Source: Wallemia ichthyophaga EXF-994
Lineage: Eukaryota; Fungi; Basidiomycota
DNA: 32,000 bases
Assembly: GCF_000400465.1 (NCBI RefSeq)
Contig: NW_008806275.1
Span: 459,656 to 491,655 of the forward strand
Direction of reading: 5' to 3'
Position numbers and translations under genes: made by a program
Shown here: positions 1 to 32,000 of the stretch, one piece after another
How positions within the stretch are numbered: position 1 is the stretch's first letter
Layout: each line of letters begins with the position of its first letter
Notes under the pieces: generated by a model
What the model saw: only the letters and a program-made list of their open reading frames with translations
Database searches by the model: none
What the model was told of the DNA's origin: nothing

Positions 1-262
1 AGCATACATCGGAGAGAATCAGGGAGTGAAAGGGTGGGTGGAAATGGGTGATATACTATGAGGCTTTGGATACTATGGATACTATGGATTCTGCTACTAA
101 GATTAATTACTGATACTGCTGACCCTAATGATACCACCGCGTCGAGCAGATAGCCAGATAACCAGTAGTAGTAGGGTAGTCAAGAAGATAAAGGGAAGGT
201 TGAAGCATAAAAAAGAAAGAAAGAAAAGGAATACCAATTGAAGTTCAGCCTCAAGCTCAAGC

Positions 263-1988
263 TCACTGACTCTCATAATAGCCATTACGGAAAGCAGGGC
301 TGGAGGGGGAGCGATGCGAGGGAAAAGATTTATGAGCGCCGTCGAAGCCACCTCTACCACGATAACCACCGCGATAACCACTGCCACCACCTCTACCTCT
401 TCCGCCGCCACTACCTCTACCTCTTCCGCCTCTAGCTCTAGAGTAGAAAGGATTATCGAGGGATTCGCCGAACGTGTCAAGGTTCCTACATCTCTCCTCT
501 TCACGCGCCGCCCTAGCGAGGAGTCTGCCGCTGTTAGAGTTGGAGTTGAGGTGGGTGTATTCGTGCTGCATCTGCGTTTGCTGATGAGGAGGCAACTGCT
601 TCTGCATCTGGTGCTGTTTTTGTTGCCCAAAGCTAGTGGTGTTCGACGAGAGTGAGTCGAAGAAAGACGACGATTTGTTATAAGCGGGAGCGGCGGCAGT
701 TTCTTGATCGACTTGGACGTGCTCCTCCTCTGCCGGGACACCACCTGCACTACTGACAGGTTCACCAGAGAGGAGATCCGCTGCATCGAGCTCCAACTCC
801 AACTCCACATTCACGTCGCCTTCAACTCCTTCGTGCTGCCCCGTGTCCATCTTGCGGTGTATTTTCCTAAACACAGCATTCGAGCGCTCGAAATCGAAAT
901 CGGAGGGTGGAACAATGTGCGAGGAGTGAGACGTGTGCGATGATTTAGAGTGCGGTTGCGTGTGTCTTTTGGGGCGTGATTGTGCATGTGTTGGTTCACT
1001 AGGTCTGTCGTACAAGGACGCCTGCTTCTCTTTCCTGCTCGCTGCATTCATGACACCAGCCTCCTGGGCCACCTCTGCTCTAGCGTTAGCGTCATCCTTG
1101 AGCTTAATGCGCGACATAGCGTCTTCTATTTTTTCTGCACGGATAGGTTGGATGGGTTGATTAGATGGGGAGTGAACTGTGGGTTGTACTGGTTGAGCAG
1201 TGGGTGGCTGAGGAGTGTGTGTGGATGTTTGGGAAGTGGCCGGGACTGGGTGAGGTGGCTGTGCTGGTTGTGCGACCTGCACCTGCACTGGAGGGTGCGG
1301 TTGAGCTGGCGGAGGCTGCTGCGAAGGAGGACCATTAGGAGGACCATTAGGAGGGCCATTAGGAGGAGCATTTGGAGGACCATTAGGACCATTAGGGTAA
1401 GGCATGTAAGGTGGGAACATGTGAGGTGGAGGCGGGTAGTAGCCTGGCATGCCCGGCATTGGGGGGAAGCCGATGAAAGGGCGCTGAGGGGTGCCTGGGT
1501 GGGGAGGATTAGTTGGGTGAGGTGTTTGCTGTGAGGGTGTTTGTGCCTGTGGTTGAGCGGCTACTTTCGGAGAAGGGCGAGCGGTCTAGAGCGGGATTAG
1601 GTAAAAGACTTTTAAAATAAACGCCCAAACTCACACCAACAATAGCAGGATCATCTGGAATGCTGCTATTACCGCTGGTCACCGGTGGAGGTTGCTCGAC
1701 TTGGAGATTCTTGACATCAGCCGCTTTGAAGACAATAAAGTCGTAGATGGATTCAGAGAGAGGAATATCAGACATATCGGTGACATCGTTCTTATTGCGT
1801 CTGCCTTCAGTTCCCATCGACTGTACTGTACAAGTTATTTTAGCCAATTGTCTGCTCTTTACTCCCTACACACCCTTCTGGAGAGAGATGGTCGCTGCGG
1901 TGTGGTCAATAGCCACCAGCGTGCCTTTGTAGCGTATCTCGGATTTAGACACGAGTGATATCCTCGAGCCGATGAAGTTTGAGGCCAT
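263..1988 (-). CDS. SCD6: Scd6/Lsm14 (RAP55) mRNA decapping activator and P-body protein; 3 exons (1988-1874, 1825-1635, 1585-263), 542 aa
   Basis: Spliced N-terminus MASNFIGSRISLVSKSEIRYKGTLVAIDHTAATISLQKVQSMGTEGRR...YDFIVFKAADVKNLQV is an Lsm14 domain. It is followed by a Pro/Gln-rich linker, DFDF box (SDFDFERSNAVF), FFD box (SSFFDSLS), TFG box (NLDTFGE) and RGG tail. GT-AG introns 1873-1826 (48 nt) and 1634-1586 (49 nt) restore the frame. Confidence 0.95.
1329..1397 (-). repeat. Degenerate 12-bp coding tandem repeat (GGACCATTAGGA-like) encoding PPNG repeats in Scd6
   Basis: The + strand reads ggaccattagga ggaccattagga gggccattagga ggagcatttgga ggaccattagga ccattagg; the protein reads PNGPNGPPNAPPNGPPNGPPNGPP. 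Confidence 0.85.
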
Positions 1989-2034
1989 GACTGTTGGTGG
2001 TTAAGGAGCAATTCAAAGTAAGATTAAATTTATT

Positions 2035-2514
2035 TTATTCTTTTACACCAATTATCCCACTTAGCCCACTCAGTCCACCCGCAGCTGCCCCAATCGCTGC
2101 TCCACCCAGCACTCCATTCACCATTCTCGCACGCCGCAAGACGAGCGTGGGCAGCGTGAGTGATCCCAGTACTCCTCCGATTATTCCATAGTCTGTAGCC
2201 TTATTCAGTGTTTTCTGTCTTGTTGTATGCGTGTTTCTCCCAGCATCCATCTCCCCCCTCAAATATCCTACAGCTCCCCCGACAGGCACTCCAATCAACG
2301 CTGCACTCATCCACGTATTCCTGAGCAGACTGTTCAAGCTACCTGTAACTTTCTTACGCCTCACCATCTGCACTATCTGAACCACAGGCGACACTCCACC
2401 CACCACCGCGAACCCATTTCCAGCATCTTGGATTATCACTGATTTTGACAAAGTGCCAAGTCCATTATCCTCCATTTTCACTTTTTCAGCAGCTGGGCTA
2501 TTATGGGTAGACAT
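2035..2514 (-). CDS. Uncharacterised small membrane protein with GxxxG/glycine-zipper helices, 159 aa, intronless
   Basis: The first ATG is at 2514 (the track starts at an upstream TTG). Hydrophobic Gly-rich segments: AALIGVPVGGAVG, GIIGGVLGSLTLP, GVLGGAAIGAAAGGLSG. An AATAAA follows the stop immediately. Confidence 0.75.
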   Translation of the reverse strand: MSTHNSPAAEKVKMEDNGLGTLSKSVIIQDAGNGFAVVGGVSPVVQIVQMVRRKKVTGSLNSLLRNTWMSAALIGVPVGGAVGYLRGEMDAGRNTHTTRQKTLNKATDYGIIGGVLGSLTLPTLVLRRARMVNGVLGGAAIGAAAGGLSGLSGIIGVKE

Positions 2515-2593
2515 GATCGAACAAGAGCAAAGTAAAGCAAAGTAAAGCAATAAAAAATATCAAATACGCAACACGTAAACTAAACAAACCACT

Positions 2594-4882
2594 CTATACA
2601 GTCCTCTCAACCAACTTAATTCCCTCCAACTCAAGCTTCTCCATAATAGGTTTGTTGATATGAGCTGAGTAAGGTGCGACGATACCTCTATCCTTGAGGG
2701 TGCCATCGAGGACAAGCTGCGTGGCCACACCGCAAGGCACACCAACGAGCTTTGCCATAGCAGTGTAACCGCCTGGCGTACCGTAATCGAGGAGGGTAGA
2801 AGTGCGTGTCTCCTTACGTCCATCAGCCCAAACGATACCGAATTTATGCTGGAGCATAACCATATCTCTCTCACCCTGCTCGTATTGCATCTTCTTTTCG
2901 AGCGTTGCGCACAGTGTGTCGAGGAGGTTGCCACGTGGTGTGGTCATCTCCGTACTGAAGAGACCTATCCAGCGCAATCCTGAGAGGATACGTTCTTCCT
3001 CGCTCTTGCTTGGGAATCCGACCTTATCAACGATAGCGCGACAGAGTGTGTCTTCTGAATCATCTGACACTCCCAATGCCTTTGCGGTTACTGTGTTCCA
3101 TGGCGCACTCACTCCAGCATATTCCCTTGGTGAGTCATCCAAAAATCCTAACTTGACTAAAGCATTGATGAACTCTGGGAATCCCTGGTAGCGCAATGTA
3201 CCCCTGACGAGATTGTTACATTCAGGGATACTGTAGAAATCGCGGAATGGCGTCGAGTCACGGTTAGGGTAAGCGACGAATGCGAAGGCAGGAGAAATGT
3301 AGTATGGTTGTGCAGTAGCCATCAACTCAGGTCCAGCTACCTCTTTAGCAGCACCCTCATGGTAGAACTTGGCTGTGTTGCGGAGAGCTAACAATACTCC
3401 TCTGCTAGACCAGCTGAACTTGTAACCGAGTGGATTGTCGGCAGATTCCGGTGCAGGCAAACCTCCACAGTACGACAGGAATGTGTCTATCTTACCACCA
3501 TGTGCATGTACCTCATCGAACATCTTTACAGCGTAAAGATGATCGAGACCGGGATCGAGACCAATCTCATTCATAACTGTAATACCGGCCTTCTTAGCAT
3601 CACCCTCGAGTTCCTTCATGGCGGGGCTAACGTAGGAGGTAGTGACAACATGTGTCTTGCCCTTGATGGCAGATTTGATGACATTGGCGTGGAAAGTGTA
3701 TGGGATAAGTGAGACGACAACGTCAAATTGCGCAACGAGCTCATCGAGTGCTTTCTCATTACCCACGTCAATAGAAACAGCAGTAGCTCTGTCTAAACCG
3801 ATAGCCATCTGTTGTGCAGTTTGCAAGGTACGACAACCGATAGTGAGGTGGTTACGTGCATCGCGGAGTAAATACTCAACGGCTGGGAGAGCAACGAAAC
3901 CAGAACCAAGGAGAAGAACCTTTTTAGCCTCACCCTCAGCTTTAGCGACATTTGGAGCTACGTAACGACTGTCGTTGAGTGCAGAATCAGCAAACTGAGG
4001 CAATTGGAAAGCGCACTGGTGGATCTTTGAGTTGTAGTACTTGCAGTCAGGCACCTCTCTCAATGGCTTGCGGAGGTTACGAGAGCCATCCTTTGAGCAG
4101 ACGATGAAACCAATCTGACCAGATGGGTAGGTGGGGATGGTAGTATAAGCGTACTCAGCAGTTGCGAAAAGTTCTCTTGTAGCGAGTCTAAGAGATTTAA
4201 TGAGAGGAAGGTGTAACCAGATACATTCACCCTGAGTGGAAATGTGACCACCTTCTCTAAGGGCATTCTTGAGGAGTTCAAAGAAGGCCTTCTCAAATAA
4301 AGCAGCAGCAGGACCTTCAGGGTCGGAGGAATCGGTGATGATCACATCAAAGTAATTCTTCTTATCCTGGAGGAATTTGAAGCCATCGCCGATAAAGACG
4401 GTGACCTTTTCGTGGTTTAAAGCTTGAGCCATGTGTGGGAGATAAGCCTTTGAAACTCTCGGGACAGCTTCGTCGATGTCGCATAAAACAGCCTCCTGCA
4501 CTTGAGGATGTTTGACGACTTCACGGAGAACACCACCATCACCACCACCAATAACCAAAACTCTCTGTGGGTTTGGATGTGAGGCCATTGGGAGATGGGT
4601 GATCATCTCTTGATATGAAAATTCGTCACGCTCAGTGCATTGAACAGCACCGTCGAGGACAAGAACATTGCCGTAGGATTGAGATTCAAAAACCAAAACA
4701 TCTTGGAATTGGGACTTCTCAACGTGCAGAATTTTATTTACTTTAAGGGAGAGTGCTTGACCTGGCCATTGAGGGGATATCTCGTGGAACCAGTTGTCTG
4801 TGGGTGGGTATTAGAGGGTTATTATTGGTGTAAATATCCACACACTATTATCAATTGCAGGATGACTCAATGGAGAAGACAT
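2594..4882 (-). CDS. SPE3-LYS9: Bifunctional spermidine synthase-saccharopine dehydrogenase (reductase) fusion; 2 exons (4882-4846, 4797-2594), 746 aa
   Basis: Spermidine synthase motifs: [36 protein letters not shown]. These are fused in frame to saccharopine reductase motifs [23 protein letters not shown] and [10 protein letters not shown]. Intron 4845-4798 is 48 nt. Confidence 0.97.
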
Positions 4883-4926
4883 GATGGACGTAAGGGAGGA
4901 AGGATCTTTCTTAAATAAAAACAATC

Positions 4927-5270
4927 ATGTCATCAACAGTGTTTAGACCATTTAGATTTTTAGTGAGAAATATATCCAACCAATCAGATCAATTCTAATT
5001 AACTCAATTATCAGCATCGTATGGCACATGAGCAACCAGTCTACTTGTGGTCATTTGGGATTGGTTTAGCTGGCCCAGTAATGGTTTTAGTTGTCCCTGA
5101 AATACGCAAATCTTTCTTCAACTGGAAGCCTGCTGATCGCTTGCCAACTTCATATCCCCGTGGGTGTTATTGTACACCTGAATATACCCATTAACTCACA
5201 CACACACACAGTCCCAAACCGTGAGAGAAGGTTGGTTGCTGGTTTTGAGGATAGCCAGGATAACCAGTAA
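4927..5270 (+). CDS. NDUFA3: NADH:ubiquinone oxidoreductase 9.5-kDa accessory subunit (NI9M/NDUFA3 family); 3 exons (4927-4962, 5015-5159, 5212-5270), 79 aa
   Basis: Not in the ORF track. Removing two 52-nt GT-AG introns gives MSSTVFRPFRFLHRMAHEQPVYLWSFGIGLAGPVMVLVVPEIRKSFFNWKPADRLPTSYPLPNRERRLVAGFEDSQDNQ. This has the family pattern AHEQP...GLAGP...P.SYPLP.R.R....GFED and one transmembrane helix. Confidence 0.88.
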
Positions 5271-5326
5271 ATTCTTGTACTATCTACGATAAATTCATTT
5301 CAATTTCATCCTTAGACCCATCCATC

Positions 5327-5944
5327 ATGACTGATTTAGCTTCTCCTTCCACCTCACAGGCACCCCAGCCAGTTCACGTTTTTTACTGTGGTATTTGCCA
5401 GTTCCCTGTCGAGTACTGCGAATTCTCAAACTCTTTTAAGCGTTGCAAGCAGTGGTTGGAGGATGAGCACCCTGATGTCTACGCCGACCTCTACTCCGCA
5501 GATGCCCTGAAAGAAAAGATGGGCTCTCTATCCCTCGAGGCTGAGCAGAAGCTCGAACAAGACGTCGCAAAGAACGAAGCCAGAGCCGAGAAGAAGGCTC
5601 TCAAAGAAATTGAACAAAAGAAATCCTCCAAGATCACTATCATCCGTGAAGAGAGAACTAAACGCAAGGTTACCACCCACATACAAAACCTAGATGCTTT
5701 CAACGTTGACCTTAAACCCGCTGCCAAACTGCTAGCTCAAAAGTTCGCTACTGGTTCGAGCGTCACTAAGAACCCTCAAGGCAAAGATGAAATCGTTGTA
5801 CAGGGCGACGTCACCGATGAAGTCGAGGATATGCTCCACGCTCGTCAGAAAGTACTCAGTACTCTACCCGAGAAAGTTAAAGTCGTCAAAGAGGATAAGA
5901 AGAAGAAGAAAAACACCGAGGAGGATCAGCAGCAGCAAGAATAA
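5327..5944 (+). CDS. TMA22: Translation machinery-associated protein 22 (DENR), zinc ribbon plus SUI1 domain, 205 aa
   Basis: YCGICQFPVEYCEF zinc motif; SUI1-like REERTKRKVTTHIQNL...KFATGSSVTKNPQGKDEIVVQGD. Confidence 0.95.
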   Translation: MTDLASPSTSQAPQPVHVFYCGICQFPVEYCEFSNSFKRCKQWLEDEHPDVYADLYSADALKEKMGSLSLEAEQKLEQDVAKNEARAEKKALKEIEQKKSSKITIIREERTKRKVTTHIQNLDAFNVDLKPAAKLLAQKFATGSSVTKNPQGKDEIVVQGDVTDEVEDMLHARQKVLSTLPEKVKVVKEDKKKKKNTEEDQQQQE

Positions 5945-6056
5945 ATTATCTGTTTATGTATCAAAAGATAGATGCACTACTTGTCTTAATTTCTTCCTTT
6001 TGTCGTGGCTTTTATCTTCTTTTTGGTATCTTTATGTTGAGTGTATTCGCGTACAC

Positions 6057-7056
6057 CTAAAATATGCTTGTCTCAAGCGTCCACGTTCTTCTCGACCAAA
6101 CCTTGACTTTATTCTGCGACTCTTTATCATCATCCTCCTCACCCCTGCTGAGATCAATATCGATTCCATCCCACCAGCATTTCCTAGCTGGTTTACGCCA
6201 AAATAGGAGAAGTTTCTGCGCCGTCATCATCTGGTTGTTATCGATTTTCGCCTCTTTATCCGGCCCCGCAATGATACCAGTGTTGAGCAAGACGAGAGCG
6301 ATGGACGTAATGCAACATCTCGCCGGCTCCAGCGCTCTGTACCCCCATTTATCGTCTCTGCTAAAACCCGACATGCACAACATATCAATAAGATGTTGCT
6401 CCGCTACGTTATTCTCCTTGTTCACATTACGCTGCAACGCAGTGAATATCTTCTGCCTCTGGTGCAAACTGTGCCCAGCATCCAACTTTAATTTGAATAG
6501 CGCCTCATTCGGTGTACCATTCTCCAGTGTCCGCGCGGGGGAATCGCGCTGCGGAATGACAAAATACTCGAGCTCCTCCCTCAAAACTATGACAGCCTGC
6601 TTAGTGAGAAGGGGATTGTTAGCGAGTTCGTATGCCCATTGCGTGTCGTATGTCCCGTTGGGCGAGGGTGTGATTAACGACTGATGATACTGTATTGTGC
6701 CGGGACTTGTGGCTGTGCCGTAGAAATCTGTCGCTGCTTGTTTGAAGAAATCGATTACGTATCTGAAGCACTCAGGATCGAACTGTGTAGGTTGTGTGAG
6801 TGGTGTGATATGCCTTGCTCTACTGCACACTCACATCCACATAGTATATGTCATCCTCTACACTCTCATCCTCCTCAGAAGTAGACGTGTTAGGTGGCTT
6901 CGATAGTACCAACCCATTCGGGAATAGACATAGCAGCACCGATTCAGGCATATTCATCAGCTGATCGCGCTCGACGACGAATGAGTGTCCTCTGAGATCT
7001 AAATTTAATTTCATGACCAGCTGCGAGCTGAGATCAACGCCATTTCCTGTATCCAT
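6057..7056 (-). CDS. WHI2: Whi2 BTB-fold nutrient/stress growth regulator; 2 exons (7056-6835, 6782-6057), 315 aa
   Basis: LDLRGHSFVVERDQLMNMPESVLLCLFPNG, YVD|FDPECFRYVIDFF, VLREELEYFVIP, QHLIDMLCMSGF, KLLLFWRKPARKCWWDG and WSRRTWTLE match Whi2. Intron 6834-6783 is 52 nt. Confidence 0.9.
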
Positions 7057-7317
7057 TGTGGAGATTGTGGGTGTCGTGGGTGTCGTGTGTTGTGGTCGTG
7101 GTGGTTGGGGTTAAGAGGGGATAAGAGATGAGATGAGCGCTGTAGATGAGAGATGCGAGATATATGAGGGATAAGAATGCTTAGACTCGTTCTATGTTTC
7201 AATATAACTTGCACATTTCCACCTTCTTGCAGCCAAACACCCGTGACCAATAAACCCGTCGGTAGAATCACTCAGCCATCTAGCCCCATTAACACACCTT
7301 CAACAGCCACACGTACA

Positions 7318-7692
7318 ATGTCCACCTTCAGCAGATTCGCTAGCTGGGCCAAATCTCCCGCAGCGAGGGAGTACTTCTTCTCCACCCATTTCTGGGGTCC
7401 AGTAGCCAATTGGGGATTGCCATTAGCTGCTCTAGCCGACTTACGAAAGGATGAGGAAATCATTTCTGGCACCATGACAGCCACGATGGTTGTTTACTCT
7501 ACAACTTTCTCCAGATTCGCGTGGAGAGTAAACCCACGCAATTACTTGCTTCTCGCTTGTCACGCTACAAACGCAGTAACCCAGTCTGTCCAAGCCCTTA
7601 GATTCTCCAATTACTGGTACTTGGGCGGAAGAGAGGGTAGGTTGGCTGAGAAAGCTTCGCTTGGTGCAGACGCTGCCAATGCCGGTAAATAG
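7318..7692 (+). CDS. MPC1: Mitochondrial pyruvate carrier subunit 1, 124 aa, intronless
   Basis: [23 protein letters not shown]...[22 protein letters not shown] is the MPC1 signature. First ATG at 7318. Confidence 0.93.
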
Positions 7693-7756
7693 ATAGACGT
7701 AATGGATAATTGACAATGCATGGATATTCTGATTCCTTATTCTTACTCGTGCTCTA

Positions 7757-7788
7757 ACTTGTACTTGCACTTGTACTTGCACTTGCAC
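7757..7788. repeat. Hexamer microsatellite (ACTTGY)x5 between the convergent MPC1 and Smr-like genes
   Basis: acttgt acttgc acttgt acttgc acttgc ac. Confidence 0.9.
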
Positions 7789-7789
7789 G

Positions 7790-8383
7790 CTAATTTACCT
7801 CCTCCGCTTTCACAATCAACGCCCCCGGATGGCTGGGATCTTGCGACGGTGATGCTCCGATATCCTTCAACCACTCCTCCAGCTAAACTGCAAGGTGATT
7901 GCTGACGTCTTTCATTTGCCGACTGGGCACGATACCCGTCAGCAATCTAAGGTCCCTCTCTGGGAACTTATGCGCCGTCTCTACTACCACCTCTTTAGCC
8001 TGCTCGAGAGTCATCTGGGCGACGTCGGTGATCAAAGCGGGAGGTATTCTAGTAACTCTGCGTATCTCAATGCACCCAGCGACGTTATCATCCACCGTGT
8101 AATCCACTCCTAGCTCATTGAGATAGTCGCATATCGCTTTCTCCATATTCACATCCTCGACAACGGGCACGCCTTCGCCCTCCTCACCTACCACTACAGG
8201 CCTGCTTCCTAGTGGTAGCTTGATGTCGACGCACTGATATCGCAGAAGCGCATCGTCTACTATCTTCTTGGCTTTGTGCAAACTACCCGCACCGTGGCAA
8301 TCTACTTGAAAACGCTGCGAGTCTAGCGCGTTAGAGTGCGAGCGCTGCATCGTGTCACTTCTAATTTTGTTTATTTGCTCCAT
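7790..8383 (-). CDS. Small protein of two degenerate Smr (small MutS-related)-like domains; an in-frame TAG at 7885-7883 interrupts the second domain and the reading frame continues to 7790
   Basis: Repeat 1: QVDCHGAGSLHKAKKIV...MEKAICDYLNELGVDYTVDDNVAGCIEI. Repeat 2: TDVAQMTLEQAKEVV...LRLLTG, then after the TAG LEEWLKDIGASPSQDPSHPGALIV. This matches the Smr pattern DLHG...EA...LRIITG...V..WL...G......NPG.L.V. The domain call is by eye. Confidence 0.6.
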
Positions 8384-8540
8384 TGTGGAAACTGTTCAAC
8401 TAAGGTGGCGAACAAGTTGAAAGAATGAGTGCCTGAGTGGCTACTTATGTCATGGATCAGAGGCAGAAATCAATTCAATTCAAAACATCGAATACGTCTA
8501 AGAGTGGTGCTTTTTCATGTTAAAATTACAATTCTATATT

Positions 8541-11021
8541 CTACTTCTTCTCTGCTTGCTTCTTCCTATAATCTTCAACCATCTTCATTTGGATGTTTGG
8601 TAAGACTGGCTGGTGGTCCTTGTACTCCATTGAGAACTCCCCTTTGCCTTGAGTGAGACCTCTGATATTCGACGAGTACCCAAACATATCGTTCAGAGCT
8701 ACTTCACAGATGAGTGTAAATTCTTCATCTCTAATCTCTGTGTCTATGATAGTACCTCTTCTTTGATTGATCCCGCCAATAACCGATCCTTGGAACTCTA
8801 TTGGAGCTACTATCTCCACCTTCATGATCGGCTCAAGAATCACTGGTGATGCTTTATGGAACGCGTCTCTGAACGCTCCAGCTGAGGTGATCCTGAATGC
8901 CATTTCAGACGAATCCACAGGATGGTGAGCACCATCTTCGACAATCATCTTCACTCCTGTCGTGTTATGTCCAGATAATGCACCTTTAGCCAGAGCGTCG
9001 TGGAATCCCTTCTCAATTGAAGGCATGTAGTTGTTAGGTATGTTACCACCAGTAACTCTATTCTCAAATCCAACGTCTTTGCCATTCTCATCCACACTCA
9101 TTGGCTCTAACCTACCAATCATCTTACCGAATTGTCCAGCACCACCCGATTGTTTCTTGTGCGTGTATGCGAACTCTGATGACTGCGTGATGGTCTCCCT
9201 GAATGCTACCTGAGGTTTACCCACTTGGCAGTCGACTCTGTACTCTCTTCTCATTCTTTCGACATAAATATCCAAGTGTAGCTCACCCATTCCGCTGATA
9301 ATTGTCTCTTGCGACTCGCTATCAACGTGCACTCTAAATGTCGGATCCTCCTTCTGGAATCTGTTTAAAGCCTTACTGAAATTTGGCGTCTCCTGTCCAC
9401 TTGGTTTGATGGACAACGACACGACAGGATCTGGTACGAACATGTTGGTCATTGTGTATGAAGTAGTGCCATCAGTGAAAGTGTCACCTGAGCTACACTC
9501 TACACCGAACATAGCGCAAATTTCACCAGCACCGATTGAGTCGACATCCTCCATATCGTTACTATGCATTCTCACCAGCCTTGGTACTTTAACCTTCTTG
9601 CCCGTGCGAGCATTGAAGATGACGCCGCCTCTCTTCAAGACACCCTGGTAGACTCTCATATATGTCAATTGACCGAATCTGCCTTCTTCGAGCTTGAAAG
9701 CGAGACCGACGAGTGCAACGTCAGATGCTGGTATGACTTGGACGGGTGGACTGTTGACTGGCAGCTTAGTATCAGTCGCTTCGACAGCGACCTCGGATGG
9801 ATCGGGCAGGTATGCACAGACACCGTCAAGCACAGGCTGAACACCTACGTTCTTGAATGCACTGCCGACATATACGGGTGTGAATTTACGCGTGATTGCC
9901 GCTCTACGTATACCAGCAGCGAGGTCGTGGTTACTGATAGGCTCCTCCATAATGAGTTTGTCTCCAAGAACCTCGTCTGCGTCACAAATTTGCTCAACGA
10001 GTTCTTGTCTCTTTTGCTCGGCGAACTGCTTGAGATCAGCTGGGATCTCATCAGTCTCGACGACATCCACACCCTTGTATCCGTGGTTGTAGATAGCCTT
10101 CCATCTCACAAGATCAACAACTCCTCTCAGATTGTCCTCTGCTCCAATTGGTACCTGCACAGCTGCAGCGTTCAATCTGAGTTTCTGTCTGATTTGGTCA
10201 ATCACTCTCCATGGATTCGCTCCTGCTCTGTCCATCTTGTTGATAAAACAGACACGAGGGACATTGTAGCGCTTCATCTGTCTGTCGACGGTGATAGTCT
10301 GCGATTGGACACCTGAGACTGCACACAGAACCAATACTGCGCCATCGAGTACTCGTAATGCTCTTTCAACCTCTATAGTGAAATCGACGTGTCCGGGCGT
10401 ATCAATGATATTAATAGCGTAGCGCTCCTTCTCGCCTCCCTCGCCCATACCGTCTTTTTCACCAGTAAGAGATCTTTCAAGAGCGGGTGGAGTAGCTTCC
10501 CAATCACAGAATGTGGCAGCCGATTGAATAGTAATTCCCTTCTCTCGTTCCAGCTCCATATGATCCATTTTGGCACCAACGCCGTCTCTTCCTCTGACCT
10601 GAATGGTGTGCGATTAGGTGGGCCTTATCTGGCGCAAGCAGACGCACCTCGTGGATATCCTTTACTCTGCCAGTGTAGTAAAGCACGCGCTCTGTGAGTG
10701 TTGTTTTTCCAGAATCTGTAATCCATTTGAGCAAATGGAGCGAGAAGACAACCAAGGCAACCCACCAATGTGAGCGGATATACCGATGTTGCGCTGTTTG
10801 CGCAATCTGGCTAGATCGATATCAGTCAACTCTACAGCTTCTGGCGGTGGTTGGTTTGATGTTGGCGCAGAAGAAGCCCATCTGAGTATATGTGATGGGG
10901 TGGCAGCAGCAGGCATAGCGCCAGGTGTGCCAATGCGCATCTGAGATACGGTGGCTCTAAGTACTCCACTGAGCGCTCCACTGCGAGCTACTCTGCTCAC
11001 TCTCGCCGCTCTGCTAATCAT
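8541..11021 (-). CDS. MEF1: Mitochondrial elongation factor G1; 3 exons (11021-10766, 10715-10648, 10598-8541), 793 aa
   Basis: Arg/Ser/Ala-rich presequence; RNIGISAHI|[41 protein letters not shown]. Introns of 50 and 49 nt. Confidence 0.97.
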
Positions 11022-11140
11022 AATGCTCGACTTGAAGGAAGAGGCGTCTAATTTGAAATTGAAAAGGGATAGAAATACAAAGTCAGGACTGTTCCATCCA
11101 AATAAAGCATTTATTATTCGTCATTTTTTGGTCTCGTTAT

Positions 11141-12738
11141 TTATTTTGATAGCGCTGAAAACACCTCTCCCGCTCTCACAGCGCCTACAGAGAGAAGACT
11201 GTCTGAGAGTCCGTGAGACTGTTCATTCTGACCAAGACAGAACACGCGTGGTTTAAACACTTCCTCACTCTCCGGCGCAACGTAGTAATTACGCTCAACC
11301 AATGGTGGCACCTTAGCGCTGGGCTCGAGTTGCGCTACAGACAGAGCTGTCTTCAGTTTAGGTAGGTATGGCGACACGTCTCGCAAAAACTCCAGCTGCG
11401 TTGGTGGACGCTCATATCCAGTTCCTAAAAAGACGGCATCATACTCTTTTGATACTGGTGTCTCAAGATTTTCACGGTCGTTAAAGTCCAGCGTAGATTG
11501 TATGTCAAGTATCGTACGCTTACCGTTGAGCTTAACGGCTGTCACTTTGCTGTTTGACTTGATGTTGTATTGCGCTGCTGGGATGGGCAGTCCTGCATCT
11601 CTGGCTATGTCCTCCTTCACCCGCTGCTTGTAAAGAAGCTTGTAGAGCCCTTCGAGAAGCTCCGGTGCAACACACGAGTAATTGGCCCTCTTAAACTCTT
11701 CTAAGCGCTCCATCCTGGCTTGTGGAGTGAGTCTGTTGAACTCATCCGTCGAAGCTGGATCGAAAGCTCTAGCATTGACGAACGGACTGTCATCAGCTGG
11801 GACGAGTGCCGAGGCTCTGTAGATAAGATCGACGTTGGCATTTGGATAGCGATTGATGAGGTCGTTGTATACCTGCCAATTTTGTCAGTCAATGTTTACT
11901 TCAGAAAATCAACCCACCTCTGCTGAGGACTGTCCTCCACCAATAACTGCAAAGCTGCCATTAAACTCTGTGTTCTCTTCATGGTGACCAAACAAGTATC
12001 TGAGTGTAGGAAGGTATTGACATGTGTGAGTTATCGCATTGTTTGCTTTTTCAGCAGTGGAGAAGACTTGTGGAATCTTAGGTATAGCGCCTACTCCGAC
12101 AGAGATGTTTCGCGTGTATCTTACGTGGATAGTCTCAGTAGGATAGTGTACCGACGTGACACGAAGTTTGTGCACCTTAGTGTCCTCAATGACTGGCTCG
12201 ACATTGAGAACGCGAGTGGAGTATTCGACCACGTCACTCAACCTTTCAGCAGCCCAAGTAAGGTATGCTGCCCATTCAGTACGAGACGGCGTCCAGCATC
12301 CGATATTCGAGAAACCGGCTAAACGATCAATACCATGAGAGTGAAGGTAGTTGACGAAGGTGTAAGTTGAAGCAGGGTTACGGAATGTTGCGAGATCCTT
12401 TAGAAAGCTAATTTGCATCCTAGATGCAGGTAATAAAAGTGGAGCATGCCTATTTTTCGGTGTCAGACAACTTTATCTTATCTGATCAGATAAAAATTAT
12501 TCCGCAGAACTCACCAGCTGAATTCATCCTTAACTTCCATAAAGAGACATTTTTCACTTTCGCTGCTGCTCTCTTCATGTGCGATAGCGAGTGCGAGATG
12601 TGTCGGACCCAGACCGACTCCAATCAAATCATATAAGCTGTCATCCTCGACGCGAGGGAAGCGCTCAATGCTTGGAATAGGCGTAGAGGGAACGCTGTTA
12701 GGTGGTGTGGTCAAGCCGCTTGGAGGTTGTGCAAACAT
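11141..12738 (-). CDS. sidA: L-ornithine N5-monooxygenase (SidA/Sid1/PvdA family, hydroxamate siderophore precursor); 3 exons (12738-12515, 12449-11918, 11872-11141), 495 aa
   Basis: FAD motif YDLIGVGLGP; W|HAPLLLPASRMQISFLKDLATFRNP; NADPH motif AVIGGGQSSAE; DDSPFVN; ANYSCV; DAVFLGTGY; HGLSDSLLSV. Introns 12514-12450 (65 nt) and 11917-11873 (45 nt). Confidence 0.93.
12478..12493. promoter_or_regulatory. Perfect 16-bp palindrome TTATCTGATCAGATAA (two overlapping ATCWGATAA iron-GATA sites) inside sidA intron 1
   Basis: Read directly from the sequence. ATCWGATAA is the established SreA/Sre1-type consensus. An extra TTATC abuts it at 12473-12477. Confidence 0.7.
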
Positions 12739-12863
12739 CGTCTGTCGTCTTCGTCAACGCTGACTTCTTCTTTATGAGAGCAGGAACTGCGAGCAATACT
12801 TACACAATCTAGAAGATCGTAAGCATTTAGGTATACTTGATGATACATACGCCTACTTACATC

Positions 12864-13083
12864 TTTATAAAATGTCCTAGGATAAGGATCAATATCAAGA
12901 AATTATCAATCTAATCACGATCAGATTTTTTTTATCCATCTGGTGCCTGGCATTGGAATACCCTATCGGCCTTTTCGGTCTATGGGCAAATTTACCGACT
13001 AAAGTTTGTCCTTCCAGGAAAATGCAAGTTCTGTGATCTGATAAGCATGTCTGATCTCTTATCCGTCTTTCGAGATAAGATAA
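12864..13083 (-). promoter_or_regulatory. sidA promoter: TATAAA plus a cluster of GATA sites including an exact ATCTGATAA
   Basis: TATAAA on the minus strand at 12869-12864. GATAA/TTATC at 12881, 12903, 12932, 13040, 13059, 13074 and 13079; ATCTGATAA at 13036-13044. Confidence 0.7.
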
Positions 13084-13316
13084 TAATCACTTAGATCGTA
13101 CCTGAACTCGCTAATTTACTGTGTTTGCGCATAAATTAAGTACATTAGCCCTCTCATATTCTGTTATATAATCGGAGCGCGGCAGGCTTTTTCGCATAAA
13201 ACAAGATTATATTAAAGGGTTCTCCGAAGTCACACCATCTGACAGTTCAAATTTGAAGTGATTATATAGCTACATGAATACATTGATATAAGTACATCTA
13301 AAAAACACCGCCAAGT

Positions 13317-16300
13317 CTAAGCTCTAGCTCCTCTACTACGTTTACCTGTTGTTGCACCTGCAGAGACAGCAAGGCTCCTTCTTGGTGCATTTCCGGTCAT
13401 TCTCGTTTCAGTCCGCTAAGACCCCAAAGTCAGTATCGCCTGAAGCACCATATAAGAAAATACACCCACTTCAATCAAAGATGTTCCGTCCCTGAATCTA
13501 GCTCTAAATATAACATTGGCGTTGGAGAATAGTCTGTGCGTTCAGTCGGTTAGATGGTGGGCGGAAAATATCATATGAACGTCCTTACCCTTCTTTAAGA
13601 GAGACGACGATGAATTGCGAGCCTCTGAATCTGTTTCTAAATAGATGACCAATGTGCTAAAACATCTACATTAGCCCAAGTCACCACTCAATTGTTATGA
13701 ACACACCTGCGTGTGCGACAAATCGAGCGCTGCATCGATCTCATCTAGAATGTACATCGGTGCAGGACGGAACTGCAACAAGCTCATAATGAGAGAGAGA
13801 GCAATCAGAGATCTGTTGAGATAGTTAGAGAAGACCCTTCAGATATGCATGATATTGCCTACCTCTGACCACCCGACAATTCAGTCAGCGACTGCTTCCA
13901 TATCTGACCAAGTCTGACCTTGACTTCCAATCCTTGCGTGAGTTCTTTACCTTCAGGTGGCTGCAACTTTGCAAAGTTTCCTGGCAAGAGTTCGGCAAAA
14001 ATTTCACCAAAGTCCTTATTCACAATCTTCCAAGTAGACTGCAGAGCTTCCTTCTTGTAGTGATCCAACTCATGAATAGTATCTTCAATCTTTTCCTTAT
14101 CACCGAGGATGGTCTCCATCATTGTCTTGAGCGCCTGTTCTCTCTTTTCGACGGTATCGATCATAGTCATAACTTTACCGTTAATTTTGTTCTTTTGCGA
14201 CTTTTGAGACTCAGTCAGCTCATTCCGTTGTTTAGACGCTTGCTGAATGTTGATTTTGTGAAAGTCGTACACTGAGCCCTCCCTTCCGAATTCATCCTGC
14301 TCGTCCGATATCCAATCGTAGGATTTATCAAGTGCTTTGAGAAGAGCTGCATGTTTCTTGGATGCTTCCTTGGCATTGGCTACCTCCTTATCGACCGTTT
14401 TAAGCGATTGCGTGCCGGACTGGATGTTAGATTTCATCGTGGAGAGCGATACTTCTAAAGCAATTAGCTCATCTTTGTAGGTGTCTAGTTGATTCTTCTC
14501 TTTATTAAGTTTGGCTTCAGTCTGGTCATGCTGTTTCTGCTTTTTGTTGATTTCATCGTCAAACACCTTCAACTCAGCTTCTGCACTAGCTAAACCTTCA
14601 ACTGCCTCTTTATGCTCATCCATACAGCCATCTCTATCTACACCCAGCTGCTCAAGTTCTAGCTGTGCAGTTTGCACCTCCTTTTGCTGGCCTTTGATAG
14701 AGGTCGATTGTTTTTGCACATTCTTACGACGCTTTGCTACGTCCGCCTTCAGCTCTTCCAGCTTACCCCCTCTATCATTCTTGAACTCTTCCATTTCTCT
14801 CTCCAGCTTGTCACAGTCCTTTGTGGCCTGTGACTCTCTCTCCTTGGCCTTTTTGGCTGTAACTTCAGCATCCTCCAATGACTTCCTCAACTCTTCAAGA
14901 TCATTTTGAAGTCTAGTAGAGCTGCTTCCATTTAGCTGTTCCTCCAACAGCTCCAGCTCATGCTTCTTGAGATCGTGTTCACGTTTCAACTTTGTGTTGC
15001 GACTCTGCTCGCTCGACAACTTGCCAATCTCATCCCTGATACCCTTAAGCACACTCTGAGCATCCCTCAGTTTGATGTTTGCATCCCTCAATGTCTGAGC
15101 TCTGACTAGGATACCTGATCCGGATGGGGCGCTACCACCACTGAGCACACCTGAGGGATCGTAGACATCGCCCTTCAATGTCACACTCCTTGATTTGACA
15201 TTTGGATGGAAGGTAACTTTCTGAGCTGTCTCTGCATCTGCGCACACCAAAGCTTCACCGAAGACATACATCATCGCAGTAGCAACTTCTGGCTCAGAAC
15301 CTACCAAGGAGATGGCAGAGTGTACTTTCCCTGGAGCAAGCTTTTCAGCTGTTGACAGCTTCTCTGCTGACATTGTTGACGGCTTGATTTTGTTAAGCGG
15401 GATAATCGTGACACGCTTACGAAGTTGTCCTTTTTCAAGCAAAGCTGTTGACACCTTCTCATCTTCTACGACGACCTGCATGTAGTTAAGTTTAGGTAGT
15501 TGGATTTTGATAAAACTCACATTGTATAAACGTCCACCAGCACATACTTCCAACGCCGTTGCAAATTGTGTGTTCTTGGAATCCAAGTCTATCAGATTGG
15601 CCACCAAGCCGTGCACCTTTGAGCGATCAAAGTTCGGATATGGATTGCTGTATGAGAAGTCTAATGCTGACATTGAACCCTTGAGACGCTCACACTGCTC
15701 TGCAAGACCATTGACGTTCTTAGCTTGCTCCTTCTCTTCAGATTGAAGGGATTGTATCTTTTCCTCATCCCAGTCAAGACTATTTAGCTCGTTGACAAGT
15801 TTCTCGAAGGCACTCTTAACTCTAGTTATTTGTTTTGAGAGCTCCTCAGAATCAGATGTAGTGTCTTTGACTCGCCTCTCTTTGTCTTTGATTTCCTTCT
15901 TCAAGTGATCCTTCTTAACTTGAGATTGCTGGTATTCTGTCGCACCTTGAGTTGCTCTAGACTTGGCTTCTTGCATCTGACCCAAGAAACCACCAGCACC
16001 AGTGTCGTCCTTTGACGATGAAGCCAGACCGGTTTGCAGTGTCTGAAGGAGTTCTTCAGCTTTAGCTAAGGCGTCAACTGAACTTTGGTAGGATTCATCG
16101 ACAACCTTGAATTTGTCGGTGGTGGACCTGGTTGTCTTTTCTTTATCTTTGTAAGTTTTTTCTGACGACTCAACGGATTTTAGTAGTCCCTCCATATTCT
16201 TTTTTTCTTCAATGATATTTTCCCTCTTTATATCAGCTTGGGCACGAGACTTGACCAGTTCGGTAGACAGCTGCTTTACAAGCTTGTCTAGTTCAGCGAG

Positions 16301-17336
16301 CTTTCCATCCTTAGCTAGCTCCTTCTGCTGAGCTTCCCTGATGTCCTTAATCTTATCCTCATACATGGTTTTGTCTCTTTTCCATTGCTCAATATCTCTT
16401 TTTAACTGCTCATTTGAGTCCTTGACTCTTTTAACATCAGCATCAGCATTGGTGACTGATTTCTGGTGGTAGCACCAATCATGCGCAACAACCAGTCTAT
16501 CCAGGCGTTCCAACTCAGCAGAAGCTTTCTGGTAAGACAAGTAGGCTGACTTTTCAGAACGCAGCTTATCCAAACGAGGGATGATCTCCTCCTTGAGTTG
16601 AGATTCAATCTCAGCGACCTTCCTTTGTTTCTTCTCCATGGTCTTGTATGCTTTCTCCTTCCTATCCTCATACATACGCGTACCGGCAGCTTCCTCCACC
16701 ATAGAAAGAATTTCCTCTGGCTTCATGTTGAGCACCTTGGTAATTTTACCCTGCATAATAAGGAAGTTGGGGTTGTTGATGTTGAGTTGCACGGATTGGA
16801 AGAGAGAGTGGACAGAATTGAGATGAGATTTGTGGCCATTGATGAGGTATTTAGATATACCGCCCATAGCGATCTATAAATCGCGTCAATTTATCGCAAA
16901 ACGCGTAAAAATGAACTCACTTGTCGCGTCACGCTGATAGACGAAGCAGCTTCATAACCAACGGGGCTCTTACTTTTGTCTGAGTTATCGAAAACTATCG
17001 TAACGCTTGCTTTGGTGATACCCGCTTGGCCTCGCTTGTAAATGAGATCTTGGAGGTTGCTGGCTCTGACTGTCTGTAGATTTGTCAAGCCGAGTACGAA
17101 ACAGATGGCGTCAAGGATGTTTGATTTTCCTTGAAGGATTTGTTAGATGTTTACATTACAACCTAATCACCCACCAGATCCATTCAATCCTGTTATCGCG
17201 TTGAATGAGCTATCCCAACCACTTATAACTGTACGATTGACAAAACTCTTGAAGCCCTCTGCATAGGTATATCTCAGCTAACACTAGAGCGATTATCCAA
17301 TCAAATCTCACCAATAATAAGCTCCTCCACACGCAT
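13317..17336 (-). CDS. SMC2: Condensin SMC2 ATPase; 9 exons, 1206 aa
   Basis: MRVEELII|[15 protein letters not shown]|[14 protein letters not shown], hinge region, LSGGQR|[30 protein letters not shown]|GLF. Introns 17311-17259, 17174-17130, 16920-16874, 15520-15476, 13862-13813, 13706-13657, 13588-13534 and 13469-13416 give a total CDS divisible by 3. Confidence 0.96.
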
Positions 17337-17366
17337 ATTATGATTGTCAGTACACAAGAAGCCAAC

Positions 17367-17372
17367 ACGCGT
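17367..17372. promoter_or_regulatory. Candidate MCB element (ACGCGT) about 30 bp upstream of the SMC2 ATG
   Basis: ACGCGT in the SMC2/ERV29 divergent intergenic region; a single hexamer, so weak on its own. Confidence 0.4.
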
Positions 17373-17639
17373 TTTTTGAAGGAAAAACAGAGATCAATTT
17401 GTTCTATATAATGCTTCAGTAAATAATAATATTTCAGAGATGTCAGTCACATTCCTATCTTTTCTGGGTTGTTTAGATGCGGCTGCAGTTCTAGTGTTGG
17501 GAGGTAGAGAGCAGCGGAGGTGTAATGATGTACCCATGATAGCAATCCCACGCCTAAAATACCCAATAATTTTCAAGAAATTACCGAATTGAATTTCGAC
17601 GTCACTGCTAGATTTACAGCTCAACTACCATCTGTCATT

Positions 17640-18600
17640 ATGTCCCAAAGGTTTAACGCCGGTGCAGGGCCAAGCTACGCAGCAGCAGCCAATCCAAGCA
17701 CCCAGTATGATCAAAATTCCTCCGGTGGCGGTCCATTGGGCAACCTCAAAGAAGTTGCCAGCAAAGTGGGTCAACTCACGCATACACATACGTATCTCAC
17801 AGAATTACGAAAAGTTTGAAGACTTCATTGACACCTACACACAAGGTCTCAAACCTTATCTTCCTGCCTTCGGTAGATTTCTCATTGTCGTCACTTTCAT
17901 TGAAGACGCCTTGAGAATATTGACGCAATGGAAGGATCAGATGTGGTATTTGCAGAGACATCGCCATTTCTTTTGGATCTTAGCTTTCAGTTTCCTCGTT
18001 ATTAACGTTGTCGTTATGTTGGCTTGTTCATTTTTGGTGGTTAGACGCCAGCACGCTTTATACGCAGTTGGAGGATTACTTGGTGTTGTCGTCGTTCAAG
18101 GTTTCGGCTATGGCCTCATTTTCGACTTGAACTTCTTTTTGAGAAACCTTTCCGTGATTGGTGGTCTCATGATGGTTCTATCTGAATCATTCATCAAGAA
18201 GAAGAACATCTTCGCTGGCCTGCCTTCTATTTCTGAAACTGACAAGCGCAAGTACTTCCAATTAGCTGGCAGAGTTCTCCTCGTTTTCCTCTTTATTGGC
18301 TTCGTCGTTCAGGGCGAGTGGTCACTCATCCGTATCATCTTCTCCGTCATTGGATTGCTCGCTGTCACCTTGGTTGTCGTCGGCTTCAAAACCAAGTGGT
18401 CTGCTACCTTCCTCGTTCTCCTCTTATCTATCTTCAACATCCTCATCAACAATTGGTGGTCTATGCATCACGCCCACCACCAGCGTGATTTCCTCAAGTA
18501 TGACTTCTTCCAGACTCTCTCTATTGTCGGTGGTTTACTCTTGCTCGTCAACATGGGTCCAGGTGGCATTTCTGTTGATGAGAAGAAGAAAGTTTACTAG
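17640..18600 (+). CDS. ERV29: Erv29/SURF4 ER-to-Golgi cargo receptor; 2 exons, about 303-307 aa
   Basis: LKPYLPAFGRFLIVVTFIEDALRI, FFLRNLSVIGGLMMVL, RDFLKYDFFQTLSIVGGLLLLVNMGPGGISVDEKKKVY with a C-terminal dilysine signal. The intron starts at 17766 and ends at 17814 (AAG) or 17802 (CAG). Confidence 0.95.
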
Positions 18601-18682
18601 TTTCTTCTTTGATAGTCGTGTTCAAGTTAATTGTTAATGCTAAAATACAAATTATAAATACTACTTTTGCTATATAGGCGCT

Positions 18683-20558
18683 TCAATTACTTCCCAGTAA
18701 TGGTTGTCTTTCATTTGGCGGAGTTGACTGTGGGGGTGTTTCATTATCCTCGGCGTGTGTGGTACCCCTGACTCTGATATCAGCCAGTGTGCACTCCCTA
18801 TTCCAGTTAATACGCGAGACAATCCAGAGGACAGCGATAAAATTCAAAAAGAGCGCTATGGACATACCCAGCCACAAACCGACAAGTCTGTCGCTCTGAG
18901 CACTGGGCCAAGGCCAATAGCTTTCAGGATTGACTCTAGGTAGGAATGCCAAACAGACAGCCAACGGTAATCCAATGATGTAGAAACCAGTTATTTGAAT
19001 GACTGCACCCATTAGCTGTCGACCTGTTGTCCTTAGTATACCCAAGCAAGATGAGATGGTGCCATCCGTGAATTGGAACAACGCAACAAGGGGTAAAATA
19101 TTAGCAACTAGCTCTATAACGTCGCTGTCAGAAGTAAAAATCTTGGCAAATGACTTCCTAAAAATCAAGAAAACAAGCGCATTTATCAACGCCATGGCGA
19201 AGGAAAATTGGATCGTAGCTTTAGTGGCGGCCGATGCTCTATTGGGTAGAAATTTACCCATAAGGTTTCCAATCCTGACTGAACTGGCAACACTGAGTGC
19301 TGACGGCAGCTGGTAGCTGACTGACGAGCTAGTATTTATAACGGACTGAGCTGCTAAAGCCGTAGGGGAAATGAAAGATGCTGCAAATGCCAAACCTTCC
19401 CATGCAGCCCATTCACTAAGTGTCATTGTCGCAGCAGATGCGCCGAGCTTGGGTAAGAGTTAGTCTAAAGTCACGTCTAGAAAAAGAAATGCTTAATCAC
19501 CTTGAAGCAGACGCCGAGATCTTTGAACATCAAATGACTGAATCCGCCCCAAGTACCCTGTCTGGTTTTAGGGTTGAGGACAACATATGCGAATAGTAGG
19601 ATCGCAATAAGATCAATACATGCCGCTGACGCAATAGGGCTACCAATGAATCCCAGACTAGTCTTCCAGACAAGAAGGTATTGCAGGAGCATGTTGAGAG
19701 GACTAATGACTATCAGGACGATTGTAGGAATGTGCATGTTGTTGCAGCTTTGCAGAAACTTCCTGAGCAGCTCAAAACCAGCGAATCCAGGCAAAGCAAC
19801 TGTGAAGTATCTCAAGTAGGTACCAGCAAGGTGGGCGACTTGAGGATCTTGTCCGATAGATAGTAGAATACGCTCGGAGTTGATCCATACAGCGCTAATT
19901 GGGATGAGAAGGAGGAAGATTACGACTGTCATGCGCTAGCAATTAACGAAGTTAGGAGACAAAAGAGGTTAAAATGGAAACATACACTTGTCCAGATTCC
20001 AACCAAGGCAGGATTGCTAGATGCATAGCTGGTGGCTAACAAGCTATCCAAACCGGTCGCGAAGCCTTGAATAAGAGCGAGACCTGTGACTGCTGCAGTC
20101 ATAGAGGATAAACTCATGGCAGCTAATGCCATCTTATCAATGTGCCCTACTGAGAGTACGCTAGCAACATTTAGCGAGTACTCAAGTAAATGAGTAAGCC
20201 AAATAGGTATGAGGTAGATGCTAATGATGCGGAGCTCGGTCATGACGGTGGAATTGTCAACCTTGTCATGATCGTAGGAGACTGGGATAGGGGTGTGAAC
20301 TTGAGGAGGTTGTTGGGGATTGAGTATGGATTGTCGCTGTCTGGCGATTTCCTCGTCCATTTCGTTGGAAACACGCTTGGATGAAGATTTATATTGTGTT
20401 TGCTGTGTGTTGCTAGTGCGCTCGTCAGTGATGCTATCATGGCTACCACTTTCGCCATCTGGCTCGTTTGCGTCGTCGCTATCTGAGTGACCAAAAATGG
20501 ATTCTAGCGTGTTAAAATCTCTCGGTATAGAGGATGAATAAATAGATGATCTCCGCAT
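18683..20558 (-). CDS. MATE (multidrug and toxic compound extrusion) transporter, Erc1-like; 3 exons (20558-19986, 19935-19501, 19447-18683), 590 aa
   Basis: SVLSVGHIDKMALAAMSL, GFATGLDSL, FELLRKFLQ, EWAAWE, LFQFTDG...GILRTTGRQLMGA...FYIIGLP; long polar N-terminal extension. Confidence 0.92.
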
Positions 20559-20722
20559 ATCGCTTGTACAGAGGTGATGGTGGTGAAGTAGCGAGGAAGT
20601 GACGGAGAATAAACATCTGAATACACACAAGTAAAATTGAAGTGTTAATCAATTATTTGTATCTACTTCACTCTCACCGAAACCATCATCATCATTGGAA
20701 ACGATCTTGTGGATCTATCACA

Positions 20723-22004
20723 ATGGATAACCACAAATTATTCATTGGGAGCACTTACGATGGTTTGTTAGTCCTTGAAGCTTCTAGACTCGGTTTGCTA
20801 CCACGTGGGTGCTCACTATCGCACCTAACACACACGCTGAGCATTGCTCACTAATAGGAGTAACCAGAAGACTGAAGGAGTCTGAGCGTCGTCTGGTACA
20901 GTCTGGCTCTGTATTTGTCTTTGACGAGCACGAGTCTGGTATCAAAAGGTGGACAGACGGTCTGATCTGGTCGCCGTCTAGAATACTCGGAAACTTCCTT
21001 ATTTATAGAGAAACCCACAAACCGAAGCGCAATGCTACTGCGTCTGTCAACCAACAGCAATCTTATTCATTAGAAAGTTTCAACTACGATCCCAACAACC
21101 AAAACAGCTCAGACGATGAAAATGAGTCGGAGAAAGCAAAAGAGAGGTCTCTCGTAGGCTCACTCACCAAATCCGACATGTTCAAGTCTAATGGGTTGGT
21201 CAAAAAGGTTAGTAATTTGGTGTACCTTAAATTTATAAGTCCGTGTCTCACAAAGAATCCTAGACTATGTCTCTTAGTTTTAACGGTTCCGCGCAGCATC
21301 TAATATCATACTATAGAGTAGAAGATGTTCAAAAGGGCAGATTGAGATCACCTTCGACTCTACCAGAGTTCCAATCTCTGGCCATATCCCAAGAATATCT
21401 CGTTAATTCAAATTTTAGATGCCCAATTAGAACAGAAGTCGACCCCGACGGACTTCTGAGGTATAGGGGCGAGCAGGAGGATTTTTCTCAGTATAGTCCA
21501 CCATCGATCCAAGCAGCACTATCAAACTATCAAGCACAGATGTCGCAGCAGCATCAGAAGTCTAAAGCACGCCGGTCCAGCCATCCAATAGCGGGTAACA
21601 GGTCGCCACCATATGCAGCTGCATCGCCATCGGCTTCAGGTATTGGGAAGTCTTCACCGACGTCTCTGAACAACCACAGATATACGCCGTATGGTAGTCC
21701 ACCTTCGAGACATATTTCCAGCTTACCGATGACGATACAGGCGGTGTCGCCTGTGTTGCCACCGTCTTCACCACCTGTGCATAGAGGCATGTTGCGGCCA
21801 CCTTTCGACTATTATGACAGCGCTAATGCGCAAACAACTCCTATAGGCCGAGTGAGCTCTTCTGCTCCACTTGCGGGCCATGCTCATGCTCATGATCATG
21901 CTAATAACCACAGTCAACTTCACGCTCACGCTCACGCTTATCAAATCCCAGCGCCACCTATTCAATACTATGCACAAACCCATCCGAATAACCCATCAAG
22001 CTGA
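20723..22004 (+). CDS. WOPR-family (Gti1/Pac2, Wor1/Ryp1/Sge1-like) transcription factor; 3 exons (20723-20804, 20858-21207, 21264-22004), 390 aa
   Basis: WOPRa: GLLVLEA...SGSVFVFDEHESGIKRWTDGLIWSPSRILGNFLIYRE. WOPRb: GLVKK|TMSLSFNGSAQHLISYY...GRLRSPS. Ser/Pro/His-rich C-terminus. Confidence 0.93.
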
Positions 22005-22252
22005 ATAGAATCTCCATCAGTAATAATTTTTAAATTTACGGTAATTGTAATATATCTTTCTTGCTTAAGCTGCTTCTACCAATGACTTGTATTAACACTC
22101 TAGTTTACTAAAGAAATGAATTATAAAGTACATAGGAAGAAAAGGCGTTAATTAATTTAGAATTAAAAGTGTGTTTATAGGGTAATGAATGGGGTATGTA
22201 AACGATAGTACCAAGATATATCTATATGAAAATTTGCACGATACGAGGCAAA

Positions 22253-23629
22253 TCACTGCACGTCAACAAGATTGTTAGACTCAGCGAACCAACTGTCACG
22301 GAACTGAGGTTGGCCGTTTGTTTGATGGCCGTTAGGCATCTGCCTTGGCTGTTCATTCTCATTGGGCTCCGGTGAGTCATCGTCGTTAGACATTCTGACT
22401 ACCTCGATTCTGTCCTGGACGTTCGTAGGAGATACTTCAGCTCCCGCAGCTGCATTTACTGGGAATTGTGATAGCAGCGGCGACTGGCGTGGTGTTTGAG
22501 AGTGTGTATGGTGGAAATGGCTGTTCATGACCATATATCCAAGCAATTGCTCAACCTTTCCATTCAATGTCTTCATATCTCTCTGTATACTGTGTATCTC
22601 GTTCTTCAGTCCTGACATCTCCTTCGGTGTGCGCAGTTCAATCGAATCTAGTCTAGATTTCAAGACATGGAGCTGGTCAAGAGCGATGCCATTGGCGAGG
22701 TTATTGCTGTTTGTTTGGTTGGAGGTATTGATAGATTGGCTAATATTCTCGATAGTAGGTGTCAGCGGTGAGACTGTCGAAGAAGTGTTGTGGTTGTGAG
22801 TGTTGTGGATGTTGTGAGTGCTGTGAGTGCTGGCTGAAGATGCAGACGAAGGCGGAGGAGCAGATACAGATGCAGACGCCGCCTGGCTAGCAGCGTGGCT
22901 CGCAGCATTTGCAGACGTTGCGCTATATCTTCCCTTTCTCCTCTTCTGGCCGTCTTCTCGTCTAGGCGCGGGTGATTGAGGCGGAACGAATGTCTGATTT
23001 GTGGTTTCCTTTAGTGTTACTTTGATAATCGCGTCAATATGGATATAGTCAGCTTATAAGCACCCACAATCAGCCGTGCTATTTGTCCTGGTACCGTTCG
23101 CAGCAGCAGTCCTAAGATCGTCAGGAACAGCACCCTTGCAAGCAGGAAGATGTTTTCTGATACGATCCGGGGTTGTAGAATGAGCGTTAGCGCCACCGCG
23201 CTCAGGAAATACTTTGCAGAACGTGCATCTAAGCCAACAAAGCCTATCCTGTTCATCGTGTACGGCTTCTAGGTAGCCCTTGAATGGAGTATTATCAGTC
23301 TGGCGCGCAGATTGAGCTTTATCACCATTGACAGTATTTATAGCTTTCGACACAGAGCTCTCGTTATCAGACTGCGAAGACGTGGATTCCTTTCTTGACT
23401 GTCTCTGCTTGGGCATCCCATTACCACCGATGTTGTTGGCGGTGTTGACGTAAGGATGATGGTAGACACTCTGTGTAGACCTACGCCGCCGTTGAGGACC
23501 ACCAACATTGCTGCTATCGTTGCTCGCCGCGGTAGGTGCAAATGCGGACATGAGTGAGGTGTTAGGCTCGAGGCTGTCTAGCTGGTAATCATTGGTGGAG
23601 CTGTGCTGGTGTTGCTGATCATATTCCAT
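22253..23629 (-). CDS. Uncharacterised nuclear protein with a BED-like C2HC zinc finger, a basic NLS-like motif and a C-terminal coiled coil; 2 exons (23629-23068, 23019-22253), 442 aa
   Basis: The 48-nt intron 23067-23020 (GTGGGT...AAG) joins two track ORFs into one stop-free frame. WLRCTFC-x21-H-x3-C; GQKRRKGR; heptads LHVLKSRLDSIELRTPKEMSGLKNEIHSIQRDMKTLNGKVEQLL. Confidence 0.75.
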
Positions 23630-23891
23630 CTTTGTGTGGTTACGAACACTGCTGTGCCCGTCTCTTCAACCTCGAATCTAATCTTCATACCATTTGTTTT
23701 AGTCTTCATTCCAAACGACACACTAAACTGCAGAATTATGCTTCGATGCATTTCAAGATAAGTAATTATTCTCAAGATCATTCTGTATTCCTGTCATTGA
23801 ATCAAATGCGCGATTTTTGTATACAAAAGGCTCATTTTGTTACTTGTGCCGAAGGTTTACACTAAACTGAGCCCATTGATAGAATTATAAG

Positions 23892-24218
23892 ATGGATTTT
23901 CATGCAGGTGTGTATGAGCTTGTTGATGCAATTCCTTACGGGAAGGTGGCAACGTATGGCCAAATAGCCAAGGAACTCGGCCAGCCCAATCACAGCCGAA
24001 TGGTAGGGCAAGCTCTGAAGTTGCTCAACCCAGCCAACAATATCCCATGGCACAGAGTCATCAACAGCAAAGGCGAGCTGTCTAATAGAGGTGATGGCGG
24101 TGTTGGGATTCACAACCAAGCACAGCGTCTTGAAGAAGAAGGCGTAATTCTCACTCAATTTGGCCAAAATCAATATAAATTAAATCTATCAGTGTACATA
24201 CATCAATTTATCTCTTAG
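23892..24218 (+). CDS. atl1: Alkyltransferase-like protein (O6-alkylguanine sensor), 108 aa
   Basis: IPYGKVATYGQIA...SRMVGQAL...IPWHRVINSKG. PWHRV replaces the catalytic PCHRV of true MGMT. Confidence 0.92.
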   Translation: MDFHAGVYELVDAIPYGKVATYGQIAKELGQPNHSRMVGQALKLLNPANNIPWHRVINSKGELSNRGDGGVGIHNQAQRLEEEGVILTQFGQNQYKLNLSVYIHQFIS

Positions 24219-26468
24219 TATTTGCTAATTCGTACGCTGCGTTGCGTACTCTACTATCGTAATGCTGTGATTCGAGTAACGCCAACTCGAATCCCAATGC
24301 ATTCTGCGCGTTACACGCATACGGATCATTCAAGTAAGCCTTATAACCACCCTCACCCGACATTCTATCTTCAGTACTTAACAGCGTCTCTATCACCGAT
24401 CCACCTGCTATACCTACCAACTTCTGCACAAAGTCGACTGCCTTGAGTGAACTATCACCAGGCCATTGCAACGTGCAAATCAAAATCCGCTTGGCGAATG
24501 CTAGGCACCTCGTCGATGGTACTCCTTTGGTTTGGTTGCGCGCTGTGAAGAAAACAATATTGAGCGTGTCGAACAATAACTCTGACTCAGATTTCGCATG
24601 GACCGGTTTGATCTTTTTGAATGATTTGACACTGTTGTCTGGTACAGTTTCTATTGTTGGTGAGATGCTCAGTGGTAGGAGCAGCGCATAAAGTGAAGTC
24701 AAGAAGTCATCGAGATCTATATTCAGCGACTCTCCTTGATCCGTCAAAAGCTTGAATGCAGTAGAGATACACAGCAGCCTCAATCTTGTTTCACTCGACG
24801 GAACTAAAGTGTCCACATTCTCATCCTCCTCGTGCACCAATTTCTCTTCCACCAGTGCATCCAGCTCAGCTCTCTTACTGATACTCTTCAACACGTCAAG
24901 AAGGCTACACAGTTTGTTAGTATACCACATCAAAATCATCTCACAACCCACTCAACAAAGAAGTCAACGTTAACGAGGTGACTAAAGTTGGCGACACCTT
25001 CCAAAGCTACAGGCAGGAGTGGACTAGATTCTGGAAATTTAAGTATGCGGAAATAAATGACGAAAATGAGTTTGAGCGTCTCAGTGTTATTCCTATCCTT
25101 AGTCTCCTTATCCACTTCAACTTGCGCTTCTTTCATCTCCTTTTCAATTTCTTTATTCTCGCGATGAGCTTTCTTTGCCTTCTTTGACAAATGCTTCTTC
25201 TCCTTGTTTTCTTTGAATTTACGTTGATGTTTGTTTGGTTTCTGCGTTGACTCAAGTGTTAGCTCTTCTCTGAGTCTGAGGTTGTTAAATAAAGACAAGA
25301 CGTTTGGAGATATTCTAAATTGACGCTCCTTTATCATTCTATTGAGTATCTTTGTAATCTCGAGACTGAACTCTCCGCTAACATCACTCTTGAGGACCTT
25401 TTCGAGTGCATCATAGCACATTTTAGACAATTCATCCCATGACTGCTTCGATATCCGACCGATAACACATTCCATTATGTTTGTGTGGAAGTTGAAGTGT
25501 GTCGCCCTCTCCAACATGATACACATACACTGCAGACATACTTTCGTCAGTGTTGATGCCTTTTTTATCTCTTTGTCAAGACTCGCAAGCCAATTCTGGT
25601 AAAGCTGTATGATTAGCTCTTCCCACTGACGACGCGCCGCAACCTCTTTGCTGACTTTCTCTGTCTTCTCTTTCTCACTGAGCTTTCTTATCCTATACGA
25701 TGGCAGAATATCAACAAATATGGCTGAGAGTGATAAGTGTGATAGTTGTCTGATAGACTCTAGGTTTACGATCTCCTTATCGTCGTATTTTAACTTGTAC
25801 TGAGTCAGCTGCTGGAGTTTTCTTATATGGATTAGATTTTCCTCTGGATCTGTCAGTACAGTCTGAGCAATTGAAGCCATTGTGAATTTAGCAGCAGCTA
25901 GTTGAGATTTCTTAGTGTTGTTTTGCATATAGATTCTGTAGATATGGTGTGTCTTCTCGTCGCTGTCCTCTTCGTCAGCCTCATCTGACTTGTCCTTGTC
26001 TACCTCTTGGTCATCCTCCTCCTGCTCAGACTGGCTCTCGTAGATGTCGTCAGCCTTGAGCTGCTTCGGGCGCGACGGCAGGTTTTTTATCTTTCCGTCG
26101 TCAAGCTTTATCGGCAGTCTATTCTGTTCGGCTTGAGGGGAGGCTTTTGAGTGCTGCTTCTGGAGCTGGAGCTGGTAGTTGTCTTCGAGATTATCGTCTG
26201 CGTCGCTGGGAATATCGCTGGCTGCGTCGTCACTTGCTACATCGCTAGCCAGACTATCCTCACTATCCTCTCCACTTCTACTCTCCTCAGACTCAGACTG
26301 TGGTTTGACAAACTTCCTCTTTGCGTTCTTCAGCTTGTTCGTAGGTTTGCTGATTTCCTTTTCATTCAGCTGCGCCAAGAACGACGGCTTCTGTTCGTCA
26401 AAAAACCTGGTCTCGTAAACTTCATCCTCGCTGCCGCTACTCATGCTGCTGGTGGAACGAGAAGACAT
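24208..26468 (-). CDS. NOC3: Nucleolar complex-associated protein 3 (Noc3, CBF/Mak21 family); 2 exons (26468-24952, 24904-24208), 737 aa
   Basis: Acidic/basic N-terminus; IFVDILPSYRIR, ATHFNFHTNI, ETLKLIFVIYFRILK, ALEGVANFSHLVNVDFFV|DLL, RCLAFAKRI. 47-nt intron 24951-24905. Confidence 0.92.
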
Positions 26469-26525
26469 GGATTAAAGTGGTGAAATTACATAAATAAAAC
26501 TAAATACCCGGAAAATACAAAAATT

Positions 26526-27651
26526 CTATTTCAACTCAGTCTTGAACACCAAATCCCAGAACTTGGACGTCACACCGAATCCGAGCTCGAAGTTGCCGTA
26601 GTGGTGCTTCAAGTGGTACGATTTCATCTGCTTGAGGTAATTTGGCAATCTAGTGTGATGTAGCGCATAGTGCATACAGTCATAGAGAACATAAAAGGCG
26701 AATGAGCCGGATATCACACCATTTGCTGTTGCCGTGTTCGGAAGTATCTTGTATGCCAATTGCGTGAATGGATACTGCAACGCAGTGAATAATGTTGGTG
26801 GCATAACCAATCTCAACCCGTCAGCTGGTAGGTAGTGGTGTATACCGTCTAGAGGAAAATTTTGTCAGAAGTGGTTAGATGTTGCAACATTACTTACGTA
26901 GTAAGAAGTGAAGCATAAGAAATACTGGTCTATCTGGCAAGTAGTCGTCGACGTGGAAGAGGAATCTGTGCATCCCGTATTCCAAAATTGTCCAAATAAC
27001 ATTCCCGAGTAGGAAGCATCCCAGAGTACAGAGACCACCAAGCGAGCTACCAAACTGAGTACTGAAGTCTGAGAAGCTTCTGAATGATAGATAGAGCGTG
27101 ATTGGCACCCAGATCAATGGAATAACATACCACGGAGTGACGGTGAACATTTCCAGGAAATCGTAACCAAACAGTCTAGCGCTTTTCTTGAGATGTCTAG
27201 GCTGATGTACTTGCTCCAAATAAAAGTCTTTACTGAAGTTGCTGTACCACACTTGACTAAGAAGTGGCTTACTGAGGTCGAGGAATTCACATTTCTCTAA
27301 ATCGTCCTCGATGTTGCTCTCTTTGGGCATGAAATCATCAGTCGCAACCCAATTCTCATCGACTATACGGGTCCCAGAATCGAGCTTACCAATGAGCATA
27401 TCGGACATCATTCCAAAAGCTGCAGGGGTATGTTCATGGTCTTCTTCACTATTCGTCGCTTTCATTGCTGCTTCAATATCTTTGCCAGCATATTTGAGAA
27501 TGAGGTCTTCGCCACCAGGATGATCGTGCAAGAAATCCGTTACATCGTAGATCAATCTACCTATAGTAACCCAGCAGCTCTTATCAGATTTGTGGGCCTC
27601 TACGTCTGCTCTTGTGTGAATCTTCAGTCTTCTCTGTCTGAGCTCAGCCAT
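26526..27651 (-). CDS. SCS7: Sphingolipid fatty-acid alpha-hydroxylase with an N-terminal cytochrome b5 domain; 2 exons (27651-26898, 26848-26526), 358 aa
   Basis: Cytochrome b5 motif YDVTDFLHDHPGG; His boxes EYGMHRFLFH, HFLL|HGIHH, YDCMHYALHH, YHLKHHY; FGVTSKFWD. Confidence 0.96.
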
Positions 27652-27725
27652 CTTGTACTTTGTACTGGAACAAGAGGCGGTGCTCGGATCTTATCGGTGG
27701 ATATAAAATACACAGAAAAGAAGAA

Positions 27726-28470
27726 ATGTCGCGAGGATTATTTATCGTCGTCGAAGGTCTCGATAGGACTGGTAAATCAACGCAGTGTGCCCAGCTACTA
27801 AACCACTTCACCGCCTCGGGAAGGAAGGTGACTCTAATGAAGTTTCCAGGTGAGGGCAACTGCGTGGCGTAAAAAGCCTCAAACTCATTGCCTCTCGCAG
27901 ACAGAACCACAAACATTGGACAGATGATCAATAGCTACCTCCAGTCCAAAACTGAGCTCAACGATCACGCTATACACCTCCTTTTCTCTGCAAACAGATG
28001 GGAATTGAGTCAGCATATCGTCGATACACTCAATGGAGGCACTACCATTATCGCTGATAGGTATGCCTACTCGGGTGTGGCATACTCTGTCGCTAAGGTG
28101 CGTTCAAACGCGTTTGACGCGTATTTTATCAACAAAAACCAATCTTAATATCCATTTAAAGGGGCTCAACTATAACTACTGCAAGAATCCAGATAAAGGC
28201 CTACCAAAACCCGATAAGGTCTTCTTTTTAGACCTCCCACCGCTTCTGGCTCAGCAGAGAGAGGATTACGGTGAAGAGAGGTATGAATCGCTCGAAATAC
28301 AGACGCGTGTACGCTCGGCATTTGTGCAGCTGCTCCAAGACAACCAGTACATTCACAAACTTGACGTCACTAGACAATCTATCGAGAGCGTTCACCAGGC
28401 CTTGAAACAAGAGCTCACACCGTTACTTGAAAGCTCACAAGAACCCTTAAGACACACCTTGTTCATGTAG
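27726..28470 (+). CDS. CDC8: Thymidylate kinase; 3 exons (27726-27849, 27901-28097, 28162-28470), 209 aa
   Basis: P-loop RGLFIVVEGLDRTGKSTQ, FP|DRTT, HLLFSANRWE, IIADRYAYSGVAYS, PKPDKVFFLD, YGEERYE. Introns of 51 and 64 nt. Confidence 0.96.
28104..28122. promoter_or_regulatory. Two tandem ACGCGT (MCB) elements in CDC8 intron 2; the first is the centre of a 14-bp palindrome TCAAACGCGTTTGA
   Basis: ACGCGT at 28108-28113 and 28117-28122; palindrome at 28104-28117. Confidence 0.55.
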
Positions 28471-28742
28471 AAAAGGAAAGTATTCATCTATATTTGTACA
28501 ACATGAAAGCATAAAGAAATAACTACTACATACGTGTACTATGTGCGTACTTGAAGTTTGATTCGACTGGACGAGTAAAATGAGAAATGTAGTAGGACGA
28601 CGGCATAATCTTAATGGCTGAAATCACCAAAACAAGATGATAATGTCATCTAATCGACAACAACTGAAGACGTAGACTAAGGAAAGCGTAGAACCAAAAT
28701 ACACAAGATATTGACGAAATGTTGAGGTGTAAAATACACGTC

Positions 28743-30610
28743 CTACTGCTCCATAGCAGACTGGATCTGATTATGTTGTTGATTATGAATGTTGAAATCA
28801 TATTGACCGAATCCCAAACCATAGTCATCGAAAGAGTTCATGTCTTCTATTCTTATGTCTTCATGTTTTACCAATGGCTGAAGCGGTGGAGGCGGTGGGT
28901 GTGAGTAATCTTCACTACCATCACTTACAACAGATGCAGATACTGCAGATGCGCTAGGCTCTCTTTGATTCGCATTCTTGTCAAACTGTAAAAGTAACCC
29001 CTGTGGTGATGAAGAGTCCGTAGTGTTTCCCTCTCTAATTGCAGTTTGAGCTGCGTTCACTGATTGGGGGTGAATTTTGCGATAATAGTCTAATTCCGCT
29101 TGCATTTCTTTCTGTGCTATTGTTTGAGCATCTACTACCTGTTGAAGATACCTGATGTAGTCAACGGACTTTCTTAAGATAACACCCTTGTTTGGTTTAC
29201 CAGCTGCAGCTGCGGCGACAGCTTGTTGCTTTTGTTGAGATTGTTGTTGTTGTTGTTGGGCACTAGTTGGCGACTGTCCTGGTTGGAGGTTCGCAACTTG
29301 GGTCTCATCCAAAGTCTCCAGTCTGCCGCTAAATGAAGATGGCAACTGATCAGGATGTCTGGGAGAGATAGGCTCGAGGAGTTGGTGGCCCTGTGAGGGG
29401 GTCTGAGATTGTTTATTAGATCTTGAGTTTGGTGGGCCAACGTCTGCGAGTAACTCCTCCGGTAACAACGTAGCCAGCTCAGCTATCCTTTCATTGATAT
29501 TGTCTCGACGTCTTCTTTCGACAGCGTTGTGTGATTCGCGTCTTCTTCTCCTCCTTTCAGTGAGAGACTCACCGGATTTAGCGTCGTCATCTCTCAAACT
29601 ATTATCTTGACCGAGTGAGGAAGGAGTAGCACCGTAATCAACAGACATTCTTCTCTGACCGTTGCTTTCGTTGTTCATAGAAGAATTAGGTTGAGGAACA
29701 GGTGGAGGAGCAGTACCAGCACCGGTACCAGGAAAAGAGTGACCCCATGGCTGGGTAGCAGGAGCAGAGCTCGGAATGAAAATGGCTTGAGCAGGCACAG
29801 GGGTACTAGATTGAGACTGAGGGGTGTTTAAGTGAGGAGCAGGACCAGAAATGCTAGCCCTGGAAGACCTAGAGCGTGAGCTTGGAGCTTTGCCGACACC
29901 ACTGGCGTTTGAAGTGGCTCTGGAGCGAGAGTGAGAATTTTCCCGAACCATGGAATTGCGGCGGGGGTAAGGCTGTGAGGAAAGGTGGGGACTTTCAAAG
30001 CCCATATCATCTGAAGCGGGACTGTTAGATTGATTATCGTAGGGATTCTGACGTTGGAAGTTGATAAGTGGGGAAGGAGGTTGTGGAGGGTGTTGTAAGT
30101 GATGATGTGGCGGTGGCTGAGGAGGGCGGTGTTGTTGCTGTTGTTGCTGTTGTTGCTGCTGCTGATTGTTGAAATTTGCAAAAGGATCGGTCTAAATAGC
30201 TCATTAGTTAGATATTTCCAAGATTAATTAAGGGCGCGGATGTAAGGGCAGCTAAATTAAGCGAGGCTTAAGCGAGGTGGTGGGGACTCCACTCCGAGGG
30301 AAAAATATGCGGGGAGACAACAAGAAAGAAAGAGAAAACTCACCTGCATCCATTGGTTATTTGTGCTTTCAGTTTGCATTAGGCTATCCAGCGTATCCGA
30401 TATGTCAAACGATGAGTGGAGGTCTCTCCAGCTATGGCTGTGGCTGTGTACAGAGCCATTGCTTGGGTGTGTTGCATGTGCATGTGGCTGCTGCTGCTGA
30501 TGTTCTTGCGGCTGAGATTCCTGTGGGCTATTGAAACCTCCCTCCTGTCTGATCTTTGGGATTGAGGACGATAACGGGTTTGAAGGCATGAAGAAACCAG
30601 AAGGTGGCAT
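28743..30610 (-). CDS. bHLH transcription factor of the TFE3/MITF/Rtg3/USF type; 2 exons (30610-30344, 30191-28743), 571 aa
   Basis: Basic-helix 1 RRRRRESHNAVERRRRDNINERIAELATLL, a long Q/A-rich loop, and helix 2 KPNKGVILRKSVDYIRYLQ followed by a short coiled coil. The 152-nt intron 30343-30192 is phase 0; poly-Q tracts are present. Confidence 0.9.
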
Positions 30611-30845
30611 TGCTCTGTGTCTTAATATTTTATTGAATTTATTTTTTATTTTCCAACTTGATGGTTTCTACCTGAGGACCCCCTCTAATTCCGGGTGGTT
30701 GGCGGCGTAACTCATTTTTTTCACACAGCGCATATTAACCGGTTGTTATGGTGAGATATATTTCAGTTATTTAAAATATATTTTATCTCTTTTTCTTTTT
30801 CAATTTGAGCATTTCAAGCAAAACTGCTCTTTATCCTTTGCGTTG

Positions 30846-32000
30846 ATGCTACTCAGGCCAGTCAGAAGATTTACAAGTCCATTGAGGCTACTCAGCGTTG
30901 TTAGATCTACAGCCACGGTATCCGCATCCAGCCAATCACAGCAGCCACCCTCCCGGCACCATCCTCAGCCTGAATTCCCGCAGCTTATTCCTTCTAGCGT
31001 ACAGACAGGCAGCTACCACCCAATCGCTCCTGATGACAGCCACAAGCGTAAAGAGGACGATGAATCTTTCGATTCCGTTGCCACAAAGCTCTCGCCAGAG
31101 ACTATGAAAGCTATCACAGTTTCACCACACAAGCATACAAAAATGTCTGCTGTACAATCTGCTATCTTCAACCTTCTCCCTGGCTTATCTGATGCCCAAT
31201 CAAATGACAGGAAAGACCTCTTTGTCAAGTCTAAGACTGGTACTGGTAAAACTATGGCCTTCTTGGTGCCTGCCATTGAAGCTAGACTTATGGCTATTCA
31301 GAATGCATTTGATTCTGCTTCTGGTTCTGATAAAGAAAAGTTTAAAGCTGGTAAACAATACGCTAATAGTACCGTTGGCGCTGTGATTATCAGTCCAACA
31401 AGAGAATTAGCCACTCAAATTGCTAACGAAGCTATAAAACTCTGTACGCATCACAAAGGCTTTCAAGTTAGACTCTTCGTTGGTGGCGCCAACAAAGGAA
31501 AGCAACTCTCAGAATTCAAAAACGGTAGAGGCGATATCATTGTTACCACCCCTGGTCGTATGAATGATGTTCTACAAACTAGTCCTATGGTTAAATCTGC
31601 TTTGAACACTTCTCCAACTGTACGTTACAATCTGCTTCACCCATCCACGCTCATACAGCTCTAGCTTATCCTCGATGAAGCAGATACTTTACTTGAAATG
31701 GGTTTTAAGGATGAACTCAATGCCATCATCGAACACCTCCCAGGTCATCCAACTCGTCAATCCGTTCTACTCTCCGCTACCCTCTCAGAAGGTATTAGAA
31801 AGGTCGCCAAATCTATCCTTAAACCAAACCATCTTTACATAGACACAGTACCAGAAGGCGAGAGCAACTCGCATGCTAAAATTCCTCAATTTTACTCTGC
31901 ATTATCATCCCCTGGCCACCAGTTACCACATTTACTTAGATTGATATCCCACGATCAGCTCACGAATCCAAAATCAAAGATAATGATTTTTTGCCCAACA
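30846..32000 (+). CDS. MSS116: Mitochondrial DEAD-box RNA helicase, Mss116-like (runs off the window end)
   Basis: Presequence MLLRPVRRF; Q motif MSAVQ; KSKTGTGKT, IISPTRELATQI, IIVTTPGRM; after the 45-nt intron 31620-31664, LILDEADTLLEMGF and LLSATL. Confidence 0.85.

Follow-up and report, generated by a model that had tools for sequence, protein, structure and literature searches.

The question raised by this locus is whether a perfect palindrome lying in a coding intron of a siderophore gene works as a regulatory DNA element, as an RNA element or not at all. Iron-responsive GATA repressors control siderophore synthesis in fungi, pathogens included. In the 32-kb window analysed here, i.e., the whole 32,000-nucleotide stretch of DNA from Wallemia ichthyophaga, the palindrome was found within intron 1 of sidA, at +246..+261 from the ATG, and not in the 5' promoter where the characterised operators of this type are situated.

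The host gene is a three-exon gene on the minus strand with a 495-amino-acid product. Exon 1 (12515..12738, minus strand, with the ATG at 12738..12736) encodes the GVGLGP dinucleotide-binding motif and is followed by exon 2 (11918..12449, minus strand) and exon 3 (11141..11872, minus strand, stop codon included), the last two being separated by a 45-nt intron 2 (11917..11873, minus strand). The product matches the Pfam family Lys_Orn_oxgnase (PF13434) with an E-value of 3e-88 over residues 35-406. The FAD motif (GxGxxP/G), present as GVGLGP, and the NADPH motif (GGGQSxAE), present as GGGQSSAE, were both seen in the translation, and the nearest named relatives in a protein search were the L-ornithine N5-monooxygenases of Punctularia, Auricularia and Exidia at about 51% identity. 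Judged by the motifs and homology that characterise the SidA/IucD/PvdA flavin monooxygenases, the gene is a true sidA orthologue coding for an L-ornithine N5-monooxygenase; the Pfam match and the homologues bear out the sequence-only reading, made before any database search, in which the host gene had been named as sidA.

Coding intron 1 (12450..12514, minus strand) is a 65-nt, phase 2 intron of the form GTGAGT...CTGAC...TAG, with the sequence GTGAGTTCTGCGGAATAATTTTTATCTGATCAGATAAGATAAAGTTGTCTGACACCGAAAAATAG, and it splits the protein at ...EFSW|HAPLL.... The intron is taken as real because homologues without it read directly through ...FSW|H..., and its retention would lead to a TGA stop at once. 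The intergenic region upstream of the gene is short, with about 590 bp from the stop of an SMC gene to the sidA ATG. A probable 5'-UTR intron at 12860..12809 would make the palindrome-bearing intron the second of the transcript.

The palindrome, TTATCTGATCAGATAA, occupies 12478..12493 on either strand and is composed of two inverted ATCAGATAA sites, one at 12478-12486 on the minus strand and the other at 12485-12493 on the plus strand, which overlap by 2 nt and have the central AT in common. Both half-sites fit the consensus ATCWGATAA at nine of nine positions. The sequence-only reading had described a perfect 16-bp palindrome of overlapping sites in the 65-nt intron, and both its sequence and its coordinates stand. 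This 16-mer is the sole match in the window even when two mismatches are allowed (0.02 expected), and the exact sequence is expected about 1e-5 times per window from the base composition. A total of five ATCWGATAA sites were found in the 32 kb against 0.83 expected, a number reached by none of the 100 shuffles. Three of these five fall into a 570-bp segment at the 5' end of sidA. The remaining two (27581 and 31185), each within an unrelated ORF, are no more than chance would give. Perfect 16-nt palindromes as such are expected 0.57 times per dinucleotide-shuffled window, and palindromy was therefore rejected as statistically remarkable in itself. What is rare is this particular sequence and the clustering of the sites, and not a palindrome of 16 nt.

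The length of intron 1 was also considered, since the sequence-only reading had called the intron oversize and roughly equated its excess with the palindrome. The first part holds, as the intron has 65 nt compared to 44-53 nt for the other sidA introns examined here, but the second does not. The orthologous sidA intron 1 sequences are 69, 52, 52, 52 and 53 nt long, and in W. hederae, W. mellicola and a W. mellicola-like contig (L012) the intron has 52 nt with the palindrome included. Only W. ichthyophaga and a relative (L093, 69 nt) have a long intron 1, and the extra bases are outside the palindrome, which was rejected as the cause of the length. The same reading had noted a third GATAA adjacent to the palindrome. 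This copy is indeed present at 12473..12477 on the minus strand, where it forms the tandem AGATAAGATAA (12483..12473) together with the right half of the palindrome, but it is specific to W. ichthyophaga: GATTA takes its place in L093 and GATAG in W. hederae, and it is absent in the W. mellicola clade. This third GATAA was consequently rejected as a part of the unit.

Orthologous loci were reached by way of the adjoining gene for mitochondrial EF-G. The Wallemia SidA sequences were observed to be buried in EF-G protein clusters by fused gene models, and a search with the SidA protein gave no Wallemia protein. Two additional strains of W. ichthyophaga (L009 and L010) were compared, together with the relative L093, which comes from a Logan assembly and whose EF-G is 94% identical, W. 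hederae (L011), W. mellicola (L001 and L002), the W. mellicola-like L012, which is a Logan contig, and an outgroup (L003-L006) representing a more distant, AT-rich, Wallemia-like metagenomic lineage (EF-G 87% identical). A scan of JGI metagenomes with SidA gave bacterial homologues only (38-46% identity) and no additional Wallemia lineages.

An intron at the same sidA codon (...FSW|H...) was found in every Wallemia or Wallemia-like locus compared. Within it, TTATCTGATCAGATAA occurs identically (16/16) in W. ichthyophaga, L093 and W. hederae, and TTATCAGATCTGATAA, which agrees with it at 14 of 16 positions, in W. mellicola and L012. The two versions differ only at the two W positions, which have changed together, so that both are perfect palindromes and both half-sites still comply with the consensus; each GATAA is preceded by an ATC extension that does not vary among the palindrome-bearing lineages. 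The combined pattern TTATCWGATCWGATAA is found in intron 1 of the five Wallemia lineages and nowhere else in the 96 loci (none of the other 89). The intronic pair accounts for the only ATCWGATAA matches in the 14-24 kb of the W. mellicola, W. hederae and L012 loci, the motif being confined to sidA among these loci.

This conservation is set against a background in which little else is retained. The four-fold degenerate sites of sidA show 35-42% identity between the three clades, which means that they are saturated, intron 2 keeps its splice signals alone and is unalignable between the clades, and the remainder of intron 1 is largely different. Comparison with the introns of sister species, which had been proposed along with the sequence-only reading as a check on it, is strongly positive in that five Wallemia lineages keep the palindrome while neutral sites are saturated. 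The comparison provides strong evidence, at the level of sequence, that the palindrome is under strong purifying selection as a unit, and very probably it is a genuine regulatory element in an unusual, intragenic place. A palindrome without function, arisen by chance and inherited from the common ancestor, could draw on the frequency of perfect 16-nt palindromes, which at 0.57 per window are not rare. Against it, the element has been kept at 16/16, or at 14/16 with its symmetry restored, through three clades with four-fold identity of 35-42% and with intron 2 unalignable, and the probability of full identity for the W. ichthyophaga-W. hederae pair alone is 0.4^16, or about 4e-7. We regard chance inheritance as extremely improbable.

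The outgroup has intron 1 but no palindrome site in it, and no ATCWGATAA was found in its 13.5 kb. A degenerate 14/16 match located upstream (L003, 7131-7146) is at chance level and was rejected. Since the intron is present without the site, the element was either gained in the ancestor shared by the three crown clades or lost from the outgroup. The alignment made with MAFFT puts the W. mellicola palindrome 5 nt off register, with its right GATAA placed onto the third GATAA of W. ichthyophaga, and this shift makes the positional homology of the two palindrome versions ambiguous. Under either history, changes that re-established a perfect dyad are required.

The consensus itself points to a class of binding protein. 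Schrettl et al. 2008 derived ATCWGATAA for SreA from the A. fumigatus SreA regulon, in which this extended and in part palindromic motif is over-represented, and it also fits the sites used in vivo by Urbs1 in U. maydis (sid1) and by Fep1 in S. pombe (str1 and fio1-fip1) (PMC2610380). In F. graminearum, SreA was found by ChIP-qPCR to occupy ATCWGATA motifs at the FgSIDA promoter (PMC10602907). The assignment of the motif to SreA/Urbs1-type factors in the sequence-only reading is in agreement with this literature and with the full fit of both half-sites. The palindrome, with its exact consensus fit, its intronic position and the strong purifying selection it has been subject to, is probably a composite intragenic operator for an iron GATA factor of the SreA/Urbs1 type. 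It would represent a selectively maintained cis-regulatory DNA element, consisting of a head-to-head pair of predicted sites some 250 bp past the sidA start codon, and the predicted binder is an orthologue, in Wallemia, of iron-sensing GATA repressors of the SreA, Urbs1, Fep1 or Cir1 class. Regulators of the SreA/Urbs1/Fep1 type carry GATA zinc fingers on either side of a Cys-rich iron-sensing region. When iron is sufficient, the sites would be expected to switch off sidA, which encodes the first committed step of hydroxamate siderophore synthesis. With the central GATC common to both 9-mers, one bound two-finger protein may hinder a second from binding in full.

A different GATA factor might also read these sites. 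Fungal GATA factors generally need clustered HGATAR sites, the nitrogen-type AreA/NIT2/Gat1 proteins prefer paired GATA cores, and a Cir1-like single-finger factor also activates. The two GATA cores of the palindrome, 4 bp apart, and the upstream tandem GATAAGATAA would suit such a need for clustering, and a link with nitrogen metabolism is conceivable as sidA uses up ornithine. The palindrome would then serve a nitrogen-type factor, or an iron GATA factor acting positively, with no iron repression involved. However, the invariant ATC extension is what separates the iron-type consensus from a plain HGATAR (PMC2610380), and the full ATCWGATAA is also found upstream of the gene in the Auricularia and Punctularia homologues. 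Binding by such an alternative factor is accordingly considered unlikely.

Further GATA-type sites were found upstream of the start codon. In a five-way alignment of the sidA upstream region, there are just two invariant runs of at least 8 nt, namely TTATCTTATCT at -345 and ATTGATCCTTA at -155. The former is the gene-strand reading of the tandem GATA element AGATAAGATAA, which lies at 13073..13083 on the plus strand (-345..-335) and is invariant in all five lineages. This tandem is expected 0.02 times per 32 kb, and in all the loci it occurs only at sidA, at the promoter position in the five lineages and once in the intron of W. ichthyophaga. A single ATCTGATAA site at 13036..13044 on the plus strand (approximately -306..-298) is common to W. 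ichthyophaga and L093 and was absent from the W. hederae and W. mellicola clade loci. The invariance of the -345 element shows that GATA-type sites are selected at sidA, and by the same comparison the sidA gene of Wallemia is bracketed by conserved GATA-type elements on either side of the start codon. The intronic palindrome probably cooperates with the tandem at -345 and, in the W. ichthyophaga lineage, with the ATCTGATAA site at -306.

This arrangement also bears on the mode of repression. The sequence-only reading had proposed an intronic operator possibly bound by a dimer and acting as a roadblock, a mechanism in which the bound repressor would stop elongating RNA polymerase II. The only features that speak for it are the dyad symmetry and a location past the ATG. 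An elongation roadblock is not indicated here. Conserved sites, including the invariant upstream GATA element, flank the start on both sides, which points to ordinary, position-tolerant repression. In addition, the family is known to work through corepressors and chromatin, and we consider the roadblock very unlikely. An operator at sidA would probably act by the usual corepressor or chromatin repression of the family, perhaps with the intronic sites looped to those upstream. A chromatin example for the family is the SreA-dependent deposition of H2A.Z (PMC10602907).

The position of the palindrome relative to the branch point was found to differ between the clades. The likely branch point of W. 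ichthyophaga, as read from the sequence, is CTGAC at 12462..12466 on the minus strand, its A, at 12463, being 13 nt away from the 3' splice site; the sequence-only reading had recognised this motif but placed it one base off, near 12467-12463 instead of 12466..12462. Its equivalent is CTAAC in W. hederae and L093 and is missing in the W. mellicola clade, where 13 nt separate the end of the palindrome from the 3' splice site. The CTGAT made by the W flip in the right arm is probably the best branch-point candidate of that clade. The earlier separation of palindrome and branch point hence applies to the W. ichthyophaga and W. hederae type but not to the W. mellicola clade, where the candidate lies inside the palindrome.

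A DNA palindrome in a transcribed intron is an RNA hairpin too, and the concerted flip of the W positions (U-A to A-U) is equally expected of a hairpin. The conserved unit might on this account act as RNA, with a pre-mRNA hairpin that tunes how intron 1 is spliced (it could, for instance, enclose the branch point or present it), and the likeness to GATA sites would be incidental. In each of the five lineages the hairpin stem can be lengthened by U-A or U·G pairs at its flanks, with pairs 7-26 and 8-25 being 100% paired, and for W. mellicola and L012 the MFE structure is precisely this hairpin, at 8 to 12 bp (z = -2.1 and -3.7 respectively). Also in keeping with a splicing role are the location of the probable CTGAT branch point within the stem in the W. 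mellicola clade and the immediate stop codon that retention of intron 1 would give. On the other hand, five of the nine hairpin pairs never vary despite saturated neutral sites, which is a signature of sequence-specific recognition and not of structure alone, and TTATCWGATCWGATAA is matched by just two out of 65,536 possible palindromes of 16 nt, and still both versions match it, in sidA. Covariation is seen for one pair and is not significant, its score being reached by 51 of 500 shuffles, the predicted folds of W. ichthyophaga and W. hederae are without the hairpin (z = -1.8 and -0.5 respectively), and no match for the intronic hairpin was found in Rfam. The upstream AGATAAGATAA independently indicates that GATA sites are selected at this gene. 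A role in RNA only is judged rather improbable.

The two functions might also be combined. The element would then be an iron-GATA operator as DNA, while the hairpin in the RNA encloses the branch point of the W. mellicola clade and couples iron control to the splicing or retention of intron 1. Such a dual role would explain why a perfect dyad was restored after the W flip, rather than mere two consensus sites, although we give it only a slight chance of being correct.

Compared with known systems, the palindrome combines a familiar site type and a familiar target gene with features that, by sequence, appear to be new, namely the fusion into a perfect dyad and the placement in a coding intron. 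The exact 9-nt half-sites are those of the fungal iron-GATA operators (SreA of A. fumigatus and A. nidulans, Urbs1 of U. maydis, Fep1 of S. pombe, Sre1 of H. capsulatum and SREB of B. dermatitidis), and sidA/sid1 as the classic target and the occurrence of multiple sites at the 5' end of the gene are likewise shared. The described operators are promoter sites, and in U. maydis the sid1 sites are situated kilobases upstream of the ATG, whereas the Wallemia palindrome lies in a coding intron at +246 and has its two sites fused as one perfect 16-bp dyad with the central GATC in common. Our literature search found no SreA/Urbs1/Fep1 operator described inside an intron, the described cases being promoter sites, and neither of the 16-mers (TTATCTGATCAGATAA and TTATCAGATCTGATAA) in print.

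Palindromic ATCWGATA sites are also present in vertebrate GATA-1 promoters (Trainor et al. 1996, as cited in PMC2610380). In such a partial palindrome, the C-terminal finger of a two-finger GATA protein reads the GATA core and the N-terminal finger reads the inverted GAT(C), and the Wallemia 16-mer contains two units of this kind. The two cases nevertheless differ in kingdom, factor and function, and the vertebrate site is a single unit as opposed to a doubled and fully symmetric 16-mer. A resemblance exists as well to the fungal intronic hairpins that modulate splicing, as a self-complementary segment is located between the splice sites, with the probable branch point inside it in the W. mellicola clade. 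In contrast to those hairpins, the stem sequence in Wallemia is invariant rather than covarying and equals the consensus of a transcription factor.

The nearest homologues outside Wallemia (in Auricularia, an Auriculariales species and Punctularia) are located in a siderophore cluster with an NRPS and an ABC transporter and, in Auricularia, with an acyltransferase too. A search with the acyltransferase of the Auricularia cluster matched no Wallemia protein. The intron at this position is absent from those homologues (Auricularia and Punctularia), and ATCWGATAA sites are found upstream of the gene in two of the three (again Auricularia and Punctularia). The upstream sites in homologues without the intron suggest that the association of the motif with the gene came before its placement in the intron, a location peculiar to Wallemia.

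If the palindrome is indeed a selected intronic operator throughout the genus, scans restricted to upstream sequence would miss part of the regulon, especially in compact genomes. The motif scan in B. dermatitidis, for instance, covered just the intergenic sequence less than 2 kb upstream (PMC2848559). The symmetric, fused double site would in addition offer a simple substrate for studying how two-finger GATA proteins occupy overlapping inverted sites. The Wallemiomycetes are an early-branching class of extremely halophilic or xerophilic basidiomycetes. Our literature search returned nothing on iron regulation or iron regulators in Wallemia, and the palindrome would provide a first concrete handle on iron regulation in this class.

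Finally, a few other features were observed in the window. The second invariant run upstream of sidA, the 11-mer ATTGATCCTTA (12883..12893, minus strand), may be a core-promoter or start-site element. The ORF at 8541-10568 on the minus strand encodes mitochondrial EF-G, with 100% identity to the W. ichthyophaga protein and 94% to that of W. mellicola. The window also contains an ORF for a Spe3-Lys9 fusion, an arrangement typical of basidiomycetes.

The minus-strand stretch at 12809-12860 is probably a 5'-UTR intron of sidA, predicted from its sequence signals as a 52-nt element of the form GTAAGT...CTTACGATC...TAG. The splice and branch signals of this candidate are kept in the relative L093 and in W. 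hederae, and an intron resembling it is also present in W. mellicola. Should the 5'-UTR intron be real, the palindrome-bearing intron would be the second intron of the transcript. Two conserved elements are found further upstream on the same strand, namely the invariant ATTGATCCTTA at 12883-12893 (position -155 relative to the sidA ATG) and the block AAAAAAAATCTGATCGTGATTAGATTGATAAT at about 12901-12935 (about -165 to -195), which is kept in four of the five lineages and contains both a near half-site, ATCTGATC, and TGATAA. This conserved upstream sequence may represent the core promoter or the start region.

Two ATCWGATAA matches were observed away from sidA, both on the minus strand. A cytochrome-b5-like ORF (26890-27651) carries one of them at its 5' end (27581-27589), and the other is inside a DEAD-box helicase ORF (31185-31193 within 30843-31664). 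Their number is in line with chance, as 0.83 matches are expected per window. The minus strand also carries an ORF of 420 aa with a helix-loop-helix domain (28743-30005); in Aspergillus, iron uptake is co-regulated by SREBP-type bHLH factors.

The AT-rich, Wallemia-like lineage represented by loci L003-L008, for which ENA and Logan metagenome assemblies are the sole sources, could represent a Wallemiales member not yet described. The gene order SMC-sidA-EF-G-MPC is retained in these loci, with identities of 87% for EF-G and 68% for SidA exon 1, and their sidA has one additional intron. No ATCWGATAA was found in them within 13.5 kb. The W|H intron is absent from the Agaricomycete sidA genes of loci L094-L096, where an intron instead follows ...FLKDLA, a position common to these genes and the L003 lineage. 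Wallemia sidA is unclustered, with an SMC gene on one side and mitochondrial EF-G on the other, whereas the homologues in Auricularia and Punctularia lie within a siderophore cluster that also encodes an NRPS and an ABC transporter. The Auricularia cluster also includes a PF13523 acyltransferase, and in the Auriculariales sp. locus the ABC transporter adjoins the sidA homologue.

In several public annotations, sidA is merged with the downstream mitochondrial EF-G gene (8541-12738, minus strand) into models of 1267-1497 aa, including proteins P0243, P0245, P0246 and P0255. Because of these fused models, Wallemia SidA proteins are placed in EF-G clusters at 90% clustering and are therefore missed by SidA protein searches. 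Separately, a gene in which Spe3 (spermidine synthase) is fused to Lys9 (saccharopine dehydrogenase) was observed at 2594-4696 on the minus strand and at 16158-20765 in L009, another W. ichthyophaga strain. The W. ichthyophaga annotation joins this gene further with an LSM14/FDF-domain gene into a model of 1428 aa, a merger that is probably an annotation artefact.
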